Shown here piece by piece: positions 1 through 64,000 of a DNA stretch of 64,000 nucleotides. The notes beneath the pieces are model-generated. The model was not told the DNA's origin. It did no database searches and saw nothing but the letters and a program-made list of their open reading frames with translations. Position numbers and translations under genes: made by a program. The stretch spans positions 1,344,001 to 1,408,000 of the forward strand of contig OZ242365.1 of NCBI GenBank assembly GCA_965208905.1, written 5' to 3'. Position 1 is the first letter of the stretch. Every line of letters begins with the position of its first letter. This DNA comes from Nitrosopumilaceae archaeon. Lineage in GTDB: Archaea > Thermoproteota > Nitrososphaeria > Nitrososphaerales > Nitrosopumilaceae.

Positions 1-276
1 TTGCTTAGTTTGCATCCCGCATCACTGACTGCTGAACATCTAGGTGGTTCCATTGACAATGGCATTACAATTGGATTTTTAGTTGGTGATGTAAGATCTG
101 CATTGGAAGAACTACAAGAGAAAGGAGTTCGAGTGTATCGCGACATTGTAGAGCGCGAAGCCGGAAAGAATGCTATAGTATATGACCCCGACGATTATTT
201 GATATCTCTCTTTGAGCCAAACTTTAAGGATAAAGAACAACAGACTGGCGGTTATCACGGTTTCACCCCTGCCTAA
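1..276 (+). CDS. VOC/glyoxalase family protein, 5'-truncated by window edge
   Basis: IGFLVGDV...ELQEKGV...AIVYDPDDYLISLFE matches the C-terminal half of the VOC fold. Confidence 0.75.
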   Translation: MLSLHPASLTAEHLGGSIDNGITIGFLVGDVRSALEELQEKGVRVYRDIVEREAGKNAIVYDPDDYLISLFEPNFKDKEQQTGGYHGFTPA

Positions 277-303
277 ACTATTATCAAACTTTTAGTGTCT
301 TTA

Positions 304-684
304 TTATTCTGTAATGACTTTTTTGACAGACTCTATGACATTCATGTAATCATCATCCTTGCCACTTATGGTTACGATATATGCTATGTTTTCGGAGGGT
401 ATGAGGACCATCTTTACCTTTTTATGAACTACTAACATATGCTCCATTCTTCCGATATGATCTTCAGAATCTCGACTTATATTTAGAATCGTGGATAAGA
501 CAAAGAACTCGTTTTTTGCCTGTTCGCGACCCAACATGGGCTGAGTCCCTGACCGTATAAACCCGGTAACTGTACGCCCGTACTTGTTTATTGCGCCCAC
601 ATATCGTATACTACTTGAAATATTCAGTATACTCTTGCATATCTTTGCTTGTTTGTCTACATTAGTGCTCTGTCTTTCTGACAT
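304..684 (-). CDS. Roadblock/longin-like thaumarchaeal protein (DUF6659-like)
   Basis: CKSILNISSSIRYVGAINKYGR N-terminal pattern. Confidence 0.55.
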   Translation of the reverse strand: MSERQSTNVDKQAKICKSILNISSSIRYVGAINKYGRTVTGFIRSGTQPMLGREQAKNEFFVLSTILNISRDSEDHIGRMEHMLVVHKKVKMVLIPSENIAYIVTISGKDDDYMNVIESVKKVITE

Positions 685-789
685 GATGTAACCTTGCTTA
701 TCAATGATAAGTATGTTTGCTATATGCTGATGTGATGTATCGTAAATGATGTAGAACCCATACGACTATCATCTCACCAATTATGGGAA

Positions 790-2145
790 TTATATAGATA
801 AGAAAACAGCCACAGCTGCGCGCTTATCCCTTTTCTGACGACTTTTCTGTATGGAGTGGAGCATGGCGGGTGTTGGCTTGTAGCCCTCCTTGTGCCCCGG
901 CCGTCTTAGGACGACGTTCCCCGCCGCCCGATACAGAATGTTCCAGGCGGCATTGACATCCGCGTGGAACACTCTGGTACAGTTAGTGCAAATGAACTTA
1001 TCGCGTGATATACGCGACTCTGAGTCTACGTGACCACACACATGGCACGTCTGGCTCGTATATTTGGCCGATGCCCCCAACAGCGGTATGTTGTGCATCT
1101 CACACCACTGCGCAAGCTTGCGCAGGAACTCCCCAACACGGTTCTCCCGCATTGAACGGTTCATGGCGCGTTTGTAATTCCCGCCATGGGTGGTCATATC
1201 CTTTACGGAGAGCGATTCGACCACGACTGCGTCCACACCATTAGTTATCTGCGCAATCGTCTGATTTATCGTGTTCGCGGCTATGTTGTTGGCCTTCCTG
1301 TATAGCCGCTTAATTTGGTCATTCAATACACACCACTTCCGGCCATGCCGTACCTTATGGTCACGAAGGTTCTTGAGCGCGTCAATCTCCCGCAGGATTG
1401 CTCTATGGCGTGTGTTGTGTATTGTAACATTGCCATTTGTGTCGACGGTAACTGCCAGGTGTTTGCCGCCCACATCAACACCACGTATTACACCTGTATT
1501 GCGGTGCGGCTCGACCGGGACGCGCACGGCGATATGTATCTCAAACATGTGGTCGGACGGCTTTGTATGCTTGTCCACCCGTTTGGTGACATCAACTATC
1601 TTGAATGAGCGCATGTCCCATGATACATCGATGGGCTTGGCGGTCTCCACCGTACCATATCCGGGGATATGTATGGTGTGCTCACCTTTTCGTACAGGCG
1701 GTGTAACGGAACAAAGTATGATGCGGCCGTCTTTGCGGCGGTACGGCGCGTGGTCTGAGTTGTCATCTATAACCCTTCTACATGCGGCGGAGGCATCCTG
1801 TATGGCGCCCCTGCCAAACGATGCGGGGCACTCGCGCAGCCATGTATGTTTGGCGCGCCACCCCGTAAGCTGCTTGAACATGCCATACTTTAATGCCCTC
1901 TTTGACGGCCCAAAATCATATGTATGGTAGTCATCGTCCAGCGTACCTGATGTAAAACCACCTAGTTTGCCCGGCAGTTTGAATGGCTGAAGGATGTCCA
2001 CTACCACCCTCTCCATATATTCGCCACCAAACAAATACTCTGATACGGCGCGGTTGTACACATATCTTGACGCATGATTCGTGCGGTGCGCCCACTCTAC
2101 AAACAACACATCCTTTCGTAGCGGTACCTTGACTATCCGTATCAT
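790..2145 (-). CDS. tnpB: TnpB family RNA-guided endonuclease, apparently intact
   Basis: RuvC motifs GVDVGG, VVVESL, HADVNAAWNI; zinc finger TSQTCHVCG...CTNC; N-terminal SRYVYNRAV. Confidence 0.92.
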   Translation of the reverse strand: MIRIVKVPLRKDVLFVEWAHRTNHASRYVYNRAVSEYLFGGEYMERVVVDILQPFKLPGKLGGFTSGTLDDDYHTYDFGPSKRALKYGMFKQLTGWRAKHTWLRECPASFGRGAIQDASAACRRVIDDNSDHAPYRRKDGRIILCSVTPPVRKGEHTIHIPGYGTVETAKPIDVSWDMRSFKIVDVTKRVDKHTKPSDHMFEIHIAVRVPVEPHRNTGVIRGVDVGGKHLAVTVDTNGNVTIHNTRHRAILREIDALKNLRDHKVRHGRKWCVLNDQIKRLYRKANNIAANTINQTIAQITNGVDAVVVESLSVKDMTTHGGNYKRAMNRSMRENRVGEFLRKLAQWCEMHNIPLLGASAKYTSQTCHVCGHVDSESRISRDKFICTNCTRVFHADVNAAWNILYRAAGNVVLRRPGHKEGYKPTPAMLHSIQKSRQKRDKRAAVAVFLSI

Positions 2146-2165
2146 GATGTGTAATACGGTATACT

Positions 2166-2176
2166 GGTATTTAAGG
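2166..2176 (-). promoter_or_regulatory. Putative archaeal TATA box of tnpB A
   Basis: Minus-strand CTTAAATA about 25 nt upstream of the start; the same octamer precedes tnpB B1 and B2. Confidence 0.45.
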
Positions 2177-2311
2177 AAGAATGTGGCGCATAGGCATGAA
2201 ATCCATGGTGGTTTAGGCGTTAACCAAAACCTCCGCAGGGGTGTTCTAATCTATATAATTCCCCCAATTATCATACAAAACATCAAATATGTCTTGTAAA
2301 ACTTACTATGT

Positions 2312-2674
2312 ATGGATGCTTCAAGCGATATGCTAAAGACACTATATGGTCTTAATCCTGACATGTACAACATGGCATTTCAATTCCCACGCCTTCCACC
2401 CGCAGCACTGAAGAGGATTGGTATCAATAATGATACGTTTTATCGCCTAGGTGATGACATACTTTCTGCTGACTTTGAAACGTTTCGGGCAGCCTTTCTA
2501 GAGCGAGCCAATGCCCTCACTACTGGATCTGCAACAGTTCCTCCGGGCCATCCACTGAGTAGCGGACGCAGACTTTTAAACTCTGTAATTGCCGAAAGGG
2601 ACAAACTACAAAAGGAGAATCAAGAGTTGCGCGAACAACTCAAAGCTACCCCCGACACCAATACACCGCCATAA
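2312..2674 (+). CDS. Hypothetical protein with C-terminal coiled coil
   Basis: 120-aa ORF, ERDKLQKENQELREQLK. Confidence 0.5.
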   Translation: MDASSDMLKTLYGLNPDMYNMAFQFPRLPPAALKRIGINNDTFYRLGDDILSADFETFRAAFLERANALTTGSATVPPGHPLSSGRRLLNSVIAERDKLQKENQELREQLKATPDTNTPP

Positions 2675-2807
2675 CCCTACGTTGGTAATCCTGATACTTT
2701 TGCTGTGAGTATATCTCTACGATTAGGACCGCTAACCCGCCCAGTTAGAGTGACGTTCTTTGACTATGGATTATCCGAGATTGGACATAAATGACATCGA
2801 ATAAAAA

Positions 2808-3311
2808 TTACATATCTGATATTATATCTGCTCGTTTTGAAGAGATTTCCTTCTTGGCGTACTGTCTGATATCGTTTAACACATCAGGATTGGCGTCCTT
2901 GTATCGTTTAGATTCCATAAACATGTCTATCTTATCGGCATCATGCACTAGAATTGACTCGGGAGTCTTGGCTTCTACATACTCGCTCCATATGTCCTTG
3001 TATTGGTTATGTAGCTTTTTTGGAAGTTTTTCTAGTATGTCATCCATGGCCTTTTGGGTGTGCTTCTTCTTTTCGTTCCGGGGCATCTGATCCGGGGTAA
3101 TATCTCCGATTATGCCTTCGGCGATATCGTGCAGCAGGGACATCTTGACTACGCGCTCCGTATCTAAACCTTCCATGTCCGACAATGCCATTGCAATGAC
3201 ACTTGCACCATAACTATGATCAGCTACAGTCTCACCCTCTTCCACACCTGCTTTTATCCAACCAGAACGGTATATCTCTTTGAGATCCAATGCTGCATTT
3301 GCTAAATCCAT
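2808..3311 (-). CDS. HD-domain hydrolase (YfbR/HDDC2-like 5'-deoxynucleotidase)
   Basis: LKEIYRSGW, ETVADHSY, LLHDIAE, GDITP, DADKID motifs. Confidence 0.85.
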   Translation of the reverse strand: MDLANAALDLKEIYRSGWIKAGVEEGETVADHSYGASVIAMALSDMEGLDTERVVKMSLLHDIAEGIIGDITPDQMPRNEKKKHTQKAMDDILEKLPKKLHNQYKDIWSEYVEAKTPESILVHDADKIDMFMESKRYKDANPDVLNDIRQYAKKEISSKRADIISDM

Positions 3312-3433
3312 CAATACTTTCTCACATCTCCCTCAAGTAAACCGGAGCCAAGGTGTACCCTGTCTATATGTTTTGATAACAACTCGGCAGTTTTAAAAGT
3401 TGATCCACAATACGGACATACAAAATGCTCCAT
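3311..3433 (-). CDS. Small C2H2 zinc-finger protein (40 aa)
   Basis: MEHFVCPYCGSTFKTAELLSKHIDRVH; start moved to internal Met of the tracked ORF. Confidence 0.7.
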   Translation of the reverse strand: MEHFVCPYCGSTFKTAELLSKHIDRVHLGSGLLEGDVRKY

Positions 3434-3705
3434 AATTTCCAGGTATATGTTTGATAATAAATAATTTCTGATTAATCTACAACGTTTCATAATTCGCATG
3501 CCTTTCGACAGGTCGTCTGGTTCCATGGCTGGCAGTGGCCGGCGGGACGATATAAGGACGCGGCGCGTTTCTTGGACATACACCAGGTTACAAATATCAT
3601 AGGCCTTCTGCAGATTACTAGAATAATCCACTAGGATCGCTCACTAGAATAACCCAATAGAATCACTAGATATCATTATAAAACTCAAAGTATTGCTCAC
3701 CTATA

Positions 3706-6700
3706 ATGATTAAATTAATGCTAGTAGCCATTATTACATTCTCACTGGCCGGAGTATCAGTACTTGCTTACTATGATACTCCCCAGAGCAATGCCGTGCC
3801 ACAGAGTGCAGGCATTCCGTTTGCAGAAGCTTCCACCCTACCCTCTGTTTCTCATGAAATATGGATAGAGGCAGTAAAAATGCCCGATGGGATGTACGCA
3901 TACAAACTTGCCGCATATGACATGGATGGCACATCTGTGATCGACAGGTTTAGCACTAAACCATCAATTCCCGGTCCGACTCTGATCTTTACCGAGGGCG
4001 ATGAGGTTACGCTGCACCTGACAAATTTAGCCTGCAAGGATGATTATCTCATAGGAAGTAATGGACCGAACGAGAATTCTTATCTTGGAATTCACGTTCA
4101 CGGCGTGCATTATTCTATAGAAGATGATGCAAGCTACCAGCGAATGCATATGACCGGCACCACCGCTGAATCCGCCGCAAGCTGTGGCGATTCGGTGACT
4201 TACGAATGGGATGTCGGCGTTGGAACTGCTGGAACATGGCCTTATCACGATCACACATTCAGCAAGAATGAAATCGGCTCCGAAGATCTGGGACTGTTCG
4301 GGACTGTCATTGTAAACCCCGCAAGCGGGACGGTTTCTGGTTTTGTCAATGGCGAGACTGGAACGATAGATTCAATACCCGTTGAAGACATCGAAAAGGA
4401 ATTCATCCTTTGGATGGTTTCCTCCAAAGTTTTGGGTACAAGTGTCTTTTATGGTATGGAAGTTGATAATGACGTAAACAATGATGGTACCATAACCACA
4501 GACGACATCAAGCAGACCCCGTTGTGGACCAATCCTCCGCTCTACGCAACCGACGGTGCCAAAGTCAGATACCATGTACTTGGCATAGGTGATGAAACAC
4601 ACGCATTCCACCTTCACGGCCACCGCTGGGTTGAAGCTACCGGAGGCGCAGCCGACATCATCGATGTAAAGGAGATATCGCCACTGCAGCGCCACACATT
4701 CGTCATTGAAGCGAGCGATAACGGAAATGAGCACACAGGTACGGAAGGTTGGATGTATCACTGTCATGTGTTTGAACACATGGAAGCTGGTATGAACGGA
4801 ATGATGATGGTAATCGACGGTAGCGATACGCTGCCGGAGATCGGCGCCGTCTTTACACTGAGCGATGAGCCGGGGACTTGGATGAAAACCTTGGATTCCG
4901 GGTTTACCGACGTACTTGACGATGCCTTAGCCGCTTCCACCCTGACCATCTCTGATGAGGCAGGTGAAGAAACGGTAATTCCATCACTGAACGCTAACCC
5001 GGAGGAGGGTACAGGATTCCCGCTGGATTATCTAGGCGTATTGTCTCCTGGATTCGCGGATTCTGAGGGCCGCTCCTTGGCGGTTATCGAGACCGGCCAA
5101 ACCGTACTGTTTGGCATGAAAGACTCGCAAACAAAACACACCATCACTGCGCTAATCTATCCGACTTCTGCCGCTTCGGATGGGCCGATTGGCGGCAACG
5201 GCGTATTGACGCAAGCCGGCATAGGACTCTTTGATGCCCAGACTGGTATCCGAGGCTCCACATTCATCACTGATGATGATGGATTTGCAGCCACGCTTGA
5301 CGAGCCCGGACTGTACGTGTTTGTCTGCAAGATACACCCGTATATGCTCAGCGCAGTCATAGTTGACGACCCCGAAACAAACATACATCTGGGTAATGTC
5401 AACAAGGATTCCGGCGGCACAACAATTCCACTATTGGACCTCTCTGACAACCTGACCATTCTGACCCGCACCGGCACGTCCTTCCCGACAACGGTGTCCA
5501 TAAGTCCAGACGATCCGTTGATCGGACTGGTTACATCCTTGGTCAAGACATTCTACGCGATCACCGACCCGTCCAACTGGAAGGATTACACCCAAGATAC
5601 ATGGAATGTAAACCTTCCACCAGCACCATTGACTACAAACAACAACGATGTATGGATCTTCTTGGTCGATGGTGATACCGTGGGTACCATTGCGGGATTG
5701 ACGGCTCCGTCCAACCCCGACACCGGAACAGTCGCGTCAACCATCCTGCCTCTAGGCTTGGACAGCTCTATGTCTATCAGCGCAGATGTCCCGCAAGTCA
5801 GCGGAGTAGGCGAGGTTTGGGTGAATACGCAGTTTGAGGCCACAGTGGGCAAGAACCTGCTGGGCACGCACGCGGACAAGCCAGGTACCATAACTGTGAT
5901 TAACGCAGATGACTGGAGCATTGAGCGCAAGCTTTCCTTGCCTGAACTTGGGACGAACGATCCACAAAGATTGGCCACGAGTTTGGGCATGAACAACCCC
6001 CATAATCTCTGGGCCGATGCCAAAAACGAGGTTATCTACCAGACTCAGTGGTTTGACAAACGGATGGTTGCATTCGAACGCGAATCCGGAGACGTAATCA
6101 AGGACATGTTTGTTGGTGAATCTCCATCACACGTTATGACTGCTCCTGCGGGAAGCGGTGAAGGAAACATTTACCTTGCCATGAACGGCGAGGAACAAAT
6201 TACAGTGGTAGATCCCAACACCTTTGATATCATTCAACAGATATCTACCGGTCCGCGTTCACACCCACACGGTCATTGGATATCCAGTGACGGCTCAAAA
6301 ATCGTAACTCCAGACTTTATAGGACTGAAGGCATCCATCATAGATCTTGAAGAAGGTACCGTGACCAGTGCTGCACATGCGGATGGTTCCACCCTGTTGA
6401 TTACGCCGATTGCAACCGGCATGATGGGTGATGTTTCAAAGTTCTATACCGCCGATTTCCTAGGAAACACCCTATCGGTAATTGATCTTAGTACAAACAC
6501 CATTACAAAACAAATAGACATAATTGCCGAAACTGGTGGCATAGTTGGACTTCCAATCCAGACGCCGGTTAGTCCGGATGATAAATGGATGGTTACTGCA
6601 CACACACTTGGCACAAAGATCACCGTCGTTGATACTCGTACGGATGAAATTGTTGCCACTCTTCCATGTGATCCCGAATGCCATGGTGTTCAGTGGGGCG

Positions 6701-7065
6701 CAAAAAAGAACGGAGGATACTTGGCATACGTGTCCAGTAAATTCTCCAATGCTCTGATTGTCGTCGATCCTGACCCTAATGGAAACGGTAGCGCCCTTGA
6801 CGCAAGGGTTATTGGGAAGATTGTTCTCACAGAGCAGTTTGATACAGACATGGATGACCGAGTATACGATCACGCCGGAATGGGAGGACAAGGTCTCCTT
6901 ACAGTTCCAAATGTTTATGCGGGATGGATTCAGCAAACTATCGAAGCATGCTCAGATGGACAAGGAGAGCTCAGCGAACAACTGTGTGGAGAAGAGATGG
7001 TCGCATTCTTAGAATCACTAGAAGACGAACACTTGGACCCATTAAATCCTGCTAACGACGGCTAA
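3706..7065 (+). CDS. Secreted two-domain multicopper oxidase fused to a cupredoxin domain and a YVTN-type beta-propeller
   Basis: Signal peptide; HVHG, WPYHDH, HAFHLHGH, YHCHVFEHMEAGM; HTIT...FVCKIHPYM; repeated propeller blades (ITVVD, LSVID). Confidence 0.85.
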   Translation: MIKLMLVAIITFSLAGVSVLAYYDTPQSNAVPQSAGIPFAEASTLPSVSHEIWIEAVKMPDGMYAYKLAAYDMDGTSVIDRFSTKPSIPGPTLIFTEGDEVTLHLTNLACKDDYLIGSNGPNENSYLGIHVHGVHYSIEDDASYQRMHMTGTTAESAASCGDSVTYEWDVGVGTAGTWPYHDHTFSKNEIGSEDLGLFGTVIVNPASGTVSGFVNGETGTIDSIPVEDIEKEFILWMVSSKVLGTSVFYGMEVDNDVNNDGTITTDDIKQTPLWTNPPLYATDGAKVRYHVLGIGDETHAFHLHGHRWVEATGGAADIIDVKEISPLQRHTFVIEASDNGNEHTGTEGWMYHCHVFEHMEAGMNGMMMVIDGSDTLPEIGAVFTLSDEPGTWMKTLDSGFTDVLDDALAASTLTISDEAGEETVIPSLNANPEEGTGFPLDYLGVLSPGFADSEGRSLAVIETGQTVLFGMKDSQTKHTITALIYPTSAASDGPIGGNGVLTQAGIGLFDAQTGIRGSTFITDDDGFAATLDEPGLYVFVCKIHPYMLSAVIVDDPETNIHLGNVNKDSGGTTIPLLDLSDNLTILTRTGTSFPTTVSISPDDPLIGLVTSLVKTFYAITDPSNWKDYTQDTWNVNLPPAPLTTNNNDVWIFLVDGDTVGTIAGLTAPSNPDTGTVASTILPLGLDSSMSISADVPQVSGVGEVWVNTQFEATVGKNLLGTHADKPGTITVINADDWSIERKLSLPELGTNDPQRLATSLGMNNPHNLWADAKNEVIYQTQWFDKRMVAFERESGDVIKDMFVGESPSHVMTAPAGSGEGNIYLAMNGEEQITVVDPNTFDIIQQISTGPRSHPHGHWISSDGSKIVTPDFIGLKASIIDLEEGTVTSAAHADGSTLLITPIATGMMGDVSKFYTADFLGNTLSVIDLSTNTITKQIDIIAETGGIVGLPIQTPVSPDDKWMVTAHTLGTKITVVDTRTDEIVATLPCDPECHGVQWGAKKNGGYLAYVSSKFSNALIVVDPDPNGNGSALDARVIGKIVLTEQFDTDMDDRVYDHAGMGGQGLLTVPNVYAGWIQQTIEACSDGQGELSEQLCGEEMVAFLESLEDEHLDPLNPANDG

Positions 7066-7095
7066 ACAATACAACAATAATTTTTTTGTTTTTTA
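7066..7095 (+). terminator. Oligo-T archaeal terminator
   Basis: TTTTTTTTGTTTTTT right after the stop codon. Confidence 0.45.
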
Positions 7096-7184
7096 GAAAT
7101 GCCACAAACTGTGGTGATGGATCTACCTGTCAAATCGGGCGGATAGAATCTTCTTATCCGCCTGCCTACAAATGAGTATGTCAG

Positions 7185-7312
7185 AAAGGTGATGTGCTGA
7201 CATACGACAACAGCCACCAATAATTGAAAGCGCAGGTGGAAATAATAATATCCTCGTTCAAGAGGCTGCTGGGAGCGGCTCTCCGGGCAGTAAAACCCGA
7301 GTATATGATGGG
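7185..7312 (+). pseudogene. IS5-family transposase C-terminal remnant
   Basis: KAQVEIIISSFKRLLGAALRAVKPEYMM resembles the IS5 R-x2-VE-x3-S-x-FKR signature; in-frame stop upstream. Confidence 0.5.
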
Positions 7313-7456
7313 GACGCACCATCTCTGGATTACCGTCTGAATGTATACAATCGTGCTGCTGGTGCCGGGCCTCCTGAGGCTTTATACTAGTGGACACACC
7401 AGATGAGATGAAGACAGAACAACATTAAAAATACCATCACTTAATAATACACACTG

Positions 7457-7819
7457 TTGCCTGATGACACCATCGTTGTATATGTGGATGGTCGGGGCGG
7501 TAACTCTAGTGGGTATGGCTACTATGCGCCAAATACGGGAGAATCAGATTTTATCAAGAAGTCAGACCTGACAAATATGGAGGCTGAATATACTGCAATT
7601 TTATTTGCATTGGAAAAGTATGCGTATACACAAAAACCACTTGTGTTGTATAGTGATGCGCAAACTGTAGTCTTGCAGATAAATCATGAATACTCTATAA
7701 AAAAAGATACACTTCGAGACCTGGCCCGTAAAATATGGCTCTTAATTAAAGAATATCCTTCAGTTGAGATAAAATGGATACCGCGTGAAGAGAACCTTGC
7801 AGGCAAGATGTTGGGCTGA
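7457..7819 (+). CDS. rnhA: Ribonuclease HI family protein
   Basis: YVDG, TNMEAEY, YSDAQTVV, WIPREENLA. Confidence 0.85.
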   Translation: MPDDTIVVYVDGRGGNSSGYGYYAPNTGESDFIKKSDLTNMEAEYTAILFALEKYAYTQKPLVLYSDAQTVVLQINHEYSIKKDTLRDLARKIWLLIKEYPSVEIKWIPREENLAGKMLG

Positions 7820-8587
7820 CTATGACCCACTCAGACTGCGCCGGTATATGCATTGTGTGGGGTCTACGTACATTGAATCATCTGGCATAGTGTATCCGCC
7901 GGTCACAATATTAGAACCGCGTACGACAACATAGGGTGTTGATTGGGATCCCTCACCCATGATGTAGTTGCCTGCCGATGCCATACTGTCTGCTACAGCC
8001 TGAAATGTTACCTTGAGCGGCTTTCCGTCCAAGTCTGAGCGACCGCGCATGTCTATAACTGGCGAGAGTCCCGCACACGCTACGGCGACACCAACAGTTC
8101 CTACACGACCTGGCATTAGGCGACTGTCTGCTAGTATGACCCCCACAAGAATACCTGTATCTAAAAATATGCGGCGACGAAGAGTCTCGGCAGTCTTATG
8201 CGGAGATGCAGGATACATTATCAAACTATCATGTCCAGCATTGGATGCATCAATTCCTGCATTTGGGGCCATCATGCCATTTGTGAAAGCTAAAACAAAC
8301 CCGTTCATGCCACCTAATGTATAATCAGACTCTCGTAGTATGACCTCTGCTGTCTTTGATTTTATTCTATATCTGTTGGAGATATGTTGCGCATAGTCTG
8401 AAACGTGTATGGTATTGGTTTGTATGATGCGGCCTTCGGATATTGCAGCAAATTTTGTAGACACTATAACGACATCACCAGGTAATATTTTTAGATGATT
8501 TTTATATAATCCATCTTTGAGGCATCTGTACAAATCAAATCTATCACTCTGTCTCTTTACACGTACGGGGAATAAATTCATCTTCAT
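7820..8587 (-). CDS. cofE: Coenzyme F420-0:L-glutamate ligase
   Basis: PNAGIDASN, GVILADS, DMRGRSDLDG, ADSMASAG, MGEG. Confidence 0.88.
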   Translation of the reverse strand: MKMNLFPVRVKRQSDRFDLYRCLKDGLYKNHLKILPGDVVIVSTKFAAISEGRIIQTNTIHVSDYAQHISNRYRIKSKTAEVILRESDYTLGGMNGFVLAFTNGMMAPNAGIDASNAGHDSLIMYPASPHKTAETLRRRIFLDTGILVGVILADSRLMPGRVGTVGVAVACAGLSPVIDMRGRSDLDGKPLKVTFQAVADSMASAGNYIMGEGSQSTPYVVVRGSNIVTGGYTMPDDSMYVDPTQCIYRRSLSGS

Positions 8588-8666
8588 ATATTATAACACC
8601 ACAAGGGAATTTTTAGCGTTACCATGATGATGCCAAAGTTTTAAAATCCTCCATTATAATAACAAA

Positions 8667-9941
8667 TTGTTGAATCTTGTAGAGAAGATACTGGCCCGGG
8701 CATCAAAGCGGGATAGTGTATCACCCGGCGATGTGATATTTGCCGATGTGGACAAGGCCATGCTGCATGATGTCTCTGGCCCTGGCGTTATCAAGGTGTT
8801 TGAAAAGCTAAAAAAAAAGGGAATAAAGACCGACAAACTCTGGAACCCCTCAAAAGTCTGGGTGGCTGAAGACCACTTTGTTCCATCTGCAGAGAAGATA
8901 TCTGCGCAAAATATAGTGAAATTATCAAAGTTCACAAAATCATATGGAATCCAACGTCACTACAAGTATGGCATGGGTCAGTATGGCATATGCCACTCTC
9001 TGTCTCATGAGGAAGCACTGGTACTTCCAGGCGAGGTATATGTTGGTGGCGACTCTCACACAAACACCACCGGCGCATTGGGAGCCTTTGCCTGCGGATT
9101 GGGTCATACAGACATGGCATATGTACTGTTACATGGTCGTATATGGTTCCGCGTACCCGAGACCATACTGTTCAAGATAAGTGGTAGCCTACCAAAGAGT
9201 GTGAGCGCCAAGGATGTAATACTGCGCATTATAGGCGATATTGGTACTGACGGTGGCGCATATCGTACAATGCAGTTTGCTGGAGATACAGTATCTAACA
9301 TGTCTGTTGAGGATAGATTGACACTGTGCAACATGACCACCGAAGCCGGAGCAAAAAACGGCATTGTCTCAGCAGACAACAAGACGATACAATACTTGAC
9401 CGAGAGAGGAGCCTCATCAATATCTCCAATATATCAAGATGATGATGCAGAGTACTCAGATGTATATGAGTATGATGCAGAGTCTCTTGTACCCGTGGTT
9501 GCAGAACCTTATTCTCCTGAAAATGTAACTCCTGTATCCGAGGCGCCTACAGAAGATTTGGACAAAGCATACATTGGGTCTTGCACAGGTGCCAAATACG
9601 AAGATCTGGTGGCCGCCACCCGCATACTCAAAGGTCGAAAGGTAAAGATTCGCACCGAAGTGTTACCTGCTACAATATCGATATATAGACGTGCTGTAGA
9701 GGGCGGTCTTGTATCTACACTGATGGAGTCTGGCGCCATGGTTGGCCCCCCCACATGTGGTGCATGTTGTGGAGCTCACATGGGTGTACTGGCGGATAAA
9801 GAGGTGTGCATAAGTACTACAAATCGTAACTTCCCTGGTAGGATGGGTCATGTAACGTCACGAACGTATCTGGCCTCACCTGCAGTGGCCGCAGCCTCGG
9901 CAGTGACTGGCCGTATAACTCATCCGGAGGATTTGGATTGA
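8667..9941 (+). CDS. Archaeal-type isopropylmalate/homoaconitate dehydratase large subunit
   Basis: GICH, GGDSHT, YIGSCTG, CGACCG, STTNRNFPGRMG. Confidence 0.9.
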   Translation: MLNLVEKILARASKRDSVSPGDVIFADVDKAMLHDVSGPGVIKVFEKLKKKGIKTDKLWNPSKVWVAEDHFVPSAEKISAQNIVKLSKFTKSYGIQRHYKYGMGQYGICHSLSHEEALVLPGEVYVGGDSHTNTTGALGAFACGLGHTDMAYVLLHGRIWFRVPETILFKISGSLPKSVSAKDVILRIIGDIGTDGGAYRTMQFAGDTVSNMSVEDRLTLCNMTTEAGAKNGIVSADNKTIQYLTERGASSISPIYQDDDAEYSDVYEYDAESLVPVVAEPYSPENVTPVSEAPTEDLDKAYIGSCTGAKYEDLVAATRILKGRKVKIRTEVLPATISIYRRAVEGGLVSTLMESGAMVGPPTCGACCGAHMGVLADKEVCISTTNRNFPGRMGHVTSRTYLASPAVAAASAVTGRITHPEDLD

Positions 9942-10417
9942 GTGGCAAAGTAGTAAAGTATGATCAAGACAATATAGACACCGATGTTATAATCCCTGGT
10001 CAATACCTAAAGATACACGACTATGCGGAGCTGGCCACACATGCAATGGAGGGACTAGACGAGTCCTTTCACTCTAAAAAGGGGACGTATATAGTTGCAG
10101 GTAGGAATTTTGGCTGCGGCTCATCGCGAGAACATGCGCCCATTGCACTATCTGAATCCGGCATAAAAGCAGTCTTAGCACTATCTTTTGCGCGCATATT
10201 TTATAGAAACTCAGTGGATGGAGCATTTCTCCTACCTATAGAGATTGACCAACATACATACAATGAGATATCTGATGGTGATGATATACAAGTCGACATA
10301 ACATCAAACAAGGTAATGAATAATACCACCAAAAAGACATATTCAATAAAACCATTTCCAGATATTATACGAGATATAATAGATGCTGGAGGCTTGTTTG
10401 GGTATGTCCCAAAATAG
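9938..10417 (+). CDS. Archaeal-type isopropylmalate/homoaconitate dehydratase small subunit
   Basis: [30 protein letters not shown]. Confidence 0.9.
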
Positions 10418-10418
10418 T

Positions 10419-11825
10419 ATGGCACGTACACTGTTTGAGAAGGTTTGGGATGCACACCAGATAATACCAAAGAGTACTGGTCCATCTTTGATATATATCG
10501 ACAGGCACCTCATACACGAAGTTACATCCCCTCAGGCATTTGATGGACTCAGACTTGCATCTAGACGGGTGCGCCGGCCTGACCTGACCGTGGCCACAGT
10601 AGATCATAACATACCTACAGGCAGACGCGGCCTACCGATACTGGATCAGACCTCATCAGTACAGATAAACACTCTGGAGTCAAACTGCAAAGAATTTGGA
10701 ATAAAACTGTACGGCATGGATAGTCCACAACAGGGTATAGTGCATGTTATTGGCCCTCAACTAGGCATCACACTGCCGGGTAGTACTATTGTATGTGGCG
10801 ACTCACACACATCAACCCATGGAGCCTTTGGTGCATTTGCTCTGGGGATTGGTACGAGTGAGGTGGAGCATGTCTTAGCTACACAGACACTCTGGGTGGT
10901 AAAACCCCGAACATACAAGATTGTAATGAGCGGCCAAACAAGACGTGGTGTTACATCCAAGGATTTGATACTATACATGATACGACATCTGGGTACTGGC
11001 GGTGGCGCCGGCTCTGTCTTTGAGTATATGGGTGATGCCATACGTGGCATGAATATGGAGCAGCGTATGACCATATGCAACATGTCAATAGAGGGAGGAG
11101 CGCGGGCCGGTATGATTGCGCCCGATGACACAACGTATGATTATCTGCGCAATCGCCTTCATACACCACCTAATTTTGAACATATGGTGGATAGATGGAA
11201 GGAGACACTATACACTGATAATGATGCCAAGTTTGATAGATCATTTACCATAAATACGGATAGCGTATCTCCCCAGATATCTTGGGGGACCAACCCCGGC
11301 ATGACATGTGATATAACCGATACCGTTCCAGACCCCATAAACTACTCTGGTGGCGACATAAATCTGGAGCGGGGGGCTCGTCGAGCCTTACAATACATGA
11401 ACCTTGAGCCTGGAACCCCGATGACCGACATCAAGGTGGATAGAGTCTTTATCGGATCATGTACTAATGCCCGTCTACACGATCTTGTGGAAGCATCGGA
11501 TATCATTCAAGGTGGCCATGTGGCAGAAGGCGTACGCGCCATGGTGGTACCCGGCTCCCAAATGGTCAAAGCGCAGGCAGAAGAGATGGGAATCCATGAC
11601 ATATTCATAAATGCCGGCTTTGAATGGCGTAACTCTGGCTGTAGCATGTGTCTAGGCATGAACCCTGACATTCTAGAGCCTGGCCAACGATGTGCTAGTA
11701 CCTCGAACCGTAACTTTGAGGGCAGACAAGGTAGTGGTGGACGTACACACTTGGTAAGCCCGGCCATGGCGGCAGCTGCTGCAATACACGGCAAATTCGT
11801 CGATATACGGGAGTTGATACAATGA
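10419..11825 (+). CDS. leuC: 3-isopropylmalate dehydratase large subunit
   Basis: [53 protein letters not shown]. Confidence 0.95.
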
Positions 11826-12382
11826 AGCCCTTTGATAATGTCACATCACGCATAACGCCGCTTCCTGACCACAATGTAGATACCGACCAAATAATACCAA
11901 AACAGTTCCTAAAACTGGTCACCAGAACAGGTTTTGGCAAGTATCTGTTCTTTGATCGTAGAAGTTCTGACTTTGTCCTAGACGATCCAAGATACAAAGG
12001 TTCCAAAATTTTAGTAGCCGGGGATAACTTTGGTTGTGGCTCATCCCGGGAACATGCAGTATGGGCGCTTCAGGACTTTGGCTTTGATGTTGTAATATCT
12101 ACATCGTTTGCGGACATATTTTATAGCAACTGCATAAAAAACGGCGTTCTTCCCATATGCATACCTGATACACAGACACTGTTATCCGAAAAGAATAGCA
12201 TCACTGTAGATCTCCAAAGACAGACTATACAGCATACATCTGGTACAATCCATTTTGAAATTGATCCGCATCACAAGGTGACACTCTTGGAGGGCCTAGA
12301 TGACATATCACGTACACTTCAATATGACGATATGATCACTCTGTTTGAGAAGGACTCGCCGACTCCATCTGTTGTATTATAG
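11822..12382 (+). CDS. leuD: 3-isopropylmalate dehydratase small subunit
   Basis: [28 protein letters not shown]. Confidence 0.95.
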
Positions 12383-13064
12383 TCTGTATTGTGTCATGGT
12401 GTCTATCCAGTATTATGGGAGACTCTATGTCCACCCATGGTGTACTACCTATGTCATAAGACACTATGGTGTCTGTTTTAGAGAGTTCCTCTAGTATGTC
12501 ATATGACAGATTGACATGGCCCTTCTTCTCTCTTATTGCCTGCATGACATTATCTCCGAGCATGTATATTCCCAGACACTCCTGGTGTGGCAATCGCAAT
12601 ACTGGCTTTTCTCGGAACTCTTGTATTATACTCTCTTCAGTTACAGTGGCAAAGCCGGTCTCTTCTTGTCGATAAGATCGTGTAGCTATACAGGCAGATG
12701 CAGACTTTGCCTTGTACAGCTCTGCCATGGATGGTATATTTAATGCGCACAGATTATCCGAGAACCACAGTATAAAGTCGCCTTCCACATCTACACATCG
12801 TAGGTCCCCCCCCGTACCATCACTGCCATCCTGAACAAATGTTATGGGTTTGTCACTGTGCTTGTAGTAGTTTTGAATCTGTGCACCCATGTTGGCTAAA
12901 TCTGTTATTATGATGATGTCTGATATGGCATCAAAGGATTCCAGATAGTCTGTTATGTATTGTATGATGGGTTTGCCGTTTATGGGCATCATGGTCTTTG
13001 GAAAGTATTCGGTAAAAGGACGGGCTCGTTTGCCCTGCCCACCTGCCATGATGACTGCCTTCAT
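12336..13064 (-). CDS. NDP-sugar pyrophosphorylase family nucleotidyltransferase
   Basis: KAVIMAGGQGKRARP...PKTMMPINGKPII, GTGG. Confidence 0.85.
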   Translation of the reverse strand: MKAVIMAGGQGKRARPFTEYFPKTMMPINGKPIIQYITDYLESFDAISDIIIITDLANMGAQIQNYYKHSDKPITFVQDGSDGTGGDLRCVDVEGDFILWFSDNLCALNIPSMAELYKAKSASACIATRSYRQEETGFATVTEESIIQEFREKPVLRLPHQECLGIYMLGDNVMQAIREKKGHVNLSYDILEELSKTDTIVSYDIGSTPWVDIESPIILDRHHDTIQTIIQQMESASPSQTE

Positions 13065-13507
13065 CGGTATGACTTTTGTTTTCGGCGCCGTGCACCAGGC
13101 CCACCAAACTTTTTGGGCTCTTTGCGTCGGGCATCTCCGCTTATCAGATACTTGTCATAGTCGGTCAATCTCTTTCGCAGATCGTCTCGTACAGGTTTTT
13201 GTAGAGGATGATCCTTTGGCTCCTTACGTGACTTTGTCCAACCCACTAAGGCTCGGGATATGGCAATGGATGCGGCTCCTGCCTGACCCATATATCCTCC
13301 CCCTCTGACTCTTACTGAGATGTCCACCTTGTCGCGAACGTCTCCCACCACCTCTAGTGGCGCCAACATGGTCTCACGCGCTACCTCTTGCGGTATAATC
13401 TCTATGGGTATGTTGTTTATTCGAACACTACCATGACCTTTCTGTATGTGTACAAAAGCCCTTGCGGTCTTTCGTGTGGCAAAGTAAATTTCAGTCTTGA
13501 TGGTCAT
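13061..13507 (-). CDS. rps9: 30S ribosomal protein S9
   Basis: VRGGGYMGQA, EPKKFGGPGARRRKQKSYR. Confidence 0.97.
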   Translation of the reverse strand: MTIKTEIYFATRKTARAFVHIQKGHGSVRINNIPIEIIPQEVARETMLAPLEVVGDVRDKVDISVRVRGGGYMGQAGAASIAISRALVGWTKSRKEPKDHPLQKPVRDDLRKRLTDYDKYLISGDARRKEPKKFGGPGARRRKQKSYR

Positions 13508-13968
13508 TCAGTCCACCCTATAGTCCTGCCTAAATCTGCCATTGTTGTATAGTTTGGTGCATCTCGGGTTATGTATGCCTTTTGTATTGTAATCTTTTTG
13601 AGCGACTTTACATCCTTGGGAGCTCCTATATAGGTACGCAACCGTTTGTGGGCTGCACGGCCAGAGGGCTTTTTGCGTGGAAGCATGCCGCGAATCATTC
13701 TCTTCATTATGGTGTCCGGTCGCCGGGGGTGGAATGGTCCGTGCTTGGGGTTTAGTATACTGGATATCTCTAGAAAGTCTCTATACTCTTTTATGATGTT
13801 TGAGCGGGTGCCACTAATCATTATCTTTTCACAGTTTATCAGAGTTACATGATTGCCATTTAGCAACATCTTTGCCGCGTGCGATGCCAGCCTGCCGGCT
13901 ATATGATTTGTAGAGTCTATGACTATGTGTTCGCTGGTGCCTTTCGGCTCTACTGCTTTGTCATCCAA
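13504..13968 (-). CDS. rpl13: 50S ribosomal protein L13
   Basis: HIAGRLAS, GPFHPRRP, IRGMLP. Confidence 0.95.
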   Translation of the reverse strand: MDDKAVEPKGTSEHIVIDSTNHIAGRLASHAAKMLLNGNHVTLINCEKIMISGTRSNIIKEYRDFLEISSILNPKHGPFHPRRPDTIMKRMIRGMLPRKKPSGRAAHKRLRTYIGAPKDVKSLKKITIQKAYITRDAPNYTTMADLGRTIGWTE

Positions 13969-14308
13969 GAAGAATCACTCCGGTACCTGTTGGTCTTTCG
14001 TTGGTCAGTGTCTTATAATCTAATATACGGCCACCAGCATTTGTGACCTTTGATACGGCAGTCTTAGATATGTCAAAGCAGAACAGCGATATGTTGTGTG
14101 TTATGTCTCCGGTACCCAACACCTTACCTGGAAATATCACAACATCGCCATCTTTAGTCAACTTTTCAATACCATTAACATTTATGACTCTCTTGGAGAT
14201 TGCAGTCTTTAGTGCAAACTCTGAAACCCTCTTCCAGATGGGCGCCTTGTGCGTTACAGACATTCGTCTCAAATCTCGAGCCATGCGCACAATATGCTCA
14301 TTTACCAT
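13961..14308 (-). CDS. rpl18e: 50S ribosomal protein L18e
   Basis: APIWKRV, PGKVLGTG; conserved rpoD-L18e-L13-S9 order. Confidence 0.93.
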   Translation of the reverse strand: MVNEHIVRMARDLRRMSVTHKAPIWKRVSEFALKTAISKRVINVNGIEKLTKDGDVVIFPGKVLGTGDITHNISLFCFDISKTAVSKVTNAGGRILDYKTLTNERPTGTGVILLG

Positions 14309-14335
14309 GTCGTCATTGTCCCTAAAGTGCCCATA

Positions 14336-14956
14336 TTAATCTATGACTTGTTTGAACTCTTCTAGCCTGCCCGATAACTCTTGCATACCAGCCATTATGA
14401 TATCTGCAGGATCTCGAGATCCCGTAGTCTCTACCTTTAATTCAAACCCATCCTCTTCTGTGCCGGTCAATACGGAGATGTTTGCCGAGTTCCACTTTGC
14501 ATGTTCGGACCCACGTCCTAATTTAGCATGACATTCCATGACTACTTTTTGCATGGGGGCCAATGTGGCTATTGGAATGTCATCGTTTACCGGCCTCACC
14601 TCCGGGTCCTCAGAGGAGAGTCGTGCTGTTGTTACATCTGTAGTTTGATCAGTCTTACCCGAGTCTAGTACCAGCATGACAGTACTGTTGGAACCCTCAT
14701 CCTCCCCTTGATAGTCGCGCTGATCAGACATGTACTTCCCTGATGGTGTTGTGAGTGGCACCAATGCCAAGCGATGCGCCAGATACTCGTCGGCAAATAC
14801 GGTGGTGTTCTCTATTACATCTACTGTCTCTATGGCAAATGTGGGTACACCGTTTAGACATATTCGTCGGAGGGCATTGGCGTATTGTATGGGAAACCCA
14901 TTCATCTTTATGGTTATACTGGTATCACTTCTGTCTATTACCTCAACTGAATACAA
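14336..14956 (-). CDS. rpoD: DNA-directed RNA polymerase subunit D (Rpo3)
   Basis: ANALRR, DEYLAHRLALVPL, GRGSEHAKW. Confidence 0.95.
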   Translation of the reverse strand: MYSVEVIDRSDTSITIKMNGFPIQYANALRRICLNGVPTFAIETVDVIENTTVFADEYLAHRLALVPLTTPSGKYMSDQRDYQGEDEGSNSTVMLVLDSGKTDQTTDVTTARLSSEDPEVRPVNDDIPIATLAPMQKVVMECHAKLGRGSEHAKWNSANISVLTGTEEDGFELKVETTGSRDPADIIMAGMQELSGRLEEFKQVID

Positions 14957-15064
14957 TCTAGTCTGTCAACTAATTTTACAAATATGAATGTAACTTTTTA
15001 CAGACACGTATGTATTTGCCCCTACCTCGCAACTGTATGCGGCCCACACAAGCTGGCAATAAAC

Positions 15065-15765
15065 GGAATTGTAACATCTATGTAACCGGAGCTGGGGCGT
15101 AACACGCGTAACCCAGCTGGCCTGTGTAGATGTGACAATTCTATGAGCGGGAAGAGGTTATCAAGATTATCGAAGGTTATTCGTCCACTTGGTGTGTATC
15201 CAACCCAATTCTATCTTCTAGGGCCAGTAACACCTGTGAATCAAACTGATAGAGCCTTCGCCATCGGGCCACTCATCGTATTCAATGCTATAATGACATC
15301 TGTTGAACTTCTTACTGAACTCGAAGTCGGTCGGGTCAACCCGGTGTAAAGTCTCACCATCCCCAACCATTCTAGGTATCTCCACACCACACTCCGCGAC
15401 AAGAGTAGTGTTTGTAAACGTCAAACGATTACCCTCTTTGGTGACAGTTATGAGGCAATCATTTTGGCTGGTAGCATAGAGCGCTACACTTCCTAGGCTT
15501 TCTGTAATCGCTACACTCCACTCCTCAGGAATGCCTTCCAAGTCATGTGGCTGGTTATTGGTTGGCGGCACCCACCACCAACTCGGCACCACCATGTCAA
15601 AGATAAATCCTCCTACGATCACCAGCAGTCCGATGGTGGCATACTTATAGGTGTTGCGGGTCATGGTAGCTCCAACGTAGTGCACCGTTATAAGCATTAA
15701 GATGATTCTGCCAGTCTGACTATGCGTGTTACACCACGATCAGATTACGTGGATGTTACAACTCC
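15065..15765. mobile_element. Transposase-less TIR cassette with one passenger gene
   Basis: About 48-bp imperfect TIRs GGAATTGTAACATC...GTAACACGC versus GGAGTTGTAACATC...GTAACACGC; no TSD found. Confidence 0.65.
15218..15664 (-). CDS. Hypothetical membrane-anchored protein
   Basis: N-terminal TM segment IGLLVIVGGFIF, four Cys in soluble part. Confidence 0.55.
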   Translation of the reverse strand: MTRNTYKYATIGLLVIVGGFIFDMVVPSWWWVPPTNNQPHDLEGIPEEWSVAITESLGSVALYATSQNDCLITVTKEGNRLTFTNTTLVAECGVEIPRMVGDGETLHRVDPTDFEFSKKFNRCHYSIEYDEWPDGEGSISLIHRCYWP

Positions 15766-15818
15766 ACAGAATAGATAGATATCTAAGGTCGGTGTTTGCA
15801 TGTAACTGGTGAAGTGTA

Positions 15819-16064
15819 ATGTATGAAGACCGAATATTACGTCTATTAGAACAAAACCCAACAGCCTTATACACAGAGGAAGATATCCAATTAACACTCA
15901 TTGGTAAAAATTCGGACTTATTTCAACGACATAATCCGCTCATGATTAGTCCAGAACGCCATAACCTCACTAAGGCTTTGGCAAATTTGGTACAGCGGGG
16001 CAAAGTATACAAAAACAAAACCGAAAATAAAGTACTATGTGGTGTCCAACAATGGTTCTATTAG
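15819..16064 (+). CDS. Hypothetical small protein, possible winged helix
   Basis: ILRLLEQ...LTKALANLVQRGKVYK. Confidence 0.45.
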   Translation: MYEDRILRLLEQNPTALYTEEDIQLTLIGKNSDLFQRHNPLMISPERHNLTKALANLVQRGKVYKNKTENKVLCGVQQWFY

Positions 16065-16383
16065 CTTAACATAAGGCATTGTTGGGAAGTATGTTTTAGG
16101 TTACTCGTGTTATACTATACACCAGGTTACGTAGATGTTACAGAATCCAATAAACACAACATTTAACAAAAGATATGCTTTATGCGCGGGGCGCCTGCTA
16201 GGAGCCTGCACAAGGCCATGCCGCGCAGTACCTGACAGGATAGTCCGCTGTCACCCGGAAGTGGGAATGCCCACTATCTACCAGAACAAGAATCTTTCCG
16301 TACTTGCGGTACAGCCCAACCAAGCGCAGAACGAATGTTACAGAGTCGATTCTATTTATATGCGAACAATGAGAATACGGCGG

Positions 16384-17013
16384 ATGAGCCGCCCCGTTGA
16401 CGTACTGTACAAGATAGTGTCCAGAAGAGGCTTGAGCAGGATGCTCACGTTCGACACACCCCATCTGTTCAAGGCTATCCACACGATGTTCCACCAGACG
16501 TATACCAGCCGCCAAACACTATGCGACAGTCTACGTATAGGGGAGGGGGCAGCAAAGACTCTGGTGTTGCGCCTAAAGCAGTCCGGCCTGGCAGACACCA
16601 TACGGGCAGGCATGTTTTTGACCGGCGATGGTAGGCGTTTTGCTGAGGAGATGTTCCGGACAATACCGTCTCAGTGCCCCGTGGGGCCATGTAGCGTAGC
16701 AAACCAGAGACACAATCACGCGATTCTCGTGAGAGGTTACGCATCGGGAATAGGCAGCGGCATAGACCAGCGCGACTATGCAATAATGTACGGAGCCAAA
16801 GGCGCGACCACCCTGGCCTTCAAAGGCGGCAGGTTCGTATTTCCCAATGAGGTGGTGGACTGCCTGGGCGAGGATCATGAGGCAAGGACCGCCCTGCTTG
16901 ATGGTCTGAGGCCCATGGATGGCGATCTGGTCATCACTGCGTCCGCTGACGATCCCCTCGTAGCTGAAATCTCTGCGATCAACTCCGCACTACGGACGCT
17001 ATACTCAGATTAG
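16384..17013 (+). CDS. Archaeal wHTH regulator (DUF4443-like)
   Basis: SRQTLCDSLRIGEGAAKTLVLRLK, SGIDQRDYAIMYGAKGATT; start uncertain. Confidence 0.7.
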   Translation: MSRPVDVLYKIVSRRGLSRMLTFDTPHLFKAIHTMFHQTYTSRQTLCDSLRIGEGAAKTLVLRLKQSGLADTIRAGMFLTGDGRRFAEEMFRTIPSQCPVGPCSVANQRHNHAILVRGYASGIGSGIDQRDYAIMYGAKGATTLAFKGGRFVFPNEVVDCLGEDHEARTALLDGLRPMDGDLVITASADDPLVAEISAINSALRTLYSD

Positions 17014-17090
17014 GCATCACCGATGATGCAGATGCCGTGTGTGGCGGCGCCTTTTCGCGCCCCTGTTGCCGTAAATGTGATGTACGCATG

Positions 17091-17822
17091 TCAGTGTTGC
17101 TCCAACTTTGTTTCGGAGTCTGGCCTAAACCTCTGCCACAGGGTACCCAGGATTATGGCTAACGCGGTCCAGAATATGGTGACGCCGACGGCCGACATAA
17201 TCCTGAATCCGTCCAGCAACTCTGCCTGAATTGTTACCTCGTCCAGGTTGGGCGGCATCAGCGCAAACGCAACAGCCACCAGCGCAGCATATCCGGCAAA
17301 GGCCACAAACCTTCTGTTCTTCGCCACCCGCCGGTACACCTGGTAAAAGCCCACGACACCAAATCCTGTGATGGCAATAAACGAGAGGTAGAGTACCGCG
17401 CGCAGTACGACTGTCTCGCCATCCCCCACCGTGGGTGGGTTCGCCGGGTACTTGAGGAACGGGACCAAGTATACAGAGAACCACATGATTGCAGCCAGTA
17501 CTGAGGCCCTCTTCAGATCACCCCCCTTTGGTAGGGCATCCCTGGACAGCGCATACACTATACCAAAGAGCGCCCCCATAGACGTTCCCAATATGGCGCT
17601 GGCCAAAACCTGCCCCTCTTTCTGCCAGATCCTGTACGACTCGTACTCCGTCCAGAACTCCGGGGTGTCTTCCGCCTGACCAGACGCAAACAAGGCCTGG
17701 TTCTCTATCATGATGGCACCATCCAAGTACGGCTCCACCAAGGCCAAGTTGGCTAGGCCATGAATGGTTCCCGCCGTTGCGCCTGCAACCAGCACTACTG
17801 CAATAAAAAGAATAGTCTTCAA
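17091..17822 (-). CDS. cbtA: Predicted cobalt transporter CbtA
   Basis: VEPYLDGAIMIE, VPFLKYPANPPTVG, multiple TM segments. Confidence 0.85.
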   Translation of the reverse strand: MKTILFIAVVLVAGATAGTIHGLANLALVEPYLDGAIMIENQALFASGQAEDTPEFWTEYESYRIWQKEGQVLASAILGTSMGALFGIVYALSRDALPKGGDLKRASVLAAIMWFSVYLVPFLKYPANPPTVGDGETVVLRAVLYLSFIAITGFGVVGFYQVYRRVAKNRRFVAFAGYAALVAVAFALMPPNLDEVTIQAELLDGFRIMSAVGVTIFWTALAIILGTLWQRFRPDSETKLEQH

Positions 17823-17838
17823 GGCTACCTCTCAGAAT

Positions 17839-18057
17839 CTAGTGGCACGGAAATCCCGCTGCATGCCTCATGTCATGGGTCAACTCGTGAAGGTACATAT
17901 CCTCAAACGCCTGTTCACCGAATGCTATACTAAAGATATGTCCCTGATCAAAGCCAACTATAAACAGGCCAACCGCAAATACCAGCCCCAGAACCACGAT
18001 CGCAGCCACCGGTACCTTCCCAGGAGATATGGTAACTTGCATTAATGAATTTGTCAT
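17839..18057 (-). CDS. cbtB: Predicted cobalt transporter CbtB
   Basis: One TM helix plus LHELTHDMRHAAGFPCH. Confidence 0.88.
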   Translation of the reverse strand: MTNSLMQVTISPGKVPVAAIVVLGLVFAVGLFIVGFDQGHIFSIAFGEQAFEDMYLHELTHDMRHAAGFPCH

Positions 18058-18159
18058 ACCATTAGGCCTAACTCTTTGCTATATAAACCCTTGGATGATT
18101 TGTCCAATTTATAAATAAACCGTGTGGAAGACAATATTTCATAGTTTTCATGTCTTTCG

Positions 18160-18442
18160 GCTGCGGATCTGCATCGTAGACTCCTAGCCTGCCCGGAAAG
18201 CGCGGAACGTAGACGGATCCCGTCTCCCTAAACTCGGCCCGCAACCTCCGAATGTACCTTGGCGTTACTTCTGGCTCGGGTATCACGACCGACACCCTCT
18301 TGCCCTTCGCAAGTTGGTTCATGGCGTACCGGATGGCCTTAGATGCCAGGCGCTTTGTCATCTTTCTTCTTGATCGATACAATGTATAATACTCCTTTAC
18401 GGTTTACTTGATATTAGTGGGACCTAATTGTCGTACAGTAGA
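18160..18442 (-). pseudogene. IS481-family left-end remnant (TIR plus transposase N-terminus)
   Basis: End TCTACTGTACGACAATTAGGTCCC resembles the left TIR at 57677; IRYAMNQLAKG...RYIRRLRAEFRETG...PGR aligns with the N-terminus of the 57758 transposase. Confidence 0.7.
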
Positions 18443-18650
18443 CCCGCTCCTTACCATGCATAAAATATATATACGATCCGGCGGTTGAATTCTCGTTGAA
18501 TAAAATGCTATGCGGGCTAACTGTGATAACAGTGGCCTTATTGGCACGTGTAATACCAAATTTTGCCGCTGCAGAAGAACAGATACAAGCATCCTTCTTC
18601 CCATACTATGAATTTACCGAGAATTTTGATGTGCCAGAGGTGGCTCTAAA

Positions 18651-19436
18651 TTGCAACTAGACACAATACTGAGTGTAAACGATCTTTGGGTTAATTATGG
18701 GACGAAGATTGCTGTAGAGAGTGTAAGTTATGATGTACAAGAGGGTGATCTGGTAGGTGTGGTAGGTGCTAACGGATCTGGCAAGAGCTCTATGTTCAAA
18801 GCAATACTTGGATTATTACCTCATAGAGGTACTGTGAGCCTCTTTGGACGTGCATTTCATAGAGATCTGTTACGTTCAGTGGGATATGTTCCCCAAAAAA
18901 TCTCATTTGAACCTATGTTTCCGGCTACAGTATTTGATGTGGTCGCCATGGCATTGACGCGCGCTACCTTGACTCCAACCGATCGCCGGCACGGGATTGT
19001 AGATTCTGACATGTCCAACTCTGAGAAGGTAATGAAGTGCTTAAATACTGTTCGTATGTGGGGTCTACGTCACCGTAGAATAGGTGCACTCTCTGGAGGC
19101 GAGCTTCAAAGGGTCTTTATAGCGCAATCATTGGTGCGTAACCCATCATTACTAATAATGGACGAACCTGCAGTTGGCCTTGATGTAAAATCACAAAAAC
19201 TGTTCTATTCCATAATGCAGGAGGCTAATAGTGAATATGGGATAACAATGATAGTGTCATTACACAACATGGACGTGGTTAAGGAGTACAGCAATAAGGT
19301 AGTTTGTATGAATCGTACATTAGCTTTTCATGGAAAAACATCTGACTTCTTTGCAGATGAAAAGTTATTGGGGCTGTGCACAGAATACAAACTACAAGAT
19401 CGTCCTCATCCTCACGAACATTCACACGAGGCGTGA
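18651..19436 (+). CDS. Zn/Mn ABC transporter ATPase (ZnuC-like)
   Basis: GANGSGKS, GYVPQ, LSGGELQRV, MDEP; His-rich tail. Confidence 0.88.
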   Translation: MQLDTILSVNDLWVNYGTKIAVESVSYDVQEGDLVGVVGANGSGKSSMFKAILGLLPHRGTVSLFGRAFHRDLLRSVGYVPQKISFEPMFPATVFDVVAMALTRATLTPTDRRHGIVDSDMSNSEKVMKCLNTVRMWGLRHRRIGALSGGELQRVFIAQSLVRNPSLLIMDEPAVGLDVKSQKLFYSIMQEANSEYGITMIVSLHNMDVVKEYSNKVVCMNRTLAFHGKTSDFFADEKLLGLCTEYKLQDRPHPHEHSHEA

Positions 19437-19495
19437 TGTTGTATGTTACACTGAATATATGAGAGTTTTTGGTGCTATGAGTATGGAGATGCATA

Positions 19496-20308
19496 ATGTT
19501 AGAAATTCTTGAGTATGGTTTTATACAGAGGGCACTGATTTCTGGGATAGCCATTTCCGCTATATGTTCCATGGTGGGGTGCTTTTTGGTTATGCGTCGA
19601 TATGCTCTCTTTGGGGATGGTATAGCCCATGTGGCATTTGGAGGTGTAGCTGTTGGACTGTTTATGGGAATAATCCCTTTCTGGTCGGCATTTGTTGTAT
19701 CTATTCTGGGTAGTCTAGGGCTACAAAAGATGCAGAACTCTAAGGTTTCTGGAGAGGTGGCGGTTGCGGTCACTTTGGTCTCTGGCCTGTCGGTGGGTGT
19801 CATACTAACTAGTATAGCTGGTGGCTTTACTTTAGACCTCTTTAGCTTTTTGTTTGGTAGTATTATACTGGTGAGTACCAATGACATGATTACAATACTA
19901 TCCATTAGTGGTGTGGTGGCTTTGGTAATAATTCTACTGTACAGAAGACTGTTATTCATTACATTTAATGCGGAATTGGCACGTGTATCTGGCATTCGGG
20001 TAACGCTTTTGAACTATCTGTTTGCAGTATTGGCGGCGATTACTGTTGTGGTTGCAATGAGACTTACTGGCATATTACTAATAACTGCCCTAATCGTTCT
20101 ACCCACGTTATCTGCCTCTAAATTTAATCGTGGATTCAAGGGTACAATGATAATATCTGCGGCGATATCATCCTCATCGGTGATTAGTGGAATATTCATC
20201 TCTTATCTGTTGGACTGGGCCCCCTCAGGTACTATAGTGGCGCTTTTAGTACTGTCTATGGTAGGAGTATACACTTCATATATGATAATGGGGCGCCTCT
20301 TCCGCTAA
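19496..20308 (+). CDS. Zn/Mn ABC transporter permease (ZnuB-like)
   Basis: GDGIAHVAFGG, LFSFLFGSI, hydrophobic throughout. Confidence 0.88.
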   Translation: MLEILEYGFIQRALISGIAISAICSMVGCFLVMRRYALFGDGIAHVAFGGVAVGLFMGIIPFWSAFVVSILGSLGLQKMQNSKVSGEVAVAVTLVSGLSVGVILTSIAGGFTLDLFSFLFGSIILVSTNDMITILSISGVVALVIILLYRRLLFITFNAELARVSGIRVTLLNYLFAVLAAITVVVAMRLTGILLITALIVLPTLSASKFNRGFKGTMIISAAISSSSVISGIFISYLLDWAPSGTIVALLVLSMVGVYTSYMIMGRLFR

Positions 20309-20316
20309 CATCCGTA

Positions 20317-21081
20317 TCAATAATGATTCTTTATGTGTTTACCGCAGTAGTGGGATCCAGCTATGGGTTTCTCTTTGCACACTATGAGTCGCCTGTGTTG
20401 GCAGTCTTCGGATTTAGGTAAAGACTTTGTAGCTATATCTTTAACGTAACGCGCCTCTACATGATCTGGTTCTATCCTTAATGCTGCATCACAACACTCT
20501 ATGGCCTCGGCGTATCGGCCCAGACGATCCATGGAAATGCCTTTGAGGTAGTATGCTTCCGCATTATTCAAGTCCATACCTAGTGCCTCATCAAAACATT
20601 TTATGGCCTCATCATATCTCTCTAAATTATTCATCGAGTCACCTTTGAATATGCGCGCTTGTACATTATTCGAGTCTATCTCTAGTGCCTTGTCATAACA
20701 CTCTATGGCCTCCTCATAGCGTCCCAAATTATAGATGGCATCGCCCTTGAAGACATGCATGTTCGTGTCATCTGGGTCTATCTGTAATGCTGCATCATAA
20801 CACAACATGGCATCTTTGTACTGTTCTACGCGATACATGATATCGCCCTTTAACCTGTAAGCTTGTGCATTATTCGAGTCCATCTCTAGTGCTTTGTCAC
20901 AATACTCTATGGCCTTTGAATATTGCTTTAGATGATACAGAGCATCACCCTTGAACATGTAGGCCTCGCTATCGTTTGGGTCTGCCTTTATGGCTTCACT
21001 ATAACATTTTATTGCTTCATTGTAGTCTCCCACACTATGAAATTGATTCCCTTTAATTGTGAATTTATATTCCATGCTCAC
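20317..21081 (-). CDS. Tetratricopeptide-repeat protein
   Basis: About six 34-aa repeats KG...Y.EAIECYDKAL; Cys/His-rich C-tail. Confidence 0.9.
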   Translation of the reverse strand: MSMEYKFTIKGNQFHSVGDYNEAIKCYSEAIKADPNDSEAYMFKGDALYHLKQYSKAIEYCDKALEMDSNNAQAYRLKGDIMYRVEQYKDAMLCYDAALQIDPDDTNMHVFKGDAIYNLGRYEEAIECYDKALEIDSNNVQARIFKGDSMNNLERYDEAIKCFDEALGMDLNNAEAYYLKGISMDRLGRYAEAIECCDAALRIEPDHVEARYVKDIATKSLPKSEDCQHRRLIVCKEKPIAGSHYCGKHIKNHY

Positions 21082-21281
21082 CTATTACCTCCTCGTCTAT
21101 TAAATATTTGAGATTCATGAACTTTAAACTACTAATATCTGATTCATAAAACACCCATAAGTTACCTACAAACATTTTGCACTCATATTATAATATAGAA
21201 TACTAATTAAATATGTACTGAATAGGGAATTTATTGTGTAACTTTTTAATTATAGCAATTTTATCTCCAAACATATCGTAT

Positions 21282-21356
21282 GGAAGTATTTTGGTAACAC
21301 AAAACAGATGTAAGATTTAGCGCATCAGCCACAACCAATATTTTGCAAATATGGAC
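21282..21356. repeat. 75-bp direct repeat, copy 1
   Basis: 72/75 identical to 23966-24040; includes the 3' end of gene 24001-24357. Confidence 0.9.
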
Positions 21357-21725
21357 AGGGCTATCGGGATGATCCGGACGATGCCAATCCTCAAGACCTC
21401 CCGGGCCAGACTGACATACTTTATCGAGAGGCACGCCGCCACTGGTACCAAGATCTACACCGACGACAACGCGGCCTGCCGCAACCTGCTCAACCACGGG
21501 CCGTCGACTACTCGACAGGCGAGTACGTCCGGGGATGGGTCCATATCAACGGGATGGAGTCGTTCTGGGCCTTGCTACGGCGCGGCTATGACGGGGCGTT
21601 TCACCACTTGTCCAAGAAGCGCCTGCACCGGTACGCCAACAAGTTCACGGGGAGACTGCACGCCAGGGTCCTAGATATGATGGTCAGGAGTGTGGTCGGG
21701 AAGAGGCTGACGTATAGTCAACTGG
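21357..21725 (+). pseudogene. IS1595-family transposase C-terminal fragment, frameshifted
   Basis: GTKIYTDD; GEYVRG.VHINGMESFWALLRRGY...HLSKKRLHRY. Confidence 0.8.
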
Positions 21726-21767
21726 TACAAGTCTACCTTTATAACCAATTGTGTGTTACACTTAAAA

Positions 21768-23471
21768 ATGAAAGTAAGTTTAATTATGCTCTTGCTGGCA
21801 GCGGTTGTTGCCACAGGAGCTACGATGACTAGCGCATACGCCCAACAGAACGGAGAGTCGATGGAAGCAATGGAGTCGATGGAAGCAATGGAAGCCCCAA
21901 TGCCCCCATCACCGTTTGCTCCCGGACAGTCAGTCTACTTCCCTCACGCTATGATCGGTCAGATAACCTCTAATCTTCCGCTGCCACCCTTCGACATGGC
22001 CAACGGCAACGCAGTCTTTGGGGTAATAATCCCAAACTTGGGTACTTGGATTCACCAAGAGGTATCCCCACACTTTGCGGACCCGTCGCTGTCGTTCAGA
22101 TATGTTACGCTGATTCTTAATGCCGGCTACGACGCGACGGCGCCTTATCACGAGACGGCCGTCGGCGTATACTCACGTATTGACAACCGCCCGGCAAGTG
22201 AATCTGCCGACAGCTACAACATCAACGTTGCATCCATCTATTCGGGATACCGGATGGGGATGGCGTTCGACCCAGACCGTGAACCGCAATGGCGGGCTAT
22301 GATGACTAACAATGGCTTGGACCCTGACGATGACACCGGATTGGACCTAGACTGCTCCCAGACGCACCAACTAGACTCGCCCATCGCCATAGGTAACTTG
22401 GCGAGCAAGTGTGTACTGGAGGCGCGGTGGTCTGATGGTTTCAACCACTTTGGGGATGAAACACCAGGACAACCATTCCGGGACACCACAGGCTATTCAC
22501 CCGTCAACTCGGCCAACGAGCTGGTTGATCCGTCCAGGTGGCAACCTCTGATAAAACAACTCAGAGAGGGCACTTGGGTATCTCAACAGTTCACCACGCC
22601 ACAGTGGGCCGTGACCGAGCCATACTCGGACATCGATCCGAGAGAGTTCAGAGCACCACCCCCGTTCGCCAGTGACCACGCCTTTATGGACGACTACAAG
22701 GCACAGGCTGACGAGGTACTGGCTGCAGTAGCAGGCCTGACGGACGAACAGAAGATGCTGGTGGAATACTTCGACAACAAGGCACGTGAGACACTGTTCT
22801 TCCCGGCTGTAGAGGCGCTCCCAAACACAATGGACTTTTGGCAACTGGACTTTATGTTGCACATAGCCCAGTTTGATGCAGGAATTGTTGCTTGGCAAGA
22901 GAAGGCCAGATACGATGCCGTGCGCCCTGTTACCGCAATAAACTATCTGTATAGTGATGAGATCGTTCAGACCTATGGAATAGGCGGAGACGGTCCGAGA
23001 TCCATCGCAGGCAGCGAGTGGTACAGCTACGCTAACACTGGAGATCATCCAGAGTACCCATCCGCTACTGCATGCTTCTGCGCGGCGCAAGCTCAAGCTT
23101 GGAGGAATTATCTAGGTGGAGATGAAATCCCAGACGTTACCCTACCCAACGGGGAGGTTGTCGACGGATTCGTCGGAATATTGCCCGCAGGATCGTCCAT
23201 ACACGAACCAGGAGTGACCCCTGCCAATGACGTAGTAGTAACCTATGACACTTGGACAGAATATGAGCAAGATTGCGCGGAAAGTAGGATATGGGCTGGT
23301 CTGCACTTTAGAGCGGCAGTAGAAGAGTCGCTCAATACGTGTAGCGATATAGGCAATGCGGCTTGGGACTACTTCTCAACACTGCTGGACGGGACAGCCC
23401 CGCTCAGACAGCCTGCTGAGAAACAAGACCAGGATCCGTTGCTGAACAGACCACACTTCACCGGACGATAA
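21768..23471 (+). CDS. Secreted vanadium-dependent haloperoxidase/PAP2-like protein
   Basis: Signal peptide; KARYDAVRP (K-x6-RP), HPEYPSAT, SRIWAGLHF. Confidence 0.8.
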   Translation: MKVSLIMLLLAAVVATGATMTSAYAQQNGESMEAMESMEAMEAPMPPSPFAPGQSVYFPHAMIGQITSNLPLPPFDMANGNAVFGVIIPNLGTWIHQEVSPHFADPSLSFRYVTLILNAGYDATAPYHETAVGVYSRIDNRPASESADSYNINVASIYSGYRMGMAFDPDREPQWRAMMTNNGLDPDDDTGLDLDCSQTHQLDSPIAIGNLASKCVLEARWSDGFNHFGDETPGQPFRDTTGYSPVNSANELVDPSRWQPLIKQLREGTWVSQQFTTPQWAVTEPYSDIDPREFRAPPPFASDHAFMDDYKAQADEVLAAVAGLTDEQKMLVEYFDNKARETLFFPAVEALPNTMDFWQLDFMLHIAQFDAGIVAWQEKARYDAVRPVTAINYLYSDEIVQTYGIGGDGPRSIAGSEWYSYANTGDHPEYPSATACFCAAQAQAWRNYLGGDEIPDVTLPNGEVVDGFVGILPAGSSIHEPGVTPANDVVVTYDTWTEYEQDCAESRIWAGLHFRAAVEESLNTCSDIGNAAWDYFSTLLDGTAPLRQPAEKQDQDPLLNRPHFTGR

Positions 23472-23559
23472 GACTAACATTTCTTTTTTCTTTTTTTATT
23501 TATTCATCTGGTATTGTATTTACAAGAGTCATGCCGCGCCCCATCCTTGCCGTCAACCA

Positions 23560-23965
23560 TTGAACCTCCATCCGGTTCGGGCTGGCGAATTCGTGCTGAG
23601 TATGAGTGTGGCACGCGTTCATGCTGCCCCAGCCGAATATGGGTGGGGGATGTCCACTGAATTTGAGGCTGAGCTTCTTGATCGTGTAATCGAATTGATA
23701 AACTCAAGACCGTACCACCCACAAATCAACTGCAAATTGGAGAGGTTCCACCGTAGTGTAGAAGAGGAGATGGAGCATTGGGATACTCTGTCCGAATACG
23801 TGACATCCTACAACGAGCGCAGACTTAGCGTCTCACTGGACATCAACAATCACCAGACATCGTTGAAGGTATTTTCAAACAAAAGATCTCTCGAAACAAT
23901 AAAGCCGCCCCAACTGAATGGCGGAGGACGTAAACAATGGGGCGCAATGATTTCAATATAATACA
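23560..23965 (+). pseudogene. IS481-family right-end remnant
   Basis: FEAELLDR..ELINSRPYHPQ.N.KLERFHR; right TIR GGCGCAATGATTTCAATATAATACA similar to 58696-58720. Confidence 0.85.
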
Positions 23966-24040
23966 GGAAATATTTTGGTAACACAAAACAGATGTAAGAT
24001 TTAGCGCATCAACCACGACCAATATTTTGCAAATATGGAC
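23966..24040. repeat. 75-bp direct repeat, copy 2
   Basis: Matches 21282-21356. Confidence 0.9.
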
Positions 24041-24357
24041 CGGTCTCCTTGTTGTTTTATGACCACAGTACTGTCTTTGGATTTGAGATGTGCTTGGATA
24101 GTTTCAAGAATTGTACCCTCATCTTTTACCTTTGAGTTTTGCTTATGTAGATGAGTCACCAATTTTTTAATGAAATCCTCCTTAACACGTATAGTAAAAA
24201 ACCACCAACCCATAGCAAACTCTGCATCATCATCGAATCTATATGATACAGTATCGTGTACTATCATGCTTTGTAGGTGATCAAATATTTCTCTTAATAT
24301 GAGTGCATCTGAATCTAGATTCCTTGTTGCTACACTGTATAACGGAATCCATGACAT
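24001..24357 (-). CDS. Hypothetical protein
   Basis: 118-aa ORF, TATA-like sequence upstream. Confidence 0.6.
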   Translation of the reverse strand: MSWIPLYSVATRNLDSDALILREIFDHLQSMIVHDTVSYRFDDDAEFAMGWWFFTIRVKEDFIKKLVTHLHKQNSKVKDEGTILETIQAHLKSKDSTVVIKQQGDRSIFAKYWSWLMR

Positions 24358-24596
24358 ACAACGCTATGCTTTCCTTTTATGTATAAAAGCACCTACTGTG
24401 CATGCTTCTGGTAAGTTAACGTGAGATAGATCATCTTGGAAAGTGAGTGAGATACTTCGAATCTGTCAAAAAGGGTACATGAAACGGGACGGTTAAGAAC
24501 TAAGTACCTCAACACACCTGTTAAGTGGTGGTACCTGAGGGGTTCTGGGATATATTAGGTACATAGAGTGTAGTGTAACAGAAGATCATGAAATCA

Positions 24597-25082
24597 CTAG
24601 CCAGACAACTTATAGTTGGTGTTTTCCTTTAACCATTGTCGGATAGTAGAATGAAGACCCCTCAACTCTGGGTCCCAAAGATACCTTACTGTTTCCTTAT
24701 GTGCGCCTAACTCATCCAATACCATTCCAAAATACGACATCACATGCTGTTTTGTGAGTACACTATCATAGTATAAAGAGGTGACTGTAGTTAGATGATT
24801 GAGGTATTTTACACGTATGAACTTTAAGTTGTCATCTGTCTCAAATGTTTCTTGGTGGGATATCATAGAACACGCTGTGTACAAGTCCTTATCATTATAC
24901 AGCTTCTCCCACAATTTTAGTATGAGATGTGCTGAATCAATCCAGACTCGTTGGTTCAACATATCTTTTTGTTGTTGAACCTGATGTCGGTTTGAGCGCC
25001 ATATCGCAAATGCAACCACCGCACTACCGCAGAATGTAAGTGCCGCAATGATTACGGAGATTGCCAATCCGAGATCAAACAT
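24597..25082 (-). CDS. Hypothetical membrane-anchored protein
   Basis: N-terminal TM helix followed by helical domain. Confidence 0.55.
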   Translation of the reverse strand: MFDLGLAISVIIAALTFCGSAVVAFAIWRSNRHQVQQQKDMLNQRVWIDSAHLILKLWEKLYNDKDLYTACSMISHQETFETDDNLKFIRVKYLNHLTTVTSLYYDSVLTKQHVMSYFGMVLDELGAHKETVRYLWDPELRGLHSTIRQWLKENTNYKLSG

Positions 25083-25481
25083 CTTTGATCAAATCGGTGC
25101 CTAACCATATAAGCATGATGCAGAATGTTTTTTACCCCTAATCGCCATATTATAGTGTGGAACACTTGGAACCCATTATACTTGATTTCTACCTTCATAG
25201 ACAGCACGTAGATTTATCTGAACCCAAACCAGGAGGCAGGCCGGAAAAAGCCATCATGGCAAAACGTACAAAACATATCTACAAGCCTGTTGTTGCCATA
25301 CCTAGTGTTCGCACATAGGTTCTGTAACATCTTGTTTTATCCGGAAATCATGTCGCGCTATATTCTGGTCGTCAGTCATGAATATCATCCTCCATCCATG
25401 TAGGGTTTTGACTTCTTGTTTCAACAGTTGCCTTCTTTTTTTGAAAGAAATTAGTTGATATGTACATAAAAAATAAAAAAG

Positions 25482-26741
25482 TTAGGATGTTGACTTTGCA
25501 GCTGCTTGAATCATGGTAAGCCACTTGTTGTCACCTTCAACGGTGATACCTGCAGCCTCGGCGGGGGTTATCTGGTTTGGGAGTCCAAGGTGTGGGCGTA
25601 CAAAGTTGTGATACAATCGCAATCCAGAGATTATGCTAGAGTCATCCTTCTTCAAACCACGGCACACTTTCTCACGGTGTCGTAGTGTTGCCCCGTTGAA
25701 GGATTCCATTTGGTTGTTATGATGTATGCCATCAAAGGCAACATCATGTATATGCTCGGTCTCTTTGTGCAGAAAGTTCTTTGCTTTATACTGTTGTTTC
25801 CAAGCATGGTGAAAGTTGGCTGCCTTGTCACTAATTAATGTGGTTGGAACTTTACCCGTTACCTTCTTGGCCTGTTTAAACATCGGTGCTACGTCGTCAT
25901 TGCCTTTGTGTTCGGCTACCATCTTGGCTATCCAAAACCTAGTCTCTGAATCAAGCATTGCAAATAGATATTTGCGGTTACCCTTGATTTTCAGGTATAA
26001 TTCATCTGTACGCCACTGTTCACCGACTTGTGGTTTAATCTTGTCAACAAAGGTCTCCATAAGTTCACCATACTGTTTACCCCAATTTTGTATGGTAACA
26101 TGAGTAGTCTTAAGTCCAGTCATTTCAAGGCTGCGGGCAACCTTCCTACTAGATAAGCCGCTAAACAGTAAATCTACAGCCTGTGTAATCTGTTCAGGTG
26201 TGGCTCTCTTGCGAGTGAACCCGACATTATGAGTGAACCGCTTAAGGCAGTCTATACACTTGAACTGCTGAACTGGACCTTTCTTGAACTTTCGTATACC
26301 ACATTTCACTACATTGGTTGACTCACAAAATTTACACTTGGTAAGGTCAACCTGCTTGATAATGATTTTAGGTACTTCCTGTTGTACCGCTTTTCTTATT
26401 CGGCGGCTTATCTCGACTGCATGAATATGCTTGCATATTACACCACGATACATATGATCCGGGCATGAACAAATCCAGCCATGCTCGGTGGATAATACCT
26501 CGTATACTTTATCGGATGATTGGGAACGTACCGTGTATGTCAGGTCGTCTATTCTCGTGATTTGGTTAGATTTACTGACTATTTGAGCGCCCCGTGTTAT
26601 GCGGTCATTGGTGGTCTGTCCAGTCACATTGCCAACTGATATATTGTATAATGGTGTAATATGCTCAGAGTGCAATTCGCTCGTCATTGGGGTTGCTGCC
26701 CCTCTGGCTTTTGTTTTCATCATCGCATTTGTTATTGTCAT
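25482..26741 (-). CDS. DDE transposase/integrase (IS6/IS240-like) with N-terminal SWIM finger and zinc ribbon
   Basis: CSCPD...CKHIHAV; CKFC...CIDC; WRTDELYLKI...AMLDSETRF; LISDK; NNQMESFN; YHNFVRPH...TPAEAAG. Confidence 0.85.
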   Translation of the reverse strand: MTITNAMMKTKARGAATPMTSELHSEHITPLYNISVGNVTGQTTNDRITRGAQIVSKSNQITRIDDLTYTVRSQSSDKVYEVLSTEHGWICSCPDHMYRGVICKHIHAVEISRRIRKAVQQEVPKIIIKQVDLTKCKFCESTNVVKCGIRKFKKGPVQQFKCIDCLKRFTHNVGFTRKRATPEQITQAVDLLFSGLSSRKVARSLEMTGLKTTHVTIQNWGKQYGELMETFVDKIKPQVGEQWRTDELYLKIKGNRKYLFAMLDSETRFWIAKMVAEHKGNDDVAPMFKQAKKVTGKVPTTLISDKAANFHHAWKQQYKAKNFLHKETEHIHDVAFDGIHHNNQMESFNGATLRHREKVCRGLKKDDSSIISGLRLYHNFVRPHLGLPNQITPAEAAGITVEGDNKWLTMIQAAAKSTS

Positions 26742-26816
26742 TAACTACCCTATGGTATAACGATAATATATAGTTATCCCATAGAAGGGTTAAAATAACT
26801 GACATGTGGGTTAAGT

Positions 26817-27047
26817 GTGTTGGGAATTACTAAAAAAACAATCAAGGGTCTGGAATACATCTATTTTGCCTATTATGACGAGACATCAAAATCTAAACAA
26901 TACAAATCGTGTGGGTCTGCTACCAATAAGGAATCTATGATCAAAGCTATATCACTTGAGCGCGAGTATCTGAAGCGACGTAAGAATAAACTAAACGAGG
27001 AAATTACACAGATACAGGAGAAAATAGATGGACTTGCAAAGTTATAA
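26817..27047 (+). CDS. Small basic hypothetical protein, divergent from the transposase
   Basis: KKTIKGLEYIYFAYYD...YKSCG plus coiled-coil tail. Confidence 0.55.
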   Translation: MLGITKKTIKGLEYIYFAYYDETSKSKQYKSCGSATNKESMIKAISLEREYLKRRKNKLNEEITQIQEKIDGLAKL

Positions 27048-27162
27048 TACGAGGCCTACGGCCAAATACGAGGCCTACGGCCAAATACGAGGCCTACGGC
27101 CAAATACGAGGCCTACGGCCAAATACGAGGCCTACGGCCAAATACGAGGCCTACGGCCAAAT
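27046..27162. repeat. Perfect tandem repeat, 6 x 19 bp (AATACGAGGCCTACGGCCA)
   Basis: Read directly; no spacers. Confidence 0.97.
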
Positions 27163-27231
27163 TATACAAGCGGCGCCATACTATACAATACATACAACGC
27201 CTTATCAATTCATCGGAGGCTGTATATGTGA

Positions 27232-28680
27232 ATGTCTGGCATCAAGAACCGGACAATATTCACAGGCGACAACCTAGAGATATTACGTGGCTTTCCAGAT
27301 GAATTTGTTGATTTAATATATCTAGACCCGCCATTTAACTCAAAACATAACTATGCTGCCCCCATAGGTTCTAAGGCGGCTGGGGCTGCCTTCAAGGATA
27401 CGTGGACTTTACAAGATGTGGATGTATCATGGTGGGGGGAGATTGCCGAGACAAACACTGCCCTGTATAAGGCACTAGAGGCAGCCAAACATACAGCAGG
27501 CAAGAGTGCCATGTCCTATCTAATCTACATGGCAATACGCATACTAGAGATGTATCGTATACTAAAGAGTACAGGTTCTATATACTTGCATTGCGACCCA
27601 ACCATGTCTCATTATTTGAAGATGGTGTTGGATTCGATTTTTGGAGTAGTGAATTTTAAGAACGAGATTGTATGGAAACGATCAAAGGGACATCCACTAT
27701 CCATTAAAAAATTTGAAGCAGTAGCAGACTATATCTTAGTTTATCAAAAATCAGGTAACAGTGTTTTCTACCCAGTAAAATTACCAATGGATGAACAAAC
27801 AATAAAAAGAGATTATAGATATAAAGATGAACATGGGCGTTACAGTACATGTTCATTAACAGGTGGCAAGGCTGGCGGTGAATCTGCGTACTTACCATTT
27901 AACGGTGCATTACCATCTTCAGGACGTGGATGGGCGCCACCTACTAGGCAAAAGATACCACAATGGGCAGCAAAAATATTACCTTCAGATTATGAAAAGA
28001 TGAATCAACTTGAAAAATGCCACGCTTTAGATGCTATTGGAATGATAGTATGGTCTGCTAATAACGTGCCTAGATACAAACACTATCTAAAAGACGTTCC
28101 ATACAAACTTGCTAATAGTGTATGGTATGACATAAAATTACTAACCTCCCATTCCAAAGAAAAACTCGGCTACCCCACCCAAAAACCCATAGCCTTGTTA
28201 GAACGTATAATACAAGCCTCTACAAACGAGGGAGATATTGTACTAGATCCGTTTTGTGGATGTGCGACCGCCTGTTCAGCAGCTGAACGGCTAAACCGAG
28301 AGTGGATTGGTATAGACATATCACCAAAGGCGGTTGAGTTGATGAACGCCAGAATGGTCAGCGAGGCAGGGATTGAAAAGTGGACAAAGGGCGCAGGAAT
28401 GGTAATTCAAAGGACGGACATACCAATACGCAAAGGCAATAGATCAAAGAACATAAAACATCAACTATTCGGTATGCAGGAAGGCAGATGTAATCTATGC
28501 AGACATGAAATTGAATTTCGACATATGGAAGTCGACCATGTAATACCAAGGGCCAAGGGTGGACCTGATGATGATGGCAACCTCCAACTATTATGCGGTC
28601 ATTGCAATCGTGTTAAAGGTAAGGGGACAATGGCAGAAGCAAAGGTGAGACTGATCAAGCTGGGAATAGTAGCCCGTTAG
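27232..28680 (+). CDS. N6A/N4C DNA methyltransferase fused to C-terminal HNH endonuclease
   Basis: IYLDPPFN, YPTQKP, VLDPFCGCAT; CNLC...EVDHVIPRAKGG...NLQLLCGHCNRVKG. Confidence 0.9.
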   Translation: MSGIKNRTIFTGDNLEILRGFPDEFVDLIYLDPPFNSKHNYAAPIGSKAAGAAFKDTWTLQDVDVSWWGEIAETNTALYKALEAAKHTAGKSAMSYLIYMAIRILEMYRILKSTGSIYLHCDPTMSHYLKMVLDSIFGVVNFKNEIVWKRSKGHPLSIKKFEAVADYILVYQKSGNSVFYPVKLPMDEQTIKRDYRYKDEHGRYSTCSLTGGKAGGESAYLPFNGALPSSGRGWAPPTRQKIPQWAAKILPSDYEKMNQLEKCHALDAIGMIVWSANNVPRYKHYLKDVPYKLANSVWYDIKLLTSHSKEKLGYPTQKPIALLERIIQASTNEGDIVLDPFCGCATACSAAERLNREWIGIDISPKAVELMNARMVSEAGIEKWTKGAGMVIQRTDIPIRKGNRSKNIKHQLFGMQEGRCNLCRHEIEFRHMEVDHVIPRAKGGPDDDGNLQLLCGHCNRVKGKGTMAEAKVRLIKLGIVAR

Positions 28681-28981
28681 GTCATCGATTTTACACCATC
28701 ACACAGATCACTTTACAAAACCACCATCACACAAATTTGACAGCATATATCACTACACACGTTCTTGACAGTTCCCAAAACGAATTAGGGAATCTATACA
28801 AGGTGCATCTTGGTGATTTGATGTGTAGTGATGTATTGGTGATCTGAACAAGCATGTAAAGGTGACTTCTTACAGAATTTTGACTACTTACTGAATATAA
28901 TTAGTGTGGATGGTTGCGTGTAACTCCCCGACCTATATTCTGACGTAGTGCATGTCCTAAATGGCCTACCCATTTTTTCAT

Positions 28982-29383
28982 TTACCGTATATCTACGGTA
29001 GTTGTAGAATCTGGATTTGAAGAGAAAAGCCAGCCACGGGTTTGAGCTACTACTCTGAGATTCTTAGATATTCTCTTAATTTGACTTTTTGTAGAATTCC
29101 CAAACTCAATGAATGCATGTTCCTCGTATGGTATATGATCATCCACAACATCCAGATTCATGCGTGTACATTCGTTCACGGTCACAGCCATAACCCCGCT
29201 TGATTCTTTGTGTAATGTAGATGTATAATGTTGCCATGCTTTTTTAGCTGTTATTTGATCTCCATCGTAAACTGATAGACGGCACGGATCTCTTGATGAA
29301 GGACGAAATGCTCTAGATCCAGCACGACCTTCTCTAACGAAATTAGGATGAATCTGCCGGTATAGTTGGGTCTCACCATTCAT
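28982..29383 (-). CDS. Hypothetical protein, possible ART/RES-like fold
   Basis: LYRQIHP...AFRP...LSV...HAFI pattern. Confidence 0.5.
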   Translation of the reverse strand: MNGETQLYRQIHPNFVREGRAGSRAFRPSSRDPCRLSVYDGDQITAKKAWQHYTSTLHKESSGVMAVTVNECTRMNLDVVDDHIPYEEHAFIEFGNSTKSQIKRISKNLRVVAQTRGWLFSSNPDSTTTVDIR

Positions 29384-30507
29384 TTCAACATCTCTTTCAT
29401 GGAGCGTATTTGGTTAGCCACCCATTCCCAACTATCCTGCTTGTTAAGATCTAATACCGTCTCATCACTGGAATTAGTACTAACATCATACCAACTCCAT
29501 TCGCCACTATGCTTTACAAGATCTACCTCTAGGCTAATTTCCCGTTTACCTATACTCCATTCTAAATCAAGATCACCCTTGGGAGTGGGGTATATGTGAG
29601 GAAGCACAACATTGTTGGGATAATATTGCTTGAAGATGTCAGATAGCCAATCCAAGCCATCATGACTAGGAGCAACACCTTCACCATTTAACCAACCAGT
29701 TTTCATGGTACGCAGCTCATCTAACTGTACCAATACATCCAGTTTATCCAGTAAATGGATGTGAGTTATTGATTCAATAGAGATACGTCCATCTCGACTG
29801 TGCTGAACAGTACCCTGTATCTGTACTCTTGCATTGTCCTTATATCTGTCGAATGCTTTCATAATGATGTCATAGTAAGGGTCCGGCAGATGGCCTGTAA
29901 CTAACGGACCATAGACCTGTTGTAGACTAAATGTCATGTTTTTTTGATCTATCTTATGCACGGAGCCACGTAGAACTACCTCACTCGCACGCCTAATTGT
30001 GGATGTAAGAGATAGTACCTTATCGCGTATTTTTTTGGTTAGCCTAGCCGGAGTTTGATGCGTGGAGGCAGTCAACTCTAATGTCTCATCATCACGAAGA
30101 TTATGTCCTATATGCTTAAGGTGTTCTAACATGTCATACGATGGAACCTCGTCTGGTGGTAGTTGTTCATCCTGTGCCAGATGCTTAATAGTCTCTACTA
30201 TATACTCTTTCGCACTCTCAAAATATTTTTGGTGTAGTATCTGCCCATCCAATGTCTGTTGTGTTGTGGTGAGTTTGAATACTGGTACGGTGCTTCCACT
30301 TTCAATACTAACTAATTCCAAATCAACTTTACTAAAGTCAGGTGAAGAACGTCTACGATTTGGATTATCTTTTAAATACTGCCATCGCGCTACTTCTATC
30401 ACCATCTCTTGCAGGGCATGCAAGTTGGGAAGAACGTCTTTCGGTATCCCCCCGTTCTTAAATCGCGCTCCATCCAACCGAGGTCGTAAAAAATCTACGC
30501 TTGGCAT
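29380..30507 (-). CDS. Hypothetical protein translationally coupled to 28982-29383
   Basis: 375-aa ORF with ATGA overlap; C-terminal GWLNGEGVAP...HIYPTPKGDLDLEW domain. Confidence 0.65.
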   Translation of the reverse strand: MPSVDFLRPRLDGARFKNGGIPKDVLPNLHALQEMVIEVARWQYLKDNPNRRRSSPDFSKVDLELVSIESGSTVPVFKLTTTQQTLDGQILHQKYFESAKEYIVETIKHLAQDEQLPPDEVPSYDMLEHLKHIGHNLRDDETLELTASTHQTPARLTKKIRDKVLSLTSTIRRASEVVLRGSVHKIDQKNMTFSLQQVYGPLVTGHLPDPYYDIIMKAFDRYKDNARVQIQGTVQHSRDGRISIESITHIHLLDKLDVLVQLDELRTMKTGWLNGEGVAPSHDGLDWLSDIFKQYYPNNVVLPHIYPTPKGDLDLEWSIGKREISLEVDLVKHSGEWSWYDVSTNSSDETVLDLNKQDSWEWVANQIRSMKEMLK

Positions 30508-30845
30508 AAGATCACCAAAACAGGACAGACTTGGTGCGTACTACACAAAAACTTAAACTCGGCTTTCATCTACCCCTCAACACTATATCTACTATAATAA
30601 TCCATACCCGCTTAATCCAATTCAGATTTACCCTTCAATCCTGATGCTGAAAATACAAGAAGAGAACAAAAGATGTGACAGGCCTTGCAGGAAGAGTTCT
30701 GCTACAAAGCAGGAGATTATGTATGTAATAGTTGAAGTTAATTTTTCAAATTTGTATTTTTTAAACATTGTATTTCTCAGATCACTATACTATCATCTCA
30801 CCCACTTTCCAACATATTCTATCTCACGTTAACTTACCAGAAGCT

Positions 30846-31005
30846 ATGTGTCGTTGTTATATCGGCGACACATGTACTCTTCCTGTTGGACCTGAGAGTC
30901 GACAGGAACTGGCCCCTCCGAGGGCGCTTACCAGAATGGCTCAAGGTACGTGAAAAGCTTCAGCCCCTCCGAGGGCGGATGGAAGTTTACCATGGTCAGG
31001 TCCGA
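30846..31005 (+). ncRNA. Candidate IS110 bridge RNA
   Basis: Hairpin 30846-30873; closing stem GGACCTGA/TCAGGTCC; two identical hairpin caps GCCCCTCCGAGGGCG (30912, 30963). Confidence 0.55.
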
Positions 31006-31028
31006 CTATCCACTAAAAAGGAGGTGAA

Positions 31029-32057
31029 ATGAAAAAAAGAATTGCATTACATCGGAATTGACGTACACATGAGAAGATGTGTGGCCACCACCAAGGGAAG
31101 ATCCAAAAAGGTGTTAGACCAGTTTGAGTTCAACAACGACCTGCACGGGATACGTGCGTTCGCCAGCAGAATGCTGCGCCGCGAGTACACGCCGGCGGTA
31201 GCCGTCTTTGAGTCCACCGGTAACTATTGGAAGGTACTCCACAACGAGCTAGAGGAGACAGACATCAAGCCGGTCCTGGTCAACCCGTACGACCTCAAGA
31301 TCATCACTCAGGCAAAGTTTAAGGACGACCGGGTTGACTCTGAGAGGTTGTCCGACCTAGCCAGGGGAGACCTGTATAGACCATCCTACGTTCCCACCCA
31401 GAAAGAGATGGACCTGCGCGAGCTTACCCGCACCCGCCTGGATTTGCGGTACGACGCCACCGAACACAAGAACCACGTGCACGCTATCCTGACCAAATAT
31501 CCGCTCAAGAGGCCCCCGAATATCTACACGGCCAAGGGTATGGAATGGCTGCAGACCGCACCCGTCCGGAACTACGACCGAATGGCGCTTGACTCCCACC
31601 TGTATATCCTTAATGCTACCGAGAGACGCATATCCCTGCTGGAAAAGGAGATCTGCAGGATAGCCATCTTTGACCCGCGGGCCCGTCTTATGATGACCAT
31701 GCCCGGGGTGGGACCGGTCACCGCGGTGACCGTCCTGGCGGAGATAGGGGACACAGGCCGGTTCGCCAGGCCTGAGCAGCTGACCGCCTACGCGGGTCTG
31801 GTGCCGTCCCACAGGAACAGCGCAGACACAGTCCGGACCGGCGGCATCACCAAAGTCCGGATCCCGCTGGCTCAGGAACGCGGCCGTAGAGGCGGCGTTC
31901 GTGGCTGTCCGGCACGACCCATACCGCAAGGGTAGATACGAGCGACTGGCCGCCAGGAGAGGCCCGCAGAAGGCTCGGGTCGCCGCGGCTCGGGAGATGC
32001 TAGAGGACATGTGGTACATGCTGACCAGGAACGAACCATATAACCATCCCAACTAAA
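31029..32057 (+). pseudogene. IS110 DEDD transposase, frameshifted
   Basis: YIGIDVH, FESTG, KDDRVDS, MTMPGVGP, YAGLVPS; frame changes near 31855 and in the A7 run after the SD-preceded ATG at 31029. Confidence 0.85.
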
Positions 32058-33439
32058 CCATGACCAACCGCAAGATGACCAACGCCAGGCGCGTGGCCAA
32101 CCGGGATATTGCCTAGGGTATACCGGTTCGGGGGCGTTTCGCCGCCCCCTGCCCAGCGAGGGGCGGCTCAACGCCCTTTGTACCTCCCCGCCGTCTGGTT
32201 GCTCAAAAATAATGCAGTAGAAAGCCAACCATCTGCAACTTCACGGGGTTAACACCTGCCCTTTTCCCCGGGGACGCGTGGGGGATTCTGCGCACCATAA
32301 TTTCCTATACGCCCGCAATCCACTTGGAACATACACTCAAACCACTTTGGATGGGGTTTACATACTGTATAATGCCGTATTGGTGCCCCCATCTTGCAAA
32401 AAGATACTCTAATACTTAAAAATCAGACAGACCCATACCATTTGGACCGGATCAAATGTATTACCAACACATAACATCAATGGGTTTTAGCAACCCAAAC
32501 ACATGGAAGTTCCCTGTGCATATAGCGTGTGATGCAAAAATTTGCTTCGGAAGGCTCAAGCCAAGGCTCACAGGGGTTCATAACCGACGATACAGCAAGA
32601 TATGCTATATAATCCAAGCAGCCCCACAGACTTTATGGAGGGTTAGAACAAAAACCAGATGTAAAGTAGGCCCGCTGAAGTATATTCGCCGGCGCGTTGG
32701 AATCGGCGCAGTCGCCCACATGATATGCATGAACACAATTCGTTATTTTGACTCTTCCTGCCTATACACGTAGCATGTCTGGCTGGCCGTTCAACGACTC
32801 AGTTATACACAAAGCGCTGTACATGCCATATATCGCCGATACGGCGTGCTTGCGAATCATACGGAATCCGATGTAGTACATGGCATTGTATCACTCTTAA
32901 AAATGTGGAGTTTTGGTTTTCGATATGTCCGGTTAAGTATGTTATTTCCGCAATCTTGCACGCGCAGATTATATACGGTATGCGTGTTGGAGTATGTACA
33001 TAACATGGTGACCTCCACAACTCAACAGGGGGAAAGACATCTGGAGTATACTAAAAACCAAACCATCATGGTGTCCGGTTGTACAGGATTTATTGGATCC
33101 CATCTTACAACAAGACTCTCTTCAATGGGATACTCTGTGCGCGGCTTGACAAGAAAGGACATGAATGATCATGACAATATCACATATGTGAAAGCAGATG
33201 TCTTTGATCTTCCAAGTCTGACTAGTGTCATGAAAGGGGTGGATGTGGCATATTACCTACTTCATTCCATGGAGGGTGGCAAAGGTGACTGGCAAGACTT
33301 TGCCAAGAGGGAGAAGGAACAAGCTATGAACTTTCTTCAGGCCGCAAATACATCAAATGTCAAGAGAATCATATATCTTGGATGGAGTGGACCCCATAGA
33401 ATGTTACTGTTTTCGGCATGATTTTACATACATCTTCCA

Positions 33440-34300
33440 TCATTTATTTGTCATCTCCAACTGTTCGGCAAATTCTACTGGTGTCATGTATCCGATAGAG
33501 GAATGAATCCTCTCGGTGTTGTAATCTACAAAGGCCTTTGCAATGATCGTCTCTGCCTCCTGATAGTTCGCAAACTCGTGCGGCCAGATGTATTCCTTTT
33601 TCAGCGTCTTGTGAAATGATTCGACATGTCCGTTCTGCTCCGGCGTATTCTTGTAGATGAATTCATGTTTGCCGATGCCAAGGGCCTGAACCGCATGTCT
33701 AAAGTCGCGGCTCGTATACTGGTTGCCGTTGTCCGTACGCAATCGTAATTGTGAGCAGTCAGGTTTCTCTGCGGCAACCGCGTTGGTGATTGAGGTGATT
33801 GCAATGTCTCGTGTGGCATTGACATCAAACGCGTAGGCGATCCACTTGCGCGTAAAGCAGTCAATTACGTTGAAGCAGTAGCACCAGCCGTCTATACCGC
33901 ACCAGATGTATGTGATGTCCGTCTCCCACAACTGGTGTGGGGCTTTGGGTTTGAAGAGCTTTTGACCCGCTCGAATGATGTCGTTTTTGGTATTTTGTGG
34001 CTGGATGTAGCCCATTTTGCGATATATCCGCTGTATCTGCTTGCGGTTCACCACAATTCCCGTATCGCGCGTTATCTGGGCCGCCATGCGCCGTGTGCCG
34101 TACGTGGGCCTCTTTCTGCTCGTATCTAGCACAGTGCTCAATATATCCGGATTCAATCCCATGTCTCTGGGCTTGGGTTTGTAGTACCATTGGCGCCTGG
34201 ATACGCCCGCATACCCTAGCGACTTGCGCAGGCTCAAATGTTGTTCCTGCATGATTTTTACCGCGTTCAATCGTTGCTTGCCTCCAAGGTTTTTTTTAAA
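33440..34300 (-). CDS. IS3 OrfB (DDE), probably reached by -1 frameshift
   Basis: YGTRRM, WETDITYI, VIDCFTR, RTDNGNQY, NGHVESFH; slippery TTTAAAAAAAAC at about 34289-34300. Confidence 0.88.
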   Translation of the reverse strand, partial: FKKNLGGKQRLNAVKIMQEQHLSLRKSLGYAGVSRRQWYYKPKPRDMGLNPDILSTVLDTSRKRPTYGTRRMAAQITRDTGIVVNRKQIQRIYRKMGYIQPQNTKNDIIRAGQKLFKPKAPHQLWETDITYIWCGIDGWCYCFNVIDCFTRKWIAYAFDVNATRDIAITSITNAVAAEKPDCSQLRLRTDNGNQYTSRDFRHAVQALGIGKHEFIYKNTPEQNGHVESFHKTLKKEYIWPHEFANYQEAETIIAKAFVDYNTERIHSSIGYMTPVEFAEQLEMTNK

Positions 34301-34557
34301 GCGTCGTTTGCGATTGTCAGATCCCCTATGATTCGCTTTAGGTCGCCGTTCTCCTTTTTGATGGCCTTTATCGGATCCTTCTTTCCGTGATGGGTCAGTC
34401 CGGACTTGCCTGCGTCCATGAACTTTTGCCGCCAGGCTTGAAACGTTTGGGGATGAACGTTGTGCTTGCGGCACAGCTCGGCCGTGCCAATATTGGTCTT
34501 GATTGATTCCAAAACGATCTGGATCTTTTGGTCTGGAGTAAACTTTGTTCTTACCAT
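34267..34557 (-). CDS. IS3 OrfA (HTH)
   Basis: KFTPDQKIQIV...ELCRKHNV...WRQKF...ENGDLKRIIG. Confidence 0.88.
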   Translation of the reverse strand: MVRTKFTPDQKIQIVLESIKTNIGTAELCRKHNVHPQTFQAWRQKFMDAGKSGLTHHGKKDPIKAIKKENGDLKRIIGDLTIANDALKKTLEASND

Positions 34558-35632
34558 GGCATCATCCCTCCCATTACGACTTTAAGCTGTATGAACGTGA
34601 GTGTTCTCATTCTAGCGGGGTCCCCACCATGGAGGGCTGGTCAGTAGTGATGGCTCTGAACTCTCACCTCACATGGAGAGTAGAATAAAGGTAGGTCAAA
34701 TTCTTGCATCGGGAAGTATTCCTGTTACAGAACTGCGTGCGTCCATAATAATCGGTGCTCGCGGAGGATCCTTTATGATGTTGAGGTACTTGGTTGAGAG
34801 GCTTAGGTTTATGGTCTGTCCATCGTGGGTGGGCTCATATACCCAACCAATTGCGGTTGATGATGTGGTGGCGTACCTTGTGGGATGCCTTGAGAAGAAG
34901 GAGTCAACTGGTCGAATTTTTGAGATTGGTGGTCCGGACAAGATGACATATGAGCAGCTTATGCGCACGTATTCTACATATTTAGATCGTACATTATTTA
35001 TACTAAATGTACCATTTCTGACTACTCGCCTGTCATCCTTGTGGGTTGATCTGATAACTCCCGTCAAGGCGGCGCTTGCAAGGCCTTTGATAGACAGTCT
35101 AGTACACGACTCGGTTGTCACAGATTCATCGATTGACAAGATAATGCCGATGAAACTAAAGACGGTCACCGAGTCCATTGACATTGCCATTAAAGAAGCA
35201 GACTCCAACTCTGATAGTGCTGTTATTAGACGCAATGCGAAGACCGGGTTTGGACTAAACCAAAAGATTGTACTATTTTCGCTGATTGCCTTGGGGATAT
35301 GCGGTACGTCATATTACTGGTTGGATGATCGGCCTGTTGTGTATGAACCACTTTGGCTGTCTGTCTCTTCTGTATGGTATGTCATTATTGCCTTTGCAGT
35401 AATTATGGTTCGCAACGAGACGAGATTAGGTTATATGGTTGCAGGGGTCCTGGCCTGGGTGACACTGTCGTTTTGGCTGTTTGACAACTTTTATGTTGTG
35501 TTTGACGCATCGATCATCTCTACTGAACCAAACTTTATGATGACTATCCGTAATTTTGTGGGAGTTGTTGTTGCCGCCACGGCAATTATTGCTTCCCATA
35601 ACCTATTCCACAAGAGCGTTTATACGTGATCA

Positions 35633-37002
35633 GGAGCTGTCAAATCTTAGAGGGATATGACAGCCTGCCGTACGGCAGATGTTGGCGAGTTGCCATCCAG
35701 AGGAGATTCCATGAGATGTTCCTTGTTGGTCAGGCTTTGATGCCCGTCCTTTGGACAGCCTGTACCGGCCATCACGTCACCAACGACACTGGGTATAGTG
35801 AGTGTCGCAAGATGTATCTTCCCTCTCAAGACCATTCCGGCCTTGGCTTGCAGTGAATAAACGGCCTGCGCGCGTTTACTCCACTACACTGTATAAAAAG
35901 TGAATAATATGTTGAACGCGGCATTGACATCCGCGTGCTGTACAACGCCGCACTCACGGCACCTGAACCGGCTGCCGTCGCGCCACGTGTTTGTGCTGCC
36001 GTATACACAGCACTGCTGTGATGTGTATTTCGGGTCAATCTCGGCATACTCGGTGTTGTGTTGCAAAGCCTGTTGTGCCAACAAAGCCCGCGCCTCACCG
36101 CACTTGAACTGCCGCATTAGACGGTTCTTGTTCTTCTGGCCTGGGCCCTTGGTCGTCATTGTACGGAGGTTCATGCCCTCCATGATTATTTTGTCGCATT
36201 GCGCAAATAGTTTTTTGGCAAACTTGCGCAGCTTGTCTGTTTGCCGGTTTCCCATCTTGCGGTATATGCTTTGCAGCTGCGCGTGCAGTGTCCACCACTT
36301 GTGGGAGTGAAGTTTGCAATGAGACATCTTCTTTTGAATACGCGCGATGTTCCGTATAGTGTCCTTCTCGCGCAGTGTAGTCATCTCTATTCTGCCGTCC
36401 GATTTTGCCACCACAAGCGTTTGTTTGCCGCCCATGTCAATTCCCGCATGTACGCCGGTACATACACGGTCCGGAACGTGTTCACGTATAGTAACATGCA
36501 GCTCAAACTGTCTTTCCCTGTCCGCATTATTCGTCACATCCACAATTTTGTACGACTGCAATGTGTCGGGCAGGCGTCCTTTCTGGAGTTTGAAAGGTTT
36601 GTCGCACTTTGGGCAATACACTGTATTACCCTTGGACTTTTTGCCAAGCGGCATATTACTATACAGTGGGTAAACCTTCTTGCCATACTTTACGTGAGTG
36701 CACCCCCCCATCTTGTGGCCTTCCTTGATGGCTCCGTGAACCCAAGACTGTGGTATGCCCTGGCATATGGTGGCTATTTTGTTGGTGTCAAACACCGACA
36801 GCCCGGCCCGGCGCGCCTTTATCCCCGCATTGAGCCACACATGACTCTCCGAGTACATGGAGTCAAAATATCTGGTCAGCCTGGCAGATGTCTTTAAACG
36901 GTATTGGACAGTCTTTATGACGTACTTTCCACCATTATACTTCATGTGTGGTTTATAACTTGGTGCTATTTAAGCGGTATCCCCCTAAGATTTGACAGTA
37001 CC
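35633..37002 (-). mobile_element. Non-autonomous TIR element carrying only tnpB (element B1, 1370 bp)
   Basis: TIR GGAGCTGTCAAATCTTAGAGGGATA versus GGTACTGTCAAATCTTAGGGGGATA (22/25); TSD CGTGATCA at 35625-35632 and 37003-37010. Confidence 0.92.
35884..36945 (-). CDS. tnpB: TnpB family nuclease, copy B1 (early TAG after RuvC-III; one zinc-finger Cys replaced by Tyr)
   Basis: GIDMGG, IIMEGM, HADVNAAFNI; TSQQCCVYG. Confidence 0.88.
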   Translation of the reverse strand: MKYNGGKYVIKTVQYRLKTSARLTRYFDSMYSESHVWLNAGIKARRAGLSVFDTNKIATICQGIPQSWVHGAIKEGHKMGGCTHVKYGKKVYPLYSNMPLGKKSKGNTVYCPKCDKPFKLQKGRLPDTLQSYKIVDVTNNADRERQFELHVTIREHVPDRVCTGVHAGIDMGGKQTLVVAKSDGRIEMTTLREKDTIRNIARIQKKMSHCKLHSHKWWTLHAQLQSIYRKMGNRQTDKLRKFAKKLFAQCDKIIMEGMNLRTMTTKGPGQKNKNRLMRQFKCGEARALLAQQALQHNTEYAEIDPKYTSQQCCVYGSTNTWRDGSRFRCRECGVVQHADVNAAFNILFTFYTV

Positions 37003-37215
37003 CGTGATCAATATAATTTAGTAGGGCATTATATGTTTGGGTAGGTATACGTGGTATGCGCATATGTTACCCGTATGTGACTCTACCATAACAAATCTCC
37101 CAAATACTTTACGTTGTAATTGTAGAGGTGATGCTGTTTGACATTAGCTCTATTGTATACCTACTGCGTCTGTATGCATTCAAGGATGTTACCAACTACA
37201 ATATCAATAGTACGA

Positions 37216-37527
37216 TTATGCTTTCTGAACTAGGTATATGGTCTGCTTACCTCTACTGAATATCGATATGTGTACTTTGTCGGCGCCCTGATCCAACCAC
37301 GGAGTGTATGCTTTTTTGTCTTGTGTAAGCAGATCACAATCGTTATCTAGACAGTATGATGCTATTACGTGGTCCGAACTGTCGGATGGCAGATTAGGTG
37401 ATTCTCCGACATATTTGACATCCGTGTATGCTTGTCTGATCTGCTCCTCGTTGTCCGTTCCCCACCCTTTTGTCTGAGCGTCTACAAGTACACTGGTGCC
37501 CATAATGCTTGGTTTGATTCCAAACAT
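37216..37527 (-). CDS. PIN-like domain protein (DUF5615/Mut7-C type)
   Basis: VLVDAQ...SDHVIASYC...LLTQDK. Confidence 0.6.
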   Translation of the reverse strand: MFGIKPSIMGTSVLVDAQTKGWGTDNEEQIRQAYTDVKYVGESPNLPSDSSDHVIASYCLDNDCDLLTQDKKAYTPWLDQGADKVHISIFSRGKQTIYLVQKA

Positions 37528-37775
37528 AATAATCTATGGGAATCATACATGATAGTTCACAGAACGCACTGTATACTCCGAGCTATATGGTGGGTATGTG
37601 TGGTCGCCGCACTTTATACGAAATTATTTGCTTTTAATTCTGGTTTTGGTGTGAGATTGTACGCATTGTGGCGTGCTTACTCAGCGATACTATTCCCGAT
37701 CTGATGCAGGTGACACATATATAATTGACTTAAAAAGGTTTTTAATTTATAAGTGAGTACTATACTTGACATATT

Positions 37776-38684
37776 ATGACGAGTAATAGCTTGGGAAACG
37801 TCTGCGAACGATGTAGTAAAGGCTCACTGATAACAGACAATGAGTCAGGTGAGATATACTGTGGCAGTTGTGGATACGTGGTACCTGAAAAACTACAAGA
37901 GTCTGGACCAGAATGGAGATCATTTACACAAGACGAACGCGGCGATAGGGCTCGCGCTGGTGCGCCCACATCACTAAGTATGCATGACATGGGACTGGCG
38001 ACTGTGATAAACTCACAAAACAAAGATGCCTCTGGCAGACCTTTGGCTTCATCCATGAAGAGTACAATCGAGCGTCTTAGAACATGGGATAATAGAAGTC
38101 AGGTACACGAACCCATGGACCGAAACTTCCGGCAAGCATTTGGCGAACTAAACAGACTAAAAGACAAACTAGCACTATCCGATACTGTAGTCGAAAAAGC
38201 TGCATACATATACCGCAAAGCCTTGGACAAGGGTCTTGTAAGGGGTCGTTCTATATCCGCCCTGATGGCATCCGCCCTGTTTGCTGCGTGCAGAGACACT
38301 GAAACGGCGCGCAATATCAAAGATGTTGAGGCTGCATCCAATATAAAAAAGAAGGATATTGCCCGTTGTTATAGACTGTTGCTCAAGGAGCTTGATCTTC
38401 GAATGCCTGTACCAGACCCCATACACTGCGTATCGAGAATTGCCAGCCAGATAGGTATAGCTGAGAAGACAAAGCGGTATGCGATACAAGCGTTAAAGGA
38501 GGCACAAGAGAAAGAAGTGTCTGCAGGAAAAGATCCAATGGGTCTAGCCGCCGCAGCTTTGTACTTGGCATGTGTCAAGAATGGTGAAAGCAAGACTCAG
38601 CGAGATATTGCAGTGGCTGCCAACGTAACTGAAGTTACCATCAGGAATCGTTACAAAGGACTCAAAGACTCCCTAAATATCTAA
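37776..38684 (+). CDS. tfb: Transcription initiation factor IIB
   Basis: CERC...CGSCG ribbon, GPEWRSF, GLVRGRS, GKDPMGLAAAALY, VTEVTIRNRYK. Confidence 0.97.
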   Translation: MTSNSLGNVCERCSKGSLITDNESGEIYCGSCGYVVPEKLQESGPEWRSFTQDERGDRARAGAPTSLSMHDMGLATVINSQNKDASGRPLASSMKSTIERLRTWDNRSQVHEPMDRNFRQAFGELNRLKDKLALSDTVVEKAAYIYRKALDKGLVRGRSISALMASALFAACRDTETARNIKDVEAASNIKKKDIARCYRLLLKELDLRMPVPDPIHCVSRIASQIGIAEKTKRYAIQALKEAQEKEVSAGKDPMGLAAAALYLACVKNGESKTQRDIAVAANVTEVTIRNRYKGLKDSLNI

Positions 38685-39092
38685 ACATATTTTTGCATTT
38701 TTATTATATGTTATATCGTGTTTATAATTCGCCGCACAACTAGAATCCACGCATGTTGGCCCAAAAATTCGATGGTTGATACGTGCCATTTTGAACAAAT
38801 TTTGCGCAAGTTGTACTGTTTATGATCTGAATTTATGTCAGCTTTATAGTACAGATTTGTGAGAATCTTGATTATTCTGTATAAGTCCGAGATGTTTAAT
38901 ACCAAAACAAGAGATCTTGTATTTTTTTAATTAAACTAATAGTAATGACACTGAAAATATCAAATCTTTCTATACTTGACTATACGCTGAACTACAAATA
39001 CACTAATTCGAATAAATCTTGAAGTATATCGTGTCTTTGTAGGAGTCACTAAGTAGTAAATTTTAAAGGGAGCTGTAATCCTATGTTCAGTA

Positions 39093-39257
39093 ATGACTAC
39101 AAAAGTATATTGTGAACGATGCAACGAAGTTTTTTCATCACAAGAAAAATACCGCAAGCATCTTGATACGGTTCATTCTGGCATGTCGTGTGATACATGC
39201 ATTATCGATTTGGCCATAAGCAAGATATGTGGACTGTTTAAGAGAGCCTCCCAATAA
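39093..39257 (+). CDS. Small C2H2 zinc-finger protein (54 aa, below ORF-track cutoff)
   Basis: MTTKVYCERCNEVFSSQEKYRKHLDTVHSGMSCDTC. Confidence 0.65.
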   Translation: MTTKVYCERCNEVFSSQEKYRKHLDTVHSGMSCDTCIIDLAISKICGLFKRASQ

Positions 39258-39511
39258 AAATAATCCAAAATTATAACTTGTATATCTAACATATATGTAA
39301 TAGGAATCAAAAACTGCATAACCTCATTCCCGTAGCACACTGCCATAGTAAAACATGACGTTTTTATCAATTATTACATATGTGGTAACAGGTACAATCT
39401 TTATACTTTAATAACTCGCGGAATAACCCCATCAATTTATCAAAAAAAAAACACTTTACTAAAACCATGTTTTGATGTAATGTTGAAGATAACTTTACAC
39501 GTGTAGTCGAG

Positions 39512-39760
39512 ATGCACGCGCAGAACGAGTTTAGTTATAGCAGCGTGCAGGAGCGACTACACGGAAATATTAAACTGTTGCTTTGTAAGCATGGTGGTTT
39601 TATGGTAAGGAATTTTGCTTTAATTGTAATAACCATACTGGAGTACAATTTTTTTATACCACAAACGGCACTGGATGGTGAGACTCCGGCTGAGACAGCT
39701 AGTATGTTAATTGAAGAAGACGGTAAAGTTTTGATACTACTTGCAACCTCGACAGTCTAG
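39512..39760 (+). pseudogene. Degraded C-terminus of an IS6-like transposase
   Basis: ERLHGNIK...YNFFIPQTALDGETPAETA resembles YHNFVRPH...TPAEAAG of 25482-26741. Confidence 0.5.
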
Positions 39761-40089
39761 ACCTTTATATCTTGACGGCACATACACAAGACATTATTTG
39801 TGGTCGTGTAAAAAACCCTATTTTTGTGTTTTATATGGGGGTTCAGTTGACTGTGTATAAATAATATCTATGGTATGCCTGAAATACCGGCTACTCTTAT
39901 TTGGCACAGTATAGTTTACAATATATGATTGTTTAAAGTTGAATATAATGTAATTTTCATACGTGCTGGTTACGTGCCAAATGGCTTATTTTGGACCACT
40001 TTACCAATCAGTCGTAAATTCAACAGTATTTTGTCAGCACAAAGATTAATGTAAAACATTATATTTTTTGACTTATTTTTTATATAATA

Positions 40090-40437
40090 TTATGCTGGTA
40101 GTATGACCCTACCGGTATATTCTTTTATGTTGTCTGCACGAAGCCTAGATTCTATCTGCTCTCGTTGTTCAGTAAGTATACCTGTGGCTACCGCCTTTGA
40201 GTATCCCCGCGAATCTACAAGCGCTAGTATGTATCCACTCTGGTCTGTAAGGACAAATCCTGATGATTCATCAACAAAGGCATATAGGATCTCTTCTCCG
40301 ACAGGATTCCATGAACTGTTTACAGAGTCTGCAAGTGCCATGGCTGGCATACCGCGACCATCTGTTATCTCGTTTAGATACATGTGGGCAGCATCGACAC
40401 GTTTGCGTCCCACATTTAATGCCTTAAAGTATTGCAT
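40090..40437 (-). CDS. Hypothetical protein
   Basis: 115-aa ORF, TATA-like sequence upstream. Confidence 0.6.
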   Translation of the reverse strand: MQYFKALNVGRKRVDAAHMYLNEITDGRGMPAMALADSVNSSWNPVGEEILYAFVDESSGFVLTDQSGYILALVDSRGYSKAVATGILTEQREQIESRLRADNIKEYTGRVILPA

Positions 40438-40466
40438 ATGTTATCAACTTTTATACTGTATAAAAG

Positions 40467-41189
40467 TTATTGGATCGTACTACCAGACTTTGGATCCTTT
40501 AACAAAATAAGGATCTCTTTTAAGGTCTCCAAAATGTAGGTATTCTGCTCTTTGATCTCTTGTATGCTGTATAGACTGTCTTGCGCATTGCGGAAGAGTA
40601 ACCACCTGTACCATCCTCTCTCCAGTAGCATTATAGAGTGTAGCATTGTGTTGGCCTTTGATTTGGACAGTCCGTTCTCCAATAGTATTTGACGAATCTG
40701 CGACTCTGTACTATCTCCACGCATTATATCCTGCATGTAATGGCTGGTCAAGTCTATTATGCAGTTCAACTGTTCCTTGTCGATACCAAACCTCTCAACA
40801 ACTGAATCGTTATTTATCTTGTCCATCCATAGCGAGTCTATTATTTTGGAGAATGATTCATCGAATCTTTTATCATCAATCTTATTTATCTGGCTTATCT
40901 GGTATCGTATGGTAGGTGCATGCTTCTTCATGTTAGACACTATCAGACGGGCCCATGTCTCCTCTAGGCCTAACTCCATCAGACGATTACCAATCTTTAT
41001 TCCGTCATGTTTGGTGATGTCCATCTGTACACGAGATAGTAGTGGAACCAAGTCATCATAATATTGTGGTATCTTAAAGGTGTCCGGATTTAGGTCTGAG
41101 ACTATAAGGGCGCGCTCCTCATCGTTCAGTAAATTGAAAAAGTTGATTGAAACTCGTATGTCGTGACTTTCAGCATCAAAGAGACTCAT
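40467..41189 (-). CDS. Hypothetical protein
   Basis: 240-aa helical-looking ORF. Confidence 0.6.
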   Translation of the reverse strand: MSLFDAESHDIRVSINFFNLLNDEERALIVSDLNPDTFKIPQYYDDLVPLLSRVQMDITKHDGIKIGNRLMELGLEETWARLIVSNMKKHAPTIRYQISQINKIDDKRFDESFSKIIDSLWMDKINNDSVVERFGIDKEQLNCIIDLTSHYMQDIMRGDSTESQIRQILLENGLSKSKANTMLHSIMLLERGWYRWLLFRNAQDSLYSIQEIKEQNTYILETLKEILILLKDPKSGSTIQ

Positions 41190-41371
41190 TGCGTTAACAC
41201 CCAGTCTATACGGGCTATAAGCAAGTCTATTCTCTCCTTAAATATGTCATTATACCTTAACCCATAACGTCCTGGAGTAACATTTCTGGGGACTCTCTTT
41301 TTACCCCACAATGAATAGTAATGTCTCTTATTTTGCAATACACTTTCAAGATGTTTGTCTGTATTTATTAT

Positions 41372-43204
41372 TTACATTTTGTGTGGCGCATCAATACCCA
41401 GTACACTTAGAGCATTATACATTACAATATTAAATGCCTCTGTTAGGTATAGTCGTCCACTCTCATATTTGCCAGATCCTATTATTGTACATGACTCATA
41501 AAATGCATTAAATGCAACGGCCAAGTCATGACAGTATCGAGCAACCACCTTTGGAGAGAGATTCGACGTTGCATCACGTATTACTAAAGGATACATACTC
41601 AATAAACGCAGAAGCTCACGCTCTTTCTGCTCGTTTAGATTTGGCGTACAATTATGATCAAAATTCGGTACTCTCTCTAATATACGGCAGGCCCGCGCAT
41701 ACGAGTATAGTATGTAGGGTGCAGTATCTCCATCCAGACGAGTGGATGTATCCATATCAAATGTTATGGCGCGCCCTAAATCCTGACGGATCATCTCATA
41801 GCGCAGTGTGGCTACAGATAGTGCATGTGATATCAAATGTAGTGCGTGTGAGTCTAACTTTGGATTCCTCTTGGAGGTCTCATGATGTGCATTATCGTAT
41901 AGTGCTTTGTAGACTGCATCGACTCCTACGTATATGCCCCGGCGGCCCGACATCTGCGCCTGCCCATCGGTGTCTATACCCATACCAGTAGCCGTCTTTC
42001 TACTTAGTGTTACTGCCTCGTATCCTAGATGTATGTACTTTTTACTGCCCATATCTGCGAGTATATTTGTTATTATATTCTGTAGATTTGATTGACGACT
42101 GTCGATGACAGTTATCACCATATCGACATTAAATGACATGTCTGCACCATCTTGTAGAGTGGTCTGATACAGAGTACTGCCAGGCTGACCTTCATACTCT
42201 ACATACTTGAAGGGGTCTGGTATGATGCCTACCTTCCAGGCTGCATAAGGTATGTCCTTTGCCATATATGTGGCGGTACCATTGCTACGTACCAAGACTT
42301 TGTCGTTTATGACCCAGCATCCTGTATTTTCACCTTTGGTTTCGAATTTTGTTATCTTCATACTTTTTAGTCTATCAAATATTTCATGCCACATTCCAGA
42401 CAGCACTATGTGGGACTCAAAGTTTAGTATGTCATACGATACACCAAGATTCCAGCATGTCTCAAGCTGAGCGGCCAGCACCTGCCGGGTTATCTGTTCT
42501 GCCATGCGGGCATCATCTGTGTCACCCTGCTCTATATTGTATAGTATCCTGTTTCGTATATCTAACAGTTCCGGGTGTGTTTCATATTGTATGTTGGTGT
42601 TTACGTATACTGTATCACCACAATATGCATCAAACTTTACCCCCAATGGAGACTCCATATCATACTTGAGATGTTTGAAACCCAGTACTATGTCGGCCAC
42701 CTGTAGCCCTAAATCGTCTATATAATTTAGTACTTTGACTGTGTATCCTGCCTTCTTTAGTATGCGAGAGATAACATCTCCAACTATTACGTTTCGCGCA
42801 TGGCCTATATGTAGTGCCTTGTTGGGATTTACACTGGTATGCTCTACTATACAAGACTGATCTGATGTCATACTACCGTATCCGTCCTGCGTGGATGCGG
42901 TTAATATGATCTGGGTCAGCTTATCCCAGTCTGCATATGCATTGATATATCCCGAAGGGTGGGCCTGTATGGACTTTATCAAACCTTCGGATGATGTGTG
43001 GCAACCATCAACTATACGGGATGCTATCTGCGCAGGGCTTTGGCGTAATCTTTTGGATAACAGAAATGCCACGTTACTACTTACATCACCATAACCTCTC
43101 TGGGCAGGCTCTACTACAAACTCTACTTGTTCTTGCATTATGTTATTGTGTATGGAGTGCTGTATTACATCCTGAACCTGTTGTAGTAGTGTGTTGTACA
43201 CCAT
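41372..43204 (-). CDS. argS: Arginine--tRNA ligase
   Basis: EHTSVNPNKALHIGHARN, MSGRRG, GDTAPYILYSYARA, LGIDAPHKM. Confidence 0.95.
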   Translation of the reverse strand: MVYNTLLQQVQDVIQHSIHNNIMQEQVEFVVEPAQRGYGDVSSNVAFLLSKRLRQSPAQIASRIVDGCHTSSEGLIKSIQAHPSGYINAYADWDKLTQIILTASTQDGYGSMTSDQSCIVEHTSVNPNKALHIGHARNVIVGDVISRILKKAGYTVKVLNYIDDLGLQVADIVLGFKHLKYDMESPLGVKFDAYCGDTVYVNTNIQYETHPELLDIRNRILYNIEQGDTDDARMAEQITRQVLAAQLETCWNLGVSYDILNFESHIVLSGMWHEIFDRLKSMKITKFETKGENTGCWVINDKVLVRSNGTATYMAKDIPYAAWKVGIIPDPFKYVEYEGQPGSTLYQTTLQDGADMSFNVDMVITVIDSRQSNLQNIITNILADMGSKKYIHLGYEAVTLSRKTATGMGIDTDGQAQMSGRRGIYVGVDAVYKALYDNAHHETSKRNPKLDSHALHLISHALSVATLRYEMIRQDLGRAITFDMDTSTRLDGDTAPYILYSYARACRILERVPNFDHNCTPNLNEQKERELLRLLSMYPLVIRDATSNLSPKVVARYCHDLAVAFNAFYESCTIIGSGKYESGRLYLTEAFNIVMYNALSVLGIDAPHKM

Positions 43205-43207
43205 TGT

Positions 43208-43894
43208 CTATACCATCCTGGGAGCCAATATCTGAAGAGCCTCCACAACGCCATCCCCTTTGGGGGATGATGTCACTATGTCTGCACACTCTTTTACGTC
43301 TGGTACTGCATTTGATACAGTTACGCTGATTCCTGCCTCCTTGAACATGGGTATATCTGTAATGCTATCTCCTATGGCTATGATGTTCTCAGAAGATATA
43401 TCGTATAATGACATAATCTCACGCACGCCACGACCCTTATCTATACCTGTTGAATTGATGTGATATGCATATCCACTATCTGACAGTTCGACATCTAAAT
43501 TGACATCACGTATTACATCTTGACCTTCTTTGATGTCGAATGTGCGGTTCAATACAACCTCGGTCATTCGTGGAAATACAGGCTTTTGCTGTACATTTGG
43601 TATATGGGATTGTAGTACTTTTAGCGCCTGCTGGCATTTGGTGATGTCGCCCAGCATAGTATGTGATGATGCCTCATGAGTGATACATCCTCCGTTTTCA
43701 CCCACCGCCACATCGCCAGTTCCACCAAATATGGATAGTATGTATGCCTCTATCGAAGATCTTCCGGTCACATATATGACGCGATGGCCTGATGCAGCAG
43801 CACTTCGTAGTGAGCTGAGCGCCCCTAGATGTATGATCCCATTACCATTCTCGGTTATGGTGCCATCGATATCTACCGTTAATACCCATGTCAA
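43208..43894 (-). CDS. Archaeal phosphoglycolate phosphatase (HAD, SPP-like)
   Basis: DIDGTIT, ENGG, DKGRG, AIGDSITD. Confidence 0.85.
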   Translation of the reverse strand: MTWVLTVDIDGTITENGNGIIHLGALSSLRSAAASGHRVIYVTGRSSIEAYILSIFGGTGDVAVGENGGCITHEASSHTMLGDITKCQQALKVLQSHIPNVQQKPVFPRMTEVVLNRTFDIKEGQDVIRDVNLDVELSDSGYAYHINSTGIDKGRGVREIMSLYDISSENIIAIGDSITDIPMFKEAGISVTVSNAVPDVKECADIVTSSPKGDGVVEALQILAPRMV

Positions 43895-43901
43895 TTGTAC
43901 A

Positions 43902-46094
43902 CTATTCCTTGTCGATAAACTCTGAAGCTGCAGGTGGTTCTGGTGATATACCTTTTCGTTTTCGTATGGTGCTTATTGATTCGGCGAGGAGGGACTTTGG
44001 AACTTCAGACCATGCTTTAAAGTGAGTGTTCCACATGGCTTTGCCGGCCGTCTGTCCCCGCATCTCCTCAGATAATGTAAATGTCTCTGATGCAGGAATC
44101 TCGCCTATCACTATACTGGCAGGCCCTTTCTGTTGCATGTCAAGTACGCGACCACGCTTGCCGGACAGCACGGTGGCGACATTTCCCACCAAATCTGTGG
44201 GAACCCTCACCTCTATTGCCAGCATGGGCTCTAACAGTTTGGTTCCGGCAGTTATCAAGGCTCCCATACAGGCACGTCTTGACGCAGGCCCAAGTTGAGA
44301 TAGTCCGCGGTGAGCCGTATCTTCATGAGGCACAAAGTGTGTAAATATGAATTTGCAGTCACGCATCTGCTCCCTGCATAGGGGGCCCTCCCTCATGACC
44401 TCCTCAAAGCCCGAGTTTATCGAGTCGGTGGACTCTTGTACAAATTGGACACCCTTTGTACCATTTATCAGGACATTTCCTCTGGAATCAAACTTCATAA
44501 CTCTCTTTATGGTGTCGGTATCCCAGCCCTGAGCTTTTAATAGTGCTGCAACCTCCGCCTTGTCCTTCAGGTCACTGATCTCGCCGGTCCTAAGCATATC
44601 TGCAATAGCTGGCTCAAGAGGTTCTACACGCATAAATATTTTATTGTGTCGGTTGGGCGACTTTGACATTACTGCTTCACATTCCCCTTTTACCGCCTCA
44701 CGGTAGTTGATGAGTGGTTCAGATGTTACAATATCGACCTTGGCATCCTGTATGCGATGCGTAGCCACATCTAGGTGTAGTACGCCCATACCTGCAACTA
44801 TGGTCTCACCACTCTCCTCATCTATCTTTACGACTAGATTGGGATCTTCGATGGTCAGCTGTTTGAGTACATCCACTAGTTTGGGTAGGTCCTTGGGATG
44901 TTTGGGCTCCACGGCAACCTGCACGACAGGTTCGGAGACGTACTTTATTCCCTCAAAGACATGTATGTCCTTAATTGTCGATAATGTGTTTCCGGCACGT
45001 GCTTCTGTCATGCCCAAGAGGGCAGGTATATTTCCTGCTCCCAACTCGCCCACCTGCTCGCGCTGATTCCCCATGAAAAAGTTGACTGATTGTATACGAC
45101 CCGGTTTGCGAGCATCAATGATGTTCACCGTCTGACCGTCTTGTATTGTACCCGAGAATAGCCGCCCTATGGCTACTGGCCCAGCGGCCCTGTCTAGTAC
45201 CATGTTCACCACCATCATTATGGTGGGACCATCATCTCTGCACTCCAACAATGACTTCCCTATATCTGAGTCTAAATCTCCATGCCAAATCTTTGGTATA
45301 CGATACTTTTGAGCAATGTCTGGGGGCGGATGATGCTTTACCACCATTCCCAAGACTGCTTCAGCCAAAGGCGCCCTTGTAACTAATTCGTCCACACTCC
45401 CTGTTGTGTATGCTTCCATGACATCCTTGAATGTTATACCCTTCTCTTTCATGGCATCTACGTTGATGGCCCAACGATCTTTGGCCGAACCAAAGGTTAC
45501 GCTGGCATCCTGTATGGATACCTTCCAGGCTTGCCTGTACTCATCCTCGGCATATGTGTCGATTAACTGATTAAAGTTTGATACCACATTGGCTAGTGAC
45601 TCTTGCATCTTTTCAGGAGTGAGACGTAGTTCCTTGATGAGCCTGTCCACCTTGTTTATGAATAGAACCGGCTTTACGCGCTCTTCAAGTGCCATACGTG
45701 TAACCGTCTCTGTCTGAGTCATTATTCCCTCTACCGCATCACAGACCACCACGGCACCATCAATGGCCCGCAGACTACGTATGACCCTCCCACTAAAGTC
45801 GACGTGGCCTGGCGTGTCTATCATGTTTATTACGTACTCTTTGTCTTTTTGCGTAAAGTGTAATGTCACATTCGCCTGGTATATTGTAATACCCCGTTCC
45901 TGCTCCTCTTTGTCGTAGTCCATGGCTAAAGCCTTACCTGCTGTGGACGGGGCAATAATTCCCGAGTATGCCAGTAGACTGTCACTCATGGTGGTCTTAC
46001 CGTGGTCCACATGCGCAATTACGCCAAAGTTCCGGATCTGATCTTTCTGCTTGATTATTTTTAGCACCTGTTCGGTGGACTTGTACTTTGGCAT
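43902..46094 (-). CDS. fusA: Translation elongation factor EF-2
   Basis: AHVDHGKTT, RGITI, DTPGH, NKVD, diphthamide loop HEDTAHRG. Confidence 0.97.
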   Translation of the reverse strand: MPKYKSTEQVLKIIKQKDQIRNFGVIAHVDHGKTTMSDSLLAYSGIIAPSTAGKALAMDYDKEEQERGITIYQANVTLHFTQKDKEYVINMIDTPGHVDFSGRVIRSLRAIDGAVVVCDAVEGIMTQTETVTRMALEERVKPVLFINKVDRLIKELRLTPEKMQESLANVVSNFNQLIDTYAEDEYRQAWKVSIQDASVTFGSAKDRWAINVDAMKEKGITFKDVMEAYTTGSVDELVTRAPLAEAVLGMVVKHHPPPDIAQKYRIPKIWHGDLDSDIGKSLLECRDDGPTIMMVVNMVLDRAAGPVAIGRLFSGTIQDGQTVNIIDARKPGRIQSVNFFMGNQREQVGELGAGNIPALLGMTEARAGNTLSTIKDIHVFEGIKYVSEPVVQVAVEPKHPKDLPKLVDVLKQLTIEDPNLVVKIDEESGETIVAGMGVLHLDVATHRIQDAKVDIVTSEPLINYREAVKGECEAVMSKSPNRHNKIFMRVEPLEPAIADMLRTGEISDLKDKAEVAALLKAQGWDTDTIKRVMKFDSRGNVLINGTKGVQFVQESTDSINSGFEEVMREGPLCREQMRDCKFIFTHFVPHEDTAHRGLSQLGPASRRACMGALITAGTKLLEPMLAIEVRVPTDLVGNVATVLSGKRGRVLDMQQKGPASIVIGEIPASETFTLSEEMRGQTAGKAMWNTHFKAWSEVPKSLLAESISTIRKRKGISPEPPAASEFIDKE

Positions 46095-47186
46095 GATTCT
46101 TCCATAAAAAATTGACATATTAAACCTTAGGTAATGCATTGTTGCAGACTCTACTGACTACTTTACGCCAACGATAGTACATACGACTGAAACTTGAATA
46201 TCTGGTTTGAAGGAATCTGATTGACCTTATAACATCGTATATGTGCGCAGACTTCTTGGTTACTGAATATCATACAGTTATGGTGACCTTTCTGTCACGC
46301 AATATCGCCCTTAGCGTGCCCTTGGCAAGCATACCCTTTTCTAAACCATTCATAGCCTCATGTAGCCATAACTATGTTATCCTCATTCCATCATTGAAAT
46401 CTACTATTTATTTTGAAAATTTATTCACAGTTAAATCTAGAGCATACTGAAAAAATAATTATTTTGTCTTATCGGACTCATCTATTTTATTTGGACGTAC
46501 GTCCATTTTTCCTATAATAACCCAACATTATTAAATTTCAATTTATTTTGACTAACCATATATGGCAGTTTTTTAACGATGTGGTCACTGTGAGTTGTAA
46601 ATACTAACTCGTTATTTTTTCAACAACCTGTACATTCCAAAGCTCACGGTTACATTATTTAACCTATATTTAATACAGGTAATAGTGCCGTAACGCCCTC
46701 AATTGATACCCCGGAACCCAAACGCAAGCTGTATCCAGACAATACTCAACATATGTGGTGTGAAAAAATATAGATGATCACCCAAACACATTGGGATGTC
46801 ACGCATGATTTTTTGGAATTATTGTAAAATTATACGCCTATAATAATCAGATTAACATCCACAATGTTACAACAAAAGTCATTGCATCCAAGCGTTAAGA
46901 GTAATTTATTTGGAAGGAGCCAGACATTATATGTGATTGTGTAAAAAAATACTACTTTTACACTCAACATGTAAAACAGCCAAATAAATATAGGTAATGC
47001 TCATTTTTATCGATTTTTTCAAATATATTTGATATTAATCTTTATCATAACATCTGTGTTTTATAACATGTCACATTTACGTGGACTAACCTCACCATTC
47101 ATACAGAATACCTAAAGAAATGTGATACCTTTGCAGCAAAATCAAAATAATCTAAAAGCATTTTTAGAGATTATACATACTGCTAT

Positions 47187-47750
47187 GTGATGGAGCGGTA
47201 CATGGTACATCTGCACAATGAAAGATATGACCGACATGATGCTACATCGATACTGCAACAGGCCCGAAGTCTGACTAATAATGATATCACAGTCCGGGAT
47301 GTACGAGTATCTAAAATGCACATCGAGATGGATATTACAATACCTGATGGTGCACTAAACGACACAATAATAGCAGTACGCCCCATTGGTGATATGCTTG
47401 ATGCGCATCGCATAATAAATGAGCAGGTCATCAAAGAAGAGGCCATACAGGATGGCATTGCATACTTTAATGCAGAACGCTTTTGGGAGTCTCACGAAGC
47501 CTTTGAGGCTGCATGGAAAGAATGCTTTGATGGAGAGAAAGATCTAGTACAGGGTATCATATTAGCAGCAGCAGGCTTTGTACATTACCAAAAGAGTCAG
47601 GATGTGATATGCCTCTCTATATTTAACAGGGCACTACAAAAACTATCCCCGTGTACAGGAGTATATCACAGTATGGATGTAGAACGATTAAAGGCCAAAC
47701 TATACGATATGGTCCAAAGCAAGAGCATTTCTACCTTTGAGCTTGTATAA
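47187..47750 (+). CDS. DUF309 domain protein
   Basis: YFNAERFWESHEAFEAAW...VQGIILAAAGFVH. Confidence 0.8.
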   Translation: MMERYMVHLHNERYDRHDATSILQQARSLTNNDITVRDVRVSKMHIEMDITIPDGALNDTIIAVRPIGDMLDAHRIINEQVIKEEAIQDGIAYFNAERFWESHEAFEAAWKECFDGEKDLVQGIILAAAGFVHYQKSQDVICLSIFNRALQKLSPCTGVYHSMDVERLKAKLYDMVQSKSISTFELV

Positions 47751-49008
47751 TGTCTATGGCGGTACTTAGTACTTGTGAACCCTCCAGTAATCCTATGCGA
47801 CCCTGCCGTGCAAAGGCCTCTGTCATACGGGAGGTTGAATCGATACGGGTCTTTCTGCCTGAAACTAGCAGTGGAACTGGATCATCACTGTGCGCCTTGT
47901 TTATACATGGTGTGGAGTGATCTGCTGACACTACGACGGCGACCTTCTCTATGTCTATTCTATCTAGGAGTGGCCCAAAAAAGTTCTTGTCTATATCTTG
48001 TATGTTTTTGGTCTTGCCATTAGCATCACCGTCATGACCATACACATCAGGTCCTTTTATGTGCACGTAATTGGCATTCTGTGTCTGCATGGCCTCTGCG
48101 GCAACCCGAGCCTTTTGTGTATAGTCGGTACTATCGCCGCCCTCAAAACCCTTCATGTTTAGCACCTTGGCTATTCCTTGCTCTACAGGCATGTCCACTA
48201 TACAAGAAAACTTCATCGAGTACTTTCTATCTATGGGTATTAGTACAGGATACTTACTACCTGCATCTCGAAGCAGTATACAACTAAGACTCTTTTGGTT
48301 GTTTTTCTGTCTATATGCATTGACCTTACTATTTTTCATTATTCGTATGGACTGTTCTGTGAACTCGTTGATCAACTGGGCACTATGGTTGGCCTCTTGT
48401 ACCATGGGAAGACATCTATCTATTCGTAGTACGTCCCCCACTGCCTTTGCAATTCCCATACCTCCGACGTTTGAGTATGCCGGATCTGTGTTGGTTATTC
48501 TACCTGATAGTGGTTGATCACTGCGCAGCACAACTGTGACTCTGTGACCTACTGTGGGTACCACCTTTACCGATGACTTTCCATCAGAGAATTGTATGTT
48601 GTCTTCTAGCTCCTTGGCGATGGCTACAGATTCCTCACTCTTTATTACACGACCTGCACGCCGGTCAGTTATTACTCCTGAATCATCCATTGTAGCAAAG
48701 TTTCCCCGTAGTGCCAAATCTCCATCCTGAAAGTCCAGTCCCACACCAATGGACTCTATAACTCCTCTTCCTACATAGTCTGCGTGTGAAAACTTGTAGC
48801 CTAACATGTTGAATACTGCAATATCTGACTCTGGCGCTATTCCACGTCCAACTGATATGACCTCGCCTAATGCACCATCTTTACATAGTTGGTCAAGGTT
48901 GGGTGTTGAAGCAGCCTCTAATGGGGTGATGCCGTCCAAATCCGGATGTGGAAGATCCCCCACACCATCTAACAGTACGTATATCATACGAATGTCCGAG
49001 TTTCCCAC
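47731..49008 (-). CDS. apgM: 2,3-bisphosphoglycerate-independent phosphoglycerate mutase
   Basis: LDGVGD, TPLEAA.TPNLD, PESD, DRRAGR, HIKGPD..GHDG, ADHSTP. Confidence 0.92.
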   Translation of the reverse strand: MGNSDIRMIYVLLDGVGDLPHPDLDGITPLEAASTPNLDQLCKDGALGEVISVGRGIAPESDIAVFNMLGYKFSHADYVGRGVIESIGVGLDFQDGDLALRGNFATMDDSGVITDRRAGRVIKSEESVAIAKELEDNIQFSDGKSSVKVVPTVGHRVTVVLRSDQPLSGRITNTDPAYSNVGGMGIAKAVGDVLRIDRCLPMVQEANHSAQLINEFTEQSIRIMKNSKVNAYRQKNNQKSLSCILLRDAGSKYPVLIPIDRKYSMKFSCIVDMPVEQGIAKVLNMKGFEGGDSTDYTQKARVAAEAMQTQNANYVHIKGPDVYGHDGDANGKTKNIQDIDKNFFGPLLDRIDIEKVAVVVSADHSTPCINKAHSDDPVPLLVSGRKTRIDSTSRMTEAFARQGRIGLLEGSQVLSTAIDIIQAQR

Positions 49009-49286
49009 ATGTGTGATAATTTTTAGTCACTATTTTAATCATATATGATGCGTCCTGCAAAGTCACAAAACTTGGCATTCCGTATATTCTAACTACTTTG
49101 TTTTTTTGGAACTGGAAAGAAACACTAACCTGCACAGCGTGGGAAATTGCTGATCTGGAGTGGAAATGAGGTCTATATAGTGGAGCGGAAACATAGGTCA
49201 GAGTAGAAATGGGAGTCAGGCTGGCGTTTCTTACCGGTTCCAACTGCACTCCTAAACTATTAATGGGCTAATCTTGTGGTATAATT

Positions 49287-50093
49287 ATGCTAAAGTCCGA
49301 ACCAACAAAGATATTCACCGATGTCAGTGAGGCCGAGATCACTCGGGCAATCGCCACTGAGTTTCATGAAGTACTGATGGATAGAAGCGTATCTGATGTT
49401 ATAATCATTGGGGCTGGGCCAGCAGGACTGACTGCTAGTCGTGAGCTTGCAAACATGGGCCTCCGGGTTTTGGTTATAGAACAGAATAACTATCTTGGAG
49501 GCGGGTTTTGGCTTGGTGGCTATATGATGAACCCCGTTACTGTTAGAGAACCTGCTCAAAAAGTCTGGGATGAATTAGGTGTACCATACAAAAAGGTGCG
49601 CGAAGGCCTATACCTTACTCCGGGACCACATGCTGTATCAAAATTGATAGCTGGCGCCTGTGATGCCGGTGTCAAATTCCTTAACTTGACAAAGTTTGAT
49701 GATCTTGTACTAAAGAATGGTCGTGTTGCTGGCATAGTGGTGAACTGGATGCCGGTCTCAGCCTTACCGCGAAACATCACATGCGTGGATCCTGTTGCTT
49801 TGGAGGCCAAGGTAATAATTGATGCTTCCGGTCACGATTCAGTGGCGGTAAAACGTCTGGTGGACCGTGGTCTGGTGGAGTGGAAGGGAATGAATCCCAT
49901 GTATGTAGATGAGGGTGAGGAGCATGTGGTGCACAAGACCGGCGAGATATTTCCAGGTCTTGTAATAGCTGGCATGTCTGTTACAGAGACGCATGGTCTG
50001 GCTCGCATGGGCCCCACATTTGGCTCCATGCTATTCTCGGGCAAGAAGGCTGCCGAGGTAGCTGCTGCCAAACTAAAGGAAGCCATACAGTGA
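49287..50093 (+). CDS. thi4: Thiazole biosynthesis enzyme Thi4
   Basis: IIGAGPAGL, GGGFWLGG, CVDP, DASGHD, RMGPTFGSM. Confidence 0.93.
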   Translation: MLKSEPTKIFTDVSEAEITRAIATEFHEVLMDRSVSDVIIIGAGPAGLTASRELANMGLRVLVIEQNNYLGGGFWLGGYMMNPVTVREPAQKVWDELGVPYKKVREGLYLTPGPHAVSKLIAGACDAGVKFLNLTKFDDLVLKNGRVAGIVVNWMPVSALPRNITCVDPVALEAKVIIDASGHDSVAVKRLVDRGLVEWKGMNPMYVDEGEEHVVHKTGEIFPGLVIAGMSVTETHGLARMGPTFGSMLFSGKKAAEVAAAKLKEAIQ

Positions 50094-50782
50094 AGATATC
50101 CTGCATACGCCTGTATGGTTGTAGTGGCGTAAATACAGGTAAAATAGCATCATTTTTGACTGAAACATTTGGTGTACAATGTATAACATCACATTTGGCC
50201 TACGATACTAGTATGGCAGATTCGTGCGCCATAGGTGATATTTACAAGCCCCATCGGCTACATGATGTGGCAGCTCCAATCATATACAACGGATACAAGC
50301 TGTATGATGGTTATCATCTATTAGATGTGATGGGCGATGCTATACTGTATGATCCTGGCACATTTCATATAGTGTTTACCAACCTACTTGCCTGCACGTA
50401 TGATGACTCTGATAAGAGATATCATGCTAGGTCTATGATATCTGCCAACCCGTCTGTAATCTCCATACCTGGAATCATAGAGGCTCCAGCTAAAAGTCGT
50501 GAGTATTATGTCGATTTAATGACCAACAGTACTGATATGGCAAAGTATGACGGACAATTTCTTACGTGCGATGATCATCATGCACTAGAGCAGGTAATGT
50601 GCGGTTACTGCATGCAGTCTATATTCTACTATGAGTGCGGCGAGGCTTTTTGTAGCGACAAGAGCTGTCGATTGTATAATGCGCACTGGCAGGCAGACCT
50701 ATTACATTCACAGATAGAGTCTGGTGTGCTGTGCGCCCATCATGATGTACTATTACAAAGAATGAAAAGTGCCATCAACTAG
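50090..50782 (+). CDS. Conserved archaeal putative metallopeptidase-like protein (DUF6775-like)
   Basis: RYHAR, GIIEAPAK, FCSDKSCRLYNAHWQ, LC..H. Confidence 0.6.
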   Translation: MKISCIRLYGCSGVNTGKIASFLTETFGVQCITSHLAYDTSMADSCAIGDIYKPHRLHDVAAPIIYNGYKLYDGYHLLDVMGDAILYDPGTFHIVFTNLLACTYDDSDKRYHARSMISANPSVISIPGIIEAPAKSREYYVDLMTNSTDMAKYDGQFLTCDDHHALEQVMCGYCMQSIFYYECGEAFCSDKSCRLYNAHWQADLLHSQIESGVLCAHHDVLLQRMKSAIN

Positions 50783-50928
50783 CTGTACAGTCAGCAGATT
50801 GACTTCATACAACATGTAAAAACTCCATCGACCTCTTCATATCGAACCTAAAAGGTGTACTGCTTTTGACATATGCCTCTATGATGACACTAGGCAAATA
50901 TATAATCCCCACTGAAATCATCAAACTT

Positions 50929-51582
50929 GTGAGGGTTGGGATAGTTGTCTTTCCGGGAAGCAACTGTGATCGAGACGTACATCATACTTTACAATATACC
51001 GGCCATGATCCCACATACATATGGCATGAGGATCACATACCCGAATATGTGGACTCTATAATACTGCCTGGCGGATTCTCGTTTGCAGACCGGTTGCGGG
51101 CGGGAGTGATAGCCTCCCACAGTCCGATAATATCAGATATACAAGAGATGGCCAAAGAGCACAAACCCATACTGGGAATATGTAACGGCTTTCAGATATT
51201 GGCCGAAGCTGGCCTACTACCAGGAGTCTTACTCCCTAACGGAAAGCAAGGGTTCATGTGTAAATGGACCAATATTATAACACATCAAAACAAGACACCG
51301 TTTACCCGGACCCTTGATAGGGGTACGCGCATACCAATACCGGTGGCCAATGGTGAGGGCAGGTACTATGTAGACGACCCAAAAAAACTAGAGAGGAACG
51401 GACAGATTGTCTTCAAATACGAGTACAACATAAACGGCTCAACAGATAATATAGCTGGTGTCTGTAATGAGGATGGCAATGTGGTGGGGCTGATGCCGCA
51501 TCCTGAGAGGGGTGCCGAACCAGACATAAATCCATATGATCACAGACCTGCAATGGCAATATTTGAGGGTATGGTGGCATAG
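50929..51582 (+). CDS. purQ: FGAM synthase glutaminase subunit
   Basis: FPGSNCD, LPGGFS, GICNGFQIL, GLMPHPER. Confidence 0.95.
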   Translation: MRVGIVVFPGSNCDRDVHHTLQYTGHDPTYIWHEDHIPEYVDSIILPGGFSFADRLRAGVIASHSPIISDIQEMAKEHKPILGICNGFQILAEAGLLPGVLLPNGKQGFMCKWTNIITHQNKTPFTRTLDRGTRIPIPVANGEGRYYVDDPKKLERNGQIVFKYEYNINGSTDNIAGVCNEDGNVVGLMPHPERGAEPDINPYDHRPAMAIFEGMVA

Positions 51583-53703
51583 TTGCTGCACAGTGAGATG
51601 CAACACGTACGGGAGTCATTGGGCCGTGATCCCACCGATACCGAAGAGGCCATAATATCTGCAGAATGGTCAGAACACTGTTCCTACAAATCTTCCAAGA
51701 TGTATATTCGGACCATACCAAACAAGGCGCCTCATGTGATATCCGAAGATATGGACTCTGGTGTAATAGATGTGGGCGATGGCTATGTCGTAACGGCGCA
51801 TATTGAGAGTCACAACCATCCTTCGGCACTTGATCCATTTGGCGGGGCTGCGACTGGCGTTGGCGGAATACTTCGGGATATAATGTCTGCAGGTACAAGA
51901 CCAATAGCCATACTGGATGGACTACACTTTGGTGACATATCCACAGACACGCATGCCGCCTGGTTATTGGGCGGTGCTGTACGTGGCATATCGCACTATG
52001 GTAACTGCATGGGGATACCCAACATAGGAGGTGAGATAGGCTTTGATGAGTGTTATACAAAGTATGCACTAGTTGATGTTGCTGCCATCGGCTTTGGAAA
52101 GAGAGACCGACTGATACACAACAGGGCCGACCCCGGAGATCATGTGGTGTTGCTGGGAGGACCCACCGGATATGATGGTGTAGGCGGCTCACAGTTTGCA
52201 TCTGCGCAAATGGATACACAAGACAGGTCTGCTGTTCAGATACCCGACCCATTCATGGAGAAGATGGTGATGGAGGTGATACTGCAGGTACGCCCCCACC
52301 TAAAGGCACTCAAGGATTTGGGAGGTGGCGGGCTGGCATGTGCGCTCTCCGAAACTGCAGACTCTCTCCAAGTGGGCATAACGGCATATCTGAACAATGT
52401 ACATACGAGGAATAGTGATATGACGCCCGCAGAGATAGTAATATCTGAGTCCCAGGAGAGGATGCTGGCAGTTGTGGATGATTCAGGACTCTCTTTTTTG
52501 ACACAGGCATGTTCAAAGTTTCATGTTCCAATATCTGTAATTGGCAGCATAGATGATACTGACACTCTAAGAGTATATCACAATAATGATGTGGTGGCTC
52601 AGCTACCGGTCAGACTGGCCGCCCATGCCCCACCCATAATGTGGCCTGACAGGCCCGCCATCACCCCCGAGAGTCCATTTACGCCCCCCTGCACAGACAT
52701 CGTACAGGTGCTATACAAGATGCTACAGATGCCCGACTGTGCAGATAAGCGATACATATACTCACAGTATGACCAGGAGGTGGGAATTCGAACCGTCCGA
52801 AGACCTGGCCTTGATGCATCAGTATTACGGTTGGACAACGGACGATACCTGGCCGTATCGTTGAGCAGTAATCCTAGGCATTGCTGGTACAATCCATATC
52901 ATGGTACAATGGGGTGCTTTGAGGAGTCTTGTAGGAATGTGACTTGTGTTGGTGCCACACCTGTGGCCATGCTGGATCACCTTCAATTTGGCAGCCCCGA
53001 AGATCCTGAGACGTTCTGGTCATTCAAAGAAAGTGTACGCGCCTTATCTGACTATGCTACACACACTGGTATACCGTGCATAGGAGGCAAGGTAAGTCTG
53101 TACAATGAGACCGACTCGGGACCCATCAAGCCATCCCCTGCAATCATGATACTGGGACTATCTGATGTAAATCATCGTCCTTCACAACCTGCACCGGGCC
53201 ATAAAATAATACTGATAGGCCAAACGCAGAACGAATGTGGCGGTTCCATATATCATGATATTATACAGTATACAGGCGGCCACTGTCCGCGTTTGAATCT
53301 GGATGCGTCGTTGCGCAACATGGAGGCGGCGCGTCGTTTGGCCACCAATGATATGTATATACATGATGCTTCTCGAGGAGGGTTAGGGATGGCCATCATG
53401 CGTATGTGTTTAGAGTCAGAGACGGGATGCAATATAGATCTGAGATCAATATCTGATGTGATACCTGCACGTGTAGCACTCTTCTCTGAGAGTCACAGTA
53501 GGTATCTGGTGTCTACTCCGCCTGACAGATTAGATGATACACTTGCGATGTTACAAAATACAGATGCACCATATAGTGTGGTGGGCAGTTTTGGTGGAGA
53601 CACAATTACATTTTCAGATGGTAAACACCAGTATGATGTTGACATTGAAAAAGCAGGCAAGATATGGTCAGAGTCCTTGGAGAGGATGATACTGCATGGT
53701 TAG
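51583..53703 (+). CDS. purL: FGAM synthase synthetase subunit
   Basis: WSEHCSYKSS, ESHNHPS, DLGGGG, SESQERM, GGKVSLYNE. Confidence 0.95.
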   Translation: MLHSEMQHVRESLGRDPTDTEEAIISAEWSEHCSYKSSKMYIRTIPNKAPHVISEDMDSGVIDVGDGYVVTAHIESHNHPSALDPFGGAATGVGGILRDIMSAGTRPIAILDGLHFGDISTDTHAAWLLGGAVRGISHYGNCMGIPNIGGEIGFDECYTKYALVDVAAIGFGKRDRLIHNRADPGDHVVLLGGPTGYDGVGGSQFASAQMDTQDRSAVQIPDPFMEKMVMEVILQVRPHLKALKDLGGGGLACALSETADSLQVGITAYLNNVHTRNSDMTPAEIVISESQERMLAVVDDSGLSFLTQACSKFHVPISVIGSIDDTDTLRVYHNNDVVAQLPVRLAAHAPPIMWPDRPAITPESPFTPPCTDIVQVLYKMLQMPDCADKRYIYSQYDQEVGIRTVRRPGLDASVLRLDNGRYLAVSLSSNPRHCWYNPYHGTMGCFEESCRNVTCVGATPVAMLDHLQFGSPEDPETFWSFKESVRALSDYATHTGIPCIGGKVSLYNETDSGPIKPSPAIMILGLSDVNHRPSQPAPGHKIILIGQTQNECGGSIYHDIIQYTGGHCPRLNLDASLRNMEAARRLATNDMYIHDASRGGLGMAIMRMCLESETGCNIDLRSISDVIPARVALFSESHSRYLVSTPPDRLDDTLAMLQNTDAPYSVVGSFGGDTITFSDGKHQYDVDIEKAGKIWSESLERMILHG

Positions 53704-55102
53704 AGAGAACTGTGGAGTTGTGGGCATATTCAGCATGGATGGATCCAACGTCGTACCACTTGTAATCGATGCATTAAGGGCTCTTCAGCATAGGGGTCAG
53801 GAGGCATGGGGCATTGCAATCCCAAACAGGGAACCATTGCGGCGCATGGGGCTGGTATCCGCATCATCATCCGAATTCAAACAGATAAGTGAAGAGTATC
53901 ACTCACAATGTGCTATAGGACACGTTAGATATTCGACCATCGGCAAAAGTAATTTGGAGAATGCGCAACCACTGCGGGTTCGGGATTTGTGTGTAGCACA
54001 TAATGGTACAATAACAGACTCCAGCGAGATAAAGAACATGGTGGGAGGCTGTACATTTACTCCTAGCATGGCCAGTGATACGCTTATGGCGGCCCGCCGA
54101 CTGGTATCATTAATCTCTGAGCGCGCAAGTATGGGTGACGCACTAAACATACTAAAGAATGAGATGACCGGCTCTTACTGTTTTACATTCATCTCAGATG
54201 ATAATTCAGTATATGCTGCCAGAGACTCTAAAGGCTTTCGCCCCATGGTTCTAGGTCACAAAAAGGGGGGAGACTCGCATATTGTGGCATCTGAGTCTGC
54301 AGCCTTATCTGCTGTTGGTGCCACACTGGTACGGGATGTGTTGCCTGGCGAACTCATACGTATGAGCTCGGACGGACTAAAGAGCGAGATATTTGCCAAA
54401 GAAGAGACTCATGCACACTGCTCATTTGAATTTACATACTTTGCACACCCATCAAGCCGCATGGAGGGAATCAACATCTATGTGGCCCGCAAGCAGATAG
54501 GCCGTGGACTGGCTAAAAAGTTCCCAATACGGGATGCTGACTTGGTGATACCGGTACCGGACTCGGCGCGTCCCGCAGCTTTGGGCTATGCACAGGAACT
54601 TTCCATACCGTTTGATGAAGGACTACTAAAAGATCGTTACAGCAAGAAGGGGCCCCTGCGGAGTTTCATTGAGCCAGAGCAGAGTGATCGTGTAGAGATA
54701 AACCGTTGGATAATACCAATTCGTGAGATAATACAAGATAGACATGTGGTGGTAATAGACGATAGTCTGGTACGGGGCACCAGCTCCCGTTCCATAATAG
54801 AGTCCCTCCGTAATTCAGGTGCGCGTAAAATCAGCATGTTGATTACGTATCCGCCTGTAATGTTTCCATGTTATGCTGGAATCGACTTTCCATCCCGGAA
54901 CGAACTGGCCACCTTTACGAATGACACAAAGAGTATGGATGAAATAGTAGAGATGGTGCGCCAGGATATTGGCGCCGACTTTTTGGGGTATAATGATGCC
55001 AAGACTCTAGCTAGATCAGTGGGAATGTCCAAAGACTCTATGTGTTTTACCTGTCATACCGGCGACTACTCGACACTGGGAGTGTCTGATGTGTCCCGTT
55101 AG
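53696..55102 (+). CDS. purF: Amidophosphoribosyltransferase
   Basis: ENCGVVG, LQHRGQE, GHVRYST, HNG, IDDSLVRGT. Confidence 0.95.
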   Translation: MVRENCGVVGIFSMDGSNVVPLVIDALRALQHRGQEAWGIAIPNREPLRRMGLVSASSSEFKQISEEYHSQCAIGHVRYSTIGKSNLENAQPLRVRDLCVAHNGTITDSSEIKNMVGGCTFTPSMASDTLMAARRLVSLISERASMGDALNILKNEMTGSYCFTFISDDNSVYAARDSKGFRPMVLGHKKGGDSHIVASESAALSAVGATLVRDVLPGELIRMSSDGLKSEIFAKEETHAHCSFEFTYFAHPSSRMEGINIYVARKQIGRGLAKKFPIRDADLVIPVPDSARPAALGYAQELSIPFDEGLLKDRYSKKGPLRSFIEPEQSDRVEINRWIIPIREIIQDRHVVVIDDSLVRGTSSRSIIESLRNSGARKISMLITYPPVMFPCYAGIDFPSRNELATFTNDTKSMDEIVEMVRQDIGADFLGYNDAKTLARSVGMSKDSMCFTCHTGDYSTLGVSDVSR

Positions 55103-55197
55103 TGTTATGGCCGTTGACCTAGCCCCTTTGATGTATTTGTGGTGGGCTCCCGGGAGTATCTCAGGATTAATAAATGTGCCCTGTATGAGATGATCTG

Positions 55198-56187
55198 ATG
55201 CGCATAATACAGAGTGGTTTTGGTGCCGTGGGACAAAGCCTAGCAGGACTGTTGGAGTCCCGAGATGATATATACACAAAGTATGGCATAAGGACACGTT
55301 TTGTGGCCATATCTGATAGTAGCGGTACCATATCTGATGAGTCAGGTTTAGATACTGTAGATGTAATACAAAGAAAGCGTCAAGACGGTACAGTGTCCGA
55401 ATCCAAAAAGAGTATACCGTCCATTATACAAAGCATGGATGCAGACGTACTGATTGAGGCCACGCCTAGTAACTACGATGATGGCGAGCCTGGCATGACA
55501 AACATAACGACTGCACTCAAAAAAGGAATGCATGTCATATCTGTAAACAAAGGTCCTCTGGCGCTGGCACAGCCGAGTTTGGTGGAGATGGCCACATATA
55601 ATGGCGTTTACTTGCGGTTTAGTGGAACTGTAGGAGGCGGCACACCAATACTGAACTATGCCAAGAACGCTTTGCGTGGTGAGCGTATCACGTCTTTTCG
55701 TGGAATATTGAATGGTACCACCAACTATATACTGACCAATATGGGTAATGGTCTGTCCTTTGATCAAGCCTTGAATGATGCTCGAAGTCGAGGTTATGTA
55801 GAGGCTGACGAGTCTTTAGATTTGGACGGATGGGACGTGGCCGCCAAGCTCACAATACTGAGCAACTGGGTTATGGAGAAGAATATAACCATACATCAGG
55901 TGGAGCGAAGCGGAATACGGGATGTGACCCAACAGGATATCCAAGAGTCTGTAAAAGATAACTGCGCTCTAAAACTGGTGGCAAATTGCAGTGATGGTAT
56001 ATCTGTGGGCGTAGAAAAGGTACCAATTAATGATCCATTGTGCGTATACGGTACACTGAACGCTGCCTCATTCACATCTGAACATTCGGGTACGCAGACG
56101 ATAATCGGTCGTGGAGCTGGTGGTGTGGAGACTGCAAGCTCAATACTGCGCGATCTGTTGGATATACGGCAGGCGATGTCAAAATAA
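55198..56187 (+). CDS. hom: Homoserine dehydrogenase
   Basis: GFGAVG, NKGPLA, TVGGGTP, GILNGTTNYIL, GRGAGG.ETAS. Confidence 0.93.
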   Translation: MRIIQSGFGAVGQSLAGLLESRDDIYTKYGIRTRFVAISDSSGTISDESGLDTVDVIQRKRQDGTVSESKKSIPSIIQSMDADVLIEATPSNYDDGEPGMTNITTALKKGMHVISVNKGPLALAQPSLVEMATYNGVYLRFSGTVGGGTPILNYAKNALRGERITSFRGILNGTTNYILTNMGNGLSFDQALNDARSRGYVEADESLDLDGWDVAAKLTILSNWVMEKNITIHQVERSGIRDVTQQDIQESVKDNCALKLVANCSDGISVGVEKVPINDPLCVYGTLNAASFTSEHSGTQTIIGRGAGGVETASSILRDLLDIRQAMSK

Positions 56188-56654
56188 AATCTCATAACAT
56201 ATCCAAGAGTCAAACAAATGATGTACTATCAAAAATATCGACATCCTGGGGTTTTGAGATGCCCAAGATACGAAATCTCACAATATATCATATAGATAAT
56301 GATGCCCAGCTCTTGTCTGGCGGAGACATCAAAGTATTGTGTATATCTGGACAGTATGTGCCATTTTTGTCATGTATGTCAATATTAGAGAGGTTTCCAA
56401 CAGTAACCGTAGATGATGGGGCCATTCGGTTTGTGTGTAACGGGGCAGATGTAATGCGCCCGGGTATTATGTATAATGATGCCTTTGAATGCAACAGTAT
56501 AGTGTGTGTAACCGAGTCCCGCAAAAAGTATCTGGCTGTAGGTATATCAAAGATGGACAGTGAGAGCTTGACGGTTGCAACCCGGGGTGCTGCACTAAAG
56601 AATCTACATTATATATCAGATAAATACTGGGAGTCCTGCAAATTAATTCCCTAG
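56184..56654 (+). CDS. PUA-domain RNA-binding protein (MCTS1/Tma20-like)
   Basis: VTVDDGAIRFVCNGADVMRPGI, NLHYISD; frame is open back to ATA at 56184. Confidence 0.85.
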   Translation: MKSHNISKSQTNDVLSKISTSWGFEMPKIRNLTIYHIDNDAQLLSGGDIKVLCISGQYVPFLSCMSILERFPTVTVDDGAIRFVCNGADVMRPGIMYNDAFECNSIVCVTESRKKYLAVGISKMDSESLTVATRGAALKNLHYISDKYWESCKLIP

Positions 56655-57239
56655 TGTTATCTGGCGACTACCATCTGAATTTATGACTAGTATGTCTGTG
56701 CCATCCCCACTGGACGCATCCCTCTGTGATGCTGCGCTTATCGCCTTCTTGACCAGTTCTATACCGTCATCGGTGGACATACCTGCAGCATATTGCGGAT
56801 CCAAGACACCTAAAGCCATCTCGGCACCAGTTCCCACAGCTGCATAGTCATCTGGCAGTACGGAACCTAGGGGGTCTAGAGTGTACAACTTTGGCTCCTT
56901 TACGAATCCACCAACTATGACCTGTGTCAAAAGGGGGAAGAATCTTCTATCATACATCATATTTGACATCATCTTTGCAATGGTGTTTGGAGGTACATCT
57001 CGTCGTATCTCCATCTTTCGAATTTTGGCTAGTGCCTTTATTTGAAGTGCTAGAATCTGCATATCTGCCACCAAGCCTGCACACGCAGCCCCGACATTTG
57101 ATGTTATTTGAAACGTCTTCTTTGTAGTCTTGCTGACCAACAGATTACCATATGCTATACGCCTTTCGCTGGCAAATACAACACCTTCATCACATGTTAC
57201 ACCTACGGCGGTGGCTCCTGGCATGTACATATATGACAT
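56643..57239 (-). CDS. psmB: Proteasome beta subunit
   Basis: GATAVG, GLVADMQ, LDPLGS, AVGTGA, RDASSGDG. Confidence 0.92.
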   Translation of the reverse strand: MSYMYMPGATAVGVTCDEGVVFASERRIAYGNLLVSKTTKKTFQITSNVGAACAGLVADMQILALQIKALAKIRKMEIRRDVPPNTIAKMMSNMMYDRRFFPLLTQVIVGGFVKEPKLYTLDPLGSVLPDDYAAVGTGAEMALGVLDPQYAAGMSTDDGIELVKKAISAASQRDASSGDGTDILVINSDGSRQITLGN

Positions 57240-57318
57240 AATCAAAGGTGTTCTAACACGTATTAAATGGGTTTCGTTTTATCAAAGTTAAAATTCCCAT
57301 TGTATATGGATACTATGT

Positions 57319-57392
57319 GGGCCGATAGTATAGACTGGTAGTATACCCGCCTTGCACGCGGGGGATCGTGGGTTCAAATCCCGCTCGGTCCA
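57319..57392 (+). tRNA. tRNA-Ala(UGC)
   Basis: Acceptor stem GGGCCGA/TCGGTCC with G3:U70, anticodon arm CCCGC-CTTGCAC-GCGGG, T-loop GTTCAAAT. Confidence 0.95.
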
Positions 57393-57459
57393 TCCGTTTA
57401 ATAGTTCTTTTATAGGCTTTACCCGCATGCTTATATGTAAAACTCACCAGAGAAGATAT

Positions 57460-57640
57460 CGTGCGGGTTGAAGACGACTCACTACTGGGTTGTTCAAGCA
57501 GGGTATAAAGTCCAAAGAAACTGCCGACAAGTACACACGCACACTTAGACAAATCACATGCAAAGTACTTGAAGATGTACTGGAAGGTGATTTCGAGGAG
57601 CGCGTACAGCAGCTGGTCAATGTTGGCAGGGAGTTGGTGA
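57460..57640 (+). pseudogene. Probable N-terminal remnant of a tRNA-associated tyrosine integrase
   Basis: KQGIKSKETADKYTRTLRQITCKVLEDVLEGDFEERVQQLV resembles, from recall, thaumarchaeal integrase N-termini; no catalytic domain present. Confidence 0.5.
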
Positions 57641-57676
57641 TATGGTGGCGCTATAACTGAACAGTTCATTTTTTTC

Positions 57677-58720
57677 TCTATTGTGCGGAAATTAGTTCGC
57701 CCTAACTTTAGACTGCCAACCAAAGAATATTTTAGTCTATATAGATCACGCAAACCCATGAGAGTCAATCTGACACAGAAGCAGATAGATTATATCATTC
57801 GACAATGCAGGAAAGGTAGTAGTACATCACACATTGCTACAGAGATGAAGATTAGCCAGAGACGCGTACAACAACTCTGGGCAATGTATCGTGCAACGGG
57901 CAAGATTCCCACACTACAAATGCCAGGCAGACCCAAGATTCCTCCCACCGAGGAGCAAACCAACGTCGTACTAGCAGCACATCGTATAATGCCAGCAGGC
58001 GTCACAAGGATCACCAAGTACTTAAATCACAAGGGCATACAAATAAGTGAAAAAACGGTATACACAATCATGAAAGAAAACAATATGGTCACTCTATCTG
58101 CAGCAAAATCGCGCAGGCGTAAATGGATACGCTATGAGCGCAGATACTCCAATGCGATGTGGCATACGGACTGGCATGCGATGAAAGATCCACGTTTTCA
58201 AGGCTACCAATTAATCACATATCTTGATGATGCGTCAAGATGTGTGGTTGGAGCCATGATATTCAAGGGGGCCACATCCGAGAACGCGGTAACAGTCCTG
58301 CAAAATAGCATTGTTGAGTTTGGAACCCCGGCCACCATACTCTCCGACAACGGATCGTGCTTTGTGGGTGTGAGAAGAAAGATTCCTGCAAAATCATGGA
58401 CCCCCACTATATTTGAGGCAGAGCTGCTTGACCGGGGTATTGAGTTGATCAACACCCGCCCCTACCACCCACAAACAAACGGCAAGCTTGAACGGTTCCA
58501 CCGCACCTTGGAAGAAGAACTATGTCATTTTGGCAGCCTAGCGGAGTTTGTCGCGTACTACAACGAGGTGCGACTGCACTGGTCTTTAGACATAAACAAT
58601 GGCGAGACCCCGCTACAGGCATTTCACAACAAAAAAGTACCAGATGATGTCAGGAAGAGTGACTTAGAATGGATGGAGAGGGACACCGATGACTAGGCGA
58701 AATAATTTCGACATAATACA
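57677..58720 (+). mobile_element. IS481-family insertion sequence
   Basis: 25-bp imperfect TIRs; 15-bp TSD CAGTTCATTTTTTTC at 57662-57676 and 58721-58735. Confidence 0.92.
57758..58696 (+). CDS. IS481 transposase, intact
   Basis: HTH; WHTDW, YLDDASR, ILSDNGS, YHPQTNGKLERFHRT. Confidence 0.92.
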   Translation: MRVNLTQKQIDYIIRQCRKGSSTSHIATEMKISQRRVQQLWAMYRATGKIPTLQMPGRPKIPPTEEQTNVVLAAHRIMPAGVTRITKYLNHKGIQISEKTVYTIMKENNMVTLSAAKSRRRKWIRYERRYSNAMWHTDWHAMKDPRFQGYQLITYLDDASRCVVGAMIFKGATSENAVTVLQNSIVEFGTPATILSDNGSCFVGVRRKIPAKSWTPTIFEAELLDRGIELINTRPYHPQTNGKLERFHRTLEEELCHFGSLAEFVAYYNEVRLHWSLDINNGETPLQAFHNKKVPDDVRKSDLEWMERDTDD

Positions 58721-58867
58721 CAGTTCATTTTTTTCAGATATGGTTATAAATGATGGCAACAGTTATGCGCGGTATGATGGCCTACAAAACGACAGTTCTG
58801 GCGGTTGGTGCGATCTGCGCGATCGCAGGCATGTTGTGGGCCATGTATGATACGACATGGGACGGCG

Positions 58868-59332
58868 ATGGTGCATACTGAATTCGTGGTGGCGGGAATT
58901 GCCATCCCCGTTGTTGTGGGATCGACATTGGTATTATTTGTCCTGTTGCCATACTGGGAGAATCTGCCTGATAGGTCGTCGTTCATAGGGATGGACATAT
59001 CGGTATTGCCCGAGCGTGGTGCATACGTGTATCTTGAATGCTACTTTGTCTCGGCCAGCGGGACCCTGTGGTATGGGAACGAGTTGCCCGATTCCGCCTG
59101 GGTTCAATGGAATGGCAGTACACCGCATCCACATGTATATTATGTGCCACCAAAGCAGCACGAAATAATGATTCTAAGTCTTGACCAGATGGAGCCTTTG
59201 CCGGGCCGTATCGTGTTTGAGGCGGACGAGGAGATGAGAGGCCTGTCAGGCATAATACTGTGGGACAAGCAGGAGTTTTGCCACGTCCATTCGGCATCAG
59301 ACGGCATCACGACGTATCGCATCCACCCGTGA
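58868..59332 (+). CDS. Hypothetical membrane-anchored protein
   Basis: N-terminal TM segment FVVAGIAIPVVVGSTLVLFVLL; start uncertain. Confidence 0.45.
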   Translation: MVHTEFVVAGIAIPVVVGSTLVLFVLLPYWENLPDRSSFIGMDISVLPERGAYVYLECYFVSASGTLWYGNELPDSAWVQWNGSTPHPHVYYVPPKQHEIMILSLDQMEPLPGRIVFEADEEMRGLSGIILWDKQEFCHVHSASDGITTYRIHP

Positions 59333-59495
59333 CGAAGTTGGTCACTACATACCACGTAGATCTAAGCGGGGTAATCGTTAGGTTTTGTGAACCCGGGGGT
59401 GACGAGTGAGGGCGTGAGATTTTGGTAATGACCAATACAAGACTGACATACACTCTTACCGGAATCCCACCATGCTTGGGGTGATTAATGTTGAT

Positions 59496-60742
59496 CGCTC
59501 ATCTATCTAATGTTGGGGGTGGCAATTACGCCCATAGGGCGGCGGAGTTGGCGTTCAGTGTAGAAAAAGCATGAACCGGCCAGATGACACGCGCCTGCAG
59601 GACGGATTCTGCGGAAAATAATTACGGCGCGAAAAGCATCTTGGTCAGGCCCGCCTCTCGGGATATTGGTCAAGGATGGCGGCCAGCGCAACCACGAACC
59701 TGCCATTGATGCCATAGTGCCTGTGGTTGTGGACAAACTGGAAAGACTTGACGTACCGTTCCAGATGCCATTTGCTTACGCCGCGGTGTTTTTTCAGCCA
59801 CCATATACAGCAGGCCTATCCGGCACTCGCAGTTATTGGTATGAATATCGTTGTGCTCGCCTGATGCGTATTCTCCTTCGTTGTGGTTGATGACCAGGTG
59901 GCCATATCCCATCTCTCCAAGGCTCTTGTAGGCGGGATGCTCGTCGGTGATCACCGTTGAGCCCGGTTCGAACCTCCCGGCCACCATTTCGGCCAGCGTT
60001 TTGCCGTCGCCACGGGGAACCTCGAAGATGGCCACATCCGGTTCGCCTTCTGCGGCCCGCTGATGGTGGATGGTGACCATCGGCGTGTTCTTCTCGAAGG
60101 TGCCCCTGCCCGGACCGCGGGGCAGCTGGCGGCGGCTGGGGACAGTCCGGTTCTCGCCGTTGCTGCCCAATGACACCCCCTTGGAGCCGGCCCTGGTGTA
60201 TCCCTCATCGGCCTCACCCGTCCCGGACAGCTTGCCCTCCGGCAGCTCGCCCACCTTCCGCATGATGTCGCGGTACATCTGGTAGACGGTCCCGTAGGCG
60301 TTGCCTATCGAAGTTGCAATATAGTTTATCGATATCCCGTTGGGCGGCCCGCACAGGAACATCCAGACCGCCAGCATCCAGTCTCCCATCCGGACGTGCC
60401 GGTAGTGAAGAATAGTCCCGGTCTTGTCGTTGAAGGTCCGGCAACAGCCCTTGCACGTGTACCTCCGGATGTGTCCCTGGTATCGGCAGTACCGGACGAT
60501 ATCAACCCCGCCGCAACGTGGGTAGAACAGGCCGTTGGCCCACCGGACCGTCCTGAACAACTCGCTGTAGCCACCATATCGGCAAACAATGCCAGCAGGA
60601 GCAACAGGGGACCGGATTCTTTTTGTTTTTGCGTTTTGCCACACGCCATGGAGGTATGGAGGGATCTACCTCTATAGATCTTTTTCGATTACACCTACTT
60701 GGTGCGGGGCTTCACTTACCCCCAACACTCAACAGATGAGCG
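59496..60742 (-). mobile_element. IS1595-family element (ISH4-like ends), transposase decayed
   Basis: TIRs CGCTCATCT(n6)TGTTGGGGGT at both ends; no TSD seen. Confidence 0.8.
59600..60644 (-). pseudogene. IS1595/ISXO2-like transposase, frameshifted near 59805
   Basis: VRWANG..PRCG...CKGC..TFNDKTGT, EADEGY, ITDEHPAY, HTNNCE; first zinc-finger Cys lost. Confidence 0.85.
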
Positions 60743-61580
60743 AATATACATGATAGGGCTTGTCGTCAGGTATGAGGGCGTAGGATATGGCAGAACCCTT
60801 CAAAAATGCTCCCGTGCAATGATGATCGTAAGTTTGTATAGTAGAAAATCCTTCGTTCTGAGCGCTTGCCATGCCAGTAAAGCCAAGCATTACCAGCATG
60901 CTCACGGCGAATAATGCATACAGAATTTTTGATTGGATTATAAAATTCAAGAATGTATCACCCGCATACATTATAGTTTACACGTATTTGATTATTGTTG
61001 CTAGGAAATTTGCGAATCTGTTATCGGTTACAGAGTCGCAACACTCACAGTTAAATCCAAAGCAGACGATGGTCAGTTACCGTGACTCAATGACAAATTT
61101 TGGCATGGTTACCGTGGTATTTCCTACGGTGTTGGGCGTGATAAACAGGGGGATACGGCGTTGTTCCATCCCGTAGCGTGCATCGCATGGTGGTGAATGA
61201 CGGTATACGAGTTGTTCCGTCCAGAATCTAAGGTCTGGAAATTCTATGTTTGCTACCGTGCGGTTATAACCAGTGACGGTGGGAAATATCACTTTATCAT
61301 ATCAGTATCCGTAGCAACTACTTGGATGGCTACCGTCTCGGCTCCAACCTAGACGGCAATACGTGACGGCAAGGGCGAGAACTGAGTGGGAGAGTTTGAT
61401 TCTCCCACGCAGACTCTAAAAGATCCTTGGTCGTATCCGCCTTTGCTGTCCGTAACCGTTATTTCCATTTCATCTTGTCCATCCGCGATAGGCGTCAATG
61501 TAATGGTGTCTTCAGACATGCTGACAGATACGAATTCAAAGCTGTTACGCACAATCAACTTCAAAAAATGAAACAATTAC
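60743..61580 (-). pseudogene. Fragments of secreted/surface protein genes (Ig/cadherin-like piece; signal-peptide ORF cut by the IS1595)
   Basis: DTITLTPIADGQDEMEITVTDSKGG; ILYALFAVSMLVMLGFTGMASAQ; several broken frames. Confidence 0.45.
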
Positions 61581-61599
61581 AAAAATAGGGCTTTATGGT

Positions 61600-61788
61600 T
61601 TAGTGATCTGCACAGTCAGCCTCTTCAGGCATGGCGTGTCCTTTGTTGTCAAACTTGTTCCATTCTTGCTCAAACCTCTCTCTGTCAAAGGCCACAAAGT
61701 CACTTACCGATGCAAACTCCACTTCCCCATCTTGAATCATGGACTCACAGTGTTCTATGAACTTTTGTACTACTTGTTCTCGACTCAT
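61600..61788 (-). CDS. Small hypothetical protein
   Basis: MSREQVVQKFIEHC..., TATA-like TTTAAA upstream. Confidence 0.5.
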   Translation of the reverse strand: MSREQVVQKFIEHCESMIQDGEVEFASVSDFVAFDRERFEQEWNKFDNKGHAMPEEADCADH

Positions 61789-61834
61789 ATTTTGATATAA
61801 GCCTTGTTCTTTAAATATGTTACACTGTCTTGCA

Positions 61835-63204
61835 GGAGTTGTCAAATCTTAGAGGGATATGACAGCCTGCCGTACGGCAGATGTTGGCGAGTTGCCATCC
61901 AGAGGAGATTCCATGAGATGTTCCTTGTTGGTCAGGCTTTGATGCCCGTCCTTTGGACAGCCTGTACCGGCCATCACGTCACCAACGACACTGGGTATTG
62001 TGAGTGTCGCGAGATGTATCTTCCCTCTCAAGACCATTCCGGCCTTGTTGTACAGTGCGTAAACGGCCTGCGCCCGCTTGCTCCACTGTATGGTACGAAA
62101 AGTGAAAAGGATGTTGAATGCCGCGTTTACATCAGCGTGCATCAGAACGCCGCACTCATGGCACCTGAACCGGCTGCCGTCGCGCCACGTGTTTGTTCTG
62201 CCGCATACACAGCACTGCTGCGATGTGTATTTCGGGTCAATCTCGGCATATTCGGTGTTGTGCTTGAGTGACTGCTGCGCCATGTGGGACCGCGCCTCAC
62301 CGCACTTGGACTGCCGCATCAGACGGTTCTTGTTCTTCTGGCCTGGGCCCTTGGTCGTCATGGTACGGAGGTTCATCCCCTCCATGATGATTTTGTCGCA
62401 TTGCGCGAACAGTTTTTTGGCGAACTTGCGCAGCTTGTCTGTTTGCCGGTTTCCCATCTTGCGGTATATGCTTTGCAGCTGCGCGTGCAGTGTACACCAC
62501 TTGTGGGAGTGAAGTTTGCAATGAGACATCTTCTTTTGAATACGCGCGATGTTTCGTATAGTGTCCTTCTCGCGCAACATCAGCATCTCAATTCTGCCGT
62601 CCGATTTTGCCACCACAAGCGTGTGCTTGCCGCCCATGTCAATTCCCGCATGTACGCCGGTACATACACGGTCCGGGACATGTTCACGTATAGTAACATG
62701 CAGCTCAAACTGTCTTTCCCTGTCCGCATTATTCGTCACATCCACAATTTTGTACGACTGTGATGTGTCGGGCAGGCGTCCTTTCTGGAGTTTGAAGGGC
62801 GCGCCACACTTTGGGAAATACACTGTATTACCCTTGGACTTTTTGCCAAGCGGCATATTACTATACAGTGGGTAAACCTTCTTGCCATACTTTACGTGAG
62901 TGCACCCCTCCATCTTGTGGCCTTCCTTGATGGCTCCGTGAACCCAAGACTGTGGTATGCCCTGGCATATGGTGGCTATTTTGTTGGTGTCAAACACCGA
63001 CAGACCGGCACGGCGCGCCTTTATCCCCGCATTGAGCCACACATGACTCTCCGAATACATAGAGTCAAAGTATCTGGTCAGCTTGGCGGATGTCTTTAAA
63101 CGGTATTGGACAGTCTTTATAATGTACTTTCAATTATCATACTTCATATGTAGTTTACAACTCGGTGCTATTTAAGCGGTATCCCCCTAAGATTTGACAG
63201 TGTC
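61835..63204 (-). mobile_element. Second copy of TIR-tnpB element B (B2, 1370 bp)
   Basis: Same TIR core TGTCAAATCTTAG at both ends, same length as B1; flanks CTTGCA and CTTGTACA form a degenerate TSD. Confidence 0.9.
61849..63147 (-). pseudogene. tnpB: TnpB copy B2 with TGA at codon 6, otherwise open with intact RuvC and zinc finger
   Basis: ATG at 63147 is equivalent to the B1 start; GGA>TGA at 63130-63132; tracked ORF starts at an internal Met (63060). Confidence 0.85.
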
Positions 63205-63276
63205 CTTGTACAATACAAAGAGGAACCGTACATCACAATTTTCATATACTGCAGATATGATGTATAATATATTATC

Positions 63277-63408
63277 ATGAAAGCGCGCTATAACACAAAA
63301 TGTCCTGCATGTGATGATTTAATCCGTGTTGGTCGTGAAATAGTCAAGGATTCACAGGATAGGTGGGTGCACAAACACTGCGCAGATGACACCGAAGATC
63401 TACCCTGA
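63277..63408 (+). CDS. Small zinc-finger protein (43 aa)
   Basis: MKARYNTKCPACDDLIRVG...WVHKHC. Confidence 0.65.
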   Translation: MKARYNTKCPACDDLIRVGREIVKDSQDRWVHKHCADDTEDLP

Positions 63409-63449
63409 TGTAAAATGAGATTTAATTATATGAATTAATCATACATGAT

Positions 63450-63824
63450 ATGAAAGATTCAGAGACCTTTGGAGTGGAGCGTGGTTGGGGAAAGAAGGCA
63501 GTATCTTGGCTTAATGAGCAGTCTGGTGACCGCCTTGAGGCTAGACTATATGGAGAAGTTATATCCACTACAAACTTTGGTGACTTTGAGATGTTCTCGT
63601 GGGTGGGTGATGTACAGGTCGCCCGTAAACTCATACAGAAGGCCAGTAAACGGTTTCGCATAAAGGTGATTGAAGGTGGCTACAAAACAAAAGAGCGCAC
63701 ATATGGTCTTGAAAAGTCAGACTATGCCATGGTACGCCGGGGTGATCGCCTAATAGGCAGCCTGCATTTTACGGCTCCCCACATAGGGGGATTTTGGAAG
63801 TTAAAGGCTGAGGCGCGGCGATGA
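63450..63824 (+). CDS. Hypothetical protein
   Basis: 124-aa ORF with ATGA overlap to the next gene. Confidence 0.6.
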   Translation: MKDSETFGVERGWGKKAVSWLNEQSGDRLEARLYGEVISTTNFGDFEMFSWVGDVQVARKLIQKASKRFRIKVIEGGYKTKERTYGLEKSDYAMVRRGDRLIGSLHFTAPHIGGFWKLKAEARR

Positions 63825-64000
63825 TCAAATCTGTAGGTGTAGTGGGCACTGGTATGTTGGGGGCTGCCATTGCACGACGTTTGGCACAGGCCGGCCACAA
63901 AGTCTTTGTATATAATAGAACATCCCAAAAGGCGTTAGACCTTACTTCTTGCGGCTGTGTATATGCATCTAGCCCAAAAGAGGTTGTCCAGCTATCGGAT
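63821..64000 (+). CDS. NAD(P)-dependent beta-hydroxyacid dehydrogenase family protein, 3'-truncated by window edge
   Basis: VGVVGTGMLGAAIARRL...VYNRT. Confidence 0.8.
   Translation, partial: MIKSVGVVGTGMLGAAIARRLAQAGHKVFVYNRTSQKALDLTSCGCVYASSPKEVVQLSD

Follow-up and report, generated by a model that had tools for sequence, protein, structure and literature searches.

TnpB, the ancestor of Cas12, is generally regarded as the homing nuclease of IS200/IS605 and IS607 elements, and a tnpB gene that travels alone between inverted repeats and short target-site duplications raises the questions of which enzyme moves it, and of what use an RNA-guided nuclease might be to a cut-and-paste transposon. 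A 2026 review argues, in the sections covered, that DDE elements gain little from TnpB (PMC13565253). Such a gene occupies positions 785-2263 of the window, the whole 64,000-nucleotide stretch of archaeal DNA analysed here. We consider it likely that this unit is a non-autonomous IS1595 element with TnpB and its guide-RNA scaffold as sole cargo, mobilised in trans and retained through the activity of TnpB, and the positions of its copies suggest that the nuclease helps such transposons to persist.

Positions 785-2263 form a 1479-bp unit in which an intact tnpB is the one real gene, lying between inverted ends whose first 15 bases are perfectly complementary. A repeat search returned 29-nt arms at 86% identity for the same ends, because a partly palindromic flank lengthens the match. 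The sequence thus bears out the original prediction of a 1479-bp unit with 23-bp terminal repeats, 15 bases of them perfect, an 8-bp target duplication, TnpB as the only real ORF, and a stop codon inside the repeat, which places the tnpB 3' end 5 nt from the transposon end. The features observed or proposed are as follows:

765..784, minus strand: putative guide-templating flank, comprising the 8-bp duplication plus about 12 nt, proposed by analogy with IS200/IS605 and from the position of the flank motif
777..784, unstranded: left target-site duplication CCAATTAT, present as the single copy CCAATAAT at the empty site of sister genome G083
785..807, unstranded: terminal inverted repeat at the tnpB 3' end, complementary to 2241-2263 at 21/23 positions and holding the stop codon 790-792
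785..1014, minus strand: putative omega-RNA scaffold that overlaps the 3' end of tnpB and extends as far as the final base of the element
790..2145, minus strand: tnpB, 451 aa, with RuvC residues D224/E310/D396 and a CCCC zinc finger intact
2168..2174, minus strand: TATA-like box lying about 23 nt ahead of the start codon of tnpB, a presumed promoter element
2241..2263, unstranded: terminal inverted repeat on the tnpB 5' side, complementary to 785-807
2264..2271, unstranded: right target-site duplication, an exact match to 777-784
2272..2275, minus strand: candidate TAM position, here T-A-T-G, the four bases 5' of the upstream duplication, with a putative function

The 451-aa frame is the sole long ORF in the unit with a family match; a 219-aa antisense ORF (1271-1930) matched no NCBIfam family. 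ORF and profile searches found no DDE transposase ORF with an N-terminal zinc ribbon in 785-2263, and without a transposase of its own the unit is a dependent element rather than an autonomous IS. The TATA-like box is present in 15/15 copies compared, and a hairpin lies just inside the 3' end repeat.

The encoded protein matches Pfam OrfB_IS605 (32.6 bits, cut-off 30.5), Pfam Cas12f1-like_TNB (62.1 bits, cut-off 26.3) and NCBIfam guided_TnpB (126.9 bits, cut-off 100), as well as TnpB and Cas12f chains in the PDB at E values down to 1.7e-11; scores against the NCBIfam IS200_TnpB and IS607_TnpB models were far under their cut-offs. The catalytic triad and zinc finger had been predicted to be intact, and D224, E310, D396, C367, C370, C386 and C389 indeed do not vary among six aligned, divergent TnpBs carried by elements of this type. 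The tnpB frame is uninterrupted in 14/16 copies, and the median dN/dS of the TnpB core among the 14 intact paralogous copies is 0.21; as judged from these substitutions, TnpB is under purifying selection. A profile search found 75 TnpB-domain matches in the genome, where TnpB is carried by at least five end types. A diverged group of nine TnpB members was also observed, around genome positions 394681, 740801 and others.

Copies of the element, recovered with blastn, number 15 full-length and one interrupted. Boundaries coincide exactly with the end repeats in all 15 copies examined, and the 8-bp duplication is perfect in 12 of the 16, matches at 7/8 positions in one and is absent in three; among the 13 with a duplication (at most one mismatch), the 8-mers differ between all copies. 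The original prediction had anticipated further copies with their own duplications, and had named boundaries out of register with the repeats, or flanking 8-mers identical throughout, as observations that would speak against it; neither was seen. An empty site with a single 8-mer had likewise been anticipated and is found in sister genome G083, where both flanks are present (97% and 96% identical) and overlap by exactly 8 bp without the element, leaving the one 8-mer CCAATAAT. G083 also has an empty site for a copy of family R. With nearest paralogs at 82-98% identity, none of the copies is very recent. A search for relatives with a two-protein alignment added one further genome carrying the same family, and among metatranscriptome and DNA contigs over 600-2450 none joins across the element and no empty allele was seen. 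Four short 3'-end fragments (genome positions 1494006, 2197325, 1694379 and 2089312) were considered as guide-RNA-only MITEs and rejected, as none has a matching 8-mer together with a 5' end.

A plausible source of transposase is at hand, as the genome contains four autonomous IS1595-family elements that agree with the unit in their outer 10-13 end bases and likewise have 8-bp duplications. The outer 12 bases of 785-807 are identical in two of these, L010 and L011 (12-13 across comparisons), and ten outer bases in a third, L009; a fifth autonomous element, L028, on a contig of another assembly, has 21 end bases in common with the main subfamily. The four autonomous elements of this genome encode proteins of 316-320 aa with a DDE_Tnp_IS1595 domain (E ~1e-40) and a zinc ribbon (Zn_ribbon_IS1595), which also match NCBIfam transpos_IS1595 (E ~1e-52), and autonomous copies carry passenger genes (a DNA methylase-HNH fusion). 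The ends of the TnpB element presumably resemble the consensus of the ISNwi1 group of the IS1595 family. That sharing with autonomous elements of this genome is limited to 10-13 outer bases, that three copies lack a duplication and that none is very recent weigh against the account favoured here. For the end type of families P and R, no autonomous partner came to light; the elements seen within 6 kb are TnpB carriers and short derivatives. Profiles of the classical partners returned nothing in this 99.6%-complete, single-contig genome, with zero matches to Y1_Tnp (controls positive in 6/14 genomes) and zero to Resolvase (controls positive in 12/14). An internal IS605-type end pair nested within the repeats, also named in the original prediction as contrary evidence, would have no Y1 or serine transposase of this genome to use it. 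Separately, a shorter IS1595-like element with unrelated ends occurs in three copies, and L016, where two weak end matches spanning 4178 bp enclose a formate/nitrite transporter, was set aside as probably due to chance. The further copies, the empty site and the autonomous elements with common ends together support the reading of a non-autonomous IS1595-type element; the proposal that TnpB had been captured by a non-autonomous DDE element, and the expectation of an autonomous IS with the same terminal repeat, both gain by the recovery of partners that share outer end bases and encode IS1595-family DDE transposases.

The 3' part of the element may encode a structured RNA. An alignment of 19 copies yielded a consensus fold of 45 pairs, eight with compensatory changes, and the single-sequence fold of the putative scaffold has a z-score of -2.67; synonymous divergence is lower in the last ~45 tnpB codons (0.246 vs 0.415). 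An Rfam scan of 500-2600 gave two sub-threshold chance matches only. Sponge metatranscriptome contigs match 898-1237 with 0-1 differences at a depth of 2-8, and carry neither strand nor ends; the RNA contigs leave 724-847 and 2150-2273 uncovered, but as contigs they can neither establish absence nor locate RNA ends, and some may stem from carried-over DNA.

Immediately 5' of the upstream duplication, every large family shows an asymmetric motif of its own. In the main family, G occupies position -1, adjoining that duplication, in 13/13 copies with a duplication (binomial p 4.7e-9); 10/13 also have T at -3, and 9/13 have A at -4. In family R, positions -2/-1 read T-A in 8/8 copies, whereas the five copies of family P all have T-T at -3/-2, three of them with G at -1. 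The mirror positions on the downstream side are unbiased, and the one-sided motif follows the orientation of tnpB. Of five relatives from another genome, four have G at -1 and one (L107/L134) has A, and two more distant TnpB carriers likewise have G. The motif is already present in the empty site, where it would occupy the candidate TAM position if the guide starts with the duplicated 8-mer.

These observations can be accommodated in a single cycle. An IS1595 transposase encoded elsewhere would bind the common ends and move the element in trans, and tnpB would be transcribed from its own TATA-like promoter. The omega-RNA, predicted to comprise the last ~230 nt of the element, would read through the end repeat into the flank, so that the guide would begin with the duplicated 8-mer. 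The TnpB complex could then cut its own insertion site in the empty state, the motif 5' of the single 8-mer serving as TAM, and repair from the element-holding copy would restore the element. In the occupied site the end repeat, and not the motif, would precede the guide match, such that the element would not cut itself. Copies landing next to a suitable motif would persist, which would explain why every large family has a motif of its own. DDE excision is not known to restore empty sites precisely, and the A at -1 in one relative, the lack of a common motif in the three-copy D family and the small number of family P copies weigh against the TAM reading. A broader reading, on which we would not quite wager, is that TnpB in this lineage has fully left Y1 and serine transposases and resides only on DDE carriers of at least five end types, with homing refitted to them: the guide would start with the 8-mer, the TAM would lie beyond the upstream duplication, and only insertions that land beside a TAM would persist. 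On that reading the flank motifs A-T-N-G, T-T-A and T-T-G would be natural read-outs of TAMs.

The motif might instead reflect a target preference of the IS1595 transposase or transpososome that moves the element in trans, TnpB being a passenger with another role in persistence, or none. Autonomous IS1595 copies, when oriented by their transposase, have G at -1 in 3/8, which is not significant and does not exclude such a preference; insertion targets are AT-rich throughout, and the three-copy D family has no common flank motif, and all three observations favour this account. It is harder to reconcile with a motif that is one-sided and tnpB-oriented even though, in the main subfamily, both end repeats have the same sequence over 24 nt, with the difference in motif between families P and R (T-T-G vs T-T-A), which have one common end type, or with purifying selection on TnpB, and we regard it as possible but rather unlikely. 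A second role for the nuclease can be imagined at the insertion step itself, whereby TAM-bound TnpB would recruit or orient the DDE transpososome and so place the insertion beside the motif in fixed orientation. A motif that occurs in 13/13 and 8/8 copies, adjoining the duplication and always on the tnpB 5' side, is what this would produce, and post-insertion selection alone would need to be strong to match it. Yet the copies are old enough for selective retention to have acted, we know of no contact between TnpB and an IS1595 transposase, and insertion by known RNA-guided transposons falls tens of bases away from the PAM-distal end; targeting by TnpB is accordingly improbable.

It could also be asked whether the locus is simply an ordinary IS200/IS605 (IS1341-type) or IS607-type element, moved by a Y1 or serine TnpA, in which the repeats and 8-mers are incidental. 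These transposases are the usual partners of TnpB in the sections covered of PMC13565253 and PMC4810608, and the hairpin just inside the 3' end repeat would be in keeping with such an origin; but with neither a Y1_Tnp nor a Resolvase match in the complete genome, 15/15 copies ending at the repeats and 13/16 having different 8-bp duplications, exactly one 8-mer at the empty site, and IS200_TnpB and IS607_TnpB scores far under cut-off, we give this explanation almost no credence. Mobilisation in trans by an IS1595 transposase, with retention assisted by TnpB, is the reading we carry forward.

The genome offers a compact natural test set for that reading, comprising dozens of intact TnpBs with no classical partner transposase and several end types, together with a sister genome holding empty sites, and flank motifs from which a TAM can be predicted for each family. 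If these motifs prove to be TAMs, then TnpB-assisted retention extends to prokaryotic TIR/TSD transposons, as a prokaryotic counterpart of the Fanzor situation, and insertion sites alone would suffice to read off the TAMs of new compact nucleases. Should the refitting of homing prove true, it would answer directly what use a cut-and-paste transposon has for an RNA-guided nuclease.

Siguier and colleagues reportedly described IS1595 family insertion sequences in 2009, including members with passenger genes. As in that family, the ends begin GG, the target duplication is 8 bp, the partner transposases match IS1595 profiles, and autonomous copies carry passenger genes; in contrast, the TnpB element has no transposase, and what it carries is an RNA-guided nuclease together with its putative RNA, in an arrangement that would let this RNA extend into the flank.

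The element is not new in kind, as TnpBs in DDE transposons with inverted ends (branches DDE-1 to DDE-6) have been published, along with solo TnpBs that are moved in trans (Altae-Tran et al. 2023 PNAS, PMC10691335, in the sections covered). The DDE branches are defined there by inverted terminal repeats, a TnpB 3' end within 250 bp of the element end, and solo copies with similar ends, and the present element likewise has inverted repeats, a 3' end near its terminus and transposase-type ends. In both cases the ends of the solo TnpB match those of transposase-bearing elements, implying mobilisation in trans. The DDE families differ, those named in the available portions being IS630 (PMC10691335) and ISL2, IS630 and IS1031 (PMC13565253), as against IS1595 here; the term IS1595 does not occur in the main texts searched, that of PMC10691335 included, and may be listed in the supplements of that paper. 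The sections of that paper covered hold no statement on a motif across the target duplication. What goes beyond the published kind is the occurrence of at least five TnpB-carrying end types in one genome, and of oriented flank motifs specific to each large family.

With TnpB-only elements of the IS200/IS605 type (IS1341-type), the present element has in common the protein family, an intact triad and zinc finger, a putatively structured 3' region over the end of the ORF, and a short motif where an empty site would offer a TAM to a flank-derived guide. IS200/IS605 elements, however, lack inverted ends and duplications, depend on Y1 TnpA for movement, and have a TAM abutting the left end, whereas in the present case the 8-bp duplication stands between element and candidate TAM, and a DDE enzyme would be the mover. 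With inverted ends and duplications present, and no Y1 or serine transposase, the element falls outside both the IS200/IS605 (IS1341 group) and IS607 classes. Homing by TnpB and omega-RNA has reportedly been set out in a primary paper on ISDra2 and ISGst. The abstract of 10.1101/2023.11.20.567912 also describes such a homing role.

A further parallel lies in the Fanzor nucleases of eukaryotic and giant-virus TIR transposons (PMC10530073 and PMC3627910, in the sections covered). As excerpted, these too are TnpB-type nucleases carried as cargo by DDE-type TIR/TSD transposons, with a guide RNA that overlaps the end repeat and, in some cases, a TAM that agrees with the insertion site. The host here, unlike theirs, is an archaeon, and whereas Fanzor reads the short 5' target duplication as part of the TAM (PMC13565253, in the part covered), the variable 8-bp duplication of the present element would form part of the guide.

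The element carrying tnpB in the window is 1479 bp long when delimited by inspection of positions 600-2500, and its inverted-repeat ends match at 21 of 23 bases, the first 15 perfectly. Repeat detection gives longer arms (29 nt, 86%), an extension attributable to the partly palindromic flank. The tnpB stop codon (790-792) falls within the end repeat. The antisense strand has an ORF of 219 aa with no family match in NCBIfam, and the element is richer in G+C than the genome (51.7% vs 45.6%).

Features of the window element and its insertion site (window coordinates)
777-784: left copy of the duplication, CCAATTAT, immediately outside the element
785-2263: window element, 1479 bp, with inverted ends
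790-2145, minus strand: tnpB, 451 aa, the sole ORF with a family match
2264-2271: right copy of the duplication, CCAATTAT, immediately outside the element

The corresponding site is empty in a sister genome, G083, in which the left (97% identical) and right (96%) flanks overlap by exactly 8 bp, leaving one CCAATAAT and no element. DNA contigs from two runs, other than those with RNA matches described below, span both junctions of the insertion. The original prediction of an inverted-repeat unit with an 8-bp target-site duplication and an intact TnpB as its sole cargo is thus borne out, down to the expected empty site with a single 8-mer. The region downstream of the insertion includes an ORF of 1119 aa (3706-7065) whose N-terminus contains a signal-like segment.

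The host genome (a single contig of 2.21 Mb, 99.6% complete) contains 15 full-length copies of this main family by blastn, at 79-100% identity, together with one interrupted copy and a few fragments. All 15 full-length copies are bounded exactly by the repeats. Duplications flank 13 of the 16 copies (12 perfect over 8 bp, one 7/8), three having none, and the duplicated 8-mers all differ; further copies with their own duplications had been anticipated, and neither boundaries displaced from the repeats nor a recurrent flanking 8-mer was found. Nearest paralogs are 82-98% identical. G083 lacks any main-family member, its best TnpB match being 29% identical, and element DNA is present in seven of nine other genomes of the genus and in two of 141 others sampled from the archaeal family. 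The 21-base end motif occurs in public contigs whose titles name Cenarchaeum sp. or Nitrosopumilaceae MAGs, apart from two in bacterial bins.

One main-family copy (L015, genome 1972621-1975198) is split by an IS630-like element with a 335-aa DDE_3 transposase, and the outer TnpB element retains its perfect 8-bp duplication. At the site of another (L114, genome 33496-34967), G083 lacks 1633 bp, about 153 bp beyond the element and one duplication, and this copy may have inserted inside a small element likewise missing from G083. Two repeats, at window ~57674-58723 (~1050 bp) and 33380-34632 (~1250 bp), both recur in four to five or more other places in the genome at 99.7-100% identity and are probably currently active insertion sequences; a copy of the latter lies ~200 bp from the TnpB-element copy at genome position 729950.

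The window TnpB exceeds the Pfam cut-offs for both OrfB_IS605 and Cas12f1-like_TNB, and scores 126.9 bits against NCBIfam guided_TnpB (cut-off 100), with IS200_TnpB and IS607_TnpB scores far under their own cut-offs; it also has sequence matches to PDB chains of TnpB and Cas12f. Across six aligned TnpBs (23-57% identity, each from an inverted-end, TnpB-carrying element), D224, E310, D396, and all four cysteines of the zinc finger are fully conserved. The frame is uninterrupted in 14 of the 16 main-family copies, among which the core dN/dS has a median of 0.21 (91 pairs). In several divergent families with the window end type (window 790-792, L012, L018, L026, L092) the TnpB frame reaches a common stop codon inside the end repeat, and these proteins therefore share their last residue. 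Two of these elements, L018 and L026 (1918 and 1870 bp, on a Cenarchaeum sp. MAG chromosome), have ends like those of the window element and contain far longer TnpB-type ORFs, of 663 and 550 aa, the N-terminal extensions of which have no Pfam match.

A six-frame search places DDE_Tnp_IS1595 matches at 15 sites in the genome. Four of these lie in autonomous elements, two being 2131-bp copies and the others measuring 2837 and 2690 bp. The outermost 10-13 bases of the end repeats in these four are identical to those of the TnpB element, supplying the autonomous counterpart that had been sought, and all have perfect 8-bp duplications. Their proteins (316-320 aa) match DDE_Tnp_IS1595 (E ~1e-40) and NCBIfam transpos_IS1595 (E ~1e-52) and carry the IS1595 zinc ribbon. 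On a contig of another assembly, a 1843-bp element (L028) encodes a 320-aa IS1595 transposase, with one terminus of the element matching the main-subfamily end perfectly across 21 bases. Two of the four autonomous elements also carry a passenger gene.

Autonomous IS1595 elements with a passenger gene (genome coordinates)
1043578-1046414: L010, N6/N4 DNA methylase-HNH nuclease fusion, intact, 454 aa
1770047-1772736: L011, N6/N4 DNA methylase-HNH nuclease fusion, split

Neither Y1_Tnp nor Resolvase has a match in the host genome, whereas among 14 control genomes the same searches were positive in 6 (Y1_Tnp) and 12 (Resolvase). An IS1595 transposase acting in trans is therefore the sole plausible mover, and we infer that it mobilizes the TnpB element. 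Shared ends, 8-bp duplications, and the lack of Y1 and serine transposases together uphold the earlier proposal that TnpB was captured by a non-autonomous DDE element of IS1595 type. The window itself contains two further DDE_Tnp_IS1595 matches (59835-60161, L006, and 21497-21649, L008), one in a 331-aa frame of a shorter (~1070 bp), three-copy IS1595-like element with ends unrelated to those of the TnpB carriers, and one a fragment.

The TnpB zinc-ribbon domain has 75 matches in the genome. By a strict end-motif search, 24 of 74 TnpB matches lie in units with both ends of the window type, and represent four families with 8-bp duplications: the main family and those of 1420, 1554/1639, and 1438 bp. 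The others comprise additional multi-copy families with different inverted ends, a diverged group of nine matches, and a few fragments. Families P (nine matches, ~1515 bp) and R (at least 13, ~1615 bp) have a common second end type and 8-bp duplications; Q (three copies) a third type, with 8 bp; S and V a fourth, with ~3 bp; and U (two copies) a fifth, with 9 bp. We count ~60 of the 74 examined matches as lying within units whose inverted ends can be demonstrated. Family R is limited to the host genome and decayed copies in one relative, and is absent from G083, in which the site of one R copy is cleanly empty; two R copies encode identical proteins. The R TnpB frame has no stop ahead of the element end and continues into the flank. 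Two Q copies of ~1362-1370 bp, with an inverted end differing from that of the main family, lie in the window, one (35637-36998) with a perfect 8-bp duplication and the other (61839-63200) with flanking 8-mers that differ at four positions.

The TnpB 3' end adjoins an element end in all families examined. The last 230 nt of 19 main-family copies from two genomes yield a consensus fold of 45 pairs, eight with compensatory changes, and the hairpin that lies at the terminus, just within the end repeat, is retained despite stem sequences that differ between the genomes. The single-sequence fold of the window copy has z = -2.67, and synonymous divergence is 0.246 over the final ~45 codons, lower than the 0.415 of the core. 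Rfam has no match in the window element region. In two sponge metatranscriptome runs, contigs of depth 2-8 align to 898-1237 with 0-1 differences; they carry no information on strand or RNA ends and may reflect DNA carry-over.

When copies are oriented by tnpB and bases outside both duplications are taken from coordinates, a G immediately 5' of the upstream duplication (-1) is found in 13/13 main-family copies with a duplication (binomial p 4.7e-9; 14 of all 16); ten of the 13 also have T at -3, and nine have A at -4. Among five copies with perfect duplications from relatives in another genome (58% protein identity), four carry G at -1 and one carries A; G also stands there in two more distant TnpB carriers. 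All eight family R copies with a duplication have T at -2 followed by A at -1 (p ~3e-5 each; 11/12 over all copies), and family P has T-T at -3/-2 in 5/5 and G at -1 in 3/5; P and R thus differ in motif while sharing one end type. The D family (three copies) has no common flank motif, and no base is invariant among the four positions downstream of the other duplication copy (lowest p ~0.04). The motif is already present in the G083 empty sites of the window copy and an R-family copy, and is hence host DNA.

An omega-RNA reading out of the 3' end repeat would give a guide that opens with the duplicated 8-mer. At an empty site the motif precedes this 8-mer and would act as TAM; at an occupied site the end repeat would precede the downstream 8-mer and the element would follow the upstream one, such that neither junction would be a full target. 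Selective retention of copies beside the motif would then account for it, by the same logic as the homing of IS605 outlined in an abstract (10.1101/2023.11.20.567912), here displaced by the width of the duplication. The motif could also stem from a preference of the transposase, and transposase-bearing copies oriented by that gene have G at -1 in three of eight; TnpB-assisted targeting is a further possible explanation.

The main text of Altae-Tran et al. (2023; PMC10691335) distinguishes six branches of DDE-transposase-associated TnpBs; inverted terminal repeats are present in all of them, and the TnpB 3' end is ≤250 bp from an end. It also describes solo TnpBs inside nearly identical ends, implying mobilization in trans. 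We classify the window element as an IS1595-type, dependent TnpB carrier, of a kind already published in this sense. Passages of a 2026 review (PMC13565253) give the DDE families for TnpB as ISL2, IS630, and IS1031; 'IS1595' is absent from the main text of PMC10691335, and the titles and opening abstract lines found by full-text literature searches describe no TnpB on an IS1595-type carrier, such that this family was not found named for TnpB carriers in the literature so covered. Also beyond that literature are the total absence of the classical partner transposases from the genome, the several TnpB carrier types within it, and the family-specific motif across the duplication, the last of which recasts what TnpB does for a DDE transposon as a directly testable prediction.

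Follow-up and report, generated by a model that had tools for sequence, protein, structure and literature searches.

The 64,000-nt stretch of DNA analyzed here (the window), from a marine, ammonia-oxidizing archaeon of the Nitrosopumilaceae, carries what is very probably an RNA-guided IS110-family element that targets the tip of the terminal inverted repeat (TIR) of an IS6-like transposon; for the evidence as a whole, this is the best explanation. The element, 1.67 kb long, consists of a DEDD recombinase gene and a predicted guide RNA in its 5′ noncoding end, and it sits in the right TIR of a 6.4-kb IS6-like transposon, 4 bp short of the outer tip. A sequence-only reading of the same DNA had proposed an archaeal IS110-family element with an RNA programmed against another transposon's end, and this proposal is borne out by the contexts of further copies, by a lineage in a sister genome (G005), and by covariation between guides and flanking sequences.

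An empty site defines the element and its target

A BLAST search of the element against its own genome returned three full copies (c1, c2, and c3) and one partial copy (c4). The copies and the features at the element ends are as follows.

Window 30841-32507, plus strand: c1, the IS110-family copy in the window; body of 1667 bp, with limits taken from the empty site
Genome position 1695404-1697085: c2, 100% identical to c1
Genome position 1908851-1907161: c3, 96% identical to c1
c4: a 215-nt fragment of the element's left end
Window 30839-30840, plus strand: left core dinucleotide AG (crossover site), from the G008 empty site compared with c2
Window 32508-32509, plus strand: right core AG, from the copy alignment and the empty site
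Window 30844-30851, plus strand: left subterminal inverted repeat CTATGTGT, whose partner is ACACATGG at 32499-32506

Copies c1 and c2 occupy different sites and are 100% identical across 1682 bp, so these copies look recent. The empty site of c2 is found in G008, a genome of the same genus, and reads ...GTTACAGTTTCTTACCAGTTCCTAATG... (core part ...GTTTCTTACCAGTTCCTAATG...), while the occupied c2 site reads ...CTTACCAG[AAGCTATG...CACATGGA]AGTTCCCAATG. An empty ...CTTACC-AG-TTCC... thus corresponds to an occupied ...CTTACC-AG-[element]-AG-TTCC..., and this comparison gives AG as the core, 30841-32507 as the element, and CTTACC-AG-TTCC as the target. A different placement, with an AA core and the target TTACCAGAAGTTCC, was rejected by the empty site; the genome has no such site at fewer than 2 mismatches.

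Insertion is site-specific and involves a 2-bp AG core common to the target and the element ends, and the element has neither terminal inverted repeats of its own nor a long duplication, both as in the IS110 family. Its subterminal repeats agree at 7 of 8 bases (CTATGTGT against the reverse complement of ACACATGG) and are kept in homologues. The left context is CTTACC-AG in three of the four genome copies and GTTACC-AG in c3, and the right context AG-TTCC is common to all three full copies. Examination of other copies had been proposed as a check on the sequence-only reading, and it came out in that reading's favor: all four genome copies lie in a CTTACC-AG-type context within TIR-like sequence, none lies in unrelated sequence, and the boundary, at 30839-30841, is not upstream of 30833. 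The right end of the element is long (about 450 nt of noncoding DNA) and conserved, with a conserved hairpin; a guide-like match was looked for in this right end, and none was seen.

The target is the TIR tip of an IS6-like transposon

The sequence around the insertion belongs to a second mobile element, the host transposon, with the following features.

24404-32513: host transposon (IS6-like), flanked by CTGTGCAT; 6441 bp without the IS110-family insertion
24396-24403, plus strand: left 8-bp target-site duplication CTGTGCAT, read in the window
32514-32521, plus strand: right 8-bp duplication CTGTGCAT, identical to 24396-24403
24404-24453, plus strand: host left TIR; tip GCTT, and reverse complement ending ...CTTACCAG-AAGC
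25482-26741, minus strand: IS6-family (DDE_Tnp_IS240) transposase gene of the host transposon (PF13610, E 2.3e-14)
30795-30838, plus strand: inner part of the host right TIR; its last 6 nt, CTTACC (30833-30838), are the left target (LT)
32510-32513, plus strand: right target TTCC, the outermost 4 nt of the host right TIR

The inverted repeat at the junction, which had been recognized from the sequence, was recovered at 92% identity over 50 nt (24404-24453 against 30795-30844). Contigs of metagenome runs X5 and X7 supply the empty site of the host transposon: in them, the DNA that ends just before 24396 continues directly at 32514, and CTGTGCAT occurs only once. The host has the features of the IS6 family, namely, a DDE_Tnp_IS240-type transposase, TIRs, and an 8-bp target duplication, the last of which is typical of IS6.

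The target 12-mer, CTTACCAGTTCC, is the outer tip of the TIRs of an IS6-like transposon family with 8-bp duplications. Genome-wide, it has 4 exact sites and 26 sites with one mismatch. TIR-like sequence made up of two sub-repeats precedes many of these sites, several of which form facing pairs, and perfect 8-bp duplications were found at four facing pairs of TIR tips. An IS240-type (IS6) transposase gene lies just inside the TIR-like tip at 7 of the 13 paralogous loci that the genome holds. The exact 12-mer sites left unoccupied number 4 (three TIR tips and one AAA+ ATPase gene). TIR-like sequence also lies to the left of c2, of c4, and, over part of the flank, of c3, as well as at two further left junctions in X5 and X7 contigs; in the sister genome G005, a lineage with 69% identity sits in the same kind of TIR tip. 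Three right junctions in other metagenomes read AG-AACC..., which the guide GGAACT (described below) does not match.

Elsewhere in the family, TIR tips read ...CCAG-TTCC, -CCCC, or -AACC. Given that the variants AACC, CCCC, and TCCC exist, we treated the AAGC of the left tip as a tip variant; a deletion or excision scar was also considered as its source and was set aside for want of a fitting microhomology. The intact left TIR reads CTTACC-AG-AAGC. The suggestion that it would serve as a second target holds for its left half, where LT and core match at 8 of 8 positions and the next 2 also match, and fails for its right half, which is AAGC rather than the expected TTCC. By its sequence, the intact left TIR would be only a half-site for the guide RNA. 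Since insertion of IS621 at half-matching sites has been reported in a preprint, the left TIR may, by analogy, be used as well.

A conserved RNA structure is predicted in the left end of the element

The 5′ noncoding end of the element would encode an RNA of roughly 120 nt in which a closing stem surrounds two stem-loops, each with an internal loop.

30887-31004, plus strand: predicted bridge/seek RNA core, from the consensus fold, the single-sequence fold, and covariation
30887-30895 with 30996-31004: closing stem P1, enclosing two stem-loops
30896-30901 with 30937-30942: stem P2, closing the internal loop that is capped by hairpin 30912-30926
30963-30977: hairpin capping the second loop; the outer stem of this arm is less certain, and its register varies between subgroups

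A consensus structure was derived from 16 homologous left ends (alignment A2). The closing stem and two hairpin-capped arms described in the sequence-only reading appear both in this consensus and in the single-sequence fold, which has a free energy of -48.7 kcal/mol (z -2.2; 2 of 200 shuffles equally good). Across the 23 consensus pairs, 95.9% of 368 cells were paired, compared with 22-45% in slid controls; changes on both sides (compensatory) occurred at 7 of the 23 pairs, and no shuffle out of 500 reached the covariation score.

Two repeats that had been noted in the arms were also recovered. The 15-mer GCCCCTCCGAGGGCG caps both arms (30912-30926 and 30963-30977; 2 occurrences in the window against 0.00 expected). 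The 10-mer CTTACCAGAA occurs at 30833-30842, in the loop at 30927-30936, and on the minus strand at 24406-24415, i.e., 3 times in the window against 0.07 expected, a count reached in 0 of 100 shuffles. The description of this 10-mer as TIR sequence was correct for the 6 nt of left target and the 2-nt core; its last 2 nt are the first bases of the element. A structured RNA in the element end, with loops matching both strands of target and donor, is again as in the IS110 family.

A scan of 29500-33500 against Rfam at E values up to 10 matched no family. Using a covariance model (R1), we found the RNA in 18 of 121 sampled family genomes and in 8 of 27 genera, at up to 16 copies per genome; this count takes in one unpublished genome, G099. 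With E values up to 1 and default filters, R1 found none in the Halobellus plasmid, Thermoplasmata, Verrucomicrobiaceae, Polyangia, Planctomycetaceae, and Methanothrix loci. The RNA is presumably made by the archaeon. Contigs of RNA run X23 cover only 31501-31899 and 32123-32498 of the element, at 90-95% likeness, and the guide-RNA region is outside these intervals.

Four guide segments match target and donor, and covary with them

Guides were placed by the strand rule published for IS621 (PMC11208160), in which the bottom strand serves for the left halves and the top strand for the right halves, core included. All four guides predicted for a bridge RNA could be assigned in this way.

30905-30910, plus strand: right-target guide GGAACT, on the 5′ side of loop 1; complementary to top-strand AG-TTCC
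30927-30936, plus strand: left-target guide CTTACCAG plus the extension AA, on the 3′ side of loop 1
30956-30961, plus strand: right-donor guide AGCTTC, on the 5′ side of loop 2; complementary to core G plus AAGCT
30979-30985, plus strand: left-donor guide ATGGAAG, on the 3′ side of loop 2; equal to the last 5 nt of the element plus the core

Segment 30927-30936 is identical to the top strand of LT, the core, and the first 2 bases of the element. In relatives with other targets, the loop segment covaries with the left flank. We examined 18 left junctions, which fell into 14 distinct guide classes. The left-target guide matched its own flank at 4.86 of 6 variable positions and other flanks at 1.91 of 6 (0/100,000 permutations), so that the covariation of loop and target across homologues, another check that had been proposed, was found. 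At a solo copy (genome position 1544682), the left guide matched the flank at 9 of 9 positions. The 2 nt that follow the core in the left guide are the first 2 nt of the element (AA, AT, or AC) in most classes; L032 and L037/L038 are exceptions.

The right-target guide matched the right flank with at least 4 consecutive matches, in a fixed register, in 7 of 10 classes (cross mean, 0.65), and none of 100,000 permutations reached the observed total. Among the three classes that failed, L028 has a truncated left end, L034 has the expected sequence 7 nt further out, and L050 matches at 5 of 6 positions, the mismatch being the first base. The donor guides change together with the element ends. In relatives, the left-donor guide ATGGAAG accompanies an end of ...ATGGA-AG and ATGGGAG accompanies ...ATGGG-AG; in diverged relatives, the right-donor guide ATAGTA goes with ...TACTAT and ATAGTG with ...CACTAT.

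The recombinase gene is frameshifted in all full copies

31042-32056, plus strand: DEDD recombinase gene; likely start TTG at 31042, C-terminal frame 31859-32056

The recombinase has both domains of the family, PF01548 (E 1.6e-23) and PF02371 (E 2.7e-17), each over the curated Pfam cutoff. The A-run at the ATG is unchanged in contigs of other populations, which makes TTG 31042 the likely start. In pairwise protein comparisons, IS4321/IS5075 proved distantly alike, at about 25% identity (E about 1e-11); ISCro4 matched at 8e-12 and the IS621 chain at E 2.3e-10, and these figures do not assign the element to either the IS110 or the IS1111 group. A +1 frameshift near 31854 breaks the gene in c1, c2, and c3. 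The base at 31854 is left out in runs X5, X7, and X23; in X1, the likely source of the assembly, the deletion was seen in 0 of a depth of 52.9. G006 and G015 have intact orthologues of 344 and 357 amino acids (aa), and intact relatives in general encode a recombinase of about 340-357 aa with a GL-P----S(G/A) motif. Relatives of the element are named as Nitrosopumilaceae, Cenarchaeum, and Nitrosopumilus MAGs. Because all three full copies are frameshifted, they are probably inactive now or dependent on a helper. Further IS110-family genes with open frames lie at genome positions 573060 and 1780958; R1 gave no match next to either of them.

Alternative explanations

Two readings place the element differently. 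The anatomy drawn earlier from the sequence has the element spanning 30845 to about 32330, with a TIR intact as far as 30844 and a 10-mer that is purely a TIR copy. The inverted-repeat match with the left TIR does stop exactly at 30844, but the TIR appears to reach that far because the AAGC of the left tip (...CCAG-AAGC) equals the first four bases of the element, AAGC being one tip variant in a family whose tips end in TTCC, CCCC, or AACC. The empty site has the AG core and no AAGC, rather than ...CCAGAAGC followed by the right flank, and puts the core at 30839-30840 and the first base at 30841, a shift of 4 nt. On the other side, the full copies are alike from about 30833 through 32513/14, about 180 nt past 32330, and the right core lies at 32508-32509. 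The element end is therefore not at 32330, and ATACAC at 32331, once taken for the remainder of the TIR, is internal sequence common to all three copies. The actual TIR remainder is TTCC (32510-32513), after the core that ends at 32509, and it is followed by the 8-bp duplication CTGTGCAT (32514-32521). We consider that anatomy to have next to no chance of being right. The same verdict applies to a second hypothesis, in which the 10-mer at 30833-30842 is the element's own left end, with a CT core, the loop copy is a donor guide, and the element spans 30835-32512 with no fixed target. The dinucleotides outside such an element do resemble duplications (CT/CT in c1, GT/GT in c3, CT/CA in c2). The G008 empty site nevertheless retains CTTACCAG and TTCC without the element, which rules this placement out; moreover, among relatives the RNA segment follows the flank with the element ends unchanged, and the guides would have to pair with the strands opposite to those of the published rule. 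Such a scheme is scarcely credible.

A third reading accepts the boundaries and holds that the TIR tip is recognized by the recombinase protein or through DNA structure, with the RNA matches being leftovers of repeated insertion or gene conversion that have no guide function. Guide function is deduced here from sequence, and the flanks of c1, c3, and c4 are alike over more than the guided 8 nt, as this reading would have it. However, the extra likeness is explained by the targets being paralogous TIRs, 14 guide classes follow 14 different flanks, and both target strands are matched at fixed positions of a conserved structure, so that we judge recognition without a guide to be very unlikely. 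RNA-guided insertion is also compatible with a further possibility, to which we give somewhat less than an even chance: that the element is a dead or nonautonomous relic here, whose guides once worked and whose three copies are now immobile on their own. The shared +1 frameshift, the presence of the extra base in X1, as in the assembly, and its absence from X5, X7, and X23, and the exact target sites still unoccupied all speak for a relic. Against it, c1 and c2 are identical over their whole compared length and c3, at 96%, has the same frameshift, which points to spread after the frameshift arose, by means of a helper, frameshifting during expression, or gene conversion; open-frame IS110-family genes also exist in this genome, though R1 finds no RNA beside them.

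Proposed mechanism and significance

Guided insertion into the TIR tip would proceed as follows. The RNA would bind the recombinase; loop 1 would read the target, and loop 2 would read the element's own ends, the partner of AGCTTC being the left end and that of ATGGAAG the right end together with the core. The joined element ends, probably in the form of a circular intermediate, would then recombine at the AG core with CTTACC-AG-TTCC, placing the element in one orientation in the TIR tip. Insertion there should cripple that end of the host transposon. Contigs of 4 public runs yielded neither a circle junction nor any other joint, though data of this type cannot show absence. The mechanism itself is already known, RNA-guided recombination by IS110-family elements being established (PMC11208160, PMC11208158, PMC11187229), and our analysis reveals no new one.

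The element provides a comparatively verified natural case of bridge/seek-RNA targeting in archaea, in which all four guides can be assigned and an empty counterpart is available both for one occupied site and for the victim transposon itself. Insertion into the end of another transposon is thereby extended from bacterial IS4321/IS5075 to ammonia-oxidizing archaea, and the habit also extends to IS6-like elements with restriction-modification and methylase cargo. The mixed IS110/IS1111 layout of the RNA bears on how the two groups diverged. A compact RNA (about 120 nt) and a recombinase of about 340-357 aa in intact relatives enlarge the pool of natural programmable recombinases.

A broader and rather doubtful proposal, which we offer tentatively, is that the element belongs to a dedicated Nitrosopumilaceae hyperparasite of IS6-like transposons whose right-target guide diversifies along with the 4-nt TIR tips (GGAACT with TTCC here; GGGGCT with ACCC/CCCC-type tips in the 69%-identical lineage), and whose architecture might be a surviving intermediate of a bridge-RNA move between element ends. 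Such a move was proposed for the IS110/IS1111 split by Durrant et al. (PMC11208160). The architecture in question brings together an RNA upstream of the gene, guides in the order of IS1111, subterminal repeats of 8 bp, and a long right end with a conserved hairpin.

Comparison with known systems

As Partridge and Hall reportedly described in 2003, members of the IS1111 group insert in the TIRs of the Tn21 family. The element analyzed here resembles IS4321/IS5075 in being a DEDD-recombinase insertion sequence (IS) with subterminal inverted repeats that occupies one position, in one orientation, in the TIR of another transposon. It differs in that its host is an archaeon, in that its victim belongs to an IS6-like family rather than to Tn3/Tn21, and in that its guide RNA is upstream of the recombinase gene whereas theirs is downstream. 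The position of IS4321 within the TIR also differs from the 4 bp from the tip seen here.

Archaeal IS110 recombinases are known, 662 having been counted in a preprint (bioRxiv 10.1101/2024.06.21.599552). Among the publications found on IS110 or bridge RNA in archaea, none describes this Nitrosopumilaceae element, and the supplementary bridge-RNA lists of Durrant et al. may include relatives. ISEc21, an IS110-group element that targets a conserved stretch of IS3-family transposase genes (PMC11187229), is a further case of an RNA-guided IS that naturally targets a different mobile element. Its target, unlike the TIR tip here, is coding sequence, and its bottom-strand match comes first.

Like IS621 (Durrant et al. 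2024, PMC11208160; Hiraizumi et al. 2024, PMC11208158), the element encodes its predicted RNA at the left end, and the target loop precedes the donor loop; the strand rule is the same, the core is 2 bp, and the recombinase has PF01548 and PF02371. The differences from IS621 are several. The core is AG rather than CT, and one closing stem surrounds both loops. The 2-nt extension is on the left-target guide, whereas the handshake bases of IS621 adjoin the right guides, and a long stretch of noncoding DNA, about 450 nt, makes up the 3′ end. The order of the guides is inverted relative to IS621, with the right guide first (5′) and the left guide second (3′) in each loop, and the subterminal repeats are 8 bp rather than 2-3 bp; in these last two respects, the element falls outside the IS621-like (IS110) group.

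Both of those features are found in the IS1111 group. In IS1111-type seekRNAs (ISEc11, ISPa11, and ISKpn4; Siddiquee et al. 2024, PMC11187229), the bottom-strand segment is preceded, on its 5′ side, by the one that is complementary to the top strand, and the same order is seen here, with GGAACT (30905-30910) before CTTACCAGAA (30927-30936) and likewise in loop 2. The 8-bp subterminal inverted repeats are within the 7-17 bp given for the IS1111 group (PMC11208160), and a recombinase of about 340-357 aa with the GL-P----S(G/A) motif is a further likeness. The RNA of the IS1111 group is downstream of the recombinase gene, whereas the guides here, at 30905-30985, are upstream; an upstream RNA is known as an exception in the IS1111 type, in ISMtsp17, and ISHvo10 and ISAcp5 have long noncoding regions on both sides (PMC11187229). 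The layout of the element thus mixes IS110-group traits (an RNA in the left end, with the target loop first) with traits of the IS1111 group.

Copy number and the shared frameshift

This genome holds three full copies of the IS110-family element: c1, which occupies 30841-32507 in the window, c2, and c3. All three carry one +1 frameshift at window position 31854. Sequence identity is 100% between c1 and c2 and 96% for c3. The extra base at 31854 is absent from three public runs from other populations (X5, X7, and the RNA run X23, compared as contigs). Since the same frameshift is found in all three copies despite the divergence of c3, we infer that the copies multiplied after the recombinase was broken.

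Conserved structures at the ends of the element

The left end carries a perfect 8-bp hairpin (30846-30873) with stem arms ATGTGTCG and CGACACAT and the sequence TTATAT within its loop. In relatives, the stem shows compensatory changes and a TATA-like motif is retained in the loop. This hairpin could be a promoter element, lying ~25 nt upstream of the closing stem of the guide RNA, or a recombinase-binding site.

The long 3′ non-coding end contains a second, strongly conserved hairpin (32130-32176) directly past the stop codon. Among 8 homologues, down to ~50% protein identity, the blocks TTTCGCCGCCCC and GGGCG.CTCAACGCC are near-invariant and the loop is variable. This hairpin may act as a terminator or bind a protein, or it may be what is left of a right-end RNA. 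An A/T-rich box, AATAYTTAAAAA (32411-32422), lies ~95 nt upstream of the right end, is conserved in 8/8 aligned homologues, and could be a putative outward-facing archaeal TATA-type promoter. In a circular form of the element, such a promoter would read over the joined ends into the guide RNA and the gene.

Host transposon and its tips

The IS6-like host transposon (24404-32513) carries the following cargo:

27232-28680, N6/N4 DNA methylase-HNH nuclease fusion (Pfam)
28982-29383, open reading frame without a Pfam match
29380-30507, open reading frame without a Pfam match

A stretch in its interior (28722-28775) resembles the terminal inverted repeat (TIR) and matches the TIR of a family member at genome position 157876, which suggests that the host transposon may be nested or composite.

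The left TIR tip is GCTT (24404-24407). Its reverse complement, AAGC, is identical to the 4 nt with which the IS110-family element begins, whereas the right tip reads TTCC. Tips in other members of the transposon family read AACC, CCCC, or TCCC, and AG-AACC is found at three right junctions of the IS110-family element in other metagenomes. It seems likely that the identity between the left tip and the element start reflects either chance or a tip variant.

The 12-mer target at the TIR tip also occurs exactly at genome position 497537, where the opposite strand (GGA ACT GGT AAG) encodes the residues G-T-G-K within the Walker A motif of an AAA+ ATPase. Neither this site nor several near-matches in ATPase genes contain an insertion. 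Either insertion requires more than the 12-mer or such insertions are lost.

Neighboring elements and relatives

A neighboring transposase gene lies in the window:

33440-34474, IS3-like (rve) transposase gene (Pfam)

A stretch of ~120 nt (33380-33500) is found at 12 other genome sites with 99-100% identity. Elsewhere in the genome, at 137800-140700 (locus L030), ~1.1 kb separates the 215-nt left-end fragment c4 from d1, a diverged relative. The d1 recombinase gene is interrupted by a stop codon, and the guide in the d1 RNA is directed at another flank, TGAACAGAT (9/10 match).

Two homologous loci, L032 and L033, are on contigs labeled as Poribacteria and Dehalococcoidia metagenome-assembled genomes. 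The recombinases at these loci are 91-92% identical to that of the Cenarchaeum copy, and both loci carry the same RNA and matching guides. These similarities point to either binning errors in sponge-type metagenomes or recent transfer.
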